Below are positions 1 to 46,261 of a stretch of DNA of 46,261 nucleotides, piece by piece. Numbering within the stretch: position 1 is the stretch's first letter; each line of letters begins with the position of its first letter. Made by a program: the position numbers and the translations under genes. Source of the DNA: a virus; the IMG/VR virus record IMGVR_UViG_3300008807_000161, positions 1 to 46,261 of that record, one strand, 5' to 3'. The notes beneath the pieces are model-generated. The model did not search any database. It saw only the letters and a list, made by a program, of their open reading frames with translations, and was not told the DNA's origin.

Positions 1-99
1 GCCGAGAACCCCAACGCCCCCGCGCTGATCAAGCTGCGCACGTCAGCAGCGTTGATTCGCCAAATCCAAAAGATCGCGCCGATGCTCGACGATACGCGC
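1..99. repeat. Terminal direct repeat, copy 1 of 2 (identical to 46163..46261). Most simply the assembly overlap of a circular or terminally redundant genome.
   Basis: The first 99 nt (gccgagaaccccaacgcc...gatacgcgc) recur exactly as the last 99 nt of the window. Confidence 0.95.
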
Positions 100-309
100 A
101 CGGTGCTGACCGAGTTGCAGGACGTGATTGATGTGCATGGCGCAATCACCGATGATGACCTGCTGCGCCTTGGGGTCAGCGCCGCCCAGGTGGCGAGCTT
201 GCAGGCGTTTCTGACCAAGCTCTTTGAATTTATGGACAACTCGACGCAGACACGCAAGCCCTACCGCACGACCATCAACTCTGTGCGGCGCGTCGGAGCG
301 CAATTATGA
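1..309 (+). CDS. C-terminal part of a junction-spanning hypothetical protein. The gene starts at ATG 46127 and the frame is continuous across the circular junction, giving about 114 aa.
   Basis: Frame 1 is open from nt 1 (AENPNAPALIKLRTSAALIRQIQK...). The same peptide is read from ATG 46127, and 46214 (= 52 + 46162) is in frame with 46127. Confidence 0.7.
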   Translation, partial: AENPNAPALIKLRTSAALIRQIQKIAPMLDDTRTVLTELQDVIDVHGAITDDDLLRLGVSAAQVASLQAFLTKLFEFMDNSTQTRKPYRTTINSVRRVGAQL

Positions 310-374
310 GTATCGTCAATAGTAAGGTTCGCCGTCAACAGCGGCGCAATCATCCATCATCTATAGGAGAAAGT

Positions 375-671
375 ATGACCACGCAAACGCAAGAGACAGC
401 CAAGGCCGAGCCGACCGAATTGCGCTGGAGCAAGGCGCAGATCCGCCACTTCAACGAGTTACAGCGTGAGGTCAAAGAGGCTCAAGGGGCCGTGACCCGC
501 GCGCAAGAGGCTGTGCAGGGCTTTATCGGCTATCTGAGCGAAGAGTACGAACTGGACGTTAGCCAACCGTGGGTAGTGGGGCCACAGGGCTTTGTGCTGC
601 GACCGAGCGAACCGAGCGCACCGGCAACCCAGCCGCCCAGCGAAGAAACGCCACCGCCCGCAGCGGAATAA
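375..671 (+). CDS. Hypothetical protein (98 aa) with a Pro/Ser-rich C-terminus.
   Basis: ORF 306..671 trimmed to ATG 375, which follows GGAGAAAG. Sequence is MTTQTQETAKAEPTELRWSKAQ... No recognisable motif. Confidence 0.6.
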   Translation: MTTQTQETAKAEPTELRWSKAQIRHFNELQREVKEAQGAVTRAQEAVQGFIGYLSEEYELDVSQPWVVGPQGFVLRPSEPSAPATQPPSEETPPPAAE

Positions 672-692
672 CGCATCTCGGTTATATGTCGC

Positions 693-720
693 TTGTGCCG
701 CCGAGAGGGACAGGTATATA
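693..720 (+). promoter_or_regulatory. Candidate internal promoter for the 772..1500 gene (TTGTGC-N16-TATATA).
   Basis: TTGTGC at 693..698, a 16-nt spacer, then TATATA at 715..720. The -35 is weak. Confidence 0.3.
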
Positions 721-762
721 CTGATTGGTGGTTTTGATTTCTACCGTCAGCCTGTCCCTCGG
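705..762 (+). promoter_or_regulatory. Long-range inverted repeat whose 3' arm abuts the SD of the 772 gene. Possible RBS-sequestering structure in read-through transcripts.
   Basis: GAGGGACAGG (705..714) pairs perfectly with CCTGTCCCTC (751..760). Pairing can extend into GG of the GGAGG SD (761..765). The candidate -10 lies inside the loop. Confidence 0.4.
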
Positions 763-771
763 AGGTGCATT

Positions 772-1500
772 GTGCGTTTATTCTTCAAGCTGCTGATTTT
801 TGTTTTAGTAGTTTTGGCCTCAGTGTCCGCATGGGTCAAGTATCGCCAGGAACTCACCGGCACGATTCAGACGTTGCAGGTTCCAGCGGGCGACACGCCC
901 ACGGGCGATCCCAATGCCCCAGCCCCCACACCCACCCACACCCCGACGCCGGAACCCACCGGCGTGGATACCACCGCCCCACAAATCCTCTCCATCGACC
1001 TGCACCAATCCAGTGTCGATACGACGGCTTCGAGCCAGTTGATCACCCTCACTGTTCATATTACAGATGACCTCAGTGGTCTCCAACGCGCGACATTTCG
1101 TTTTGTCCCAGCCATTGGCGGAACGCAATATCTGGATATTTCGATCACAGAGGATTACCGTGTCAGTGGCGACCGACGCGATGGGATTTATGTGGCGGTG
1201 GGGCTGCTCCCCAAATACAGCGCGCATGGCCGTTGGTATTTGAGCGAGGCAACAGTTGCCGACAATGCCAACAATATCCAGTACGGCTACGGCTTCCCGG
1301 ATGGACGCAATGCGGAGCCGGAGCCGGTGGTTGGGGAGGAACCGCTGTATTTTGTCAACGGCAAGGATAGCGGGCCGATTGTGGCGCCGGAGGCGACGCT
1401 GCCCGCGCCGGTGGAACCGGGGCCGCTGCCGCCGGAGGGTGGGGTGGCGGATGATGGGGCAGGTGGAAATGAGTTGCGGTTGCCACTCTTGCGGCCATAG
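772..1500 (+). CDS. Membrane-anchored or secreted protein with a Pro-Thr linker and a beta-sandwich-like domain (moron / lysogenic-conversion candidate).
   Basis: GTG 772 lies 6 nt after GGAGG. The N-terminal hydrophobic segment is LFFKLLIFVLVVLASVSAW, followed by a PTPTHTPTPEPT linker and a pattern like ITDDLSGL...GxW...DNANN. It is the last gene before the convergent terminators. Confidence 0.65.
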   Translation: MRLFFKLLIFVLVVLASVSAWVKYRQELTGTIQTLQVPAGDTPTGDPNAPAPTPTHTPTPEPTGVDTTAPQILSIDLHQSSVDTTASSQLITLTVHITDDLSGLQRATFRFVPAIGGTQYLDISITEDYRVSGDRRDGIYVAVGLLPKYSAHGRWYLSEATVADNANNIQYGYGFPDGRNAEPEPVVGEEPLYFVNGKDSGPIVAPEATLPAPVEPGPLPPEGGVADDGAGGNELRLPLLRP

Positions 1501-1506
1501 CATATC

Positions 1507-1529
1507 CTTGTTGCAAGTACGGCAACAAG
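1507..1529 (+). other. Perfect 8-bp stem hairpin immediately after the 772..1500 stop. No U-run follows.
   Basis: CTTGTTGC (1507..1514), 7-nt loop, GCAACAAG (1522..1529). Confidence 0.35.
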
Positions 1530-1536
1530 CGAGAGG

Positions 1537-1573
1537 CAAAAACAGGCGGCTAGGCATCGCGCCTGCCGCCTGT
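1537..1573 (-). terminator. Intrinsic terminator of the leftward early operon.
   Basis: Stem ACAGGCGGC(T)AGGC / GCCTGCCGCCTGT with a 5-nt loop. On the minus strand the hairpin is followed by TTTTTG. It lies between convergent genes. Confidence 0.6.
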
Positions 1574-1613
1574 CGGTTCGCAGCCGCCACCCCACGGCGA
1601 CGGCTGCGCTCGG

Positions 1614-1847
1614 TCAGGGCGTAAACTTGCTCCACGTACCTATCAGCATGTGGGCAGGTCTGCGCCCGCCGCCGCATTTGTCCACGTTGTACCCGCCACG
1701 ATCATCTACGGTGTGCCAGCCGCGCGAAACTGTACCCCAAAACACGCGCACAACCATCGTCTCGATACGGTTCGGGTCAGCGTGACGGGCATAGTTGATA
1801 TAGCCCTCAAATGCCCAGATGCCAGGTGAGTCGGGTTGCGCGCTCAT
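1614..1847 (-). CDS. Hypothetical protein (77 aa), last gene of the leftward operon.
   Basis: ORF 1614..1865 trimmed to ATG 1847, which sits 2 nt after the stop of the upstream XRE-type gene. Sequence is MSAQPDSPGIWAFEGYINYARH... Confidence 0.5.
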   Translation of the reverse strand: MSAQPDSPGIWAFEGYINYARHADPNRIETMVVRVFWGTVSRGWHTVDDRGGYNVDKCGGGRRPAHMLIGTWSKFTP

Positions 1848-1849
1848 GG

Positions 1850-2251
1850 TCAATCTTCTAGCCACTTACGCCAATGGAGATTGTCGGCGTTCCAAGTCCA
1901 CGGGCCATCACGCCAACTAATGCGCTCAGAGTTTATCAAGCGCGCACCTCGCGCAAAGAACCATTTAAGCGGAAAGTGCAGCAGTATCGACATGAAGCCA
2001 ATCTGCTCCATTGTCGGTGCGACCGTCTCGGACTCAAAGCCAATCAGGTCTTGACGACTAACTCGCAATTGCTCGGCGAATTCATCAAGGGACAAGCCGC
2101 GCAGACAACGCGCCGTAACCAGTCGTGGCCCGCTAAACGGCAAGCCGTCCTTGTTGCACGGCATTGCTGGCAGTTCACCCGCGCGTGCGCGCAACTCGAC
2201 ATTTTCGGCCTCTAGTTGAGAGATGCGCGCCAGAAGTTCACGCTTGCTCAT
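1850..2251 (-). CDS. XRE-type helix-turn-helix protein with an N-terminal coiled coil.
   Basis: ORF 1850..2326 trimmed to MSKRELLARISQLEAENVELRAR. The HTH-like segment is LSLDEFAEQLRVSRQDLIGFESE. Confidence 0.6.
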   Translation of the reverse strand: MSKRELLARISQLEAENVELRARAGELPAMPCNKDGLPFSGPRLVTARCLRGLSLDEFAEQLRVSRQDLIGFESETVAPTMEQIGFMSILLHFPLKWFFARGARLINSERISWRDGPWTWNADNLHWRKWLED

Positions 2252-2253
2252 GG

Positions 2254-2331
2254 TCAGTCCTTGCCCCAACGCACGCGGATACGCACGCCGCACAGCAGCA
2301 CGATGAGCAGCAACCAGCCCCACCACGGCAT
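2254..2331 (-). CDS. Small hydrophobic peptide (25 aa), below the ORF-track cutoff.
   Basis: ATG 2331 follows AGGAGGGGAC and shares one nt with the upstream TGA. Sequence is MPWWGWLLLIVLLCGVRIRVRWGKD. Confidence 0.4.
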   Translation of the reverse strand: MPWWGWLLLIVLLCGVRIRVRWGKD

Positions 2332-2561
2332 CACCTCGTCCCCTCCTGTGCTGCCAGCTCTAGTAGTCTTTGCTCGATAGCCGCTCGCCGCAGTCCATGA
2401 CAGCCGTAGTTGTATTTGGCTCGCTTGCCGTTTAGTATGGCGAGTGCCTTGCGTAACTGCTCCGTGTTCGCTTTTTGCAGGGCAGCAAAAAAGACAAGTC
2501 CCCTGCCCTTGTTTTTGCGTATCGCTCCCCCTAGCAGCAGAGGTACAATAGTGTCGGTCAC
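2331..2561 (-). CDS. Hypothetical protein (76 aa).
   Basis: GTG 2561 overlaps the upstream stop (GTGA) and is preceded by AGGAGGGGAC. The protein ends ...LAAQEGTR. Confidence 0.6.
   Translation of the reverse strand: MTDTIVPLLLGGAIRKNKGRGLVFFAALQKANTEQLRKALAILNGKRAKYNYGCHGLRRAAIEQRLLELAAQEGTR
2337..2358 (-). repeat. 22-bp repeat, copy 1 (CGTCCCCTCCTGTGCTGCCAGC). On the minus strand it encodes (L)AAQEGT and carries the SD AGGAGG.
   Basis: Exact 22-mer shared with 2564..2585 and 2696..2717. Confidence 0.9.
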
Positions 2562-3034
2562 TTCGTCCCCTCCTGTGCTGCCAGCCAGTTACGCACAATA
2601 TCTATTGTTCCGGCACTGTCATCGCCGCCGTATATCATCGCGTAGCCCAGCAGCGTCGTGATTGCCCCGCGCACGTCATCGGGTGCATGGAGCGGCGTCC
2701 CCTCCTGTGCTGCCAGCCAGGACAACGCCGCGTCGATGGCGGCGAGTTGGTCTGCCAACCTTCCGTATTCATCAGGATCGGTATACCACAAATTCATTTT
2801 TCTACGTATTGCTGCATCTTGATACTCCAACGCCTCGCGCATCGTCGCCGCCACGTCCGGCGGCAGGGTTGGCGCGCGACGGTTCCAGGCGGCGATGGCA
2901 AGCGCGCGCGTGGGCAGCATCGGCGTACCGCACGCGCAATCGTCGTTGGCGCAGAAAACGCCATACAGCCAGTCGCTCGAAAACATATAGCCCACACTAC
3001 CACAAAACGGGCATGGTGCTAGTGTCTCGCTCAT
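2558..3034 (-). CDS. Lar-family (restriction alleviation) zinc-finger protein with a C-terminal extension.
   Basis: The N-terminus LAPCPFCGS...C..DDCACG...AIAAWNRRAP matches the Lar-family pattern CPFCG...C..C...A..AWNRR. Confidence 0.7.
   Translation of the reverse strand: MSETLAPCPFCGSVGYMFSSDWLYGVFCANDDCACGTPMLPTRALAIAAWNRRAPTLPPDVAATMREALEYQDAAIRRKMNLWYTDPDEYGRLADQLAAIDAALSWLAAQEGTPLHAPDDVRGAITTLLGYAMIYGGDDSAGTIDIVRNWLAAQEGTK
2564..2585 (-). repeat. 22-bp repeat, copy 2.
   Basis: Exact 22-mer. It sits at the 3' end of the Lar-like gene and supplies the SD for the next gene. Confidence 0.9.
2696..2717 (-). repeat. 22-bp repeat, copy 3, internal to the Lar-like CDS.
   Basis: Exact 22-mer encoding an internal WLAAQEGT about 45 codons before the C-terminal WLAAQEGTK. 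Confidence 0.9.
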
Positions 3035-3279
3035 GGTGTCACCTCATCTCCAAATGCCAATTGGCCCTCATTCGCCACAACGGTTTTCGCCTTGCGCGTT
3101 TTAGGGGGGTCGAAATACTTATTGATTTCAGATAGCCAAATCTTGTAAGGATGATAGCGGCGTTCGCCAAACGGGTAAGCCTCGCTTAACTTTTTGCGTA
3201 GCTCCTGCTCCGGCAAGCCAGGATTATCCTTGACTGTCTTGGCAATCACCCGATTCGCAATGTTGCGCCATTCGCTCAT
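3031..3279 (-). CDS. Hypothetical protein (82 aa).
   Basis: ATG 3279. ATGA-type overlap with the downstream gene. No recognisable motif. Confidence 0.6.
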   Translation of the reverse strand: MSEWRNIANRVIAKTVKDNPGLPEQELRKKLSEAYPFGERRYHPYKIWLSEINKYFDPPKTRKAKTVVANEGQLAFGDEVTP

Positions 3280-3324
3280 GTCATCTCCCCGCGTTGGAGT
3301 CGCAGCCCTCGTGTGTTTTGGCGG

Positions 3325-3810
3325 CTATCGAGTCGCCTTGTCATGTACGCCGATCAGTCCCCATAAAATCGACTGCCCACTGTTGCCAACTCGACAAAAC
3401 ACGCTATTTTCGAGTTCGCGCACAAATCTCTTGAGCGTGCTTTTTGGTATGTCCAAGTCCGCGCACACAACGGGGACGTGCGACGGGCCATACTGCAACA
3501 GGTAGGCCGTGACGCGCTGTTGCAGTTCGGCGCGCCGCTTGGCTCTGAGTTCGGTTTGCACGCGTTTGGCGTCACTTATGTTGTATTTAGGCCGGAGATG
3601 CTCCACAAGCACCGGCTCTAGCGCGTCAACCACATCAAACGGCTTGACGGTATCCGCCCTGCCCACGTCAACGATGCGGGTCACACGGCCAATCACGTAG
3701 CCGTCTTGGGTGACGCCGAGCGGTCGCACAAAGGTCTTGACCACGCGCCCGCTGAACCTGGCATACTGGTCGTCGGGTGTGTAGGCGCGGCCCGCGGTTG
3801 ACGTTTTCAT
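3325..3810 (-). CDS. Hypothetical protein (161 aa) with a possible C-terminal HTH.
   Basis: ORF 3325..3861 trimmed to ATG 3810 (MKTSTAGR), which overlaps the upstream TGA as ATGA. C-terminal segment is DLDIPKSTLKRFVRELE. Confidence 0.6.
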   Translation of the reverse strand: MKTSTAGRAYTPDDQYARFSGRVVKTFVRPLGVTQDGYVIGRVTRIVDVGRADTVKPFDVVDALEPVLVEHLRPKYNISDAKRVQTELRAKRRAELQQRVTAYLLQYGPSHVPVVCADLDIPKSTLKRFVRELENSVFCRVGNSGQSILWGLIGVHDKATR

Positions 3811-4514
3811 GGTTCCATCCACCCCGTGAATCGACTGCGCGGCATCGGCTCTTTCATCCATGCGGTATCCGGCTCAGGTAGCTGCAATGCCTCGGCAACG
3901 GTGAGCAACCGTTCGATGGGCAGCGAGTTGCGCTTGCCGGACTTGGCGATCCAGGTGAGGCCACGCCGCTTCTCGATTTCCAAAGCCACTTCAAGCGTTG
4001 AGCGCACGTCCTGGGCGACATAAGCCAACACCTCGTCAAATCTGCCATCTGCCCACATCTGCGGGGCTAATGCGCCACTCATGCCCTCGGTCTTGCCTGA
4101 CAGTCCCATGCTCCGTGCAATGGCGTCCAAGCCGACCGGGAAGCCCTTGATGCAATGCACCAGCAGGCAGGTATCCACGCTGTGCAGGGCCAGGTCAGCG
4201 CACTCGGCAACCATGCCCGATTCTTCTGCGAGGATGTCGAAGTCGAAGCCCACACCATTGTGAGTCAGGAGCGTGAAGCCTTTTGTGTAGACAGAAAAGA
4301 GTAGCTTATTGACGAGGCTCTGACATTCCTCCCTGGTCATCAGGGAGGCAGGGGAATCGCTGCCCCCGTGACCAGTGGAGGTCTTGATCTCGTCTTTGGG
4401 GGTCAGCCACGCCACGGCCCAGCAAGCGATCCCCAACGGGCGATGGTTCTGGATGTCTTCGCCCTCCGGCGTGATTTTGGCGGTTTCGATGTCGAAGGAT
4501 AAGTAGCGGGTCAT
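3807..4514 (-). CDS. DEDD-family (DnaQ-like) 3'-5' exonuclease.
   Basis: Exo I FDIET, Exo II LTHNGVGFDFDIL, Exo III YVAQDV. Confidence 0.8.
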   Translation of the reverse strand: MTRYLSFDIETAKITPEGEDIQNHRPLGIACWAVAWLTPKDEIKTSTGHGGSDSPASLMTREECQSLVNKLLFSVYTKGFTLLTHNGVGFDFDILAEESGMVAECADLALHSVDTCLLVHCIKGFPVGLDAIARSMGLSGKTEGMSGALAPQMWADGRFDEVLAYVAQDVRSTLEVALEIEKRRGLTWIAKSGKRNSLPIERLLTVAEALQLPEPDTAWMKEPMPRSRFTGWMEP

Positions 4515-5029
4515 AATTCGACCTCCATGATGTCGTTATAAAGCCATTCGGTGCGTTCGCCACGGTCAAAGCGATGACGAAGCGGCATGATCGTCATTGA
4601 CAAAGCAAGGATACCGTTGGGCGTTTCACCGTAGATGCGCTCGCAAGTCGCCAAGTATTGCTCTGCCTTTGCCCAATCTAGAGGTTCCACATCCACCCGC
4701 GCCACGCTGTCAGTGGACTTAAATCCATCAGGGTAGCGCACCTTGAGCTTTTCAATGTTGGCATCCATGACTTGGCCCATGTCGAGTTCGAGCTTGGTGC
4801 AGAGCGCAGCGATATACCACAAGCAGTCGCCAAGCTCCTTTGCCATCTTGTCGCGGTCAAGGCCATGCTGATGCAGGATGCCCTTTTTGACGGTCTCTGC
4901 TACCTCGCCCGCTTCACCGGCGAGGCCAAGGGCGTTCCACAGGATCATCATGCTGGTGTCGTCGAGGTCGAAGCCTGGGCGATCAATGAGAGTACGCGCT
5001 GCGAGTTGTTGGTATTCGGTTGCGTTCAT
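4511..5029 (-). CDS. mazG: MazG-like nucleoside triphosphate pyrophosphohydrolase with an extra C-terminal region.
   Basis: ATG 5029 follows GAAGGGAGAGG. Motifs are YQQLAARTL...GLAGEAGEVAE...ELGDCLWYIAAL, the typical MazG EEXXE/D helices. Confidence 0.8.
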   Translation of the reverse strand: MNATEYQQLAARTLIDRPGFDLDDTSMMILWNALGLAGEAGEVAETVKKGILHQHGLDRDKMAKELGDCLWYIAALCTKLELDMGQVMDANIEKLKVRYPDGFKSTDSVARVDVEPLDWAKAEQYLATCERIYGETPNGILALSMTIMPLRHRFDRGERTEWLYNDIMEVEL

Positions 5030-5140
5030 TGTCCTCTCCCTTCGTGCCATTCCAATAGATTTCGCCAACAGGGGCATAGGCGCTTTTCCACGCCAACCAT
5101 TGCAGGTGCATCCAACACAGAAAGACGATCCACTCTGCTG

Positions 5141-5425
5141 TCACGTCCCCCTCCCCTCTTTCCACTCTAATTCGCCCAACGTTAGCCGCGCATGTGTCCA
5201 CTGCACCTGTACCCCTAGCCGCGTCGCCAGCATTTGCGCTATGTCGCCGTCCAACTGGCACAGGTAACGTTGCCCCATCAATCGTTGCAAGACGCTCCGT
5301 GCATCATCTTCGCTCATAGCCTCGGTCACATGATAGGCGGCTTCGAGCGTGGAGAGTGGGCGCACTTTGCGACTGACCAGGGCAGCGATGGCGGCGGTCG
5401 CAGCGGCTAGGGGGTCGGTGATCAT
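5141..5425 (-). CDS. Hypothetical protein (94 aa).
   Basis: Clean ORF within the co-directional operon. No motif. Confidence 0.6.
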   Translation of the reverse strand: MITDPLAAATAAIAALVSRKVRPLSTLEAAYHVTEAMSEDDARSVLQRLMGQRYLCQLDGDIAQMLATRLGVQVQWTHARLTLGELEWKEGRGT

Positions 5426-5427
5426 AG

Positions 5428-5772
5428 TCAGTCTTGCTTCTGCCCCTGGGCCAAAAACTTCATCTCCGCACGCTGCGCGCCAAAGTTGATGGTGTACTCA
5501 ACCAGGTTGGCGGCGCGAATCTGGCGCAAGTGCTTGATCACGTCCAGGTTGGTGGCGGCGTGGCATAAGCTCCGCAGTTCGCCCATCGTGACCACAAAAT
5601 GCGTGCCAAATGTCTTGTTCTTTGCCAGCAGCTTGGCGGCCAGCTTCTTGGCGGCTACGGGCATTTGCGCGTGGGCGATGGCCTTGACAATGGCATCACG
5701 CGGGGTTGGGGTCGGTGGTGGCGTCCATTCGACTGGGGTGACGGTTGGTTCAGCATCTTGGGTGATGTTCAT
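5428..5772 (-). CDS. Hypothetical protein (114 aa).
   Basis: ORF 5428..5805 trimmed to ATG 5772 (MNITQDAEPT), just after the upstream stop at 5775. The alternative start at 5805 is not excluded. Confidence 0.55.
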   Translation of the reverse strand: MNITQDAEPTVTPVEWTPPPTPTPRDAIVKAIAHAQMPVAAKKLAAKLLAKNKTFGTHFVVTMGELRSLCHAATNLDVIKHLRQIRAANLVEYTINFGAQRAEMKFLAQGQKQD

Positions 5773-5774
5773 GG

Positions 5775-6179
5775 TTATCCAATTCTTTCCTGTTTGTAGC
5801 CCCACTGGAGCAGCGAATTCACGAGGCCGGTTTTGTCAATCAGTTCAGCGACGAACTCAAGCATGGACTCTGCGACTTCGGCCTGTCGGGTAGCGGCTTC
5901 GGCCTGAGCAATGGCGGCGTGCATCATGGCTTGCTTGTAGGCACGATCTTCGTAGACCTGGCGATCCACGATGTCGCTGAAACGGACGCGGTCGTCATTG
6001 ATGCGATGCTCGAATTCAGCCATGTGGCGGCGCGCCGCCTTGAGATGATGGGTCTCGGACGGTTCGGGCTTTTCGGGCGGCGGCGTTGGGCGGGGCTGTT
6101 GCGTCAATCCATCGTAGTACTTGGCTGCCGCTAGCAAGGCGGCGTCATTGTCAGTGAGATATTCATATTCCGTGTGCAT
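5775..6179 (-). CDS. Hypothetical protein (134 aa).
   Basis: Clean ORF with a Pro-rich linker followed by a helical C-terminus. Confidence 0.6.
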   Translation of the reverse strand: MHTEYEYLTDNDAALLAAAKYYDGLTQQPRPTPPPEKPEPSETHHLKAARRHMAEFEHRINDDRVRFSDIVDRQVYEDRAYKQAMMHAAIAQAEAATRQAEVAESMLEFVAELIDKTGLVNSLLQWGYKQERIG

Positions 6180-6201
6180 GATGTTTGGTTCCTGTAGTTG
6201 G

Positions 6202-6642
6202 TTATTCCATCCAACTCACGCAGCCGTTCGTGCTGCATGAGGCGTGGCAATGGCCGTTATAGGCGATGCTGAAACCGAGTGTGCCGGTGTTGCAGATGGG
6301 GCAAGAGATTCTCCCCTGCACATTGCGGGTCGGCTTGCCGTTCGCCTTGAGATAATCAGTGATGGCGGCGCGGGCGGTCATGTATCGAATACCCGCGTCC
6401 CTGAGATGCTCAACTTGGGCTGCGATTTCTTCCGGCGTGGGCCACTCGCGCAAAGCGCACTCGGCGACCACATCCTCTTTGAAATGGGTGCGCAGACAGG
6501 GCAGGCGGTTCAGCATACCTGGGCGGCTGTCGTCACCCAGTTGCGCGTAATTGACTCCGGCGCGGCAAGTTTCGCTTCGTCCTGTGCCGGTGTAATGCTT
6601 GCACCAGCCGTTGATTTGTTCTTCAAGTGTCTTGGGTGGCAT
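6202..6642 (-). CDS. Cys-rich (zinc-ribbon-like) hypothetical protein.
   Basis: C-terminal CPICNTG...CHASCSTNGC, plus several N-terminal Cys. Confidence 0.6.
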   Translation of the reverse strand: MPPKTLEEQINGWCKHYTGTGRSETCRAGVNYAQLGDDSRPGMLNRLPCLRTHFKEDVVAECALREWPTPEEIAAQVEHLRDAGIRYMTARAAITDYLKANGKPTRNVQGRISCPICNTGTLGFSIAYNGHCHASCSTNGCVSWME

Positions 6643-6653
6643 GTGGTTTCCTT

Positions 6654-6676
6654 GCCCCGTTACGATGCCACGGGGC
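6654..6676 (-). other. Intercistronic GC-rich stem-loop (early operon hairpin family).
   Basis: GCCCCGT (6654..6660), 9-nt loop, ACGGGGC (6670..6676). It lies between the stop at 6700 and the start at 6642. No U-run follows. Confidence 0.5.
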
Positions 6677-6699
6677 CACGGCGTCTTGGCGTTTGGGTC

Positions 6700-7551
6700 T
6701 TAGAACGGCGGCGTGCGGTCGTCGTCACCATCGGCATGGATAGTTGTGGCGTCGCCATTCGTGGGCGTCGTGTCGTAGTCGTCGGCTACAACGGGCATCT
6801 GCGACACAAGTTCGCGATACTGGCGGCGAATCTCGCTGACAAGACGCAGCGATTCCACGTCCTTGATCTGGCTGTCCACCGTCACTTGGACAACGTTGTA
6901 GGTTTCACCACCTTGCGCCTTGGCAGAGTCAAGGGTGAATTTGGTCTTGACGCCAAAGTACGCGCCGCGCTTCGATGCCAGGGCAGAGCAATAGTTATCC
7001 CATGCTTTGATGCTGGTGGGCGGCAAGGCCATGATTGCGGGCAATGCCCATCCGTCGATCAGCAAGAGTAGGCGGCGGAGTTCCTTGCAGCCCTTCCCCT
7101 TCCCTGCACCGCCGCGCCGCTGGTGTTCGCTGCCCCACTGATTTAGCGGGCAAGTGGCACAGCCATAGAATTCGGGCAGCGGCTTGTTTTCGCTCAGGGC
7201 GATGACACCAGGATGCGGCGTGCGTGCGCTGGTGGCAGCCTTGAATTGCTCGTCGCTCAGTTCGGCGTTGAAGATGCCAATGCTGCCGTCCGGCGAAGAA
7301 CAGATCGGAGCGTTGCCCGTGCCGCTGTCAGGCCAGTAGCCGCGCACCTTCTGCGAGATGGCGACTACGGCCACAAAGCTCTTGGCGGTATCGTCGCCCA
7401 TGAGAAACTGCCCAATGCCACCTGGAGCGACTTTCACCTTGGCGGGTTGCAGGTCAAAGGCGGCGGTCTCCTGCTCCATTTCGGCCATGATCAACGCTTC
7501 AGCGTCGGTCAGTTGGATTTGGCCCCCTTGAAACTTTGTCAATGCGTTCAT
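6700..7551 (-). CDS. Early protein with an SSB-like acidic C-terminal tip. Possible ssDNA-binding or recombination protein.
   Basis: 283 aa. Cys cluster CSSPDG...CATCPLNQWGS...GKGCKE. The C-terminus HADGDDDRTPPF resembles the acidic tail ending in Phe of bacterial SSB (DDDIPF). Confidence 0.6.
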   Translation of the reverse strand: MNALTKFQGGQIQLTDAEALIMAEMEQETAAFDLQPAKVKVAPGGIGQFLMGDDTAKSFVAVVAISQKVRGYWPDSGTGNAPICSSPDGSIGIFNAELSDEQFKAATSARTPHPGVIALSENKPLPEFYGCATCPLNQWGSEHQRRGGAGKGKGCKELRRLLLLIDGWALPAIMALPPTSIKAWDNYCSALASKRGAYFGVKTKFTLDSAKAQGGETYNVVQVTVDSQIKDVESLRLVSEIRRQYRELVSQMPVVADDYDTTPTNGDATTIHADGDDDRTPPF

Positions 7552-7580
7552 GGTTCTATGGTTCCTTGTGGTCTAGGTGT

Positions 7581-7600
7581 GGGGATGGTTGCCCACCCCC
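7581..7600 (-). other. Intercistronic stem-loop with a GNRA-type loop on the transcript.
   Basis: Minus-strand RNA is GGGGGUGG-GCAA-CCAUCCCC (8-bp stem including one G-U). On the plus strand this position is an A-C mismatch, which favours the minus-strand transcript. Confidence 0.55.
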
Positions 7601-7618
7601 TTTGATTCGATGGCGGTG

Positions 7619-8071
7619 CTAGATGGTCGAAGCGCGCAAGACCTGCGTTTTCACGTCTGCGATCTTGCGGAGGGCGTTGAACCTCGTCTCGGCTTGCTGC
7701 AATTCAACTTGCGACTGTTCGTAGCTGCGGCGAATGCGTTCAGCCTTCGACCACAGATGCGCCAAAATGCCCTTGCGAAGATCGTTCTTGAGCTTTGTCA
7801 AGGCAATGTCGTAGGCTTTCGACGTGGCAGCGATGCCGCCAAGCGGCCCCTCCTTTTGCTGGGCCATCACGATCACCTCAGACAATTCTTCGAGTTCAGC
7901 GGTCTCATAGCTGTCGAGGGCGTCGCGGTAGTTGCTGTGCCACTGGCGTTCGTCGGCAATGGCGGCTTCCAGCGTTTCGCTGGCGACTTGCATTTGGGCA
8001 ATGATGCTTTCGGCCTCACCGATGGTGGTGTTCAGCGGGTTCTGGATCGTGAAATTCGGGTAATTGTTCAC
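7619..8071 (-). CDS. Hypothetical coiled-coil protein (150 aa).
   Basis: GTG start at 8071, preceded by CACAAGGAAC. Helical, heptad-like sequence. Confidence 0.6.
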   Translation of the reverse strand: MNNYPNFTIQNPLNTTIGEAESIIAQMQVASETLEAAIADERQWHSNYRDALDSYETAELEELSEVIVMAQQKEGPLGGIAATSKAYDIALTKLKNDLRKGILAHLWSKAERIRRSYEQSQVELQQAETRFNALRKIADVKTQVLRASTI

Positions 8072-8104
8072 TGTGTCGAGTTCCTTGTGCGTTGGTTAGG
8101 TGTT

Positions 8105-8127
8105 GCCCCTGGTATCGTGCCAGGGGC
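8105..8127 (-). other. Intercistronic GC-rich stem-loop.
   Basis: GCCCCTGG (8105..8112), 7-nt loop, CCAGGGGC (8120..8127). On the transcript it is followed by ACACCTAACCAACGCACAAGGAAC, homologous to the box at 7561..7580. Confidence 0.55.
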
Positions 8128-8151
8128 TTGGATTGCGATGGAGATGCCTTG

Positions 8152-8508
8152 CTAGGCGTAGATGATGTCGCCATCGGGTTCCGGCGTGAGTTGACGACGC
8201 TGCACGATGTCGGTGGCGAGATTCACGTCGTCGTGCGCCCACTCTGGGGCCGGTGGCACGGCAAAATCGGACGCTTCGTCACAAAACGACGGCACGTACT
8301 TCTTGTCGGCAGAGAAGTCGGTGCTGGCGTGCCAGTCGGCATCGGCCACGATGTCGGAGATGCTGCTTTCCAAAAAAGAGCGCACGGCCTTCAGGTATTG
8401 CTCAGATGTATACTCCCATGCCGTCTCATCTTTGGCGGCGATCTTGGTCGCAGCGGCCATAATCTGCTCTGGCGTGATGATGATGGGCTTGATTACTCGG
8501 CTGTTCAT
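8152..8508 (-). CDS. Strongly acidic hypothetical early protein (118 aa).
   Basis: About 21 Asp/Glu versus about 10 Lys/Arg by hand count. No motif. Confidence 0.6.
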   Translation of the reverse strand: MNSRVIKPIIITPEQIMAAATKIAAKDETAWEYTSEQYLKAVRSFLESSISDIVADADWHASTDFSADKKYVPSFCDEASDFAVPPAPEWAHDDVNLATDIVQRRQLTPEPDGDIIYA

Positions 8509-8551
8509 GGTTCGGTCTTTCTTAAGCTAGATGCTTTTGGGCGATGGTGGC

Positions 8552-8573
8552 GGGGAGTGGTTTCCCACTCCCC
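8552..8573 (-). other. Intercistronic stem-loop with a GAAA tetraloop on the transcript.
   Basis: GGGGAGTGG (8552..8560), TTTC, CCACTCCCC (8565..8573). This is a 9-bp perfect stem, and the minus-strand loop is GAAA. Confidence 0.6.
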
Positions 8574-8581
8574 TGATTCCC

Positions 8582-8914
8582 CTAGAAGCGAATTTCGCTC
8601 TCAAGTGCATCGTCAACCAGGGCCATGTGGTCGAGATGCCGCTTGTACATCTCGTCGATCCAGGCGTCCTCGTCGGCTTGCTGCTGCGCCGCCAAGACCG
8701 CTTTGGCGAACTCAATCGCCGCTGCGAGGGGCATGACCACCTGCAACTTGTGGTCGTAGCCATCGGCGTTGGTCGATTCCAAGACCACCACCTCGGTGTC
8801 GCTGAAAACCGGCTCGCCGTTGACCCAAGTGTGCGTGCTTTGGGTTTCGGCCTTGACTACGAAGTTGCGGCCTTCGCTGTTGAACTGGTGGGAAATCTGT
8901 GATACGATGGGCAT
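8582..8914 (-). CDS. Hypothetical protein, first gene of the leftward early operon.
   Basis: ATG 8914 lies about 90 nt downstream of the consensus leftward promoter. Confidence 0.65.
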   Translation of the reverse strand: MPIVSQISHQFNSEGRNFVVKAETQSTHTWVNGEPVFSDTEVVVLESTNADGYDHKLQVVMPLAAAIEFAKAVLAAQQQADEDAWIDEMYKRHLDHMALVDDALESEIRF

Positions 8915-8994
8915 TGCTGAACGTCCTTTCAGTGTTGTGGCCCGTTGGGTGTCGCTATCACCTGGCGGGTCTTTTTCTTTTCCGTTGGGCGAAT

Positions 8995-9014
8995 ATCTTT
9001 TCGCTTGAAAAGAT
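8995..9014. promoter_or_regulatory. Operator OL-a, a perfect 20-bp palindrome ATCTTTTCGCTTGAAAAGAT.
   Basis: The 8-bp arms ATCTTTTC / GAAAAGAT are perfect. It overlaps the -10 and the predicted start of the leftward promoter. The 16-bp core is identical to the reverse complement of 11354..11369. Confidence 0.75.
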
Positions 9015-9041
9015 TATACCTAATTTCTTTTCGATTGTCAA
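9013..9041 (-). promoter_or_regulatory. Leftward early promoter (PL-like), consensus TTGACA-N17-TATAAT.
   Basis: Plus strand has ATTATA at 9013..9018 and TGTCAA at 9036..9041 with a 17-nt spacer. On the minus strand this reads TTGACA-N17-TATAAT. Confidence 0.8.
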
Positions 9042-9044
9042 GTG
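9025..9044. promoter_or_regulatory. Operator OL-b (14/20 match), overlapping the -35.
   Basis: TTCTTTTCGATTGTCAAGTG. Its centre is 30 bp from OL-a. Confidence 0.5.
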
Positions 9045-9054
9045 CCAAAATGCA

Positions 9055-9074
9055 AAGTATTCGCTCGAAAAGAT
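9055..9074. promoter_or_regulatory. Operator OL-c (15/20 match), upstream of the -35.
   Basis: AAGTATTCGCTCGAAAAGAT. Its centre is 60 bp from OL-a. Confidence 0.55.
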
Positions 9075-9084
9075 TCCTGGCAAC

Positions 9085-9108
9085 AAAAAAAACCGCCACG
9101 ATGGGCGG
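9085..9108 (-). terminator. Candidate intrinsic terminator after the integrase gene.
   Basis: Minus strand reads CCGCC-CATCGT-GGCGG followed by T8 (plus-strand A8 at 9085..9092). The stem is short (5 bp). Confidence 0.5.
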
Positions 9109-9157
9109 GCTTGCTGCGACTTTGTTGTGGTATCAGGTGGGCGGTGATCGGGGATTG

Positions 9158-10108
9158 CTAGAGATTGTCCACTGCGCCAAATTGTTCGTGCGCTGTCTGT
9201 AAATCGTCGTCAACCAACTTGACGTAGCGGTTGATGACGCTTAGGTCACTGTGGCCTAATAGCCGCTGCAAAGCTAAAACGTTCATGCCATTACGAAGGC
9301 AGTTGAGGGCAAAGGCGCGCCGGAAACTATGGGGACTCGGTTCGGGGATGCCAGCATCCTCGGCGCGTCGCCGCAATATCTGGCGTATGCCATCCTGATT
9401 TAACCGTTTGCCGTCCCGCGCACTAATCCAAAGCCCCTCCGTCGCCTTGCGCTTTTCGGTGCGTTCTATGTACCCCAAAAACGCTTCACGCAACCGTAGA
9501 TAGGCCATCAACGCACGGCGCGTCGTTGCGCCCATAAAGACGGCGCGCGCCTTGCCACCCTTGCCACGTCGAATCTGCACGGCGCCATTCTTCATGTCGA
9601 GATCGGTCACAACCAGAGCCGTCATCTCTGCTTTACGGATGCCCGTGTCGAGTAGCAACAGAAGCAATGCGCGGTCACGTTCCCCGGCCAGCGTTCTGCG
9701 CTCACAGGCTGCCAGCATCCTTTGGAAATGTTCGGTTGAAATAGGGTCAAGTGGTTCGATCTTGGGGAGCGCAACCTTTACCTTTTTGGCTGGATTGCGC
9801 CAATTCAGGCCATCATATTCGATTTCAAACCAATTCAGATACGCTTTGACCGAGCGGTAAATGTTCGCCAGTCCACCGGCGTTGTGACCGGCCTCTTCCA
9901 GACTCAACACAAAGAGCCTGAGCAAGTTTGCGGTGATCTGCTGGGTTGCTGTGACCTCGTGGCTGTAACAAAAAGTGGCAAATCGAGCTAGGCAGCTTTT
10001 ATGCCAACCTAGCGTAGACTTCGATACCTTGCGGATTCGACGCTCTAACAGAAAATCTTGTATCTCTTGTTCTAGCCGTGGCGTATGGTCGTCTGTTCTA
10101 TTTGTCAT
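9158..10108 (-). CDS. int: Tyrosine recombinase / phage integrase.
   Basis: LLLDTGIRKAE (Arg), HSFRRAFA (His-x-x-Arg), LLGHSDLSVINRYV (His, catalytic Tyr), plus an N-terminal SAM-like core-binding domain. Confidence 0.9.
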   Translation of the reverse strand: MTNRTDDHTPRLEQEIQDFLLERRIRKVSKSTLGWHKSCLARFATFCYSHEVTATQQITANLLRLFVLSLEEAGHNAGGLANIYRSVKAYLNWFEIEYDGLNWRNPAKKVKVALPKIEPLDPISTEHFQRMLAACERRTLAGERDRALLLLLLDTGIRKAEMTALVVTDLDMKNGAVQIRRGKGGKARAVFMGATTRRALMAYLRLREAFLGYIERTEKRKATEGLWISARDGKRLNQDGIRQILRRRAEDAGIPEPSPHSFRRAFALNCLRNGMNVLALQRLLGHSDLSVINRYVKLVDDDLQTAHEQFGAVDNL

Positions 10109-10181
10109 AGGCGGTCGCTACCCAAAATGGCTTATGCAGCAACCGCCACTCGACTAAAACCTGTCCACCTCACCACATAAG

Positions 10182-10223
10182 TAGCCCCGGTGTGATTCGA
10201 ACACACGACCATCCGCTTAGAAG
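10182..10223 (-). other. attP core candidate: the 3' half of a tRNA-Arg(UCU) (anticodon loop to discriminator).
   Basis: Minus strand reads CTTCTAA-GCGGA-TGGTC-GTGTG-TTCGAAT-CACAC-CGGGGCT-A. These parts are the anticodon loop (TCT), the 3' anticodon stem, the variable loop, the T arm with the canonical TTCGAAT loop, the 3' acceptor strand and the discriminator. The 5' flank (CTCTG) cannot pair with GCGGA, so there is no 5' half. Confidence 0.7.
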
Positions 10224-10299
10224 CAGAGAAAAGGGCAAAACGCTGCGGAAAACAGGCATTTATCGGTGTGGGGCTGCCACGGGTTGATTAGAACAAAGA

Positions 10300-10336
10300 C
10301 CATCTGCCACGGCTTTTTTGCAGAGGTGGCGGATGG
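10300..10336 (-). terminator. Hairpin downstream of the small minus-strand ORF. Weak terminator candidate or part of the attP arm.
   Basis: CCATCTGCCAC (10300..10310) and GTGGCGGATGG (10326..10336) give an 11-bp stem with one mismatch or wobble and a 15-nt loop. On the minus strand it is followed by TCTTTGTTCT. Confidence 0.3.
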
Positions 10337-10347
10337 TTGTGGATTGA

Positions 10348-10482
10348 CTATTTTATTTGGACGGGTTCAAAGCGCACGTCCAGTAGAGCCGGTGGCTCTA
10401 TGTCTTGTTGCGCCCGCGCTGTGAAGGTTGCGACACTGAGCAAGATTGTTGCTGCGAGAGCGGCAATCCATAATTTTCTCAT
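10348..10482 (-). CDS. Small ORF (44 aa) with a signal-peptide-like N-terminus, below the ORF-track cutoff.
   Basis: MRKLWIAALAATILLSVATFTARAQQDIEPPALLDVRFEPVQIK. The SD is weak (AAAGGT). The region has lower GC and lies between attP and the repressor. Confidence 0.3.
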   Translation of the reverse strand: MRKLWIAALAATILLSVATFTARAQQDIEPPALLDVRFEPVQIK

Positions 10483-10505
10483 GATACGCCATACCTTTTG
10501 ACCTA

Positions 10506-10533
10506 TTGACAAACCTTATCATTCCGCTACAAT
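10506..10533 (+). promoter_or_regulatory. Near-consensus rightward promoter in the int-repressor gap.
   Basis: TTGACA (10506..10511), 16-nt spacer, TACAAT (10528..10533). Confidence 0.65.
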
Positions 10534-10548
10534 TGATCAAAGAGTTCA

Positions 10549-10560
10549 GAACAAATGTTC
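10549..10560. promoter_or_regulatory. Cheo-type LexA (SOS) box candidate, GAAC-N4-GTTC.
   Basis: GAACAAATGTTC is a perfect palindrome, and the flanked form is AGAACAAATGTTCC. It lies roughly +8 to +20 from the predicted start of the 10506..10533 promoter. Confidence 0.5.
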
Positions 10561-10587
10561 CATGCCTCACAGGAGAACACGCGCCGC

Positions 10588-10815
10588 ATGGCAAAAAAAT
10601 CTAATACCCCCGGCAAGCCCACTGACGGCAAGGGCAAAGACACAAACACTGCCAAGCCGCAAAAAAAGAAAACGACGGAACGGGACGCCGATTCGAGGCG
10701 CACTCGTCCATCTCGACGCGCGTACAGCTTTTTTGTTGCCAGCATCCCGTCTGAGCGACAAGAAAAACAAATGCGGGGAATCTTCGCCTGGCTTGCTCGC
10801 CTACGCTGCGGGTAA
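10588..10815 (+). CDS. Small lysine/arginine-rich ORF (75 aa) convergent on the repressor gene. Antirepressor candidate, or a non-coding antisense transcript.
   Basis: ATG 10588 lies 12 nt after AGGAG (10571..10575). Sequence is MAKKSNTPGKPTDGKGKDTNTAKPQKKKTTERD... Its 3' end overlaps the repressor 3' end by 15 nt. The coding status is uncertain. Confidence 0.35.
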   Translation: MAKKSNTPGKPTDGKGKDTNTAKPQKKKTTERDADSRRTRPSRRAYSFFVASIPSERQEKQMRGIFAWLARLRCG

Positions 10816-11340
10816 TTGCGGTGCGCTTTTGGGCGGCTGGTCACTATTTCCATAGACTCTCTGATCAAGTCGCCGCAACGTTTCCATAACCAGATCGGTT
10901 TGTTCTGGCCCCGCAATCTCGTCCCCGTAGTCAAGCATCATCTCGATCAACTCTTGCCGAGCCATGCGTCGAATCTCTTCGCTCGATTCCACAAACCCTT
11001 TTGCTACAATATACAGTTCGTAGTTGCGCCCCCGATCCAGTTGACGCATAAACTCCACCACCTCGGCTGCAAAATCCGGCAGAGGGGGTGCGTCACTTGG
11101 CTCTGGATTCCCGGATCGCCCACTCAAATAGTCGGATGATGTAGGGAACCCGCGCGCAATCTTCTCCACGGTGTCAGAGCGCGGATTTTGCCGATTGCCA
11201 CTGAGAATGTTAGATATGCTGCCTTCGCTGACGCCGGATGCTCGGCTCAAGTCTGCGACAGACATTCCCTTGATGCGTAATAAGTCTTCTATTCGATCCG
11301 CTACGATAGACCTCTGTTTTGCCATATCACCATAATACAT
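10801..11340 (-). CDS. CI-like repressor: XRE-family HTH with a helical C-terminal domain and no S24 peptidase domain.
   Basis: HTH segment LLRIKGMSVADLSRASGVSEGSISNILSGNRQNPRSDTVEKIARGF. It is divergent from the Cro-like gene across the operators. The start may be ATG 11340 or ATG 11325 (MAKQRS). Confidence 0.8.
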   Translation of the reverse strand: MYYGDMAKQRSIVADRIEDLLRIKGMSVADLSRASGVSEGSISNILSGNRQNPRSDTVEKIARGFPTSSDYLSGRSGNPEPSDAPPLPDFAAEVVEFMRQLDRGRNYELYIVAKGFVESSEEIRRMARQELIEMMLDYGDEIAGPEQTDLVMETLRRLDQRVYGNSDQPPKSAPQLPAA

Positions 11341-11361
11341 AATCTGGCCCTACCTTTTCAA
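11332..11361 (-). promoter_or_regulatory. Candidate maintenance promoter (PRM-like) that could give a leaderless repressor mRNA.
   Basis: Minus strand reads TTGAAA (11361..11356), 18 nt, TATTAT (11337..11332), GGTGAT, then ATG at 11325. The -35 lies inside operator OR-a. Confidence 0.3.
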
Positions 11362-11371
11362 GCGAAAAGCA
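11352..11371. promoter_or_regulatory. Operator OR-a, a perfect 16-bp palindromic core CTTTTCAAGCGAAAAG.
   Basis: The core at 11354..11369 is the exact reverse complement of the OL-a core at 8997..9012. Confidence 0.75.
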
Positions 11372-11385
11372 TTGTTGCCGCGAAG

Positions 11386-11405
11386 TTCTTGACGAATGAA
11401 AAGTT
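11386..11405. promoter_or_regulatory. Operator OR-b (14/20), overlapping the -35 of the rightward promoter.
   Basis: TTCTTGACGAATGAAAAGTT. Confidence 0.5.
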
Positions 11406-11417
11406 TTGATCTATTAT
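11389..11417 (+). promoter_or_regulatory. Rightward early promoter (PR-like), TTGACG-N17-TATTAT.
   Basis: TTGACG at 11389..11394, a 17-nt spacer, then TATTAT at 11412..11417, followed by the GGAGGG SD and ATG 11450. Confidence 0.75.
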
Positions 11418-11435
11418 TATTTCAATCGAAAAGAA
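11416..11435. promoter_or_regulatory. Operator OR-c (14/20), overlapping the -10 and start of the rightward promoter.
   Basis: ATTATTTCAATCGAAAAGAA. Its centre is 30 bp from OR-b. Confidence 0.5.
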
Positions 11436-11449
11436 ACGGAGGGTTTACG

Positions 11450-11671
11450 ATGTCTGAAATCGAACGGCTCGACAACTGGATGCGCGAACACGGCTACAGC
11501 AAGCGCACGATGGCAGAAGCAGTCGGTATGAGCTATGACGGCTTTTATCAAATCTTTTGGCGCAAGAAGATCAGTCCCGGCTTCAAGTTGCGTTTTATTA
11601 ACCGCTTTGGTGCTGATGCCGCAGATCGCGTTTTTGACAAGCCAGCACTCCCTCGACTCGAACCCGTGTAG
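11450..11671 (+). CDS. Cro-like small HTH regulator (73 aa).
   Basis: ORF 11396..11671 trimmed to ATG 11450, which follows ACGGAGGG. Sequence is MSEIERLDNWMREHGYSKRTMAEAVGMSYDGFYQIF. It is divergent from the repressor. Confidence 0.75.
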   Translation: MSEIERLDNWMREHGYSKRTMAEAVGMSYDGFYQIFWRKKISPGFKLRFINRFGADAADRVFDKPALPRLEPV

Positions 11672-11675
11672 TCTC

Positions 11676-11707
11676 CCTGTCACTCAGAATAGCGACTGAC
11701 TGACAGG
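11676..11707 (+). other. Stem-loop in the gap after the Cro-like gene.
   Basis: CCTGTCA (11676..11682) pairs with TGACAGG (11701..11707). An alternative stem is GTCACTCAG / CTGACTGAC. No U-run follows. Confidence 0.35.
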
Positions 11708-11766
11708 CCATCAATACATTTGCAGCGAACCTGCATCAAAACTGTATCTGAAAGGACAAAAGCAAA

Positions 11767-12075
11767 ATGCAACACAATCTTGATCCAGCGTTGGGACAAA
11801 TCGCCTTACCGCTTCTCCTCGCTATCGCCGTGCTGATTTACGGCGTCCTGCACGGCGCGCTGATTGTGTGGGTGTGGCGCAACCGTGAACCCCTCATCAT
11901 TCCGACGCTGCTCTTTATGAGTCCGGTTGGCGTTGGTGCTTGCGTCTTGGCGACCGTGCCATTCGTCGGCTGGACAGCGGCGTTGGCGGTCAGTATCGCG
12001 TTGGCCGTGGGGTTCACGCCAGTGGTGCTGATCGTCGGCTGGGCGATTTTCAACCGCCAGGAGCGTGGCCTATGA
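11767..12075 (+). CDS. Integral membrane protein (about 3 TM helices).
   Basis: Hydrophobic segments LPLLLAIAVLIYGVLHGALIVWVW, IIPTLLFMSPVGVGACVLATVPFVGW and ALAVSIALAVGFTPVVLIVGWAIF. Confidence 0.7.
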   Translation: MQHNLDPALGQIALPLLLAIAVLIYGVLHGALIVWVWRNREPLIIPTLLFMSPVGVGACVLATVPFVGWTAALAVSIALAVGFTPVVLIVGWAIFNRQERGL

Positions 12076-12278
12076 ACGCTCGGCGACAAGTGGGCGGCTA
12101 TGCGTGGCGTGACGAGTTGGAGGGCGTCCGTCGTCATTGCGACGATGTGGCACGAGGATTGACCGAATTGAGCAAACATGCTCGCACGGTCGAAGTGTCA
12201 AACCTGATTACTCGGTTGGTGGTGTCGAATTCGCAGATCGCGCTCGCCGTGATGGATTTACGGGATTACAAGCCATGA
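12072..12278 (+). CDS. Hypothetical protein (68 aa).
   Basis: ATG 12072 overlaps the upstream TGA (ATGA). This is ORF 11940..12278 trimmed. Confidence 0.55.
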   Translation: MNARRQVGGYAWRDELEGVRRHCDDVARGLTELSKHARTVEVSNLITRLVVSNSQIALAVMDLRDYKP

Positions 12279-12631
12279 ACGCTATTCAACCTAGCCTCTT
12301 TGAAATTCAGCCAACTGTCACACCGCAATATGCCCGCGAAGCGACGATCCAGGAACGCTTTGACGCTTGGATTGAAGCGAATCCAACCTTTTGGCGGGCG
12401 TTTGTGGGTCTGTGTTTGCAAATGCGCCAACAGGGGATGCGCCGCTGGGGGTCTAAGGCAGCGGTGGAAGTGCTGCGCTATGCGGCGTACACGCAGACCA
12501 TCGGGGACGGTTTTAAAATTCCGAACGATTACAGTTCGCGACTGGCACGAAAAGCTATGCGCGAAGTCCCCGAACTGAGTGATTTTTTCGAGTGCCGTGA
12601 ACTTCGCGAACAAGGGTGCAATCATGACTAA
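12275..12631 (+). CDS. Hypothetical protein (118 aa).
   Basis: ATG 12275 is in an ATGA overlap. Sequence is MNAIQPSLFEIQPTVTPQYAREATIQERFDAW... No family recognised. Confidence 0.6.
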   Translation: MNAIQPSLFEIQPTVTPQYAREATIQERFDAWIEANPTFWRAFVGLCLQMRQQGMRRWGSKAAVEVLRYAAYTQTIGDGFKIPNDYSSRLARKAMREVPELSDFFECRELREQGCNHD

Positions 12632-12767
12632 TCAAGAGCATAGCAAACAGACTGAGCGCGAAGCGTTGGATTGGGTATACGTCGCTATCGCCACCGCTAT
12701 CATCGTCGCGTTGATTTTGGCCGCAGTTGGCGGCCACCATGTCGTTTCGTTGGGGGTGCAGCCATGA
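12624..12767 (+). CDS. Small single-pass membrane protein (47 aa).
   Basis: ATG 12624. TM segment WVYVAIATAIIVALILAAVGG. Overlaps both neighbouring genes. Confidence 0.5.
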   Translation: MTNQEHSKQTEREALDWVYVAIATAIIVALILAAVGGHHVVSLGVQP

Positions 12768-13015
12768 TTGAACTTACTAAGCGCGAATGGATGGTACTGA
12801 CCTGCATCACCACCTATCGACGAGAGCATGGTTATGCGCCCTCGGTCAATGACATCGCCAAGTCCATCGGCAAGCGCGCAGGCGGCACTATCACAGGCGC
12901 GCTACGCAGGCTGGAAGGGAAGGGCGTGATTACCTTTGGACGCAAGAACATTAAATGCCGTCAAGAGCGCGCCATTGGTTTGATTCCAGGGGTTTGGGTG
13001 GGGGTGAAACTGTGA
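12764..13015 (+). CDS. LexA-N-terminal-type winged-helix DNA-binding protein (DNA-binding domain only, 83 aa).
   Basis: MIELTKREWMVLTCITTYRREHGYAPSVNDIAKSIGKRAGGTITGALRRLEGKGVITF parallels E. coli LexA residues [55 protein letters not shown]. There is no linker or S24 domain. Confidence 0.65.
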   Translation: MIELTKREWMVLTCITTYRREHGYAPSVNDIAKSIGKRAGGTITGALRRLEGKGVITFGRKNIKCRQERAIGLIPGVWVGVKL

Positions 13016-15573
13016 AGCACGAACGCGCACGAGCTTATGAGGATTTCTTGCGGGGCAAAGTGCAGACCGGCACGGAAACAGGATTCGCAGTTGACCAGAT
13101 GCACCCCTCGCTGTTTGGGCATCAACAAGACGCTATCCGTTGGGCAGCGCGCCGTGGGCGGGCGTTGATCGCCGCTAAATTTGGGCTTGGCAAAACCCGT
13201 ATGCAAGTCGAGTTATTGCGCCAAGCCCATCAGCGCACAGGCAAGCCGGTCTTGGCGATTTGCCCGCTGGGGGTGCGTCATCAATTCGTGGTTGAAGATG
13301 GCCCCGCGATGAGTGTGCAGTTTGCCTATGTGCGGACAGACGCAGAGTTTGAAGCGGCAAGCACGCCGTATCTCATCACCAACTATGAGCGCGTCCGCGA
13401 CGGCAATATCACGACGGCTGCGCTCGGCACGGTGGGCGCGGTGAGTCTTGATGAGGGCGCAATCCTGGGCAATCTTGGCACAAAGACACAAGACCAGTTC
13501 AACATGCTCTTGGCAGAGATTCCCTATCGCTGGGTGGCGACAGCGACGCCAGCGCCGAATGACTATCGCCAGATGATTTACTTTGCCGATTTCCTTGACG
13601 TAATGGATGCAGGGCAGGCGTTAACGCGTTTCTTTGGCCGCAACCCAGACAAGGCGGGCGATCTCCAACTCATGCCGCACATGGAAAAAGACTTTTGGCT
13701 ATGGGTGGCATCGTGGGCTTTGTTCGTCGATACGCCGTCGGATTTGGGCTATTCCGATGATGGCTATGTCATGCCTGAGCTTGACATTCGTTGGCACAGG
13801 ATCACGGCTGACCACGAAAAAGCGTTTGAGATGGTTGATCAATTCGGTCAACGTTTTTTGCTCAAAGACACCGCCGCCGGCGTCACCCAAGCCATGAAGG
13901 AAAAGCGCGACAGTCTTGGCGCGCGCGTGGCGACGGCTTTGCAGATTGTTGAGAGCTACGAATCTGAGCAGATGGTCATTTGGTGCAATCTCAACGATGA
14001 ACAGTCTGCGCTTGAGCGCGGTCTCAAGGCGAGGGGCATCACTTATGCCTCGGTGCATGGGTCGCTTGCGCCAGAAGAACAAGAGGAACGGCTCTATCAG
14101 TGGAAAGATCGCCATTGCCGTGTGCTGATTGCCAAGCCATCGATGCTGGGCAGCGGCGTGAACTTGCAGCAAGCGCATGTCGCCATCTATGCCGGTCTGG
14201 ATTTTAAGTTTCGTGACTTTATCCAGTCGGTGCATCGGCTCCAACGCTACGGTCAAACGCAGACCGTAGAACTGCACGCTATCCACACAGATGCCGAGGA
14301 TCACGTTGTCGAAATCCTTATGGGCAAGTGGCGCCAACATGACGCGATGGTGGCACGGATGCGCGGCATTGTGCAGGAGTATGGTCTGACTAACGAGGCG
14401 TTGGCAAGTGAAATGCGCCGCACGCTCGGCGTCACCCGCCAAGAGCGCACGGGACACTTCTACACGATCATCAACAATGACTGCGTGTCAGAAACAATGG
14501 CGATGGCTGATAACTCAGTAGACGAGATTGTGACCAGTATCCCCTTTGGCAATCATTACGAGTATGTTGCCAGTCTCAACGACTTCGGACATAACCCCTC
14601 GGATGCTGATTTTTGGGTACAGATGGATTTCTTGATTCCTGAGCTTCTGCGAGTCCTTAAGCCAGGGCGCATGTGCTGTATTCATGCCAAAGACCGGTTG
14701 CTCTATGGGCATCAAACCCCACACGGCATGATGGAAGTTGACTACTTCACGCATGATTGCGCCCGCGCCTTTCGTAAGCACGGATTTGTCAGCTATGGCG
14801 AAATCTTTATTCCAACCGATGTGGTGCGCGAAAACAACTCTACGAATCGCTTGGGTTGGTCTGAGAACTGCAAAGATTCGTCGAAAATGGGCGTTGGCTT
14901 ATCGGAGAAGGTTTTACTTTTCCGCAAGCCGCAAACGGACAAGACCCGCTCTTATGCCGATGAGCCGGTGCGTAAGGATAAACGCGAGTACAGTCGCGGT
15001 CGCTGGCAGATTGACGCGCATAGTTTGTGGCGGTCGAACGGCCACGCGCTCGAAACGCCAGCCGATAACCCCGCTCTTTTGCAGGGCATGGATGGCAGCC
15101 AAGTCTTTAACTGGTATCGCGAATGGTCGAAAGAAAATCCTTACGACTACCACCAGCATGTCGCCTTCAATGAGGCGATGGGCGACCGCTTGCCCGCCAA
15201 GTTCATGCTTATGCCACCGCAAGCCCCGAATGAGTACGAGGAGACGGCGTGGACAGATGTGCTGTTCATGCGAACGCTAAACATGAGTCAAGCGCGGCGG
15301 CGCGTGGAGAAGCACATTTGCCCGTTGCCCCTGGACATCGTCGAACGGCTGATTGTTCGTTACAGCAATCCAGATGACCTGGTGTTTGACCCCTTTAGCG
15401 GTATCGGCACGACGGGCTACATGGCCGTGAAACTGGGGCGGCGGGCGATTGGCACGGAATTGAATTCGACCTACTTCGAGGCAGCGGTCAAATATCTGCA
15501 AGATGCGGAGATGGAGCGACAGACCGCAACGCTCTTCGACCTCGACACCCTCGCCATCGAAACCGCCGATTAA
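13012..15573 (+). CDS. SNF2-family helicase fused to a beta-class (N6_N4-type) DNA methyltransferase.
   Basis: GTG 13012 is in a GTGA overlap. Helicase motifs are GLGKT, SLDEGA and a helicase-C region SVHGSL...LIAKPSMLGSGVNLQ...HRLQRYGQT. Methyltransferase motif IV-like is VTSIPFG and motif I is FDPFSGIGTTG. The order IV then I indicates the beta class. Confidence 0.8.
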   Translation: MKHERARAYEDFLRGKVQTGTETGFAVDQMHPSLFGHQQDAIRWAARRGRALIAAKFGLGKTRMQVELLRQAHQRTGKPVLAICPLGVRHQFVVEDGPAMSVQFAYVRTDAEFEAASTPYLITNYERVRDGNITTAALGTVGAVSLDEGAILGNLGTKTQDQFNMLLAEIPYRWVATATPAPNDYRQMIYFADFLDVMDAGQALTRFFGRNPDKAGDLQLMPHMEKDFWLWVASWALFVDTPSDLGYSDDGYVMPELDIRWHRITADHEKAFEMVDQFGQRFLLKDTAAGVTQAMKEKRDSLGARVATALQIVESYESEQMVIWCNLNDEQSALERGLKARGITYASVHGSLAPEEQEERLYQWKDRHCRVLIAKPSMLGSGVNLQQAHVAIYAGLDFKFRDFIQSVHRLQRYGQTQTVELHAIHTDAEDHVVEILMGKWRQHDAMVARMRGIVQEYGLTNEALASEMRRTLGVTRQERTGHFYTIINNDCVSETMAMADNSVDEIVTSIPFGNHYEYVASLNDFGHNPSDADFWVQMDFLIPELLRVLKPGRMCCIHAKDRLLYGHQTPHGMMEVDYFTHDCARAFRKHGFVSYGEIFIPTDVVRENNSTNRLGWSENCKDSSKMGVGLSEKVLLFRKPQTDKTRSYADEPVRKDKREYSRGRWQIDAHSLWRSNGHALETPADNPALLQGMDGSQVFNWYREWSKENPYDYHQHVAFNEAMGDRLPAKFMLMPPQAPNEYEETAWTDVLFMRTLNMSQARRRVEKHICPLPLDIVERLIVRYSNPDDLVFDPFSGIGTTGYMAVKLGRRAIGTELNSTYFEAAVKYLQDAEMERQTATLFDLDTLAIETAD

Positions 15574-15597
15574 CTCACACTCGACAGGAACCTAGAC

Positions 15598-16731
15598 ATG
15601 AAAATCTCTTGCACACAACAGGGGTTAGCTAAAGGCATTGCGATGGTACAGCGCGCTGTGTCGCCGCGTAGCACGCTGCCCGTTCTCGGCAACATTTTGC
15701 TGGAAGCACACGGCGGGCAACTGCGCTTAGTTGCCAGTAACCTGGATATTACATCCGCATGTTGGATCGCGGCGGATATTGTTGAGGAGGGGGCGATTAC
15801 CGTTCCCGCGCGGCTTTTTGGCGAGATGGTGACGAAGTTATTGCCAGGGCGCGTTGACCTTGCGCTTGATGCCAAGACACTCTCGGTGCATCTGACATCC
15901 GGCAATTTCAAGGCGAAGGTGGCGGGGATTGATGCCAACGATTTTCCGCAAACGCAGGGCGATGCGACCGGCGGCATTGAACTGGATGCCAGGCGACTAG
16001 CGGAAATGATTGACCAGGTGGCCTTTGCCGCCACTACCGACCTGTCACGACCGAATCTCATGTGCGTGCAATGTCGCATTGGCGCAAATCTAGCGATGGC
16101 CGCCACCGATGGGTTTCGGCTCGGCGTGCGAAGCGTGCCGCTTGACCCTGGCGCGTCCGACCGCGAGGTGTTGATACCCGCCACAAGCATCAACGAATTG
16201 GGGCGTATCCTTGCCGACGCTGATACCGAAAAGCCGGTGGTGATGAGCGGCGATGCAAGACGCGCCGTTTTTGCGGTCGATGGCAAAGGCAGTGTTTTAC
16301 GCGCCGAATTGTCCACTCAACTTGTTGATGGCAAATATCCTGATTATCGGGCCATCATCCCCAAACACAGCACGACAACCGTTGTGGTCAATAATGCCGC
16401 TCTGTTGCGCTCGCTGCAAATGGCGCGCCTCTTTGCCAAAGGGGATCAGCAGGTCGTCACGTTGACCGCTAATCCGGGCGATTGCCTGAAAGTCTCGGCA
16501 GTCAATGACGCCAACGGGCAGAGTGATGATGCGTTGGAGGCGGAGATCAAGGGCGAACCGGTGACGATTGCGCTGAATGTCAGCTATCTAATCGCTCTAT
16601 GCAGCCGCTTGGACGATGCCGATTTATTGATCGAGATGACGACTGCTAATCGGCCTGTTTCCTTGCGCCCAGCATCGTCTGACCCAGATGAGTTTATCCA
16701 CGTCATTATGCCGATTAACCGCACCAAATAG
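15598..16731 (+). CDS. dnaN: DNA polymerase III beta subunit-like sliding clamp.
   Basis: 377 aa. The N-terminus MKISCTQQGLAKGIAMVQRAVSPRSTLPVLGNILLEA and the overall three-domain length are typical of DnaN. Confidence 0.85.
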   Translation: MKISCTQQGLAKGIAMVQRAVSPRSTLPVLGNILLEAHGGQLRLVASNLDITSACWIAADIVEEGAITVPARLFGEMVTKLLPGRVDLALDAKTLSVHLTSGNFKAKVAGIDANDFPQTQGDATGGIELDARRLAEMIDQVAFAATTDLSRPNLMCVQCRIGANLAMAATDGFRLGVRSVPLDPGASDREVLIPATSINELGRILADADTEKPVVMSGDARRAVFAVDGKGSVLRAELSTQLVDGKYPDYRAIIPKHSTTTVVVNNAALLRSLQMARLFAKGDQQVVTLTANPGDCLKVSAVNDANGQSDDALEAEIKGEPVTIALNVSYLIALCSRLDDADLLIEMTTANRPVSLRPASSDPDEFIHVIMPINRTK

Positions 16732-16747
16732 CCGAAAGGAGAAAAGC

Positions 16748-16987
16748 ATGTCACTCATTTTTGGTAGCGAAGAAGCCAATGAGATTCGCCGGCGCGATAT
16801 TGCGAACGGCGTGCTGTCTGACCACGCAGATTATGGCAGTCCCGCACCCCGCCCAGAGCGCGACGCCTGGGGCGATTGGATTCAGTACAGCGACGATGCG
16901 AATGGCGATCTGGCTTGGCCGCTGTACATGGCAATGAGCGATGCAGACATTGACGCAGAGGCACTCGCTACGGAGGCCACATCATGA
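16748..16987 (+). CDS. Hypothetical acidic protein (79 aa).
   Basis: ATG 16748 follows GAAAGGAGAAAAGC. Confidence 0.6.
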   Translation: MSLIFGSEEANEIRRRDIANGVLSDHADYGSPAPRPERDAWGDWIQYSDDANGDLAWPLYMAMSDADIDAEALATEATS

Positions 16988-17181
16988 TCCTGCGTATTCC
17001 AGAAGCCATTTACATCAACCGCAACCTTCGCCCAAAAGACGACCCACAAGAAGTGGAAGTCGAATTGGTTGACAACACGCTCTGGTTTGGGTTCAACGAC
17101 GGAGCGATCAACCTCTGCCTGACTCTCGACGAAATGCGCGCCATCATGCGCCTCTTTGACGCGCCGGGTGGTGATTCATGA
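16984..17181 (+). CDS. Hypothetical protein (65 aa).
   Basis: ATGA overlap with the upstream gene. Confidence 0.55.
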   Translation: MILRIPEAIYINRNLRPKDDPQEVEVELVDNTLWFGFNDGAINLCLTLDEMRAIMRLFDAPGGDS

Positions 17182-17336
17182 AGCGCATCCGTCGCATTGT
17201 AAAGGTTCCATGCCCTGATTGTTGGGGGACGGGATTGGAGACAGGTGGCAAATGCCGGACGTGCAAAGGCACAGGCGAAGTGGAACGCTGGGTTGTCGAG
17301 ATTGTGCATGAGGACAACGAGGCAAAGGAGACATGA
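17178..17336 (+). CDS. Small DnaJ-type zinc-finger protein (52 aa), below the ORF-track cutoff.
   Basis: MKRIRRIVKVPCPDCWGTGLETGGKCRTCKGTGEVERWVV... has two CxxCxGxG motifs. It has ATGA overlaps on both sides. Confidence 0.6.
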   Translation: MKRIRRIVKVPCPDCWGTGLETGGKCRTCKGTGEVERWVVEIVHEDNEAKET

Positions 17337-17590
17337 GTGACGCCTATCAACTATCCATGCACGCTATCCAACGCATCGAACAGCGCAGACTCCGTGCCGA
17401 ATGGCTCGTGGCTGCGCTGGAAGGCAAACAGGCGCGGCAAGGGGACGGGACGATCATTTGTTGCGACCCAGAGACACGCTGCGCCCTGGTGATTGATCCC
17501 AAGTCCAAGCTCGTGATTACCGCACTCAAGTTGCGTCCCGCTAAGTTCCGCAGAATTTACTCAAGGAGTAGAAGCTACTATGGCCGTTGA
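17333..17590 (+). CDS. DUF4258-like small protein.
   Basis: The pattern SMHAIQRIEQRRL....V..AL..G...........LVID......VITAL resembles DUF4258. Confidence 0.45.
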   Translation: MSDAYQLSMHAIQRIEQRRLRAEWLVAALEGKQARQGDGTIICCDPETRCALVIDPKSKLVITALKLRPAKFRRIYSRSRSYYGR

Positions 17591-18128
17591 ATGGACATCC
17601 GCCCCACAGCACATCATCGACCTCGCCAAGCGCATTATTCGCGAGCATCACCCCAAGCTCGCCGATGCGCGGATCGCTTTCATCATGCGAAGCGAAGCCC
17701 CGACCTCGAACGGCAAGACGACTTACGGCAAGGCCAAGAAGGTGAGCGCCGAGCTTCAAGTTCACATCCCCTTTGATTTCATTATCTGGTTGGCAACCGA
17801 CGAATACCGGACGATGACCCAGTTGCAACGGGAAGCGTTGATTGACCACGAACTGAGTCACTGTCACTGGGACGGACTGAACGCCAGTATGCGTCCCCAC
17901 GATGTCGAAGAGTTCAGCCACATCATCGAACGCTACGGCTTTTGGTGGCCGGGTGCAAAGTCCTTTGCCGACGCGGTGCAACAGGCGTTGCCCATCACGG
18001 CGACCGAGCCGCGCACGGGGACGGTCGGCACTCTCGACATGGGCAAAATCCTGCACAGCGTCGCTGAGGGACTGCGCGCCGAGGGTATCGACGCTGAGGT
18101 CGTGCCAGCAACAAGTCGGGAGCGATAA
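17580..18128 (+). CDS. Putative phage metallopeptidase (HExxH).
   Basis: IDHELSHC (HELSH), preceded by GKAKKVS...FDFIIWL. This resembles the phage metallopeptidase family commonly found in replication modules. Confidence 0.6.
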   Translation: MAVEWTSAPQHIIDLAKRIIREHHPKLADARIAFIMRSEAPTSNGKTTYGKAKKVSAELQVHIPFDFIIWLATDEYRTMTQLQREALIDHELSHCHWDGLNASMRPHDVEEFSHIIERYGFWWPGAKSFADAVQQALPITATEPRTGTVGTLDMGKILHSVAEGLRAEGIDAEVVPATSRER

Positions 18129-18130
18129 CG

Positions 18131-18274
18131 ATGTTCGACCGCCAACTCTCGCTATCCATTGATGCAATCCACGATGAACTGGATCACCTTGCGTTCGAGC
18201 GAGGGTGGCGGGCTTGGCTGCGAACACACTATCTGCGCTGGAAGCTGCGCCGCCTCGAACGGATGATCCCATGA
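18131..18274 (+). CDS. Small hypothetical protein (47 aa), below the ORF-track cutoff.
   Basis: ATG 18131 lies 3 nt after the upstream TAA. It ends in an ATGA overlap with the helicase start. Sequence is MFDRQLSLSIDAIHDELDHLAFERGWRAWLRTHYLRWKLRRLERMIP. Confidence 0.45.
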   Translation: MFDRQLSLSIDAIHDELDHLAFERGWRAWLRTHYLRWKLRRLERMIP

Positions 18275-19443
18275 AGCCAGCCACGCAAGAAAACCAGCCT
18301 CCTCCCGAAATCGACTTTGGGCATGGTCTCAATGGGGCATATCACATTGCGCCGGAAGATGCGGAGATTGAGGCGCGGGCTGAACGGCTCGTCGGCAAGT
18401 GGAAACTGCGCTCGTTGGCAGATGCCTATGCCGAGCGTCCGCCGCTGCACTTCCTCGTCGATGGCCTGCTACCCTGTCCATCGCTCTCGATTGTCTATGG
18501 CGGCCCTGGCAGTCTCAAGTCCATGCTATTGGCTGACTTGGCCGTTGCTATCGTTGCCGGCGCGAAGTGGTTGGAACCGCTGCCCACCAGTACCAGTGAG
18601 CCAGGTGTCACATTTGCCACGTCGCAGGCAGCTGTGTTGTGGGTAGACTTCGACAATGGTATTCGGCGCACGGACGAACGCATTGAAGCGTTTGCGCGCG
18701 CCCGGCAACTGGCGCCAGACGCGCCACTGCACTATGTCTCGATGCCACAGCCGTGGCTTGACGCAAGCAAAGCCACGATGATGGCCGAACTAGCCGAGTT
18801 GATCACGACACTCAACGCCAAGCTCATCATCATTGACAACCTAGGTCTCATCACCGGCGACACCGAGGAAAACAGCGGTGAAATGGCGCAGGTGATGGGA
18901 AACTTGCGGTGGTTATGCGAAGAGACTGAAAGCGCGGTAATTGTGGTGCATCACCAGCGTAAGAGCAGCGGCACAAATGACAAGGGCATTCGCAAGGGCG
19001 AGATGCTGCGTGGACATAGCAGTATCGAGGCTGCGCTCGACTTGGCCTTGCTCGTTGAACGCAAAGAAGGCGAGGATGCAGTTGCTGTCATCCCAACTAA
19101 AGTGCGCGGCTTCAAGGAATACAACATCTTTGGCGCGCATTTCACATATGACCATCGCCCCGGCACGAAGGATTTGGCAATGGGGCGTTTCTACTCCTTA
19201 ACTGTAACAAGCAAAGAAGAGCGTGAAGTTGAGGCCATTCAGGATGCGATTAAGGCGATCCTGCGCGGTGGCTCGGTGAACACGACTAACCTGGTGAGCG
19301 CAGTCAGAGACAAGCTGGCGGCCATCCCAGGTGGCACGGCCCCTGGCATCAACAAGGTGCGCGGCATTCTCAAAAACATGGTCGAAGCCAACGCAGTAAT
19401 TGAGGACGGCAATGGCGGGGGCAGGGTTTACAGGCTCATTTAG
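18271..19443 (+). CDS. RecA-fold replicative helicase/ATPase (AAA_25 / RepA-like).
   Basis: ORF 18205..19443 trimmed to ATG 18271. Walker A-like YGGPGSLKS, Walker B KLIIIDNLG, and VIVVHHQRK. Confidence 0.75.
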   Translation: MKPATQENQPPPEIDFGHGLNGAYHIAPEDAEIEARAERLVGKWKLRSLADAYAERPPLHFLVDGLLPCPSLSIVYGGPGSLKSMLLADLAVAIVAGAKWLEPLPTSTSEPGVTFATSQAAVLWVDFDNGIRRTDERIEAFARARQLAPDAPLHYVSMPQPWLDASKATMMAELAELITTLNAKLIIIDNLGLITGDTEENSGEMAQVMGNLRWLCEETESAVIVVHHQRKSSGTNDKGIRKGEMLRGHSSIEAALDLALLVERKEGEDAVAVIPTKVRGFKEYNIFGAHFTYDHRPGTKDLAMGRFYSLTVTSKEEREVEAIQDAIKAILRGGSVNTTNLVSAVRDKLAAIPGGTAPGINKVRGILKNMVEANAVIEDGNGGGRVYRLI

Positions 19444-19644
19444 GGTTGACAGAGACCCCGTAAACCCTCGTAAACCCTGGGTTCTCTCACACTGGAGCCA
19501 ATTTGAGGGTTTACGGGCATGGTTTTTATGGGTTTACGGGGGATTTACACCCTCTACTCGACAAGGTTTTCGAGAGTTTACAGCATTTTTCCATAGGGTT
19601 TACGGGTTTACTACTACTATTAAAGTAGTAAACCCGTAAACCCT
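19423..19644. repeat. Iteron array (putative origin of replication): 12 copies of AGGGTTTACG / CGTAAACCCT.
   Basis: Perfect 10-mers lie at 19459, 19469 and 19635 (CGTAAACCCT) and at 19506 and 19595 (AGGGTTTACG). Degenerate copies lie at 19423, 19442, 19529, 19540, 19573, 19603 and 19627. AT-rich stretches lie between them. Confidence 0.7.
19595..19644. repeat. Perfect 21-bp inverted repeat built from iteron pairs.
   Basis: AGGGTTTACGGGTTTACTACT (19595..19615), loop ACTATTAA, AGTAGTAAACCCGTAAACCCT (19624..19644). Confidence 0.9.
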
Positions 19645-19660
19645 CCCAATGGAGGGCATC

Positions 19661-20878
19661 ATGGCAATCCCAGAGATCATTGCACAAGCCAAACAAATCG
19701 ACATCGCCGACCTCGTGGGTCGTTACATTTCGTTGGATCGCGCATCGGGCCATGAATGGCAAGGGCCATGCCCGAAGTGTGGCGGCGATGACCGCCTTCA
19801 CTGTACAGATGAATGGTGGTTCTGTCGCCAGTGCCATCCGAAACGCGGTGACGCCATTGACTTCCTGCGCCATGCCACCGGCTGCACCTTCCAAGAGGCG
19901 ACGGAAAAGCTCACTAGCCAACAATGGCCGGAACGCAAACCGCACGTCTACCAACCCAAAGCGCAGCGAGTCGATGACCGCGCCGAAACGTGGTACGAGG
20001 ATGCAACTCGCCTTATGCGCCATCACCAAGTCGCCTTGCCGGGGAGTGAAGGGGCGGAATATCTGCGCGGTCGTGGTTTGCTGCCTGAGACCTGGGCGGA
20101 ATTTGGCCTCGGCTTTGCGCCGGCGATCAAGAATCCTGAAACCGACGTGATGATGCCCGCCATTGCGATTCCCTGGTATCGAGGCGGCAAGATCACCGCC
20201 ATCCGCTACCGATTCCTCAAACCACCGACGAAGCGCAAGATTACTAGCTTGCCAGGGTCGAAGTTTGGCGGCGTGCTTTTTGGCGGCCAGGCGTTGCCCG
20301 ACTGGGTGACATCGCCGCTGCCCTACATCGAACGGGGCTGTGAGCAATGGTGTACGTTGGTCATTTGCGAGGGTGAGATCAACGCCATGAGCATCTGGCA
20401 GGTGGCACATGATACGCACCTGCATGTGATGAGTACCGGCAGCGAGTCAGGTCGCTTGAGCGAGGGGGCCGTGGCTTTTGCCGAACGGTATGGGCGGGTC
20501 ATCATCTGGATGGATAAAGAAGAACTCGCCAAGCAACTGATGGGCCAAGTGTCCAACGCTCACGCCTGCTACTCGCCACAGGGCAAGGACGCCAACGATT
20601 TGTTGCAGGCGGGGTTGCTGGGCAGCTTCCTGCTTGATCAGCGATGGCGCTCGACTCGCTCCGATGATGAACGGTCGCAACTCATCTTTGATTTGTGGGA
20701 CGCAGCCAACGAGGGCGATGGCCTGGAAAGTAGCACAGCCGCGGCGTATCGCAGGCTCTGCGAGCATGTAGGGCGTGCGTTTGACCTTACTGAGTCGGAG
20801 CCTGGTGTGTGGATGACCAAGCGGCGTCTGGTTTTCGATAAGTTCCTTGATGCCCATGTCGACCACGTTGCAACCTAA
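19661..20878 (+). CDS. DnaG-type DNA primase (CHC2 zinc finger plus TOPRIM).
   Basis: ATG 19661 follows GGAGGG. Zinc finger is CPKCGGDDRLHC...CRQCH. TOPRIM is VICEGEINAMS ... IIWMDKEE. Confidence 0.8.
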   Translation: MAIPEIIAQAKQIDIADLVGRYISLDRASGHEWQGPCPKCGGDDRLHCTDEWWFCRQCHPKRGDAIDFLRHATGCTFQEATEKLTSQQWPERKPHVYQPKAQRVDDRAETWYEDATRLMRHHQVALPGSEGAEYLRGRGLLPETWAEFGLGFAPAIKNPETDVMMPAIAIPWYRGGKITAIRYRFLKPPTKRKITSLPGSKFGGVLFGGQALPDWVTSPLPYIERGCEQWCTLVICEGEINAMSIWQVAHDTHLHVMSTGSESGRLSEGAVAFAERYGRVIIWMDKEELAKQLMGQVSNAHACYSPQGKDANDLLQAGLLGSFLLDQRWRSTRSDDERSQLIFDLWDAANEGDGLESSTAAAYRRLCEHVGRAFDLTESEPGVWMTKRRLVFDKFLDAHVDHVAT

Positions 20879-20884
20879 GAAAAC

Positions 20885-21439
20885 ATGAACATCGAACTCG
20901 CAACACCTGCCACCGTCAAAATCACATGGTCTTTTTACGACGCTCCAACTGAGTCCGAGATTGTTCGTCGCCTTAGCACGGTGCCAGGCAGCGAGGGATA
21001 TGGCCGCCGCTACTATGCGCCGACGATTCAGATCTACCGGCTTATGGAATTGTTTCCAAAGGCATCGTTTCAATATGAGGCGTTGGCAGCAGCAGACGGC
21101 ATAGCGCAAGCGTTCTATGAGCAACTGATACATTTTGGCCTTGACCTCGTTTTCGATAAATCTGGGGCCGTCTGTGCGATTGGTGACGGCGTTAGCCCGC
21201 TGGTTCAACAGTTGGTTGATGAAAGACATCATGCGCTCAGGCAGTTTGTTGGGGACAAGCCGCTAAGGGCAACGGTGACAGTCGATGCGCTGCAAGGGCC
21301 AAAGAGCGTGGAAGATGGCAAGTGGGAAACGTGGCTGAACGGTGTCCATAACGCGGCAAAGAAAGAAGCTGCGGACAAGGTACGGTATCCCAAGCGGCGG
21401 CGCAAGAAGATGAAGCAGGGGGAGTTGGGGTATGAATAG
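20885..21439 (+). CDS. Hypothetical protein (184 aa) with a basic C-terminus.
   Basis: Clean ORF ending ...KVRYPKRRRKKMKQGELGYE. Confidence 0.6.
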   Translation: MNIELATPATVKITWSFYDAPTESEIVRRLSTVPGSEGYGRRYYAPTIQIYRLMELFPKASFQYEALAAADGIAQAFYEQLIHFGLDLVFDKSGAVCAIGDGVSPLVQQLVDERHHALRQFVGDKPLRATVTVDALQGPKSVEDGKWETWLNGVHNAAKKEAADKVRYPKRRRKKMKQGELGYE

Positions 21440-21629
21440 GCACATAGGAGCTCGGTGGTTCAGTCGTCGCCCACTATGGATGCAGAACCTAGTTTATCGG
21501 CTAACGGGATGGCATGTGGTCTGGGTGTGGCGAACCTATCGCAGTGATCTCGGATTGTTTGCTATAAGTGCCAAGCACAAAGTGTACCAGTGGACGCGGT
21601 TCCCAAGGGAGTATTGCAGACATGACTGA
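21432..21629 (+). CDS. Hypothetical protein (65 aa), Trp/Arg-rich.
   Basis: 8-nt overlaps with both neighbouring genes. Confidence 0.45.
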   Translation: MNRHIGARWFSRRPLWMQNLVYRLTGWHVVWVWRTYRSDLGLFAISAKHKVYQWTRFPREYCRHD

Positions 21630-22110
21630 GCGCGAACTAGCCGAGATGCTACGCAACAACCCTGACCTGACAATTGAGGGCAACATGATAGCCGCGGTGG
21701 ATAGGCGCGCCAATCCCAATAGCGATGTTGCCTGTCGCCCTGGCGGTGTCGGACTAAGTGAGCATGAACTTCAAGCGGCAATCATCGCGGAGTGTGATCG
21801 GCGTAGCGTTTTGCGAGTCGAGTATTCGCTTATTTTTGCCATCCCCAACGGTGGGCATCGTCACCCAGCCGTGGCCGCCAAGCTCAAGGCAGAGGGCGTG
21901 CGGGCAGGTGTGCCGGATTTGCTGTTGCCTGTGGCACGGCAAGGGTATCATGGTCTGTTTTTGGAGCTAAAAGTGTCGCCGAATAAGCCGAGCCAAGCGC
22001 AGTTAGATTGGTTACGCAATCTCAGGTCTGAGGGCTATCTGTGCCATGTCGTGTGGGACAGCGTTGATGAGGCGATGGGGCTGATTGAGTGGTATTTGGA
22101 GGGCAAGTAA
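21622..22110 (+). CDS. VRR-NUC domain nuclease.
   Basis: ORF 21568..22110 trimmed to MTERELAEM. Motifs are GVPDLLL...GLFLELKV...SQAQLDWLRNLRSEGY. Confidence 0.7.
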   Translation: MTERELAEMLRNNPDLTIEGNMIAAVDRRANPNSDVACRPGGVGLSEHELQAAIIAECDRRSVLRVEYSLIFAIPNGGHRHPAVAAKLKAEGVRAGVPDLLLPVARQGYHGLFLELKVSPNKPSQAQLDWLRNLRSEGYLCHVVWDSVDEAMGLIEWYLEGK

Positions 22111-22316
22111 TGGGAGCCGATAAGACGCTCAAGCTGAGTGGCAAAGCCGTATGCAGGGCCAATGGCAACAAGTTGGAAATCGAAGGGCTTGATGGCCTGA
22201 TCACGGCGGTGGTCGGTGATGCGAATGGCAATGTGCTGTTGATGTATCACCCGCTGTCTGGTTGGTATGTCGAGATGGATATGCGGAAAGAGGGTAACGA
22301 TGGGCAACCCAAATGA
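22110..22316 (+). CDS. Hypothetical protein (68 aa).
   Basis: TAATG overlap. Sequence is MGADKTLKLSGKAV... Confidence 0.5.
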   Translation: MGADKTLKLSGKAVCRANGNKLEIEGLDGLITAVVGDANGNVLLMYHPLSGWYVEMDMRKEGNDGQPK

Positions 22317-22506
22317 TCGCCATGCCGTTCGCGTGCGTATTCGGGATGGCGCGTTTCATTACAAGCAATGTCGCATCGTTCGCAATCCAATCAGAGATGC
22401 CCAACAAGCGATTGACCTGCTACAGCAAGGCAGGGTCATCTGGCTTTTGCAGGATGCCCAGCTATTCAACACGGTTCAGCGGGCGATTGAAGGGAGAGCA
22501 GGATAA
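22300..22506 (+). CDS. Hypothetical protein (68 aa).
   Basis: ATG 22300 follows GAAAGAGGG. Confidence 0.5.
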   Translation: MGNPNDRHAVRVRIRDGAFHYKQCRIVRNPIRDAQQAIDLLQQGRVIWLLQDAQLFNTVQRAIEGRAG

Positions 22507-22727
22507 TGGCAGTCGCAGGCGGCGTACAGCCATCACGGGCAATGCAGATCGTAGACGGCAAACTCACGGTGAGTGATAGGGTTGTGCAGCGCGTAGGCGT
22601 GGTCAGCGACTTGGATACGGTCATTGCGCGGCTCTTTGATGGCAAAGAGGTAGCGGTTGCCGTTTACGGCGATCTCATTGGCCGCGTACAACGCACGGTG
22701 GAGATGGCCCTGCAAGGCAAGAAATAG
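22506..22727 (+). CDS. Hypothetical protein (73 aa).
   Basis: TAATG overlap with the upstream gene. Confidence 0.5.
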   Translation: MAVAGGVQPSRAMQIVDGKLTVSDRVVQRVGVVSDLDTVIARLFDGKEVAVAVYGDLIGRVQRTVEMALQGKK

Positions 22728-22742
22728 AGTCGAGTCCCCCCC

Positions 22743-22967
22743 ATGAGCCATGTCGAAGCGCACGAATTCAATGCTCATCAACGCGCCGTCAAGGTCAAGG
22801 AATGGCTAGACGCCGGTGAACGGTTGACGATGGCAGAGATTGCGCGACGCACCGGCCTCTCGATCAACGGGGCGAAGTACATGATGGCGGCCATCGCTGC
22901 CATTCAGCCATATCACGAGATTTACGGGGAATGGCAGCGAGTGAAGTCTGACTGCACAACGCCGTGA
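22743..22967 (+). CDS. Small HTH protein, candidate late-gene regulator.
   Basis: LTMAEIARRTGLSINGAKYMM. It is the last gene before the lysis/packaging block. Confidence 0.5.
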   Translation: MSHVEAHEFNAHQRAVKVKEWLDAGERLTMAEIARRTGLSINGAKYMMAAIAAIQPYHEIYGEWQRVKSDCTTP

Positions 22968-23008
22968 TACGCTCCTGGTAAACCCCGAAATCTAAAGGAG
23001 ATGGCATT

Positions 23009-23389
23009 GTGCTTCAGTTAGCAGAGCGATTCTTGGATAGCATTGACAGCAGCGGCGGCGGATGGCCGGTCTTAGTTTTGGTCTTGGTCTTGGCGGCCAT
23101 TGTCTATCTGGCTCGATTTATGCTGAGTCGTCAGATGAAAACTGCGGAGCAACGTGTCCAGGATCGCAAGGCTGAGTTTGAGGCACAGTTGGAGCGGGAG
23201 CGGGACAATGCGCGCAACTATCAGGACACGACCAATCGCATGGTTGAGGCGTTCGACAAGAACACAACCGCCATTGCCGAGTTTTCGAGTATCTTGCGCC
23301 CGATGTCGGACACGCTGAATCGGCTGGATCGGCATATGGAAGTAAGCAATTCGTTTAGACAACGCAGCAAACCGAGGGATGCGGAATGA
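23009..23389 (+). CDS. Putative holin (single TM plus coiled coil).
   Basis: GTG 23009 lies 8 nt after AGGAG. TM segment WPVLVLVLVLAAIVYLARFML. It is immediately upstream of and overlaps the endolysin gene. Confidence 0.55.
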   Translation: MLQLAERFLDSIDSSGGGWPVLVLVLVLAAIVYLARFMLSRQMKTAEQRVQDRKAEFEAQLERERDNARNYQDTTNRMVEAFDKNTTAIAEFSSILRPMSDTLNRLDRHMEVSNSFRQRSKPRDAE

Positions 23390-25029
23390 CTAGTATCTTA
23401 GGGCCGTACTACTCACCTACTCACTGGTATCCCCAGGACGAAGAGTACATGCGTCAGCTTGACCCTGCATGGGTGAACATTCATCAACCATCAGCGCGGG
23501 CGATTCAGCAGGTGCAAGATGCTGCCCCCAACGCGCGCATTATGCTGCGCTCGTGGGACATCGATGATCACGACGGTGACCGCAAGCGCGAGATGTACGC
23601 GGATCCCAGAGGGGCAGCACGCAAGCATCTTGAGATGTGGCGCGCCAAGTGGGACGAACTTGTAACGGAGATGCACCGCAACGGCTGGCGGGCTGAAACT
23701 GACCGTTGGTATATCAGTCTGGTCAATGAGCCTGACCCGGCCTATGTGCCGCAGGTGGTCGAGTATTCAGCAGAGGCGATGTTCATTGTGCGCGGCACGC
23801 TGATTCGTTTGGGGTTGGTGGCATCGTCTGTCGGCACCTTTGCCAAGCCGAGCGAGGGTGACTACGGTTGGACGCAGTTCATCCCGCTGGAAAAGCCGAT
23901 CAACGATGGCGGCCACATTCTGATCGCCCACGAATACTGGCAACCAGAGGGGCCGAGTTTTGGCGAGGATGGCGGGAATCTGGCGTGGCGACATCACAGC
24001 ATCCCGCTTGATGTGCCGATCCTCATCCGGGAGTCCGGGGCAAATGGCTACATCTATGGCCGGTATTCCGAGAACGATGATTCCGGTTGGCAAAAGACGG
24101 TCAAGGATGAACATGGCAATCCTGATCCCTACAAGTATGCAGAGCAAGTGAAAGAGTTCATCGAAGGCTGTGACACCCGCGTTAAGGGCGTGTTGCTCTA
24201 CATGCTCGACTTCCATGATGACCAGTGGTGGAGCTTCAACACGCAACCGGCGATGCACCAGTTGCTTGCCATCAAGGACGCGCGACCACGGAAACCGTCG
24301 CCTTTTGCCAAGCCGGTCGAAACGCATCTCCCCGCTATCAGCAACGGGAATCCGCCGGTGGCAGGGCAAGCGGCTTATGTCGCTGTGCCTGCGGGCGCAA
24401 ACTTGCGAAGCAATCCCTATATCACGAACGGCAATCTGCTGTTGACGTTGCCCTACGGGGAGGCGGTTGAGGTCATTCGGGCAATTGATGACGGGCAATG
24501 GTCGCAGGTGCGCTATCAAAGCATGAGTGGGTTTATTAAATCCGACCTATTGAGCCGCGAATTGGCGGAAAAGCTACCCCAAACAGATATGCGGAGCAAT
24601 TGGGAACGCGCATGGCCCATTGTGCTAAAAATCGAGGGCGGGCTTTCGCTCGATCCTAACGATAGCGGCAACTACTATCAGGGCCAGTTGGTTGGCACGA
24701 AGTACGGGATCAGCGCGGCGGTGTGGGGTGGGCAGTACGACATTCCGAAGTTGACCCAAGAGGAGGCGTTGCAGATTTATCGGACGCACTATTGGGAGGC
24801 GGCGGGATGTGATCGGTTGCCCTGGCCGATGTGTTTGATTCATTTTGACACGGCGGTTCAGCATGGCGTAGGTGTTGCGAATGAAATTCTGAATTCCATG
24901 CCGACCAGAGAGCAAATTTACTTGGGTATCCGCTCCTTGCGCTACATGGACGATCCCAAGTGGCGGCTCTATGGCGAGGCATGGGGTATGCGAGTGGATC
25001 ATCTTCAAGACATTGCAAAGGGAGCCTAA
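23386..25029 (+). CDS. Three-domain endolysin: clan GH-A-like TIM-barrel glycosidase, bacterial SH3 domain, and GH108 lysozyme.
   Basis: The N-terminal domain has LVNEPD and ILIRESG (NEP acid/base and E-x-G nucleophile patterns). The middle domain is YVAVPAGANLRSNPY...GQWSQVRYQSMSGFIKSDLL (SH3). The C-terminal domain is WPIVLKIEGGLSLDPNDSG...TKYGIS...YRTHYW...FDTAVQHG (GH108 pattern). Confidence 0.75.
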   Translation: MTSILGPYYSPTHWYPQDEEYMRQLDPAWVNIHQPSARAIQQVQDAAPNARIMLRSWDIDDHDGDRKREMYADPRGAARKHLEMWRAKWDELVTEMHRNGWRAETDRWYISLVNEPDPAYVPQVVEYSAEAMFIVRGTLIRLGLVASSVGTFAKPSEGDYGWTQFIPLEKPINDGGHILIAHEYWQPEGPSFGEDGGNLAWRHHSIPLDVPILIRESGANGYIYGRYSENDDSGWQKTVKDEHGNPDPYKYAEQVKEFIEGCDTRVKGVLLYMLDFHDDQWWSFNTQPAMHQLLAIKDARPRKPSPFAKPVETHLPAISNGNPPVAGQAAYVAVPAGANLRSNPYITNGNLLLTLPYGEAVEVIRAIDDGQWSQVRYQSMSGFIKSDLLSRELAEKLPQTDMRSNWERAWPIVLKIEGGLSLDPNDSGNYYQGQLVGTKYGISAAVWGGQYDIPKLTQEEALQIYRTHYWEAAGCDRLPWPMCLIHFDTAVQHGVGVANEILNSMPTREQIYLGIRSLRYMDDPKWRLYGEAWGMRVDHLQDIAKGA

Positions 25030-25031
25030 TC

Positions 25032-25502
25032 ATGGATTTCACCAATCCAACCGTCATCTTCAACACAGTCATTGTCTTGCTGGTTCTGGGTATCTTCTAC
25101 CTGCTGTTGCGCCGGTCGTGGGCAGCGCGCCCCGACGAAGAAATGGACATTTTCGAGTACGGTCAACTCATCCTCCAAGCCGAGCAAACGGCTCGCATTA
25201 TCGTGCGCGGTGTGCAAGAGGCATGGCGCACCGGCGAGTTGGACGATGACGAGCGCGAAGAGGACGCTATTGACCAACTGGCAGAACTCTACCCGGAACT
25301 TGATGAGGTGGTGTTGCGGCGCATCGTCAAATCGGCGGTTTATCTTTTGCGACAGGCGGCTGGTAAGCAGGTGGATCGGGTCATGGAGCAGGTTCCCGAC
25401 GCCAGCGCAGGGCGTGTAGGCGGTACGGGCGGTATCGTTTTGCCGGGCGGCACGATTTCGGGCGCAAGTCTGCGTGACATTACCGAGGGGCATTCACTGT
25501 AG
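25032..25502 (+). CDS. N-terminally anchored membrane protein, a lysis accessory candidate.
   Basis: ORF 24960..25502 trimmed to ATG 25032, which follows GGAG. TM segment VIFNTVIVLLVLGIFYLLL. Confidence 0.5.
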   Translation: MDFTNPTVIFNTVIVLLVLGIFYLLLRRSWAARPDEEMDIFEYGQLILQAEQTARIIVRGVQEAWRTGELDDDEREEDAIDQLAELYPELDEVVLRRIVKSAVYLLRQAAGKQVDRVMEQVPDASAGRVGGTGGIVLPGGTISGASLRDITEGHSL

Positions 25503-25505
25503 TCA

Positions 25506-26033
25506 ATGGCCTTGACAGTTAAGCAGCAGCTATTCGTCACCGAGTACATCCGGCTCCGTAATGCCACCAAAGCGGCAAGGGCGGCGGGCTACTCGAAAGA
25601 CAGCGCCCATATCATTGGCTGGGAGAATCTTCGCAAGCCCGAAATTGCGAAGGCGATTCAGCAGCACTTCGCGGCGTCGGCAATGTCGGCGGGTGAGGTG
25701 CTTAGTCTTTTGGCGGAACAGGCGCGAGCCGATTATGCCGAGTACATGACCGTGGATGCCAACAAAAATCCTATCGTCGATTTGGCGCGCCTGATTGCCG
25801 ATGGCAAGGCACACCTTGTCAAGAGCATCAAGTACACGCGCTATGGCGTCAACGTCGAATTCCACAGCGTCGAAGCCGCAAGGGAGATCATCTTCCGTGG
25901 GCATGGCCTCGACAAAGGTACGCTCGAAGAACCGCAACACACCGTGCAGTGGACGGTCGAAGAGTGGAAAGCCGAGCAGGAAAAGCGTCGGAATCAGGCC
26001 GCTGAGACAATGGCGGATTTTGAGGATGAATAG
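25506..26033 (+). CDS. terS: Terminase small subunit (Terminase_2-like).
   Basis: LTVKQQLFVTEYIRLRNATKAARAAGYSKDSAHIIGWENLRKPEIAKAI. Confidence 0.8.
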   Translation: MALTVKQQLFVTEYIRLRNATKAARAAGYSKDSAHIIGWENLRKPEIAKAIQQHFAASAMSAGEVLSLLAEQARADYAEYMTVDANKNPIVDLARLIADGKAHLVKSIKYTRYGVNVEFHSVEAAREIIFRGHGLDKGTLEEPQHTVQWTVEEWKAEQEKRRNQAAETMADFEDE

Positions 26034-27508
26034 TGGCATGGGTCGCGAAAACGCAACGTTGCCAGTTTCTAGTTGACAACCTTGACCTGGAGGCGGCGTC
26101 GGGATTTCCAGGGGCAAGGTGGGAGCATTTCCAACTCGAACTTTTACAAAACGATAACATCTTTGGCGTCGAGGTGAAGAGTCGTCAGATTGCCTGGTCA
26201 TTTGCCAGCGCATGTGACGCCGTGGCAGATGGCATCCTGGGCGGGATCAGTAGCGTCTTTGTGTCCATCAACTTGGACGAAGCGAAAGAAAAGATTCGCT
26301 ACTCCAAGAATGTGATTGAAGCCTTGCCCAAATCAATGCGGCCTCGACTCATCACGGACAACCGCACTGAGCTTGAGTTTCACAATGGCGCACGTCTGAT
26401 TAGCCTTCCCGCTACGGCCCCGCGTGGCAAGGCGCAAATGAACGTCTACCTCGACGAATTCGCCCACGTTCGAGACGACGTGCTGATTTACACGGCAGCC
26501 TTGCCTATGATTACCAAGGGCAGCCGACGCTTGCGGATGGCAAGCTCGCCGATGGGGGCCAGTGGACGCTTTTGGGAGGTGGCAACCGAGAGTATCCGCA
26601 AGTATCCAGGCTACACTCGCAAACTCACGCCGTGGTGGGAAGTTCACGCCTTTTGCCTCAACGTCAAAGAGGCGCGCAAATTAGCTCCAACGCTCACCAC
26701 ATTTCAGCGCGTGGAGATGTTTGGCAATGAGCGCATAAAGGCGATCTACGCCAACCTACCAGAAGAGGATTTCCAGCAGGAATATGAGTGCGTTTTTGTT
26801 GATGAGTCAACGGCATGGATTACCTGGGAGGAGATCCAAGATGTGCAGGATGCCAACCTGGTTTGTGTGACTGCCACTAGCCGAGAGAAGAACATCGCCA
26901 ACGCCATGCAAGCCATTGATGACCTGGCAAGGCTGGTTCGCAAGGGGCAAGCTGAGAGCGTTTTGGTTGGCGGCCTAGATGTGGGTCGCACTCGCAACAC
27001 GACAGAGTTGTTTTTGGTAGGCATGAACATGCTAGGCAGTTTCCCGCTCCGACTAGCCATCACCCTTGACATGATGGATTTTGATAGTCAGCGCGATGTA
27101 GTGGCCTACGCCATGCAGAAATTGCCGATTATCGGCGTGCTGGTTGACCAGAACGGTATTGGGCGCAACTTAGCTGAAACACTAGAGAGGATGTTTCCTG
27201 GTAAGGTGGCGGGTGTTGATTTTACCCATCAAAGCAAGTTGGTTTGGGCCACGGACGCCAAGACGCTGATCCAGCAGCGTAAGACGCCTTTGCCCGCCGA
27301 GCGAGAGATTGCCTATCAGATACACAGCATCAAGCGCACGATTACGGGCAGCAAGAATCTGGTCTTTGACACGGCTCGAAACGAAAAACACCATGCTGAC
27401 AAATTTTGGGCATGGGCATTGGCACTAGCCACGGCGAGAGTAGTTGGCACGCCAGCGCAGACGCAGACGGTTATTCACGAGGAGGCGGTGAGCATTTCAC
27501 CGTACTGA
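26033..27508 (+). CDS. terL: Terminase large subunit.
   Basis: GTG 26033 overlaps the TerS stop. Walker A-like KSRQIAWSF, Walker B NVYLDEFAHV, and a C-terminal nuclease-size domain. Its position follows TerS. Confidence 0.8.
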   Translation: MAWVAKTQRCQFLVDNLDLEAASGFPGARWEHFQLELLQNDNIFGVEVKSRQIAWSFASACDAVADGILGGISSVFVSINLDEAKEKIRYSKNVIEALPKSMRPRLITDNRTELEFHNGARLISLPATAPRGKAQMNVYLDEFAHVRDDVLIYTAALPMITKGSRRLRMASSPMGASGRFWEVATESIRKYPGYTRKLTPWWEVHAFCLNVKEARKLAPTLTTFQRVEMFGNERIKAIYANLPEEDFQQEYECVFVDESTAWITWEEIQDVQDANLVCVTATSREKNIANAMQAIDDLARLVRKGQAESVLVGGLDVGRTRNTTELFLVGMNMLGSFPLRLAITLDMMDFDSQRDVVAYAMQKLPIIGVLVDQNGIGRNLAETLERMFPGKVAGVDFTHQSKLVWATDAKTLIQQRKTPLPAEREIAYQIHSIKRTITGSKNLVFDTARNEKHHADKFWAWALALATARVVGTPAQTQTVIHEEAVSISPY

Positions 27509-27509
27509 C

Positions 27510-29027
27510 ATGAGCGAACAAATTGCCGAACTTTTAGAGCGCATTGATGCTTTGGAATATGCCCTAGACACTCCTGAATGGCGACGCTTAACGCAGAGTG
27601 CGGATCAGGAATTTACGCGGGCTGGGCTGAGAAATTTGACCGAGCTTGCCAGGGTGATGCGGCTGAAGAACCCGCTGATTAAACGCGGCGTGGAGATTAA
27701 GAAGCTGTATGTGTGGGGTCAAGGATGGACGGTCAAGGCGTCGGATAAGCGCATTCAGGAGGTGATTGATGCCTTTCTTTATGATCCCAAAAACGACGAT
27801 GTGATTGGCAGTCACGAAGCGAGGATGCAGCTTGAGGTGGATTTGGAGACAGACGGCAATTTGTTCTTTTGCTTTTTTGTCAATCGCGCAACAGGTCGGG
27901 TGCGCGTGCGGACGATTAACTTTGATGAGATTGAGGATGTGATCCGCAATCCCGACGATGCCAAAGAGCCGTGGTTCTATAAGCGGCTTTGGACGGAGCA
28001 GCGTTTTAACCCTGACAATGGCAGCATCGAGATGGTGCAGCGCACTGCCTATTATCCAGACTGGCGATATATGCCGGTGGCGCAGACGCCAAATGCCATC
28101 AATGGGTATCCCGTTTTCTGGGATAAGCCGATCTACCACATTAAGGTCGGCGGCTACTCGAATTGGAAATTTGGTTTATCGGAGTTTTACGACGCAATTG
28201 ACTGGGCGGCGGCCTATAAAAATTTCTTGGAGGACTGGGCCGCAATTGTGCGCGCCTATCGTCGCTTTGCATTTCAGTTGACGACGAGCGGCAACAATAA
28301 AGTCGTGACTGCGGCAAAAAGCCGATTGACAACGACATTGCAGGCCGCGGCTACGGATGAGACAAAGGCGAAAGTAGGCGGCATGTTCGTCGCTGGCGAG
28401 GGCTATGATCTCGCTCCTATTCGTACCAGTGGCGCAACGGTCAGCGCGGAGGATGGGCGGCGGTTGCTGTTGATGGTGGCCGCCAGCTTTGGCCTAAGCG
28501 AAACGTTCTTTGGCGATGCGGACATCGGTTCGCTCGCCACGGCAAAATCGCTTGATCGACCAACAGAGTTGATGATGGAAGATCGCCAGACGTTGTGGCG
28601 GGATGTGTTTCTCAATATCTTTGCGTTTGTCATGCGGTGGGCGGTGAAAGCTCCGAGTGGCGCGCTGCGTAGTCTGGGTGCAATCAGAGATAAAATTGAG
28701 GATGGGCAGCACAACGAAACCGTTGAGTGGGCAGAGACCGACGATGGCAAGTTCGTTGATGATGTGTCGGTCGAATTCCCGCCATTGCTGCAACACGATG
28801 TGCCGCAGATGGTGACGGCCATTGTGCAGGCAGCGACGTTGGGCGCAGGTGGACAATTGGCTGGGACAATTGACCTGCCTACATTGAGTCGTGTTCTGCT
28901 CACTTTACTCGGCGTGGCGGATGCTGATGAGATTGTCGAGCGTTTATTCCCGAATGGCGAAGTGCCAGAGGAACCGGCGGGCGGAAATGATGAGCAATTG
29001 CCGGAGCGCACAACCGGCGAGGAGTAG
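27510..29027 (+). CDS. Portal protein (called from position and size).
   Basis: 505 aa, directly after TerL, with an acidic C-terminus. No motif was recognised by eye. Confidence 0.65.
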   Translation: MSEQIAELLERIDALEYALDTPEWRRLTQSADQEFTRAGLRNLTELARVMRLKNPLIKRGVEIKKLYVWGQGWTVKASDKRIQEVIDAFLYDPKNDDVIGSHEARMQLEVDLETDGNLFFCFFVNRATGRVRVRTINFDEIEDVIRNPDDAKEPWFYKRLWTEQRFNPDNGSIEMVQRTAYYPDWRYMPVAQTPNAINGYPVFWDKPIYHIKVGGYSNWKFGLSEFYDAIDWAAAYKNFLEDWAAIVRAYRRFAFQLTTSGNNKVVTAAKSRLTTTLQAAATDETKAKVGGMFVAGEGYDLAPIRTSGATVSAEDGRRLLLMVAASFGLSETFFGDADIGSLATAKSLDRPTELMMEDRQTLWRDVFLNIFAFVMRWAVKAPSGALRSLGAIRDKIEDGQHNETVEWAETDDGKFVDDVSVEFPPLLQHDVPQMVTAIVQAATLGAGGQLAGTIDLPTLSRVLLTLLGVADADEIVERLFPNGEVPEEPAGGNDEQLPERTTGEE

Positions 29028-29030
29028 CGG

Positions 29031-29276
29031 GTGAGTGATAAGCTGCTGAACGACAGGCTAAACGTGACGCCAAGCGAAAGAGTTGCTATTGTGACGCTGG
29101 CACTTGCACAGGGCAAGGAACTGGAACCAGAGCAGGTTGCCGAAATGACAGAGTGCGATCTGTCTACCGCTTATCGTGTGCTGCAACGCATATCCCGTGT
29201 CATTCCGCTTTATGGAGATGAGGCCACGGGGCGTTGGTCGCTGGTGCGAGACAGCTTGAACTTTGTTGTCGAGTAA
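29031..29276 (+). CDS. Small winged-helix/HTH-like protein inside the head module.
   Basis: GTG start. Segment is EQVAEMTECDLSTAYRVLQRISR. It is followed by a strong terminator. Confidence 0.5.
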   Translation: MSDKLLNDRLNVTPSERVAIVTLALAQGKELEPEQVAEMTECDLSTAYRVLQRISRVIPLYGDEATGRWSLVRDSLNFVVE

Positions 29277-29310
29277 TTCGCACGTAGTGCGAAAAGAATC
29301 TGCTAGGTTG

Positions 29311-29345
29311 GGGGTAGGGCATTGCGCTCTACTCCCTTTTTATTT
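29311..29345 (+). terminator. Intrinsic terminator inside the late operon.
   Basis: GGGGTAGGGC, loop ATTGC, GCGCTCTACTCCC (10 pairs, one bulge), followed by TTTTTATTT. Confidence 0.65.
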
Positions 29346-29359
29346 CAAGCGAGGTCAGC

Positions 29360-30691
29360 ATGGCGGGTCGAAAATTCAGCAAGGCGAACGAAACCAAGCT
29401 CCGCGCGGCCCTTGAGTCGATTACCGCACTCTTGGATCAGTTGGAGGGCGATGGCGAATCCGACAGCGACGAAGCGAAGGAAGCGCGCCGCGTTCTGACT
29501 GAGGCCGCCAACCTGGGCAATTGGTTGGAGAGCCGGATTCACCTGTCATTCACGGAGATCGCCGATATGCTCTTTGGCGATGGTCGGCTGAACCGCGAAG
29601 AGCGGATTGCCCTATCGTCTGCTATCGGCGAGGCGTTGAAAGCGTTTAACGCTGCCATTGCCAACAACATGCCAGGTCTTTATGAGCGCGAACCGTGGCG
29701 GGAAGCCCCTGAGCCAACCACGGTTAGCGAGGCGGCAATCGGCGATGAATTTATTCCGCTGGTCGAGAAGGCGGTGCGGCGCGATGGCACGATTCCGATC
29801 AAGATTATTGCGCCGGGTTGGGGATCGTCGGGTTATTACCCCAAGGAGGTCTTGGAGCGTGACGGGCCGTTGGTCTTTGCCAAGTCAACCAAGATGTATT
29901 GGAACCATCCGACTGCCCAAGAAGAGGCGATGCGTCCAGAGGGTGACTTGAACGCACTCGCCGCCGAGCTTGTGACCGATGCCCGCTTTGCCGATGGCCC
30001 TGCGGGGCCAGGGCTGTATGCCGATGCCAAAGTCTTTGAGGGGTATCAAGGCGCGGTGAATGACATGGCAAAGCACATTGGCGTGAGCATCCGTGCCAGC
30101 GGACGCGCCGTGCAGGGGGAAGCGGAGGGGCGCAAGGGGCCAATTGTGCAGGCATTAACCGCCGCTCGGTCAGTTGATTTTGTGACTGAGCCGGGGGCGG
30201 GCGGAAAGATTTTGGATATGTTCGAGGCGGCGCGGCCGCAAATGGCAACCGTTCATAGGGAGGATGGCGTGGACGAAAAGAAATTCACTGAGGCACTCGC
30301 CTCACGAGACCAAGAGATTGCGCGGCTGCGGGAATCGATGTTGTTGCGCGACGCCAAAGACTTTGTGCGTCAGGCTGTCGCCACGGCGAATGTGCCGGAT
30401 GTCACCAAGCAACGGCTGGTCGAGAGCCTGAGCATCAATCCGCCGGTCAAGGATGGTCAGATCGACAGCGATGCCTATGCCACCCGCATTGCGGAGGCGA
30501 TCAAGGCCGAAGTCGACTATCTGACCAAGGCCGCGGGGTATGGGTCAGGACGGATTGAGGGCATGGGCGGGCAAGCGCAGTCTGTCGAGTATAAGCCCGA
30601 AGAGGTGCAGGCCAAGATGACCGAAGCCTTTCAGCGGCTTGGCCTGAACGAAGCTGCCGCAAAGTCCGCTGCCATTGGCCGCGGTTGGTAA
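29360..30691 (+). CDS. Prohead protease / scaffold fusion candidate.
   Basis: KIIAPGWGSSGYYPKEVL...KMYWNHPT...HIGVSIRASG resembles the HK97-type prohead protease pattern. The C-terminal half is coiled coil. It lies between portal and capsid genes. Confidence 0.55.
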   Translation: MAGRKFSKANETKLRAALESITALLDQLEGDGESDSDEAKEARRVLTEAANLGNWLESRIHLSFTEIADMLFGDGRLNREERIALSSAIGEALKAFNAAIANNMPGLYEREPWREAPEPTTVSEAAIGDEFIPLVEKAVRRDGTIPIKIIAPGWGSSGYYPKEVLERDGPLVFAKSTKMYWNHPTAQEEAMRPEGDLNALAAELVTDARFADGPAGPGLYADAKVFEGYQGAVNDMAKHIGVSIRASGRAVQGEAEGRKGPIVQALTAARSVDFVTEPGAGGKILDMFEAARPQMATVHREDGVDEKKFTEALASRDQEIARLRESMLLRDAKDFVRQAVATANVPDVTKQRLVESLSINPPVKDGQIDSDAYATRIAEAIKAEVDYLTKAAGYGSGRIEGMGGQAQSVEYKPEEVQAKMTEAFQRLGLNEAAAKSAAIGRGW

Positions 30692-30703
30692 GAGGAGGAT
30701 GAG

Positions 30704-31072
30704 ATGGCAACAAATCTGCACATGAACGATGGCCGCTATTTGACTGGGGCGGCGACTGCGCCCACTACGCCAACGAGCGGTGGCCCTGTGTTGTTGGGGC
30801 AAATTCCTGGTGTGGCGGTGACGCTGGAAGGCGAGGGCGGCAACGCTTCGGGGGAATGCACGATTGACACCGGCGGGGTGTACAACCTCTCGGTGAAAGG
30901 CGAAAACGCCGGGGGTAACTCGGCGGTCGCTATCGGGGATATTATCTATTATGAGGCGGGGCAGACGCCGCCGCTCAACAAGGATGCCACGAATGGCGTC
31001 CGCTTTGGCTATGCGCTCGGCACAGTGGGCAGCGGTCAAACTGCCACCATTCCAGTCAAGATTGGGTACTAA
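30704..31072 (+). CDS. DUF2190-like head decoration protein.
   Basis: 122 aa, Gly-rich beta protein (GDIIYYEAG...GYALGTVGSGQTATIPVKIG), immediately upstream of the capsid gene. Confidence 0.6.
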   Translation: MATNLHMNDGRYLTGAATAPTTPTSGGPVLLGQIPGVAVTLEGEGGNASGECTIDTGGVYNLSVKGENAGGNSAVAIGDIIYYEAGQTPPLNKDATNGVRFGYALGTVGSGQTATIPVKIGY

Positions 31073-31075
31073 ATC

Positions 31076-32272
31076 ATGGCGAACGAGATCACTTTTGAAC
31101 CCATTGAGGAAGGCGCGCTGAATGGCTTCGAGCAACGGCGTCGCCAGTTCCGTGAAGCGCAGGTTGCCAGCGCGGTGACGTTTGTCGCCGATCTACTGAC
31201 GGGCCGCGTCCCCTCCTACTATTTGCAGGAGGCGTTGACCTGTCGCACGCCCGCGCTGGTGCGTTCGATTATGGGCAACTATCCTGGCATCATCCGCGTC
31301 AGCGAGGCCATGACGACCTCCGATTTCCCCAACCTGACCGGCGATGTTTTGGATCGCATGATGCTGGCGCGCTATCGCGAGTACCCCTCGCCTTGGCGTC
31401 GCTTCATGAAGGTGAACAACAATCTGCGCGATTTCCGCACGGTGAGCCGCTTCCAGGTGGATGGGCTGGAGGGGCAATGGTCGGCTGTGCCGGAACAGGC
31501 CGAGATCACCTATGGCTCGTTGTCGGAAACGGAATACACCTATGCGCCCAAGAAATATGCGAAGGGAGCCAAGATCAGCTTTGAGGCCATTATGAATGAT
31601 GACCTCGGCGCGTTCGAGGATATTCCCAACCGCCTCGGTTTGGGGGGCGCGCGCACCATTGCCAAGTTCGCCACGCAACTTTATGTCGATGCTAACGGGC
31701 CACATGCCAGCCTTTACACCGGGGGTAACGGCAACATCGTAACCGGCAATCCGGCGTTGTCGATCACGGCCCTCAACACGGCGTGGGGGATTCTTGCCAA
31801 CATGCGCGATGCTGATGGCGAGCCGATTGTTGTCGAATCCATGATCTTGGTCGTGCCGCCCGCGCTGGAAATTACGGCGCGCAACATCGTCAACGCTACG
31901 CAGATTCTTATGACCAACACCGGCGGGGCCAGTGGGCAGGAGATGGCCGTCAACAACTGGTTTGGCAGCCGCTTCGACGTGGTGGTTGACCCCTATATTC
32001 CCATTGTGGCGAGTGTGGCGGACGGCAATACCTCATGGTATTTGTTCGCCAATCCGAGCATCGGCGCGGCGTTGGAGATGGGCTTTGTGCGTGGCTTTGC
32101 CGAGCCGCAGCTTTATCAGCGGACTGCCAATACCTCGCGTGTGGGTGGGGGCATTGACCAGATGGCCGGTGACTTCCAGACTATGAGTCAGGAGTACAAG
32201 GGCGTTGTGGCCTTTGGCGGGACGCGCCTGAATCCCAAGTTTACGGTGGCGAGCGAAGGGGATGGCAGCTAA
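31076..32272 (+). CDS. Major capsid protein (called from position and size).
   Basis: 398 aa, following the protease/scaffold and decoration genes. Confidence 0.7.
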   Translation: MANEITFEPIEEGALNGFEQRRRQFREAQVASAVTFVADLLTGRVPSYYLQEALTCRTPALVRSIMGNYPGIIRVSEAMTTSDFPNLTGDVLDRMMLARYREYPSPWRRFMKVNNNLRDFRTVSRFQVDGLEGQWSAVPEQAEITYGSLSETEYTYAPKKYAKGAKISFEAIMNDDLGAFEDIPNRLGLGGARTIAKFATQLYVDANGPHASLYTGGNGNIVTGNPALSITALNTAWGILANMRDADGEPIVVESMILVVPPALEITARNIVNATQILMTNTGGASGQEMAVNNWFGSRFDVVVDPYIPIVASVADGNTSWYLFANPSIGAALEMGFVRGFAEPQLYQRTANTSRVGGGIDQMAGDFQTMSQEYKGVVAFGGTRLNPKFTVASEGDGS

Positions 32273-32520
32273 TGTCGCAAGACAAGCTCCCTGTCCCTGC
32301 TACTAGCGGAGAGATTTTTCAGTATGCGACGGTGGTGGAACTGCGTCGCCTCAATGATAATCTTGCTGCTCTCACGGCGACGATTCAGGCGGCGGTGATG
32401 CCGGAAAAGGTCGAACAACGAGGCGCGGATGAGGTGACGCTAAAGGAACCCGCCGAGCCTGTTGGCAAAAGGCGGGCGGCAAAGCAATCGCCGATTGAGG
32501 AATTACCTACTCAGGGGTAG
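32272..32520 (+). CDS. Hypothetical head-associated protein (82 aa).
   Basis: ATG overlaps the capsid gene stop. Confidence 0.5.
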   Translation: MSQDKLPVPATSGEIFQYATVVELRRLNDNLAALTATIQAAVMPEKVEQRGADEVTLKEPAEPVGKRRAAKQSPIEELPTQG

Positions 32521-32523
32521 TGA

Positions 32524-32931
32524 ATGACCCTAACGAGCGCAGACTTTATTTATCCAACGGGGGAGATTCAGGCGAGCTTCTTCCCCAAAGAGACCCTTGC
32601 CACCTTGATTGACGCTTGGATTGACCAAGCGGAAACGAAGGTGGCAAGCATAGCCGCTGCTGACCAAGATACAGCGGCGGCTTTTTGGGTGTATTACCGT
32701 GCCTATAGTGCGATTGCCATGAGAATTGGGGCCAATCCAAGCCGGATGACCTTTGGTGGCAATAGCGGCGGCGGGGTGGAAAGCTCGGTGGACTGGGGAC
32801 AGAACAAGTCCGACTATTGGGCGAATTTGGCGCAAGCGGCGTTGGACAATTTCCATTACTACGTCCCTGCTGTGCCGCCGGTGGATGAGACGCCTGCTTT
32901 TGACTTCTATTTTGATGAGCTTGAGGTGTAG
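32524..32931 (+). CDS. Head-tail connector/adaptor candidate.
   Basis: 135 aa. Called from position only. Confidence 0.5.
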   Translation: MTLTSADFIYPTGEIQASFFPKETLATLIDAWIDQAETKVASIAAADQDTAAAFWVYYRAYSAIAMRIGANPSRMTFGGNSGGGVESSVDWGQNKSDYWANLAQAALDNFHYYVPAVPPVDETPAFDFYFDELEV

Positions 32932-32933
32932 CT

Positions 32934-33428
32934 GTGGGCGAATCACTGTGGCATGACCTGGACGCCTGGCAGGTCGGCATAATCAACACCGCGATGGGGC
33001 CAGCCTCGGCTTATACCACACTCAAGCTGCAACGCGTGGGGACGGCGTTGGTGTGGGACTGGAAAGAGTGGGTGGATTGGGCGAAGCCCGCGGTGGCGGT
33101 GATGAGCTTTGCTCAGGAGCGCGACGCCGGGCCACAGGGTGACGGTCAAGCTAACTTCATTAAGCTCTATCCGACGGCTTGGGTGGCGTTGGTGGAAGGC
33201 ACGCAAGCGGATGCGACACGCGATGCCAAGATTCTGGTCAAGCGTATGGAGCAGGTGCTACGGGGTCTGTATCAGGGGTTGACGCTGGCGGCGGATAGCA
33301 ATGGCGAGCGGTTGATTAACCTGCGCGTGGGGCGCAGTGAATTGTCGGCGGCGCGCATTCCGAACAGTAGTGACAATTATTGGATGGTCATGGCCGGAAT
33401 TGCCGTGCGCTGGGAAACGGAGACATAG
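32934..33428 (+). CDS. Head-tail joining protein candidate.
   Basis: GTG start, 164 aa. Called from position only. Confidence 0.5.
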   Translation: MGESLWHDLDAWQVGIINTAMGPASAYTTLKLQRVGTALVWDWKEWVDWAKPAVAVMSFAQERDAGPQGDGQANFIKLYPTAWVALVEGTQADATRDAKILVKRMEQVLRGLYQGLTLAADSNGERLINLRVGRSELSAARIPNSSDNYWMVMAGIAVRWETET

Positions 33429-33668
33429 ATGCAGCGGCTACGCTTTGTGAGCCAGATGGCGCAAATTACCGAGGTGACGGTGGCGGCAGTGAATGACGGC
33501 CAGCCTCTGGTCTATCACGAGACCTATACGGTGAGCAACGAAGTGGCGAAAGAGTTGCTCAAGAATGAGGGGGACTGGCGAAAGTTGTCGCCGCCCAAAG
33601 AGACGGCGGCGGACGACGAGACCGCTGAGTTGCCCGTAGCGGCAGAGACGGAGGCTAGCAATGAGTAG
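33429..33668 (+). CDS. Hypothetical structural-module protein (79 aa).
   Basis: The start is contiguous with the upstream stop. Confidence 0.5.
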   Translation: MQRLRFVSQMAQITEVTVAAVNDGQPLVYHETYTVSNEVAKELLKNEGDWRKLSPPKETAADDETAELPVAAETEASNE

Positions 33669-34668
33669 TGGGATTGTGACGCGCACGGCGGTGGCGATCC
33701 AGTCGGCAAAAGGCACGCCCGCTACCACGGGCTTTCATGTTATGCGGAATGCCCGCAGTTCAGTCCTACCGATGTTTGAGTATGAGGACGCGCTGAACGA
33801 ACACACGGGGGTGCATTCGCGCGCCAGCAGCCGTCAGAGCGTGCCAGATCGGATTGGTCAGCGATTGAACTTGGACATTAGTGGTCTGCTCTATCCCAAT
33901 GCCATCGGCACGCTGTTGACGGGGATTGGCTTGAATGCCAGCACGACCGACCAGACCACATACAAGTCGCACGCCTTCACCAAAGCCAACACCGACGCCG
34001 CCAAGTATTTGAGCGTGATGCAAAAGCTGTTGGCGGGCGGCGCGGCCTTTGAGCGTAAAGTGCAGGATGTGCGGTTGACGCAGTTGCAGCTTGCGGCGAC
34101 GAAACAGAATATCTCGATCTCGGCTCAGGGACTTGGGATTGATGAGGCCAACAGCGCGGGGACAGAGACGGTCGCCAGCGAAACAAACGAGCGCATTATC
34201 TCGCCCACCGGCTCATTGAGTTTTGGGTCGCTGGCCTTGGGCAATCCGCGCAGCCATACAATTACGATAACGCGCCCGGTTGATGAGGATGACCAGAAGC
34301 AGCATGGCTTTTTGCGGGCGGACTTGCCGGAAACGGGCTTTGCTGTTGATGGCGAGATGATGGAGCTTGACCTGTCCCTGAGCCTGTATAACAAGCTCAA
34401 CCGCGGCGGGGCCGGTGGCACGGCCCTGAGCAGCGTGGCTGTGACTGATTCGTTGACGGTCAAGTGGGAATCAGCCAGGGTCATTAGCGGCGCAATTGTG
34501 CCGTACAGCATTCAATTTGCCTTTACAAAAGCGGTTTTCCGCTTTACCAATGCGGAGGCTAATGGCGAGGGGATTGTGCGCTGCGATCTCAACTACAGCA
34601 TGATCGACGATGTGAGCGGTGCGCCGTTGACGGTGACGCTGGCAAATGGGGTAGCGGCATATAGCTAA
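33661..34668 (+). CDS. Major tail (tube) protein candidate.
   Basis: 335 aa, directly upstream of the frameshifting chaperone pair. No sheath-size gene is present. Confidence 0.6.
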   Translation: MSSGIVTRTAVAIQSAKGTPATTGFHVMRNARSSVLPMFEYEDALNEHTGVHSRASSRQSVPDRIGQRLNLDISGLLYPNAIGTLLTGIGLNASTTDQTTYKSHAFTKANTDAAKYLSVMQKLLAGGAAFERKVQDVRLTQLQLAATKQNISISAQGLGIDEANSAGTETVASETNERIISPTGSLSFGSLALGNPRSHTITITRPVDEDDQKQHGFLRADLPETGFAVDGEMMELDLSLSLYNKLNRGGAGGTALSSVAVTDSLTVKWESARVISGAIVPYSIQFAFTKAVFRFTNAEANGEGIVRCDLNYSMIDDVSGAPLTVTLANGVAAYS

Positions 34669-34669
34669 T

Positions 34670-35143
34670 ATGGAAAAAACGATTCTTTACACGCTACCCA
34701 CAGCGGCGGATGCGACGGCACACACGGTTTTGCGGTTGACTGTGGGGGTGGTCACAGCATTGGGTATAGCGCGCTATCGCCGTTTGATGCGGGAATCGAC
34801 GGTATGGATCGACGAAACTTTTGGCGAGGTTGCTGATAGCGAGGATGAGCGAACGCCCGAAGCCAGAGAAGCCAATGATGCTACATATCGTCGTTGCTAT
34901 ATGCTGGCGACGCTGAAAAGCGTGGAAGTTGGCACATGCTCACCGGAGGATGATGCGCCAAACGAGTGGAAAGCTGGGGAGTTGCCAACGGAATGGCAAA
35001 GCATTGACGGTTTCTTGAACGGCGTGCCGGGCAAGCTCTTCTCGGCGTGGGATACAGCGGCGATTGACTGCAATCCAGACACCTTTTTTATTGACCTGAG
35101 CGACGAAAAAAAAAGGCGGCCCGGCAGCGTGACCGTGATCTAG
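34670..35143 (+). CDS. Tail assembly chaperone (lambda gpG analogue), the zero-frame product.
   Basis: 157 aa, acidic. It contains an A9 slippery run 30 nt before its stop. Confidence 0.75.
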   Translation: MEKTILYTLPTAADATAHTVLRLTVGVVTALGIARYRRLMRESTVWIDETFGEVADSEDERTPEAREANDATYRRCYMLATLKSVEVGTCSPEDDAPNEWKAGELPTEWQSIDGFLNGVPGKLFSAWDTAAIDCNPDTFFIDLSDEKKRRPGSVTVI

Positions 35144-35472
35144 TCAGAGAATTATTTGATTCGCTGGCCGAGAGCGAGGATGACGAGGATGATGATGCGG
35201 TCGACCTCTCGGAAGAGGCGATGCGGCGGGCGGCGGCGCAAGGATTGGTTCGGTCGGAGTCGCTAGAACTGTATTTGATGTGGCGGGCGCTGGGCGGCAT
35301 GAACCAGGGCATCAGCTTGACGGAGATGTTGACGGTTGACGGGGCCATTATTGCGGATTTTGTATGGCTCTCGACGCAGCAGCATAAAGCGAGGAAGCGT
35401 AAGAAGCGACGCGACAAGGCAGCAAAGGAGATGGGCGGTGCTAAAACTGGTCGTCACCGACGCCGGCGTTAA
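34670..35472 (+). CDS. Tail assembly chaperone -1 frameshift fusion product (gpGT analogue), join(34670..35113,35113..35472), about 267 aa.
   Basis: The -1 frame has no stop between the slip site and 35472 and includes the listed ORF 35221..35472. Confidence 0.65.
35107..35113 (+). promoter_or_regulatory. Programmed -1 frameshift slippery heptamer A AAA AAA.
   Basis: The A9 run is at 35106..35114. The zero frame reads GAA AAA AAA AGG. The -1 frame is open from 35113 (AAG GCG GCC...) to 35472. Confidence 0.7.
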
Positions 35473-35935
35473 GCAGATGCGCGACTTCGAGCGCACGATG
35501 AATCGGCTGGTACAGCGTCTCAGCGACAATGATAAGCGCGAGATTCGGCAAAGCATCGCCGATGGTTTTGGGCGCAACTTTGATGAGCAGCGGGCAGGGA
35601 GCGGAGCAGGTTGGGCCGCGCTGCGACCGGCGACGATGGCGGATCGGTTACTACAAGGCTTTCCCCCGGCTAGACCGATTTTGCAGCGCACGGGCGACTA
35701 TCGACGGACACTCGAAGAGCTTGACGACCCAGACCACTACTCGCTGGCGCGCGCAACGGACACCACATTGATTTTGGAAGAGGCGTCGAACTCACCGCTA
35801 TATGGCATTCACGAAGGCGGGACGCCCAACATGGCAGCGCGTCCTGCTGGGGAATTGGGGGCTGAGGCAGAGCGGTTGCTGGGGCAGACGGTGGATCGGT
35901 TGGTGACCAGTCTTTTGGATCGCAGCGGCCTCTAG
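35438..35935 (+). CDS. Virion morphogenesis / tail completion-like protein.
   Basis: GTG 35438 follows AAGGAG. The segment GFGRNFDEQRAGSGAGWAALRPATMADRLLQGFPPARPILQRTGDYRRTL resembles Mu gpG / HK97 gp10-type morphogenesis proteins. Confidence 0.55.
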   Translation: MLKLVVTDAGVKQMRDFERTMNRLVQRLSDNDKREIRQSIADGFGRNFDEQRAGSGAGWAALRPATMADRLLQGFPPARPILQRTGDYRRTLEELDDPDHYSLARATDTTLILEEASNSPLYGIHEGGTPNMAARPAGELGAEAERLLGQTVDRLVTSLLDRSGL

Positions 35936-35941
35936 GTGACG

Positions 35942-36322
35942 TTACCGCGTTTGGTCTACTTCGACATACCCACTGATCTCCCCGCATTTCACTTTGTAAT
36001 AAGAAATTGCTGTGTTGCCCTCGCCGAGCATGTAGATGTTGTGGTCGGCTTTATCGCAAATGGTGCCACCTACCACGTCGGTGTATTTTGCGTCGGGACC
36101 GTCCACCAAATCAGCCCAGATATGTACCATGCCGTTGTTCCAAGACTTTGGGGCGAGGATGACTTGGTTGCCGCTGCGAAGGATAGGAGTGGATTCACGG
36201 GTTGGTGTGGCAATGGCGGGGCGTGCGCTGCCAGGCAACTCGAAGCCGGTCAAAGCAACAAGGGCCACAATCCCTAGCAGTACGAGAGTAATGGCACCAG
36301 ACAACAGCAAGCGGTTTCGCAT
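35942..36322 (-). CDS. Reverse-strand moron: signal-anchored small protein, possibly an SH3-like beta-barrel.
   Basis: MRNRLLLSGAITLVLLGIVALVALTGF..., with the SD GGAG upstream. It ends ...YYKVKCGEISGYVEVDQTR. The region has lower GC and is the only minus-strand gene in the late block. Confidence 0.6.
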   Translation of the reverse strand: MRNRLLLSGAITLVLLGIVALVALTGFELPGSARPAIATPTRESTPILRSGNQVILAPKSWNNGMVHIWADLVDGPDAKYTDVVGGTICDKADHNIYMLGEGNTAISYYKVKCGEISGYVEVDQTR

Positions 36323-36390
36323 TTGGGGGACTCCAATCAGGATGACTTATGGCGTCTTGATGAGCGCAGAATATCACAGCGGGGCGAACG

Positions 36391-38970
36391 ATGCCAGATC
36401 GTGAATATGTCTACCAGTTCAAGATGGACGCGGCGCAAGCCAAGCGCGAGGCAGCGCAGATTGTGCGCCTCTTCAACACGGCCCTGCGCCAGATTGAACT
36501 GAAGCCGAAGATCAACGTTGGCAATCTCAATGCCATCGGGCAGCAGGTTCAACAGACCATTCAGAAGCAAATCAATCAGGTGCAGGTTAAGTCTGCGACC
36601 AGTGCGGGTGGCAAAGCTATTGACCCGTACAAGGCGCAACTCGAATCAGCCAAACTGCTGCGCGATGAAATTCGCGACCGCGAAAAAGAGGAAAAGGCAA
36701 ATCTTGCCATTCTTGGTCAGCAGACCTCTGAGCTAAAGATGCAAGAGGCGCTGTTGACCAAGCGCGAAATCTCTTTGCGACGGCAAGCCAGAGATGCGCG
36801 GGCGGCGGCGTTGGGGATGAACCCGAGCGCGCTGCGCGGTATTCGCGGGGCAGCGGCACCTGGCGCGCCGCTGGGCGGATGGGGTGGCGGATTTGCGTCG
36901 GGCGGCGAGTTGATTCCTGGCTTTGGGCAATTGCAAAGCATGGCCGGATTTACTATTGCCGGTGTCGCCATAGCGGAATTGGGGCGGCGGACCATCGACA
37001 CTACGTTGGCGTTGACGGAGCAAGGCACGGCGTTGCGGCGGGCGGACTTCAGTGCGATGAAGTTGGCGGGTTCGACGGATCGCCTGAATAAGTTGATGGC
37101 GACTTACCAGCAAGTTACCGGGGCTTCGCAAACGTCGGGTGAGGCCACTTCCGCACTGGCGAACCTGATTGCGATGGGCAATGCGGATAGCGACCAGGAG
37201 TTGCGCCGATTCTTGACAGCGGCCCTCGGTTCGTCGCGCGGCACGGGGCGCACGATGGATTATGTGATGCAAGAGTTACAGATGACGATTGCTAACAAAT
37301 CAGAGAAGCGGTTGGATCAACTCGGCTTGAGCGTCGCCGAGGTACGCAAACAAGAAGAAGCCTTGAAGGGGGTCAATGAAGAGGCGCGCTTTGGCGAGGC
37401 GGTGCTGACGGCGCTGGTCAAAAAATTTGGTGAGTTGGTGACGGCGAGTGAGGCGGGGGCATCAGGGCTGGAACTCCTGCTGGCGCGACTGCGCGAAGTG
37501 CGTGAGGAGATTGCGCGCAATACTGAGCGTGGACTGAACCCATTTTTTGAATCATGGGCAGTGGGGATGGGTTCGCAAAATACGCAGGCGCAGATTCGCC
37601 AATTGCGACGCAATGCCGATCCTATGCTCAATGAGGGCATGAATTACATGTCAGACCAGATGCAAGCCGATCAGACTTGGGCGTTGCATCGCACGGCCAC
37701 GTTGATGGAAGAGGTCGATGCGGCAGCGCGCCAAGGTGGCCGGGGCATGGAAGAACTGCGCGGGCGCGTCCAGGCACTCGTGAACGACATGATCCAGAGC
37801 GGCGTGGTGACATCGGCACAGGTCACGCAACTGGAAGAGTTGGAGCGCGTGTACCGGCTCACGGCTAACGGGGGCATTGTCTACGCCGATGCCATGAGCG
37901 AAGCGGATCGGACGGCGGCGCGCTTGGCGGAGTCACAGGCTAATCTTAACGCCCAGTTTGCCGAGGCGCAGCGGCTTTTGCAGACCTCCTACGGCGGTCG
38001 GATGTATGTCAACTTGGGTGTACAAGGTTTTCAGCCTGAGCAGGGGCCGCAGTTGCCGTCAGATGAGTACATGCGCCAGCGCAGCATCATGCAAAGCGGC
38101 GGCTTTTTGACGCCAGGTGGGATGAGCTTGGGAGATGTTCGCAGTGGGTGGCAGGAGCAGTGGCGACAACAAAACGAAGAGGATACACGGGAGGCCATTC
38201 GCGAACGAGAACAGGCCGAGCAGGAGGCCATCCGCAACAATGAGCGGGCGTGGAAATCGGCGGCCAGTGACGTGCGGTCGGCGTTTCGCGACGCGGCAGA
38301 CGAACTTAAGCGCAAAATTGAGAGCATTCCTGGGGTGATGGGGACAAGTCAGGTAACTGCCGAGCAGTTGAAGATGGCGGAATTGGGGGTGTCGCAGAAT
38401 TTTGCGGACAATATCCGTCGCCGCCTTGAGGACGAGGTATTGAACGGCAAGGATTGGGCCGACATTGATCCTAATGCGCTCTTTGCGCGGGCGGGCATCG
38501 ATCTCGGCTTGCCGGATGAAGCGAAGATGGCCTTGTTTAATCAAAAATGGGCCGACTCTTCACTCTTTGCTGACCCGGCAAACCTTGCCTTGCTTGACAA
38601 GGGTGCGATTGCGGCAGAACTAGAGCGGCAACGTCAGAGTGAGTTGGGCCAGTCAAACATTTTGGGGGCGTTTGGATTGGGCGAGGATGGCGAGGGGACA
38701 TACTTCAAGGACTTGGGCAGCATCATCAGCGGCGGCATGATGACTGGCGCGGAAGAGGGATTGGCAACGTTTGGCCGGGATGCCTTGGCAAATGTGATGG
38801 TGCAACTCAAGAGCGACGCCGCCTTGCAGGAGTACGCCAACCTCGGTGCGGTGCAGTTTGACGCCATGATGCAGGGCTGGTTGGGGGCCGCCGGGGACAG
38901 TGATTTTGTAGGCGGGTTGACGGCGGTTGTGCTAGGGCAGGTCAATGCGCTGCTGGAGGATCAACCATGA
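36391..38970 (+). CDS. Tape measure protein.
   Basis: 859 aa, long coiled-coil segments and Gly-rich patches. Located in the tail module. Confidence 0.85.
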   Translation: MPDREYVYQFKMDAAQAKREAAQIVRLFNTALRQIELKPKINVGNLNAIGQQVQQTIQKQINQVQVKSATSAGGKAIDPYKAQLESAKLLRDEIRDREKEEKANLAILGQQTSELKMQEALLTKREISLRRQARDARAAALGMNPSALRGIRGAAAPGAPLGGWGGGFASGGELIPGFGQLQSMAGFTIAGVAIAELGRRTIDTTLALTEQGTALRRADFSAMKLAGSTDRLNKLMATYQQVTGASQTSGEATSALANLIAMGNADSDQELRRFLTAALGSSRGTGRTMDYVMQELQMTIANKSEKRLDQLGLSVAEVRKQEEALKGVNEEARFGEAVLTALVKKFGELVTASEAGASGLELLLARLREVREEIARNTERGLNPFFESWAVGMGSQNTQAQIRQLRRNADPMLNEGMNYMSDQMQADQTWALHRTATLMEEVDAAARQGGRGMEELRGRVQALVNDMIQSGVVTSAQVTQLEELERVYRLTANGGIVYADAMSEADRTAARLAESQANLNAQFAEAQRLLQTSYGGRMYVNLGVQGFQPEQGPQLPSDEYMRQRSIMQSGGFLTPGGMSLGDVRSGWQEQWRQQNEEDTREAIREREQAEQEAIRNNERAWKSAASDVRSAFRDAADELKRKIESIPGVMGTSQVTAEQLKMAELGVSQNFADNIRRRLEDEVLNGKDWADIDPNALFARAGIDLGLPDEAKMALFNQKWADSSLFADPANLALLDKGAIAAELERQRQSELGQSNILGAFGLGEDGEGTYFKDLGSIISGGMMTGAEEGLATFGRDALANVMVQLKSDAALQEYANLGAVQFDAMMQGWLGAAGDSDFVGGLTAVVLGQVNALLEDQP

Positions 38971-39323
38971 CCGTAAGCATCAACAGCATTACCATCCCCG
39001 CGCCTATGCGTGACCGTGGTAGCTATGTCTATGATCGCTTTCCGACGCGCGAGGATAACGGGCTTGGCGAGACGGTGACGGCGGGACTACCCAGCGCGGT
39101 TTGGACATTCAACAACCTCTCCCCCACTGAGTATGCCTGGTGGGTGACGACGTTGTTGGCGGGCGTGGCATCGTTGCAGTGTGCGGCGGTGTTGTGGGAT
39201 GACAAGGACGTGGAAACGAACTTCACGAGTGTTATTGTGCGCTATCCCAAGGCGCCAGAGGGGCGCAAGAACGGGCGTTATCGCAATGTGCAAATCATCA
39301 TTGACACGATGGTGGCGGCATGA
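38967..39323 (+). CDS. Small tail-tip protein (118 aa).
   Basis: ATGA overlap with the tape measure gene. Called from position only. Confidence 0.55.
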   Translation: MTVSINSITIPAPMRDRGSYVYDRFPTREDNGLGETVTAGLPSAVWTFNNLSPTEYAWWVTTLLAGVASLQCAAVLWDDKDVETNFTSVIVRYPKAPEGRKNGRYRNVQIIIDTMVAA

Positions 39324-42010
39324 CCCATCCCTTTCAGTGGACTTTGTTTGTTGGCCCGGCTTGGGAGCCTGCGGATAGCGCGTTCTATACCAGTTGGACA
39401 GGCTTCGTTATCGGCTTGTCGTCCACGATTGACTACCAGACGACCTTGGCGAGCGCGCTCAACAGTGGCGTTACGAGCGCGACACTGACCAATGGTGGCA
39501 GCTTCCCGACCGCGGGCGGTCTGTGGATTGGGCCAAATGGCAGCGGGCAGGCGTGGGAGTACGTGCCGTTTACGGGGCGCAGCGGCAATACAATTTCAGG
39601 GATGGTGCGCGAGTCGACCGCGGATCGGGAGCATAATGGCGTCCACAGCGCAGGGGCGGTCGTGCGCCCTTGGCTCAAAATCAACCAGAACGATGGCCGA
39701 TTGCGCGTCAATATGTCGCTGGATGAGATGATGGTATCGACGGACTGGCAATTTGAGGTCAGCGGTATCGCCGCACCACAAGTAGTGTTTCGGCCATTTC
39801 ATTTGGCGGTGATTCAGGGCCGTGCGGCGGCGAGTGGTAGCTTGCTCGATACCTTTGTCGGCTTTTTGGACGCGTCGACGATTCGCGACGATGCCAAGCG
39901 GGTACGCAAGTGGTCGGCGCGAGTGGGGAGCGTGGCGCATCTGTTGGCGCGTATCGAGGTCGATGGGGTACGCATGGGGGACTTTGACGCAGTGACCCAC
40001 GGTTCGGCGCGCTCGTCTACGGCGTTGGGGGCCGCGCATAAGGAGCGGTGGTCGGGCGATTTTGTGGCGGCCAACCCCAGCTTTGACGCCGACGGCGTGT
40101 TGGATGATGACGATGATACGGTGTGGATCGGCGACCGTATGATCGGGACGGACGAGCCGCCGGGAAGTTTCGATGGTATCAGCCAGATTTACATCTCCCC
40201 GCCGCTGTCGGTCAATGCTGGGGCGCGCTGGCTAGAGTTCATCAACCACGACACCGCCAGCGTGGAGTTGGTGGCGTGGAATCGGGACACCGCCAGCGTG
40301 GGCGTGCTGGACATTCCCAGTGTAACCATGAATGCTGGTGAGCGATTTATCGTTGCTGAAAATGCCGCGCGCTTCTTGGCTGAAAACCCAAGCCAGGAGG
40401 CCACGCAGATATTTGATGTAAGTGGCAGCGACAATCCGGGGTGGTTTAATAATTTGAAACCAGCGGGCGGCGCGGTGGCCTTCAATTTTTTTGGCAACAA
40501 AAGCAGCGCCGTGTATTGGGGCGATGTTGACCAGAGCGACACCGGCTGGGCGCCTGACGGCTGGACAGGTGCTGCGATGGCAGCACCCGGTTACGACGAG
40601 ACGATGCGCTATAAGATGCTCGACAGCGGGCATGTCAATACGAAGGATGACTGGGAGGTGTCGCGGCGACAGTCGCCGGGGTACACGATTGAGGATAACA
40701 ATCTGGGCGAACAGGCGTGGATCGCGGTGGACTTGCCCAGCATGGGGTTGGCGCTGCATGAAGACATTACCGCGAGCGCGCCAGGAGCGGGGGCGACGCT
40801 GTTGATCGATGGGCAGAATGGGCCATCAACGGATGGGTTGCCTAGCAGTGGTACGTTGGTCGTGGGCGACGAATACATTACCTATAGCGCGAAGGTGAGC
40901 GGCGGGGTGACAGTGAGCGCACGCGGGGCCAGTGGCACGACGGCGGCGGCGCATGTGGCAGGTGATGCGATTTTTGTCGTCTTCACACAAGCAACCAGGA
41001 CGACGATCACGGATGCCTTGCCCCTCAAGTCATTGACGTGGGAACGCAGCGGCGGGACGATTTATCTGAGCAATTTTAAGTGGCGCTATAGCGCACTGCG
41101 GGCGCGCACACCCGACGAAGAGCAGCATGAGGATGATTACGAGGTGACGAACACCGTCACCAGCCATGCGACGAGCAGCCACACGCAGACGTTGACCGAT
41201 AATCGGGCGGCGACGGTTTTGCTGGAAATTCAAAAGATGACGATTGACCCGGCGCGACCACGGGTCAATCGTCTCAAGGCGTTGGTGGATCCCGCCTATT
41301 TCGATAGCGGCCAATGGCTGTCAAGCGGAGAGACCATCGAAGAGTTGATTGAGCAGATCGCGGTCAATGCCGGGCTTTCTTCGGCCATTGTCGTGACGAC
41401 GGGCGGGGGTGCCACACCAGGCGGATTTACCACGGCTAGAGACAAGGCGTGGGCGGTGATGGCAAGCGCTGCGGAGATGGGAGGCAGTTATATTCGGGTG
41501 GAACGGGATAGCCAGATTTCTGTCGCGCCGGATGATTTTTGGATTGAGGCGGTGGGTGGTTACACGCCATTGGCGACGTGGACGCGCGACGAAATCGCCA
41601 ACGTGGAGTGGTCACGACGCAGTGGCGGGCAGGTATCGCAGGTGCGGATTACGTGGGAGACGCCAGACGGAAGCGATGGCGGTGTGGTGGCGTGGCCGAG
41701 TACGCCGGACAAGCTGGGGAGCGTGCTGGAGCTTGGCACCTGGTATTTTGCGACGGAAGCTGGGGCGACGCTGGCGGCGCGCAAACGCTATTTTATGACC
41801 CGCTATCCGGCAGAGTTGGTGGTGACGTTGGCGGCGGGCAATTTGGCGGTGGAGCCGCGCCAAATCTATGGCATCCAGTGGCGTTTTGCCGACGATATGC
41901 AGGACTTCGACCGGCTGGTGTTGGTGCGACAGGTGGAACACTATGTAGAAAAGCAGACGTTGGGCACGGTCTTGTATGGTATTGTGATTGATCGGGAGTC
42001 CGATGGCTAA
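39320..42010 (+). CDS. Large tail-tip / baseplate hub protein.
   Basis: 896 aa, overlapping the upstream stop. Called from position and size. Confidence 0.65.
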   Translation: MTHPFQWTLFVGPAWEPADSAFYTSWTGFVIGLSSTIDYQTTLASALNSGVTSATLTNGGSFPTAGGLWIGPNGSGQAWEYVPFTGRSGNTISGMVRESTADREHNGVHSAGAVVRPWLKINQNDGRLRVNMSLDEMMVSTDWQFEVSGIAAPQVVFRPFHLAVIQGRAAASGSLLDTFVGFLDASTIRDDAKRVRKWSARVGSVAHLLARIEVDGVRMGDFDAVTHGSARSSTALGAAHKERWSGDFVAANPSFDADGVLDDDDDTVWIGDRMIGTDEPPGSFDGISQIYISPPLSVNAGARWLEFINHDTASVELVAWNRDTASVGVLDIPSVTMNAGERFIVAENAARFLAENPSQEATQIFDVSGSDNPGWFNNLKPAGGAVAFNFFGNKSSAVYWGDVDQSDTGWAPDGWTGAAMAAPGYDETMRYKMLDSGHVNTKDDWEVSRRQSPGYTIEDNNLGEQAWIAVDLPSMGLALHEDITASAPGAGATLLIDGQNGPSTDGLPSSGTLVVGDEYITYSAKVSGGVTVSARGASGTTAAAHVAGDAIFVVFTQATRTTITDALPLKSLTWERSGGTIYLSNFKWRYSALRARTPDEEQHEDDYEVTNTVTSHATSSHTQTLTDNRAATVLLEIQKMTIDPARPRVNRLKALVDPAYFDSGQWLSSGETIEELIEQIAVNAGLSSAIVVTTGGGATPGGFTTARDKAWAVMASAAEMGGSYIRVERDSQISVAPDDFWIEAVGGYTPLATWTRDEIANVEWSRRSGGQVSQVRITWETPDGSDGGVVAWPSTPDKLGSVLELGTWYFATEAGATLAARKRYFMTRYPAELVVTLAAGNLAVEPRQIYGIQWRFADDMQDFDRLVLVRQVEHYVEKQTLGTVLYGIVIDRESDG

Positions 42011-45000
42011 GGTAACGACCACACAAATGGCGGTCAACAGATCGGCGCGCACCGCGGCGAAGCAAAGTCGCGAAGTGCAGCGTTTTGCCACGCGCCTGGA
42101 CAGCCGCTTTGAAAAGACGCCGGTGGTGCAGAGCGCGGTTACCGCGGGACGCAATCAGGTGCAGATCGGTGGCGTGCTCTATCCGGCAGAGGGCATCGAA
42201 GGGCAGGGCGCAGCGGTGGCGGTGGTCAATGTCGGCACGCCAGCGGTGGCAAAGTACGCGCCTCCCAACAATCGCAGCGTGGTTGGCCTGGCAGGGTCGG
42301 GCCGCGCCAGTGGCGGGGGCGGGGGCGGCAGCGGGCCAGTCTATCTGGCCGGTGATGGCATCACCATTGACGGCTTGAACACTATTAGCGTCAAGCGCGA
42401 TGCCACGGGTGCCATCATCCTGGGCGGGGCGGGCGGCCTCAAGGTCAACGTGGGCGATGGGATGCAGATCGCCACCAACGCGCTGACGTTGAACCTGGCG
42501 ACTGACCCCGCGCTGGAGTACAGCAGCGGGGCGGTGCGCGTCAAGGTGAGCGATGGGATAACGCGCGGGGCAAGTGGCATTGCGGTCGATCTCGCCACCA
42601 ATCCGGGGCTGGAGTTCAGCACGGCCAAGCTGCGGGTGAAGGCGTACCACGGCCTCGAACTTAGCAGCAACGGCGTCGGCGTCAAGCTCAAGAGTGGCAT
42701 GACGGCCATGACCGTGGATAGCACGGGGCTGTATGTGGCGGATGCCATTGCCGGGGCGGGGCTGACCATTGACGCCACGACCAAAGTCCTGGCGGTGGGC
42801 GCGGGCGATGGCATCGATGTCAACGCCAATGATGTGGCCGTGGATGTGACGGACATTATCAACGTCGCCTATGGCCTCTATGAGCCAAGCGCCAACGACA
42901 TTGGTATCAACATTGCCGGGTCAACCGGCCTAACGTTCACGGTCGGCAACGCGCTCAGTCTTGGCGCGCCCTCCAGCTTGTCAGTGTCATCCAGCAATCA
43001 CGTCACTAGTACCACGCACGGCCATGCGGTCACAACTAGCACGGACGTTGGCACTACCCCGGCGGCGGCGATCCTGGCCTCGAATAGTTCGGGGCAGTTG
43101 ACGCTGGCGCAATTGACGCTGCGCGGCAACTTGGTCTTTGCGGGCGGGGATCGCAGCATTACGGCGAGCAATAATTTGACGCTCGCCCCCTCGACCGACC
43201 TGATCCTTGACCCCACGGGGCTAGTGCTGTTGCCTGACGCGCAAGAGATGCGGACTTCGACCTTCAGCGACCTGGTGACGGGGATCGCCGGCTTCCGCTT
43301 GTGGGACAGGGGTAGCAACTATCGCCAGTTGACGCTGGGCGCGCTCAAGGCCGACGAGATGTATGTGCGCGTTTTTGTCGCCGATGAGGTGCGCATCGAC
43401 CGCGGTGAGGAGTATTGGAGCAAGTCCTACGGGGTGGTCGAGACAGACTTCACGCTGCCCGCGGATGAGGCGACGGTGGATGTGTGGTTTGAGAACTCGC
43501 CGGGGTTGGCCGCGGCGAATTTGTTTAGCACGAATGACTGGTTGCTGGCGCGTACGATTGACTGGGATACCAGCCTCACGATTGAAAAAATCTGGTTCCA
43601 AGTGGTTAGCCTCCTGACCGCGGGCAGCGTAGACGGCTATCGCCAACAGTGGCGCATACGGCGTAAGAGCGGCGGCACGACGGGTAGCACAGTCAAGAAG
43701 GGCAATACCATTCTGGACGCCGGGCAAGTGGGCCAGGGGTGGATCCACCTGAGCGCGCTTGACCAGGACGGCGGGCCGTTTATTCAGATCGGCGAGTATA
43801 CGTCGGTGTCGGCGGATGTGCCGCAATTTACCAACTACGTGCGGATGGGCAACCTCAACGGCACGGTGGACTATGCCGCGGACACTTGGGGCTTTGCGGC
43901 AGGAAGCAATCTCGGTACGACGCCGAGCGCGGGCTTTAGCGGGTTGACCGCAGACGCCACTAATGGGATGCGTCTCTATAATGTCGATCTGTCGATATAT
44001 AGTGGCTCGACATTGGTTGTGTCGTTAGATAGAACCCTGGGTCTACAGTTCCTCGACGATACTTCTCAGTTCGGTGATGAGCGTCGCTTTGTTGAATGGA
44101 AAACATCGCTTCCCAGCGGTACTCGGACAAGCGTTCTTGCGTCATGGGTTGACGCGGGTGGCGGCAGCCCAATCAATTCATTCGCTATGTATCGTTCTGA
44201 CTCTACGGACAGGACGCAGGTCTCGTTAATTGCCGATAATTCAAGCAAGTCTGCTAGAGTCACAGCCGAAGCGAGTTCTAGCAACGGGCGAGTGCTGTTG
44301 ACTGGGGACATTTTAGCCTTTTCCCCCGGTGCTTCCGCGGGTCTATCCCATTTTCATTCCCGGGTCGCAGTAGCGGATTCTGCCCTCTATACTCCAATTT
44401 CAATGCTGCATGTCAAGGAGTCCACCACCGCCACCAGCACGACCGCGGGCGTCACCATCGAGCAAGGCAGCACCGGCGACGCCGTGCTGCATTTCCTCTT
44501 GACCGGCGGCCAGCGGATCATGCTGGGGATCGACAACAGCGACAGCGACAAGTTTAAGATCGGCGACAGTACCGATCTCGCTTCGGGCAACATTGTTACC
44601 ATCGACCCGGCGACGAACTTTATCGGTATCGGCACGGCATCCCCGGCGACGGTTCTTGATGTGCGCGGTCTTAGCGCCATTCGCCATATCGCATCCGGTT
44701 CGGTCGGCGGCATTACCTTTCAAAATATCGTGGATACCGGCACAAGCAATTCGCGTATTGCTGTCGCCCACAACGCCATTTGGAATTTCACGACTGACCT
44801 CTGGGAGTTTGAGGCCATCGGCGCTAATGACGGGCAGGCGATGACGGTTGATGGTAATGGTAACTGGCGTTGGATTCATCATACTTCGACGGGCAATACC
44901 GCGCGCACGATGACTCATGCCAACTTCCATGCCGGAGCGAAAATGCGCCTGCTGAATGATGGCACATGGTCAATTGCCGGGCCGGGGCTGGCCGGGGCGA

Positions 45001-46130
45001 TTGGCACGCCCGCATCCATTTTCCATCTGTACGAAGACACCTCCACGACTGGCGCGGCGGCGGGCTTGACTATCGAACAGGATGGAACTGGCGACGCGGT
45101 GGTGCAGTTCCTGTTGACGGGCGTGCAGCGATGGATGGCGGGCATTGACAACAGCGTCACTGGCGACCCGTTTGTGATTTCGTCCACTGGCAACCTGAGC
45201 GGCGCGACCTTAACGCTTACAACTGCGGGGGTTTTGTCGATAGCTGGTGGGCTGAACACGGGGGGAAGCGTCGATGTATTCGGCAATCTAGTCACCTCTA
45301 GCGATATTACAGCTGGCGACGATCTGATTGTTACGGATGATGCCTCGGTTGGCGGCGATCTGACTGTAACAGGTACCGCCCACATTACTGGGTATGTTGG
45401 CATCAATACTGCCTCGGCTGCCGCACATCTCGATTTGATTGCCGATTCTGCCAATGGCATCCGCTCTAGCGTGATGAGCAATACCAATTATTACAATCTT
45501 GTCTTTCGTCGGGCCGTGGGGACAGTGGGGAGTCCGACAGCGGTGCAGAACAATACCGTCGTTGGCATTATCGGTGTTGTTGGCTATCACAGCAGCGGCT
45601 GGCCGTCGACGACCAGCGCGGAGATCCGCGCCCAGGCGACCGAGAATCACACCAGCACGGCACGCGGCACCAAGTGGATCATGTCCGTCATGAAGAACGG
45701 CACGACGACGCTGGCGACGGCAATGGACTTGGGCGATGATCGACAGGCATTTTTCCCTGGCGTGGATGCGTTCACGACCGCCAACGCCGCCAACGTCAAT
45801 GTCGAAACGACGTCGGGCTGGTTGCGCCGCTCGACGAGTGCGCGGCGATACAAGCGGGACATCCGCCCGATGGCGATGATTCCCGAAGTCTTTGACCGCC
45901 TCCAGCCGGTGCTATATAAGCCCGCAGAAGGCGTCGGTGGGCAGGGCCGCGACTGGCCCGGCCTGATTGCTGAGGATGTGGCGGACGCGGGCGGCGAGTT
46001 GTTTGTGACCTACAACGAGCGCGGCCAGGCGGACTATGTGATGTATGACCGGCTGGTGGTTTTGACCATCGGTGAGGTACAGGCGTTGAAGCGACGCATA
46101 ACCGAGTTAGAAAGGAAAATTTACGGATGA
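42003..46130 (+). CDS. Tail fibre/spike with beta-helical repeats, a duplicated internal domain and a C-terminal S74 intramolecular chaperone.
   Basis: ATG 42003 follows GGGAG. It contains repeats of the type GLxVxxxDGIxV.....L.V.L. The duplicated module is TIEQGSTGDAVLHFLLTGGQRIMLGIDNS and TIEQDGTGDAVVQFLLTGVQRWMAGIDNS. The C-terminus is S74-like. Confidence 0.85.
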   Translation: MAKVTTTQMAVNRSARTAAKQSREVQRFATRLDSRFEKTPVVQSAVTAGRNQVQIGGVLYPAEGIEGQGAAVAVVNVGTPAVAKYAPPNNRSVVGLAGSGRASGGGGGGSGPVYLAGDGITIDGLNTISVKRDATGAIILGGAGGLKVNVGDGMQIATNALTLNLATDPALEYSSGAVRVKVSDGITRGASGIAVDLATNPGLEFSTAKLRVKAYHGLELSSNGVGVKLKSGMTAMTVDSTGLYVADAIAGAGLTIDATTKVLAVGAGDGIDVNANDVAVDVTDIINVAYGLYEPSANDIGINIAGSTGLTFTVGNALSLGAPSSLSVSSSNHVTSTTHGHAVTTSTDVGTTPAAAILASNSSGQLTLAQLTLRGNLVFAGGDRSITASNNLTLAPSTDLILDPTGLVLLPDAQEMRTSTFSDLVTGIAGFRLWDRGSNYRQLTLGALKADEMYVRVFVADEVRIDRGEEYWSKSYGVVETDFTLPADEATVDVWFENSPGLAAANLFSTNDWLLARTIDWDTSLTIEKIWFQVVSLLTAGSVDGYRQQWRIRRKSGGTTGSTVKKGNTILDAGQVGQGWIHLSALDQDGGPFIQIGEYTSVSADVPQFTNYVRMGNLNGTVDYAADTWGFAAGSNLGTTPSAGFSGLTADATNGMRLYNVDLSIYSGSTLVVSLDRTLGLQFLDDTSQFGDERRFVEWKTSLPSGTRTSVLASWVDAGGGSPINSFAMYRSDSTDRTQVSLIADNSSKSARVTAEASSSNGRVLLTGDILAFSPGASAGLSHFHSRVAVADSALYTPISMLHVKESTTATSTTAGVTIEQGSTGDAVLHFLLTGGQRIMLGIDNSDSDKFKIGDSTDLASGNIVTIDPATNFIGIGTASPATVLDVRGLSAIRHIASGSVGGITFQNIVDTGTSNSRIAVAHNAIWNFTTDLWEFEAIGANDGQAMTVDGNGNWRWIHHTSTGNTARTMTHANFHAGAKMRLLNDGTWSIAGPGLAGAIGTPASIFHLYEDTSTTGAAAGLTIEQDGTGDAVVQFLLTGVQRWMAGIDNSVTGDPFVISSTGNLSGATLTLTTAGVLSIAGGLNTGGSVDVFGNLVTSSDITAGDDLIVTDDASVGGDLTVTGTAHITGYVGINTASAAAHLDLIADSANGIRSSVMSNTNYYNLVFRRAVGTVGSPTAVQNNTVVGIIGVVGYHSSGWPSTTSAEIRAQATENHTSTARGTKWIMSVMKNGTTTLATAMDLGDDRQAFFPGVDAFTTANAANVNVETTSGWLRRSTSARRYKRDIRPMAMIPEVFDRLQPVLYKPAEGVGGQGRDWPGLIAEDVADAGGELFVTYNERGQADYVMYDRLVVLTIGEVQALKRRITELERKIYG
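45831..46127 (+). other. Peptidase_S74 (endosialidase-type intramolecular chaperone) domain of the fibre.
   Basis: STSARRYKRDIRPM...GLIAEDV...DYVMYDRLVVLTIGEVQALKRRITELE follows the pattern S-x-x-R-x-K..I ... GxIAqEv ... coiled coil. Confidence 0.7.
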
Positions 46131-46261
46131 GTGACCCATTGCCGGTAGGGGAAACACCGCCTGCCGAGAACCCCAACGCCCCCGCGCTGATCAAGCTGCG
46201 CACGTCAGCAGCGTTGATTCGCCAAATCCAAAAGATCGCGCCGATGCTCGACGATACGCGC
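46127..46261 (+). CDS. N-terminal part of the junction-spanning hypothetical protein (continues at nt 100 of the window).
   Basis: ATG 46127 overlaps the fibre TGA (ATGA). Sequence is MSDPLPVGETPPAENPNAPALIKL... Confidence 0.7.
   Translation, partial: MSDPLPVGETPPAENPNAPALIKLRTSAALIRQIQKIAPMLDDTR
46163..46261. repeat. Terminal direct repeat, copy 2 of 2.
   Basis: Exact copy of nt 1..99. Confidence 0.95.

Follow-up and report, generated by a model that had tools for sequence, protein, structure and literature searches.

The window, by which we mean the whole 46,261-nucleotide stretch of viral DNA that was analysed, carries a CI-like repressor gene and, converging on its 3′ end, a small gene preceded by its own promoter and a palindromic box. 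The features are listed below, with their positions in the window.

8997 to 9072, minus strand: PL-like leftward promoter (TTGACA, 17 nt, TATAAT at 9041-9013) with the same CI operators as the switch region
10506 to 10533, plus strand: P_small, a sigma-70-type promoter (TTGACA 10506-10511, 16 nt, TACAAT 10528-10533), 11/12 matches to the consensus
10548 to 10561: candidate LexA-type SOS box AGAACAAATGTTCC, core GAAC-N4-GTTC at 10549-10560
10571 to 10575, plus strand: AGGAG ribosome-binding site at a distance of 12 nt from the ATG
10588 to 10815, plus strand: small gene, 75 aa (ATG 10588, stop 10813-10815), predicted basic disordered N-terminal tail and two-helix C-terminal core
10673 to 10690, minus strand: weak terminator-like hairpin and U-tract for the repressor transcript, inside the small ORF
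10801 to 10815: 15-nt overlap between the convergent 3′ ends of small gene and repressor gene, from the coordinates of both ORFs
10801 to 11340, minus strand: CI-like repressor, with an XRE helix-turn-helix (HTH), an APPLP linker, an acidic all-helical C-terminal domain and no S24 peptidase
11332 to 11433: divergent switch region, with a PRM-like promoter (minus strand, 11361-11332), a PR-like promoter (plus strand, 11389-11417) and three CI operators, CTTTTCAAGCGAAAAG (11354-11369), CTTGACGAATGAAAAG (11388-11403) and TATTTCAATCGAAAAG (11418-11433)
11450 to 11671, plus strand: Cro-like gene opening the rightward lytic operon, in the same orientation as the small gene, with homologues in all related loci
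12764 to 13015, plus strand: phage-encoded protein of 83 aa consisting of a LexA DNA-binding domain only (PF01726, E 4.6e-10), in the early lytic operon

Repressor, operators and promoter of the small gene

A preliminary description of this DNA had recorded much of this anatomy. Its promoter, its perfect palindrome just downstream of the start, its AGGAG followed by a 75-codon ORF and the 15-nt convergent overlap were all recovered, as was a region of low GC (0.49-0.52 across 10001-11500 versus about 0.57 elsewhere in the window). Assuming that transcription starts about 7 nt past the -10 hexamer, GAACAAATGTTC at 10549-10560 occupies +9 to +20, closely following the promoter, where a bound protein would block transcription. 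The repressor had been placed at 10801..11340, and a minus-strand ORF does have these coordinates, but its true start is probably ATG 11325, giving 174 aa, and not 11340.

The domain make-up attributed to the repressor, an XRE HTH and no S24-like domain, was borne out: Pfam detected HTH domains only (HTH_3, E 1e-9) and no S24 domain, and the AF2 model consists of an HTH (residues 12-73) and an all-helical C-terminal domain (helices 89-141 and 145-167). Foldseek matches were HTH proteins, SinR among them, and 15 relatives of the repressor, 57-77% identical, were collected. Because the S24 domain is absent, the repressor should be unable to cleave itself, as is typical of repressors countered by phage antirepressors.

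Operators of the form CTTTTC-N4-GAAAAG, conserved in L002, L003, L013, L014 and L017, were found at PR and PL only. PL is thus an example of a CI-controlled promoter in this phage, and P_small shares none of its sites. It follows that another factor must silence P_small in the lysogen; a position outside the control of the phage repressor's operators is also a property of the antirepressor class. CI itself was rejected as the binder of the box, since P_small lacks its operators, whose dyad is arranged the opposite way. A divergent promoter sharing the box was sought for the signal-peptide ORF, and acceptable hexamers were absent. The hairpin of the repressor transcript has a much stronger equivalent in L013 (6611-6636); the folding energy of the region in the window is unexceptional.

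The small gene, its family and the relatives of the phage

A search with the 75-aa sequence alone returned only itself, and the family emerged from synteny and profile searches, the latter yielding 28 clusters among 1.84 billion representatives. Homologues were found at the same position in L002, L003, L013, L014, L018, L024, L029 and L031. They share a C-terminal core motif, R..RR.Y..FV..IP.ERQE..MR.IF.WL, which the AF2 model of the window protein folds into a two-helix hairpin (helices 43-52 and 55-74, pLDDT 80-93). The protein is very basic (pI about 11, Lys/Arg tail), lacks a transmembrane segment and resembles no known fold. Neither Pfam, PHROGs, a PDB sequence search nor Foldseek gave a consistent or significant match, and no sequence or fold homology was found to the known antirepressor families Tum, Ant/Bro-N, Sar, Qtip and Coi.

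A metagenome gene call starts this gene at ATG 10555, inside the box, for a product of 86 aa; that start is not conserved among relatives, whereas ATG 10588 is. The ORF is conserved as a protein across synonymous saturation, and the two unsaturated pairs gave pN/pS values of 0.53 and 0.45, a constraint that is only moderate. We conclude from this conservation that the 75-codon ORF, already proposed as a gene in the preliminary description, is a genuine gene and that its family is new and unannotated.

A Caldilineaceae (Chloroflexota) genome harbours one relative of the phage as a prophage, beside a tRNA fragment. Scans with the repressor alignment gave one new locus in metagenomes, only the Caldilineaceae MAG in genomes, and no new locus in IMG/VR; blastn against deposited phages gave no match. 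Caldilineaceae relatives of the phage are present in wastewater metagenomes. From these relatives, the host of this temperate phage is likely a Chloroflexota bacterium of the Caldilineaceae.

The box and its probable reader

Taken alone, the box of the window is not significant: one perfect GAAC-N4-GTTC was found for 0.63 expected, 47 of 100 shuffled sequences contained at least one, and boxes with one mismatch were not enriched (13 found versus 16.6 expected). Its significance comes from conservation across lineages. A box of the AGAAC-N4-GTTCT type lies between the -10 hexamer and the ribosome-binding site in six diverged lineages, the window phage and five further ones, the latter with a perfect GAAC-N4-GTTC in four cases and GAAC-N4-TTTC in one. 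Its distance past the -10 is 13-15 nt in five lineages; in L003 the two adjoin directly. Pairwise identity across the six reaches 0.95 in the box core, compared with 0.53 in the spacer and 0.28 in the flanks, so that conservation in these orthologous promoters exceeds the background. The promoter is kept as well, with TTG... at the -35 and TA...T at the -10 at matching relative positions in L029, L002, L003, L013 and L014, and a GGAG 11-12 nt ahead of the ATG is also found in L002, L013 and L014.

That a chance palindrome should have met a chance promoter in front of a spurious ORF agrees with the near-random count in the window. This is nevertheless extremely improbable, as box, promoter and ORF are each conserved where the flanking DNA cannot be aligned, and the perfect box is unique in every compared locus; the only other one belongs to the Listeria lexA promoter, included as a control. 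The contrast between core and flank identity and this uniqueness refute it. The half-sites do not covary but stay invariant, which is the expected behaviour of a DNA site bound by protein. AGAACAAATGTTCC also closely resembles the boxes of the Listeria lexA promoter, AGAACAAACGTTCG. These comparisons support the view that selection maintains the box as an operator of the LexA type known from Gram-positive bacteria and Chloroflexi, as the preliminary description had suspected from its GAAC-N4-GTTC core. That description had also called for conservation of the ORF to be weighed against that of promoter and box in related phages. Both turned out to be conserved, with an exception: in the L018/L024 clade and in L031, the gene and the overlap are kept and no GAAC-N4-GTTC box is present.

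GAAC-N4-GTTC is the textbook LexA box. It was reportedly also found for the LexA of Dehalococcoides ethenogenes, by Fernandez de Henestrosa et al. in J Bacteriol in 2002. It is the LexA box in Firmicutes and Actinobacteria (PMC3323433). We infer that host LexA binds AGAACAAATGTTCC, the motif being taken from other phyla and assumed for Caldilineaceae. This assumption leaves some room for another reader, either a different host regulator or the 83-aa LexA-DBD protein encoded by the phage itself (12764-13015), a possible second binder of the box. The latter is a genuine homologue of the LexA N-terminal domain, 38-41% identical to that of Listeria and Staphylococcus LexA, with only a weak match of 18 bits to Thermotoga LexA (3k2z). 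Its gene, however, belongs to the early operon repressed by CI, where it is translationally coupled to the adjacent genes, and should therefore be silent in the lysogen, just when P_small needs to be held off. Moreover, the protein has no homologue in the other compared loci nor in IMG/VR, and no LexA-DBD gene was detectable in the available sequence of the lineages that keep the box, including L003, where the DNA from cro to terminase is visible. This favours a host factor, and together with the textbook motif it makes a reader other than host LexA quite improbable.

Proposed induction through the small gene

The most likely interpretation is that the locus represents an established induction strategy, here with a new family of small proteins. 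In the lysogen, the CI-like repressor would shut PR and PL through its CTTTTC-N4-GAAAAG operators. The third promoter, near consensus, free of CI operators and aimed at the repressor gene from its 3′ side, would be silenced instead by host LexA on AGAACAAATGTTCC at +9 to +20. Upon DNA damage, RecA-stimulated cleavage of LexA would free P_small, and the 75-aa basic two-helix protein would be made and inactivate the repressor, probably via its acidic helical C-terminal domain. The transcript, antisense to the whole repressor gene and with no terminator between, would run on toward the cro operon on the same strand, and this antisense transcription would reduce new repressor synthesis. We infer both the contact between small protein and repressor and the contribution of antisense transcription. 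We give about an even chance to this full reading, in which the locus is the DNA-damage input of the lysis-lysogeny switch, made of a host-LexA-repressed antirepressor and of convergent transcription through the repressor gene. The preliminary description had proposed an SOS-controlled antirepressor or antisense module. Box, ORF, overlap and a repressor without peptidase stand, the first three by conservation; what does not fit so simply is the arrangement without box in three lineages, two family members located elsewhere, and a LexA-DBD protein encoded by the phage itself.

The pairing of small gene and repressor is close. Their 3′ overlap, 15-63 nt long, was found in 8 of 10 contexts, and in all eight syntenic lineages. 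Between L018 and L024, identity is 32% for the repressor N-terminal domain, 72% for its C-terminal domain and 67% for the small protein, which shows the small gene staying with the C-terminal domain despite a swap of the DNA-binding domain; a 47%-identical repressor with different operators is also still paired with a small gene. Physical adjacency alone can explain this linkage. The charges of the two partners are opposite, +10 to +15 for the small protein and -6 to -12 for the repressor C-terminal domain.

The same overlap could be read in favour of the RNA as effector. LexA would then gate convergent transcription, acting by collision or occlusion at PRM, antisense pairing or read-through into cro, and the peptide would have a secondary or other role. 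Overlapping 3′ ends conserved in eight lineages leave no space for a terminator between the genes, none was predicted on the plus strand from 10541 to 13000, cro and the early genes lie on the same strand, and P_small is near consensus; overlap between the target mRNA and a transcript from an opposing promoter is one mark of cis-antisense control. Precedents in phages are lambda, with its oop RNA, and 186, with its face-to-face promoters. We consider it unlikely that RNA is the main effector, given the protein-level conservation of the ORF, the occurrence of its family also in non-convergent contexts, and the inability of antisense transcription to remove repressor protein already made. A dedicated RNA element was rejected: the region has no meaningful Rfam match, its folding energy is ordinary with no unusual RNA structure, and the half-sites do not covary. 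Nor is this a short non-coding RNA of the oop/sar type, as a conserved protein is encoded and no terminator was found.

Alternatively, the small gene may be an SOS-induced accessory gene that does not act on the repressor, for instance a directionality factor, or a small protein that binds nucleic acid or targets the host, such as a modulator of the cell cycle, of RecA or of recombination. A protein with a pI of about 11 and a Lys/Arg tail could equally bind nucleic acid, and in the window its gene sits between the integrase and the repressor. Two family members, L022 beside a GerE-type regulator and L030 as a tandem pair, are not beside a repressor of this kind, so the function of the protein need not be repressor-specific. 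On the other hand, the association is with the repressor 3′ end and not with the integrase, which is not nearby in L002 and L013, and the protein has neither a transmembrane segment nor a known fold. A non-cleavable repressor still requires an induction route, and no other candidate lies nearby. We regard an accessory role as unlikely, and retain the antirepressor as the preferred reading.

The genes for 186 Tum and for the Gifsy and N15 antirepressors lie far from the repressor gene; here, in contrast, the small gene convergently overlaps the repressor 3′ end. LexA-controlled small antirepressors acting on non-cleavable repressors are an established design (PMC3121763; bioRxiv 10.1101/2025.11.27.690993). 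Coliphage 186 Tum, Gifsy GfoA/GfhA (PMC3121763) and N15 AntC resemble the present locus in that the promoter of a small phage gene carries an SOS box and the repressor has no autocleavage domain, and the logic leading from LexA cleavage to antirepressor to induction is proposed here likewise, from sequence. They differ in their box, the proteobacterial CTGT-N8-ACAG instead of GAAC-N4-GTTC, and show no sequence or fold similarity to the small protein. Closer in its box is Sar-SroF of the SPbeta-family Bacillus phages (bioRxiv 10.1101/2025.11.27.690993), where a small antirepressor is controlled by a LexA box in a host with a GAAC-type SOS box. The repressor is not RecA-cleavable there either, and conservation of the box across relatives also served as evidence; SroF, however, is an integrase-fold repressor, unlike the XRE HTH repressor with helical C-terminal domain found here, and homology is absent. 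In the TF-smORF modules of Vibrio plasmid-like phages (PMC10432266), an orphan protein of about 60 aa inactivates cI without proteolysis, which was shown there and is proposed here; those modules are switched on by a phage transcription factor independently of SOS, and the present one apparently by loss of LexA. In GIL01 with gp7 (PMC4551915) and in CTXphi, host LexA occupies a phage promoter, with participation of a small protein of the phage, as we propose; in GIL01, LexA itself is the lysogeny repressor and gp7 aids its binding, whereas the present phage keeps PR and PL under a CI-like repressor distinct from LexA.

Two further parallels concern the protein pair and the transcript, respectively. 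SinI is homologous to the C-terminal helices of SinR. In this pair (PDB 1b0n), an XRE HTH protein with a helical oligomerisation domain is opposed by a small two-helix protein, as proposed here, but a SinI-type antagonist was rejected, since hhalign gave a probability of 0.4% for the small protein against the repressor C-terminal domain. As for the transcript, its promoter fires against a regulatory gene and the RNAs would overlap at the 3′ end, as with lambda oop RNA, P22 sar and 186 pR/pL, which are known cases of antisense or convergent-promoter control in phage switches. The present locus differs from these in that its converging transcript carries the code for a conserved protein and that the maintenance repressor would itself be the target.

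To our knowledge, almost nothing is known about the induction decision in temperate Chloroflexota phages. If the antirepressor reading is true, a third phylum, and a deep-branching one, would join Proteobacteria and Firmicutes in using the design of a LexA-controlled antirepressor against a non-cleavable repressor, with a new small-protein family of about 28 clusters, and the locus would be indirect evidence for a GAAC-N4-GTTC SOS box in Caldilineaceae. With one box, a 75-aa protein, a 174-aa repressor and two operator-bearing promoters, it is a compact test system that could be rebuilt in a heterologous reporter, and the conserved overlap makes it a good case for parting the effects of the protein from those of convergent transcription.

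A more elaborate switch in three layers, not described as such before, can also be considered, although we find it improbable. The LexA-gated promoter would make an antirepressor of the new family; its terminator-less transcript would cross the repressor gene into cro and the early operon, so that lytic genes would be transcribed from outside a CI-controlled promoter; and the LexA-DBD protein (12764-13015), as a non-cleavable mimic of LexA, would then bind to GAAC-N4-GTTC boxes again, so that the module is shut and the host SOS regulon is dampened after the phage has committed itself.

The LexA-type box and its conservation

A promoter (P_small), a palindrome, an AGGAG, a 75-codon ORF converging on the repressor gene with a 15-nt overlap of the 3′ ends, and a lower GC content (0.49-0.52 over 10001-11500, compared to ~0.57 for the window) had been noted in the preliminary description, and all were recovered.

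Features of the P_small module
10506-10511 and 10528-10533 (+): TTGACA and TACAAT of P_small, 16-nt spacer (11/12 in a consensus scan)
10549-10560: LexA-type palindrome GAACAAATGTTC (sequence reading of 10200-11700)
10571-10575 (+): ribosome-binding site AGGAG
10588-10815 (+): small gene, 75 codons, ATG at 10588, stop at 10813-10815
10801-11340 (-): repressor ORF, convergent with the small gene

The start conserved in relatives is ATG 10588, other lineages having an equivalent MAK/MPK start. The metagenome gene call of 86 aa, from ATG 10555 inside the box, was rejected, its start being absent from the other lineages.

Repressor relatives (n = 15) were 57-77% identical. In every relative contig fetched, an XRE repressor gene lay between a cro-like gene, divergent from it, and a convergent small gene overlapping its 3′ end by 15 to 63 nt, depending on the locus.

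Related loci
L001/L003: prophage at the end of a 180-kb contig
L002: prophage beside a tRNA fragment, Caldilineaceae MAG
L013, L014, L018-L021, L024: further loci with the repressor and small gene module
L029: fragment, 82% identical
L031: repressor 47% identical, different operators

A signal-peptide ORF of 44 codons (10348-10482, -) diverges from P_small and looks truncated; in L029 its frame runs on for at least 104 codons (2-313, -).

Judged from the window sequence alone, the box is not significant. One perfect GAAC-N4-GTTC was observed in 46 kb against 0.63 expected, 47 of 100 shuffles of the window sequence contained at least one, and one-mismatch sites were not enriched in the window. 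These figures are what a chance palindrome would give, but six lineages have a box downstream of the -10 and ahead of the ribosome-binding site.

Boxes by locus
Window: AGAACAAATGTTCC
L029: AGAACGAATGTTCT
L002: CGAACAAGTGTTCT
L003: AGAACAAATTTTCT
L013: AGAACAAAAGTTCT
L014: AGAACGTTTGTTCT

With sequences anchored on the box and L029 left out, pairwise identity was 0.95 at the eight core positions, 0.53 in the spacer and 0.28 in the 25-nt flanks, which are essentially random. Such a core in diverged lineages makes chance hardly credible. A TTG... -35 and a TA...T -10 precede the box in 6/6 lineages; its distance from the -10 is 13-15 nt in five, and in L003 the two are directly adjacent. Among 33 fetched loci, the only perfect box outside this module was in the Listeria lexA promoter, fetched as a control. 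On this comparison we take the box to be a selected site; the comparative evidence confirms the initial observation and considerably strengthens it. The half-sites show invariance, not covariation; in the box region Rfam gave no meaningful match, and the predicted folding was not unusual. An RNA hairpin was therefore rejected in favour of a protein-binding DNA site.

The small protein and the repressor

The 75-aa protein was its own only match in a word-indexed search against 5.8 billion proteins. A profile search of 1.84 billion representatives gave a family of 28 clusters (52-142 aa) sharing a common motif, with no relatives in Pfam, PHROG, PDB or Foldseek. Among the eight syntenic relatives (counting L029), the part that aligns is a C-terminal core, R..RR.Y..FV..LP..RQE..LR.LF.WL; the Lys/Arg-rich N-terminal tail is of variable length. 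In the AF2 model residues 1-35 are disordered, and helices span 43-52 and 55-74 (pLDDT 80-93). Synonymous sites are saturated between most lineages and the motif is nonetheless kept; pN/pS was 0.53 and 0.45 in the two unsaturated pairs. These values bear on an RNA-only mechanism, in which the transcript and not the protein would act, and which we regard as quite unlikely.

More distant family members occur elsewhere. That of locus L022 precedes a GerE-type regulator, within an element carrying integrase and Prim-Pol; locus L030 has a tandem pair of 62 and 75 aa (4001-4409, +) among the small genes of an operon that lacks the XRE repressor found at other loci. From these contexts, the function of the family would not necessarily be tied to the XRE repressor. 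They would suit a protein that is induced by SOS, plays an accessory part and does not act on the repressor, a reading to which we give a low chance. Upstream of the L022 member (~5770-5850, +), tandem GTGCAGGAACGGTGCACGTA(G/A)A copies look like iterons or operators of that element.

Conservation of the module, raised as a check in the preliminary description, held for the ORF and its overlap in all syntenic loci; the box was kept in the six lineages and missing from L018/L024 and L031, which contain no GAAC-N4-GTTC. Taken with the family members in other contexts, this indicates that wiring to the SOS response belongs to one clade.

The repressor matched HTH_3 and related XRE families in Pfam and nothing else. 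Its AF2 model has a five-helix HTH (12-73), an APPLP linker and long helices (89-141 and 145-167); the beta-rich S24 fold is absent from this helical C-terminal half, in agreement with the earlier claim that the repressor lacks a peptidase domain. Foldseek returned HTH proteins, including SinR in complex with SinI. A SinI-like origin, with the small protein a homologue of the repressor C-terminal domain, was discarded, as comparison shows no homology. Net charge is -6 to -12 for the C-terminal domain, and +10 to +15 for the small protein in the box-bearing clade (+9 in L031). The repressors of L024 (782-1306, -) and L018 (362-880, +) are 32% identical in their N-terminal HTH domains and 72% in their C-terminal domains, and the adjacent small proteins are 67% identical. 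By this comparison the DNA-binding domain was swapped in L024, while the C-terminal domain and the small protein stayed together. Such co-retention would fit a functional pairing; physical adjacency explains it equally well.

A minus-strand pair of hexamers, TTGAAA and TATTAT with an 18-nt spacer (from 11361), lies 6 nt before ATG 11325. This codon is Met6 of the annotated repressor and is almost invariant among its relatives. Translation of the repressor probably starts at ATG 11325 on a leaderless mRNA, as for lambda cI, so that the annotated first ATG (11340) would lie upstream of the transcript start.

Promoters, transcripts and candidate binders

The cI-cro intergenic region contains three predicted operators, CTTTTC-N4-GAAAAG, conserved in L002, L003, L013, L014 and a further locus, L017. 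A second set accompanies a leftward promoter.

9041-9013 (-), within 8997-9072: PL-like promoter, TTGACA, 17 nt, TATAAT (12/12 consensus)

Its three CI-type operators are laid out as at PR, and CTTTTCAAGCGAAAAG at 8997-9012 is identical to the operator at 11354-11369. None was found at P_small, and the box was therefore rejected as the phage repressor's own site. CI would thus control two lytic promoters of the phage, and a third promoter, near consensus, is directed into the repressor gene and has a LexA-type box only. As P_small is strong and fires against cI without CI operators, another factor must silence it in the lysogen.

In Firmicutes and Actinobacteria, phyla other than that of the probable host, the LexA box has the form GAAC-N4-GTTC (PMC3323433). 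The box closely resembles those before Listeria lexA, e.g. AGAACAAACGTTCG, and by analogy we propose host LexA as its binder. The same LexA box has reportedly been found in Dehalococcoides ethenogenes, also of the Chloroflexota. A binder other than host LexA is improbable in our estimate. The phage itself encodes one candidate.

12764-13015 (+): LexA DNA-binding-domain-only protein, 83 aa (PF01726, E 4.6e-10)

It shares 38-41% identity with the LexA N-terminal domains of Listeria and Staphylococcus and has no cleavage/peptidase part. Because its gene lies inside the early operon (predicted CI-repressed, lytic), where it is translationally coupled to its neighbours, and because no homologue was found in the other box-bearing loci or in IMG/VR, the protein is unlikely to keep P_small closed during lysogeny. 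Once induction has taken place, it could close the box again, acting as a LexA mimic that cannot be cleaved.

No plus-strand terminator was predicted from the P_small start to 13000, nor on the corresponding strand in L002 and L014; L013 has one weak site only, within cro. Since cro and the early genes share the strand of the small gene, the P_small transcript would cross the whole repressor gene antisense, the course on which an RNA-only mechanism would rely, and de-repressed transcription could read on into the lytic operon. Hairpins resembling terminators of the repressor transcript occur within the small ORF on the opposite strand, weak in the window (10673-10690, -) and strong in L013 (6611-6636, +). 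On the complementary strand the U-tract corresponds to Lys codons of the small protein, and the L013 stem to the stretch coding for the conserved RRSQRSERR; with hairpin and coding sequence shared, the small gene and the repressor may constrain each other's sequence.

Proposed circuit, phage and host

The best-supported model, to which we give about even chances, is an induction module repressed by host LexA. Loss of LexA would free the strong P_small, the small protein would then inactivate a repressor incapable of self-cleavage, and convergent transcription would add to the effect by lowering repressor synthesis. The SOS-controlled antirepressor or antisense module first proposed is partly supported. 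Its operator, its conserved gene, a repressor that cannot cleave itself and the logic of the circuit stood; LexA binding, antirepression and an antisense contribution are what we infer from them. The same induction logic operates in 186 Tum and N15 AntC, in the Gifsy antirepressors (PMC3121763) and in the Sar-SroF switch of SPbeta phages (bioRxiv 10.1101/2025.11.27.690993), but the small protein of the window is unrelated to any of these. What is new is therefore not the logic, already known, but the protein family, the host phylum and the unusual conserved overlap with the repressor gene. To our knowledge, phage regulation in Chloroflexota is unexplored.

The window, which spans an entire metagenomic contig, has the appearance of a complete temperate phage; deposited phages gave no match to it, and no tRNA genes were found in it. 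The leftward arm encodes Lar, exonuclease and MazG; the rightward arm encodes the SNF2-methylase fusion, DnaN, a DnaB-like helicase, primase, a VRR-NUC nuclease and lysin, then large ORFs.

Other phage genes
9158-10108 (-): integrase
12955-15573 (+): single 872-aa ORF, SNF2-type helicase fused to an N6/N4 DNA methylase
15598-16731 (+): phage-encoded DNA polymerase III beta clamp, after the SNF2-methylase ORF

As the L002 prophage lies in a Caldilineaceae MAG, the host is most likely a Caldilineaceae-like Chloroflexota bacterium, an assignment based on one named genome. About 400 nt past the small gene of L002, a fragment (~6520-6570) matches the 3′ end of a tRNA gene, with host-type genes beyond and no integrase adjacent at that end; it is likely an attachment-site boundary.

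Follow-up and report, generated by a model that had tools for sequence, protein, structure and literature searches.

The window analysed here, a complete phage genome of 46,261 bp, carries an array of short repeats between a helicase gene and a primase gene, which raises the questions of whether this array is the replication origin of the phage and, if so, which protein reads it. Comparison with related loci indicates that the array is very probably the origin, and the C-terminal winged helix of the helicase appears to read its iterons. As the helicase carries the proposed iteron-reading domain, one protein would both find and unwind the origin. The reading in its full form, in which the array (19423 or 19442 to 19644) is the origin and its iterons are read by the winged helix (residues 313–390) of the upstream SF4 helicase-initiator, which loads itself, is in our judgement likely. 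From the computed array enrichment, conserved place and layout, winged-helix fold, cassette boundaries and residue–base association, we infer iteron binding, melting, self-loading and origin function. The features concerned are listed in Table 1.

Table 1. Features of the replication locus and of the isolated repeat copy, in window coordinates
Feature	Position	Strand	Remarks
Lone perfect AGGGTTTACG over the GGAGG Shine–Dalgarno (SD) of the cro-like gene, immediately before its ATG (11450)	11440..11449	+	Probably chance
RepA-like (Pfam AAA_25) helicase gene, 390 aa, RecA-fold SF4 type; proposed to serve as both replicative helicase and initiator	18271..19443	+	Pfam AAA_25 1e-29, DnaB_C
C-terminal winged-helix domain, codons 313-390; proposed iteron reader	19207..19440	+	AF2 model
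Iteron-like copy AGGGTTTACA in helicase coding sequence, codons R-V-Y	19423..19432	+	1 mismatch; ambiguous
Degenerate iteron AGGGTTGACA over helicase stop codon	19442..19451	+	2 mismatches; L086 has perfect AGGGTTTACG there
Left cluster: tandem perfect iteron pair, 10-bp spacing, opposite to other copies	19459..19478	-	Inverted proximal pair also in relatives
Spacer carrying non-iteron box CTCACACTGGAG	19479..19505	.	Box kept by close relatives, either orientation; no family-wide enrichment
Central direct repeats: 19506, 19529, 19540 (3 mismatches), 19563, 19573; T-rich spacers (GGTTTTTATGG)	19506..19582	+	
Terminal palindrome, each arm formed by two overlapping iterons (19595, 19603 on +; 19627, 19635 on -)	19595..19644	.	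21-nt perfect arms
GGAGGG SD of primase gene	19651..19656	+	
DnaG-type primase gene (CHC2 zinc ribbon + Toprim); outside specificity cassette	19661..20878	+	Pfam, NCBIfam

As the window is a whole viral genome with terminal repeats, the iteron counts are genome-wide. Perfect copies of AGGGTTTACG or its complement occurred six times (11440, 19506 and 19595 on the plus strand; 19459, 19469 and 19635 on the minus strand), which compares with 0.03 expected and was reached by none of 100 shuffles. Allowing up to two mismatches on both strands, 35 matches were found in the genome against 25.4 expected; 12 of these fell within 19423–19644, a stretch of 222 bp (0.5 % of the genome) where approximately 0.1 would be expected, and the other 23 were dispersed at background density, with no second cluster in the complete genome. 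These counts confirmed the enrichment reported by the first-pass annotation, whose six perfect copies, tandem pair and perfect 21-nt inverted repeat (19595–19615/19624–19644) were all located. A thirteenth array copy, with three mismatches, was seen at 19540–19549, and the 8-mer GGGTTTAC was found 11 times in the genome, nine times in the array and once each at 11441 (plus) and 22978 (minus). The iteron consensus is AGGGTTTAC(G)GG. At the corresponding sites of L086, a relative with 94 % identity, four degenerate copies (19442, 19529, 19563 and 19573) have perfect or better counterparts, the three from the central cluster being perfect there, and they are therefore real iteron positions. The status of the copy at 19423 is ambiguous, since it falls in conserved codons of the helicase C-terminus and its letters are retained in three relatives (L010, L013 and L014) whose own iteron is GGGTTTTCA.

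The terminal palindrome, the proposed site of helicase assembly and melting, is 100 % conserved in L085 and L086 and as single-stranded DNA forms a hairpin of -24.6 kcal/mol (z = -9.6). L085 has no left cluster. Its loop, ACTATTAA (19616–19623), had been described as AT-only, which required correction, as A/T occupies seven of the eight bases; with the T-rich spacers, this loop provides an A/T-rich element beside the repeats. The array had been said to run from the 3′ end of the helicase gene to 17 nt before the primase ATG. The left edge stands, subject to the ambiguity of the 19423 copy, and the right-hand distance is 16 nt, with the ATG at 19661, a start that yields the conserved N-terminus MAIPEII. 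Pairing of CCCTCC with GGAGGG, suggested to occlude the primase SD, is present in the sequence, but it has no counterpart in most relatives and the far stronger palindrome competes with it. Skew analysis, for which the first-pass annotation had looked to cumulative GC skew, was uninformative, as both GC and cumulative skew tracked gene orientation without an inflection at 19.5 kb and speak neither for nor against an origin here. The boxes ACTCGA, CACTGG, CCAGAG and TTTCCA were common to sub-clades and displayed no clear enrichment across the array-bearing family.

In approximately 45 distinct relatives (helicase 34–94 % identical), the same AAA_25/RepA-like helicase gene is followed immediately on its 3′ side by an array, whose repeat sequence is lineage-specific. 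This conservation of position and layout gives strong comparative support to the iteron-type origin that had been put forward from the window by itself. An iteron seed, defined as a lineage-specific 6–7-mer with at most one mismatch, was obtained for 43 loci (helicase identity 34–84 %), 42 of which held 6–20 seed copies within ~340 nt of the helicase stop, and in most loci the commonest repeat word was nearly confined to the post-helicase stretch. Iteron length is conserved at about 8–11 nt, the 3′ half T-T/C-A/T-C-G/A-G-G is common across lineages and the 5′ half is variable. The arrays share a common order of inverted copies, direct copies and a perfect palindrome with two iterons per arm and an AT-rich centre, and in most relatives the array closes with an AT-centred palindrome whose arms are iterons. 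All loci were collected via the helicase, so the constant adjacency of helicase and array is partly an effect of collection. The arrangement is not universal in AAA_25, as Gordonia phage Hexbug, which has an AAA_25 primase/helicase, has a 58-nt gap with no visible array.

The alternative that survives best, although we regard it as unlikely, grants that the winged helix binds the array but takes the array to be mainly an operator or roadblock, serving the primase and downstream replication genes or autoregulation of the operon, with replication starting elsewhere or otherwise, for example in a recombination-dependent manner. The array does lie inside an operon and close upstream of the primase start, its palindrome covers the stretch just 5′ of the primase SD, and transcriptional repression at inverted repeats is a second activity of many plasmid initiators. 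However, 12 or more sites spread across 220 bp, together with an AT-centred palindrome, go far beyond the needs of an operator, and the array is retained in some relatives whose next gene is not a primase. Scanning the array for a sigma-70-like promoter or an intrinsic terminator found neither; no primase promoter was seen in or beside it, and the palindrome is thus not an intrinsic terminator. Furthermore, fusion of a DNA-binding domain to a replicative helicase is what characterises origin recognition in SaPI Rep and P4 alpha (PMC9371898, PMC4889955).

If the array is an origin, the protein that reads it has to be named. The full-length AF2 model of the helicase (pLDDT 79.7) matched the folds of Twinkle, DnaB and RSF1010 RepA (1g8y, 1olo). 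Confidence over the C-terminal 78 residues was ~85–90 (pLDDT 85.5 when the domain was modelled alone), and the modelled elements comprise helices 315–331 and 338–350, a recognition helix (360–372) and wing strands 376–379 and 386–389; the protein is accordingly predicted to be a ring helicase that ends in a winged-helix DNA-binding domain. No Pfam model covers this domain, a sequence-profile search against the PDB gave no significant match and a fold search returned generic winged helices (TM up to 0.80) with no specific link to the P4 alpha domain. Profile searching with the winged helix recovered 42 clusters, in which the match is located C-terminally in proteins of helicase length (~336–715 aa). 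When the phage collection was searched, the module gave no nucleotide match, and the only protein matches were to the ATPase core, at 23–29 % identity.

The winged helix and the array behave, as far as the comparisons indicate, as one exchangeable specificity cassette. Among close relatives, the collapse of DNA identity is confined to ~19240–19636, the stretch of winged helix plus array, with identity rising again in the flanking ATPase part and primase gene. Compared with L087, the window is 80–97 % identical in the ATPase part, 40–60 % over ~19241–19636 and 80–93 % from 19637 onwards in the primase, and the same pattern was seen against L008, although the iterons differ. L050 and L056 have ATPase parts that are 97.4 % identical, winged helices that are 39 % identical and unrelated iterons, with the break ~250 nt before the stop codon. 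Iteron similarity followed winged-helix identity when ATPase identity was accounted for (partial Mantel, r 0.15, p 0.008), and the reverse test, of iterons against ATPase identity given the winged helix, gave no association (r 0.02, p 0.35). Since the winged-helix coding sequence directly adjoins the array, co-inheritance alone could reflect linkage. The primase was also considered as the iteron reader and rejected: its N-terminus correlated with the iterons (Mantel, r 0.66, p 0.03), but this rests on the nine loci with a window-like primase and is contradicted by the pairwise cassette boundaries.

A correspondence between single residues and bases also points to the winged helix. N361, the first residue of the recognition helix, was the best predictor of iteron position -1 among 304 helicase columns (z 8.8, compared to 3.0 for the next column). 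Asparagine at this position pairs with base A in 27 of 27 loci, and base T was found only with S, T, A or P (seven of seven loci); six loci have a residue other than asparagine yet carry base A. The base-T state requires at least six changes on the ATPase tree, although a strict independent-pairs test, with only five supported pairs, gave two to four concordant and no discordant pairs and was not significant (median p 0.25). Wing residues 383–385 ranked top for the variable 5′ half of the iteron. L015 and L087 have the ATCTTACG iteron and the wing motif HAHQ in common, despite winged helices that are only 63 % identical.

It is somewhat less probable still, and in our view doubtful, that the array is an origin whose iterons are read by a separate host or phage initiator, with the helicase loaded secondarily in the manner of RepC and RepA in RSF1010. 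The first-pass annotation had named three candidates, namely the 12275–12631 product, the LexA-like winged helix encoded at 12764–13015 and the helicase C-terminal domain, of which the third fits and the first two do not. This alternative draws on RSF1010 RepA, a fold match (1g8y) from the same helicase family that needs a separate iteron-binding RepC (PMC8965321), on the LexA-type winged helix encoded in the window, and on a small Phage_rep_O-like gene upstream in L087 alone. Against it, among nine array-bearing loci with long flanks, the 12275–12631 protein is present in three and the LexA-like protein in one, and L015 and L087 encode unrelated small winged-helix proteins despite their one iteron type. 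What diverges between the window and either L087 or L008 is a cassette made up solely of the array and the winged helix of the helicase. Among the early ORFs, Pfam scans detected no O-, RepC-, DnaD-, P- or DnaC-type domain at the family threshold, the LexA-like protein giving a sub-threshold DnaD_N match (E 0.033) and several small ORFs receiving no assignment. Arrays of repeats with palindromes also mark pac sites and centromeres, but a role of this array as a cis site for packaging, partition or site-specific recombination is very improbable, given that no terminase small subunit, ParA/ParB or recombinase gene adjoins it, that its neighbours are the helicase and primase in all close relatives, that the integrase/attP region lies elsewhere (~9.2–10.3 kb) and that the array accompanies the helicase gene through widely differing phage backbones.

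Under the favoured reading, with the helicase as its own initiator, direct and inverted iterons would concentrate helicase subunits, and the terminal palindrome, with two iterons per arm, would seat two assemblies in opposite orientation. The A/T-rich centre of the palindrome may melt or extrude as a cruciform, and helicase rings would close around the single strands, so that the helicase would load itself without a separate initiator or loader. The neighbouring DnaG-type primase would prime, and extension would be carried out by a host polymerase, aided by the phage's own beta clamp. We know of no SF4 ring helicase that has been shown to melt duplex DNA by itself and, to our knowledge, self-loading helicase-initiators have so far been described for SF3 and SF6 helicases.

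The module was compared with known systems, beginning with the SaPI/PICI modules (Pri, Rep or PriRep, ori) of Staphylococcus aureus, which it resembles in having a ring helicase with a predicted C-terminal winged helix and a putative ori directly downstream. The C-terminal winged helix of SaPI Rep helicases binds short iterons immediately downstream of rep, neither a separate initiator nor a loader is required, the ori contains 6–12 iterons, of which two or more flank an AT-rich region on either side and point in opposite directions, and Rep and ori are matched specificity pairs (PMC9371898; bioRxiv 10.64898/2026.10.17.759575). The phage array has a layout of this kind, starting at the helicase stop codon and comprising 2+2 inverted iterons around an AT loop and an inverted left cluster, which is also seen in relatives; its DNA-binding domain and iterons likewise look, from their sequences, like matched specificity pairs. 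Whereas SaPI Reps are AAA+ proteins of SF3 or SF6 (MCM-like) with 3′→5′ movement, the phage helicase is a RecA-fold SF4 protein of RepA/DnaB-like type, a family that moves 5′→3′, as is known for RSF1010 RepA and lactococcal phage gp46 (PMC8965321). With an SF4 core rather than SF3 or SF6, the phage helicase would work like SaPI Rep and P4 alpha while standing outside those protein families. The phage primase is DnaG-type and downstream of the ori, in contrast to the upstream or fused SaPI primase, and the element is a full temperate phage rather than a satellite.

The alpha protein of satellite phage P4 similarly unites a helicase and a C-terminal winged-helix origin-binding domain in one polypeptide, and reads repeated octamers (PMC4889955, citing Yeo et al. 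2002). Alpha differs in being an SF3 (D5-like) helicase fused to a primase, the P4 repeats form two separate clusters, ori and crr, and comparison of the two winged helices gave no sequence match or specific fold match. The lambdoid O/ori-lambda pair is alike in that an iteron origin and the gene of its reader (here the proposed one) are physically linked; its binding domain and iterons co-vary between related phages, and its origin sits within an early operon that is transcribed (PMC7466680). Lambda O, however, acts solely as an initiator, bringing in host DnaB by way of P, and has its iterons in mid-gene, and no Phage_rep_O domain was found in the window, L087 being the only relative with a small O-like ORF. 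The repAB locus of Streptomyces plasmid pWTY27 also places a long inverted repeat of short direct and inverted repeats beside replication genes; RepA binds it specifically (EMSA, footprint) and replication is bidirectional, although this is a plasmid whose partner protein is a Prim-Pol (RepB), and PMC3583192 calls RepA a hypothetical protein without stating its family. The IncQ plasmid RSF1010 (RepA, RepB′, RepC, oriV) has a helicase of the same AAA_25/RepA family. Besides iterons and an A/T-rich part, its oriV (ssiA/ssiB) has a large palindromic element, with priming close to it. RSF1010 RepA, in contrast to the phage helicase, has no DNA-binding tail, and it is RepC that binds the iterons and melts the DNA; Pfam scans of the window found no RepC-like gene, and the primase is DnaG-type, not RepB′.

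A broader proposal, on which we consider the case evenly balanced, is that a family of SF4 RepA-like (presumably 5′→3′) helicases are their own origin-binding initiators through a C-terminal winged helix, that the iteron ori is invariably fused to the 3′ terminus of their gene, and that specificity evolves through exchange of winged helix and iteron array as a compact cassette. Within the TT(A/T)C core, residue 361 (Asn versus Ser/Thr/Ala) would decide between A and T, and the variable 5′ half would be set by the wing tip. If this is true, an SF4 self-loader would need loading with opposite polarity to that of SF3 and SF6. Confirmation would mean that a helicase finding its own origin also arose on a bacterial-type SF4 scaffold, besides the SF3/SF6 proteins of SaPIs, P4 and eukaryotic viruses, and would provide a compact system (helicase, primase and 220-bp ori) for loader-free placement of a 5′→3′ ring helicase on duplex DNA. 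The natural cassette swaps and the residue–base correspondence amount to ready-made specificity mutants, and matched helicase/ori pairs of differing specificity are possible orthogonal replicons. A rule of looking right after the stop codon of the AAA_25 helicase would permit origin annotation in numerous uncultured phages and prophages, as well as in at least one cultured roseophage, all of them at present without an annotated origin.

Outside the array, the perfect copy on the cro SD had been read as a regulatory link, through which the iteron-binding protein would modulate cro translation. A perfect 10-mer outside the array is improbable by the genome-wide expectation given above, and its place at the cro ATG and SD is suggestive, but we think such a function improbable, though less so than the operator alternative for the array. 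Half of this 10-mer is an ordinary GGAGG(G) SD, the copy is solitary whereas the array depends on many sites, and none of the five relatives that cover the repressor/cro region (L010, L011, L014, L015 and L017, with other iterons) has an 8-mer of its own iteron near cro. Judged by this pattern in the relatives, the copy is not conserved and is probably a chance occurrence. Palindromes of the form CTTTTC-N4-GAAAAG near cro look like the real operators, and already explain control of the cro promoter.

Our analysis indicates that the array between the helicase and primase genes is a real, conserved cis element and very probably a replication origin, and this putative assignment is computationally well supported. 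The prediction that the tail domain of the helicase itself is the most likely reader of the array is computationally well supported too. Carrying terminal repeats, the 46,261-bp window is an entire viral genome, and repeat counts on it are therefore genome-wide. As the first-pass annotation had reported, the 10-mer AGGGTTTACG or its complement recurs perfectly in the array, with one remote copy (table); the expectation for such matches on both strands is 0.03 against the six observed, a number that none of the shuffles attained. Allowing up to two mismatches gave 35 matches genome-wide against 25.4 expected, 12 of them within 19423-19644 and the remaining 23 dispersed at background density. 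The tandem pair and the perfect 21-nt inverted repeat were both confirmed, and the latter folds as single-stranded DNA at -24.6 kcal/mol (z = -9.6). Its loop, ACTATTAA, is A/T-rich (7/8 bases) rather than AT-only as first described, and the primase start required a minor correction to the conserved ATG. The copy at 19423 lies within conserved codons R-V-Y and may not be an iteron, because relatives with a different iteron retain the same codons.

A scan of the array saw no promoter-like or terminator-like sites. Three non-iteron boxes inside it (CTCACACTGGAG, CTACTCGACA and ATTTTTCCATAG) are retained in close relatives, also in those with a different iteron, the first in either orientation, and family-wide enrichment of the three was not found; they may represent a host factor site or a priming site. 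Elsewhere, a single GGGTTTAC core lies in a short gap upstream of a membrane-protein gene, both just preceding the endolysin gene, and nothing indicates a function.

Features of the window, and iterons of the window and of relatives' loci (L handles)
Feature	Position	Strand	Remark
HTH repressor	10801-11340	-	first in gene order
CTTTTC-N4-GAAAAG boxes	11354-11369; 11419-11433		flank/overlap cro promoter (TTGACG-N17-TATTAT)
cro-like gene	start 11450		after HTH repressor
LexA-like protein, 83 aa			after cro-like gene
SNF2 helicase fused to N6/N4 methyltransferase			after LexA-like protein
DnaN beta clamp			after SNF2-methyltransferase fusion
Small ORFs and phage metallopeptidase			after DnaN beta clamp
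47-aa ORF	18131-18274		overlaps helicase start (ATGA)
AAA_25 helicase	18271-19443		array directly 3'
Perfect AGGGTTTACG copies	19459; 19469; 19506; 19595; 19635; 11440	-; -; +; +; -; +
Tandem iteron pair	19459-19478
Thirteenth iteron copy	19540-19549		three mismatches
Non-iteron boxes	19486-19497; 19553-19562; 19586-19597
Inverted repeat	19595-19615 / 19624-19644
DnaG-type primase	19661-20878		after array
VRR-NUC nuclease			after DnaG-type primase
GGGTTTAC core	22978-22985	-
Membrane-protein gene	23009-23389
Iteron, window			GGGTTTACG
Iteron, L010, L013, L014			GGGTTTTCA
Iteron, L008, L011			TTCATTAC
Iteron, L015, L087			ATCTTACG
Iteron, L016			GGTTATTACGGG
Iteron, L023			ATCGTTACGG
Iteron, L024			TTGTCACGGG
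Iteron, L058			AATCCTCACGG
Iteron, L051, L055			GAGACTTTCAG

Homologues of the helicase number in the hundreds in metagenomes, and relatives' DNA was drawn from assemblies as well as from collections of viruses, metagenomes and genomes. Among these loci, all gathered via the helicase, 50 distinct downstream regions were readable and a repeat seed was defined for 43, and 42 of the 43 have 6-20 seed copies no farther than ~340 nt from the helicase stop codon. The most frequent repeat word is, for the majority of loci, nearly confined to that stretch. The repeat sequence is lineage-specific; alignment anchored on an invariant C revealed a common 3' half (T-T/C-A/T-C-G/A-G-G) and a variable 5' half. 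The layout recurs, from a few inverted copies at the stop codon through direct copies to a terminal perfect palindrome. The palindrome is centred on TATA or TTTAAA, and its arms in relatives combine one or two iterons with a short stem (CACAC or CCCC). Two relatives found in different samples, 93-94% identical, have the window palindrome unchanged and carry perfect copies at the places of the window's degenerate ones. The same design was seen in the cultured Roseobacter phage CRP-811 (L083, 3518-3680), where the gene of a 745-aa RepA-family helicase with a winged-helix-like tail at its C-terminal end is followed immediately by ~10 CTACAAA repeats and a palindrome with iteron arms; an origin is neither annotated nor mentioned in the description of this phage. 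No array was seen after the AAA_25 gene of Gordonia phage Hexbug, whose protein is a more distant AAA_25. The 93%-identical relative L085 lacks ~60 bp (at its 1870-1880) corresponding to window 19444-19505, a stretch that includes the left inverted iteron cluster, and keeps the other array parts. This may be a deletion that arose naturally, suggesting that the left cluster is dispensable, or else an assembly artefact. Locus L016 carries two extra copies of its own iteron (GTTATTAC; 4172-4189, minus strand), 10 bp apart in the primase gene and ~300 bp past its array, which may form an auxiliary site.

In its AF2 model (pLDDT 79.7) the helicase shows a RecA-type core matching Twinkle, DnaB and RSF1010 RepA, followed at residues 313-390 by a compact helix/strand/helix/helix/beta-hairpin domain. 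Modelled alone (pLDDT 85.5), this domain matched winged helices at TM scores reaching 0.80, and no Pfam model covers it. A profile of the domain, run against 1.84 billion representatives, matched just 42 clusters; in proteins of helicase length (about 336-715 aa) the matched segment is the C-terminal end.

Three candidate initiators had been proposed, and it is the helicase C-terminal domain that cassette exchange and covariation favour. DNA identity between the window and L087 is 80-97% over the ATPase part, 40-60% from ~19241 to 19636, and 80-93% from 19637, in the primase gene; L008 gave the same drop and recovery. In the pair L050 and L056 the ATPase parts are 97.4% identical, the winged helices 39% and the iterons unrelated, with the break ~250 nt upstream of the helicase stop. 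From these boundaries, the co-changing unit is exactly winged helix plus array; the primase N-terminus lies outside it, though equally adjacent to the array. The cassette boundaries provide the strongest evidence, at the level of sequence, as to what probably reads the repeats, with the caveat that winged helix and array are physically contiguous. Iteron similarity tracked winged-helix identity with the ATPase part controlled (r 0.15, p 0.008), and showed no association with ATPase identity when the winged helix was controlled.

A mutual-information scan compared 304 helicase columns with anchored iteron positions across 40 non-redundant loci. At most positions, winged-helix columns were more informative about the iteron bases than other columns. 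For iteron position -1 (A or T), the best predictor was N361 (z 8.8; runner-up 3.0), the first residue of the recognition helix predicted by the AF2 model. Asn at 361 accompanied A in 27/27 loci and T occurred only with Ser, Thr, Ala or Pro (7/7), with six further loci combining a non-Asn residue and A; to explain the T state, the ATPase tree requires six or more changes. In a conservative independent-pairs test of residue 361 against the base, just five pairs had support; 2-4 were concordant and 0 discordant, and the result was not significant. For the variable 5' half, wing residues 383-385 ranked top, and L015 and L087 share iteron and wing motif HAHQ with winged helices just 63% identical.

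The other two proposed readers are improbable: of nine array-bearing loci with extended flanking sequence, the 12275-12631 protein was found in three and the LexA-like protein in one. The small winged-helix proteins of L015 and L087 are unrelated, although these two loci have a common iteron type. The perfect copy at 11440-11449 had hinted at regulation of cro, yet a function for it is unlikely: it overlaps an ordinary GGAGG SD, and in the five relatives whose loci span repressor and cro, each relative's own iteron 8-mer is absent near cro. It is the CTTTTC-N4-GAAAAG palindromes that, by sequence, look like the real repressor/Cro operators. As for the suggested occlusion of the primase SD, the CCCTCC/GGAGGG pairing is present; it is not conserved and competes with the palindrome.

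SaPI Rep/ori and P4 alpha likewise have a C-terminal winged helix on the helicase and iterons directly downstream, in opposite orientations flanking an AT-rich region, and act without a loader (PMC9371898; bioRxiv 10.64898/2026.10.17.759575; PMC4889955). A 2016 survey of viral replication proteins presents origin-binding fusions as typical of SF3, and SF4 helicases as stand-alone or primase-fused (PMC4889955). The window system appears to follow the same logic, here predicted from sequence and models, and the defining difference is the motor, SF3 or SF6 AAA+ in those systems and RecA-fold SF4 RepA-like in ours. RSF1010 RepA, the model of this family, depends on a separate initiator, RepC. What would be new is known helicase-winged-helix/iteron logic on an SF4 motor; no description of an SF4 RepA-like helicase with its own iteron-reading tail and adjoining array was found in the searchable literature.

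This temperate phage carries the array in its rightward early operon, among whose genes neither a DNA polymerase nor a classical initiator domain was found. We propose that flexible winged helices would dock helicase subunits on the iterons and that two rings would assemble on the terminal palindrome facing opposite ways, which is possible because its arms hold two sites each in opposite orientation. The A/T centre would then melt or be extruded as a cruciform, perhaps aided by operon transcription through the site as at ori-lambda, and the helicase rings would enclose the single strands. The DnaG-type primase, a common partner of SF4 helicases, would prime, with extension by host polymerase on the phage's own clamp. 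Proteins P0028, P0029, P0032, P0038 and P0047 are putative one-protein primase-helicase-initiators. In L087 an 83-aa Phage_rep_O-like winged-helix ORF (388-639) lies upstream of the helicase in place of the metallopeptidase gene. The 47-aa ORF, conserved in L011, L014, L015, L017, L085, L086 and L087, could be a helicase partner.
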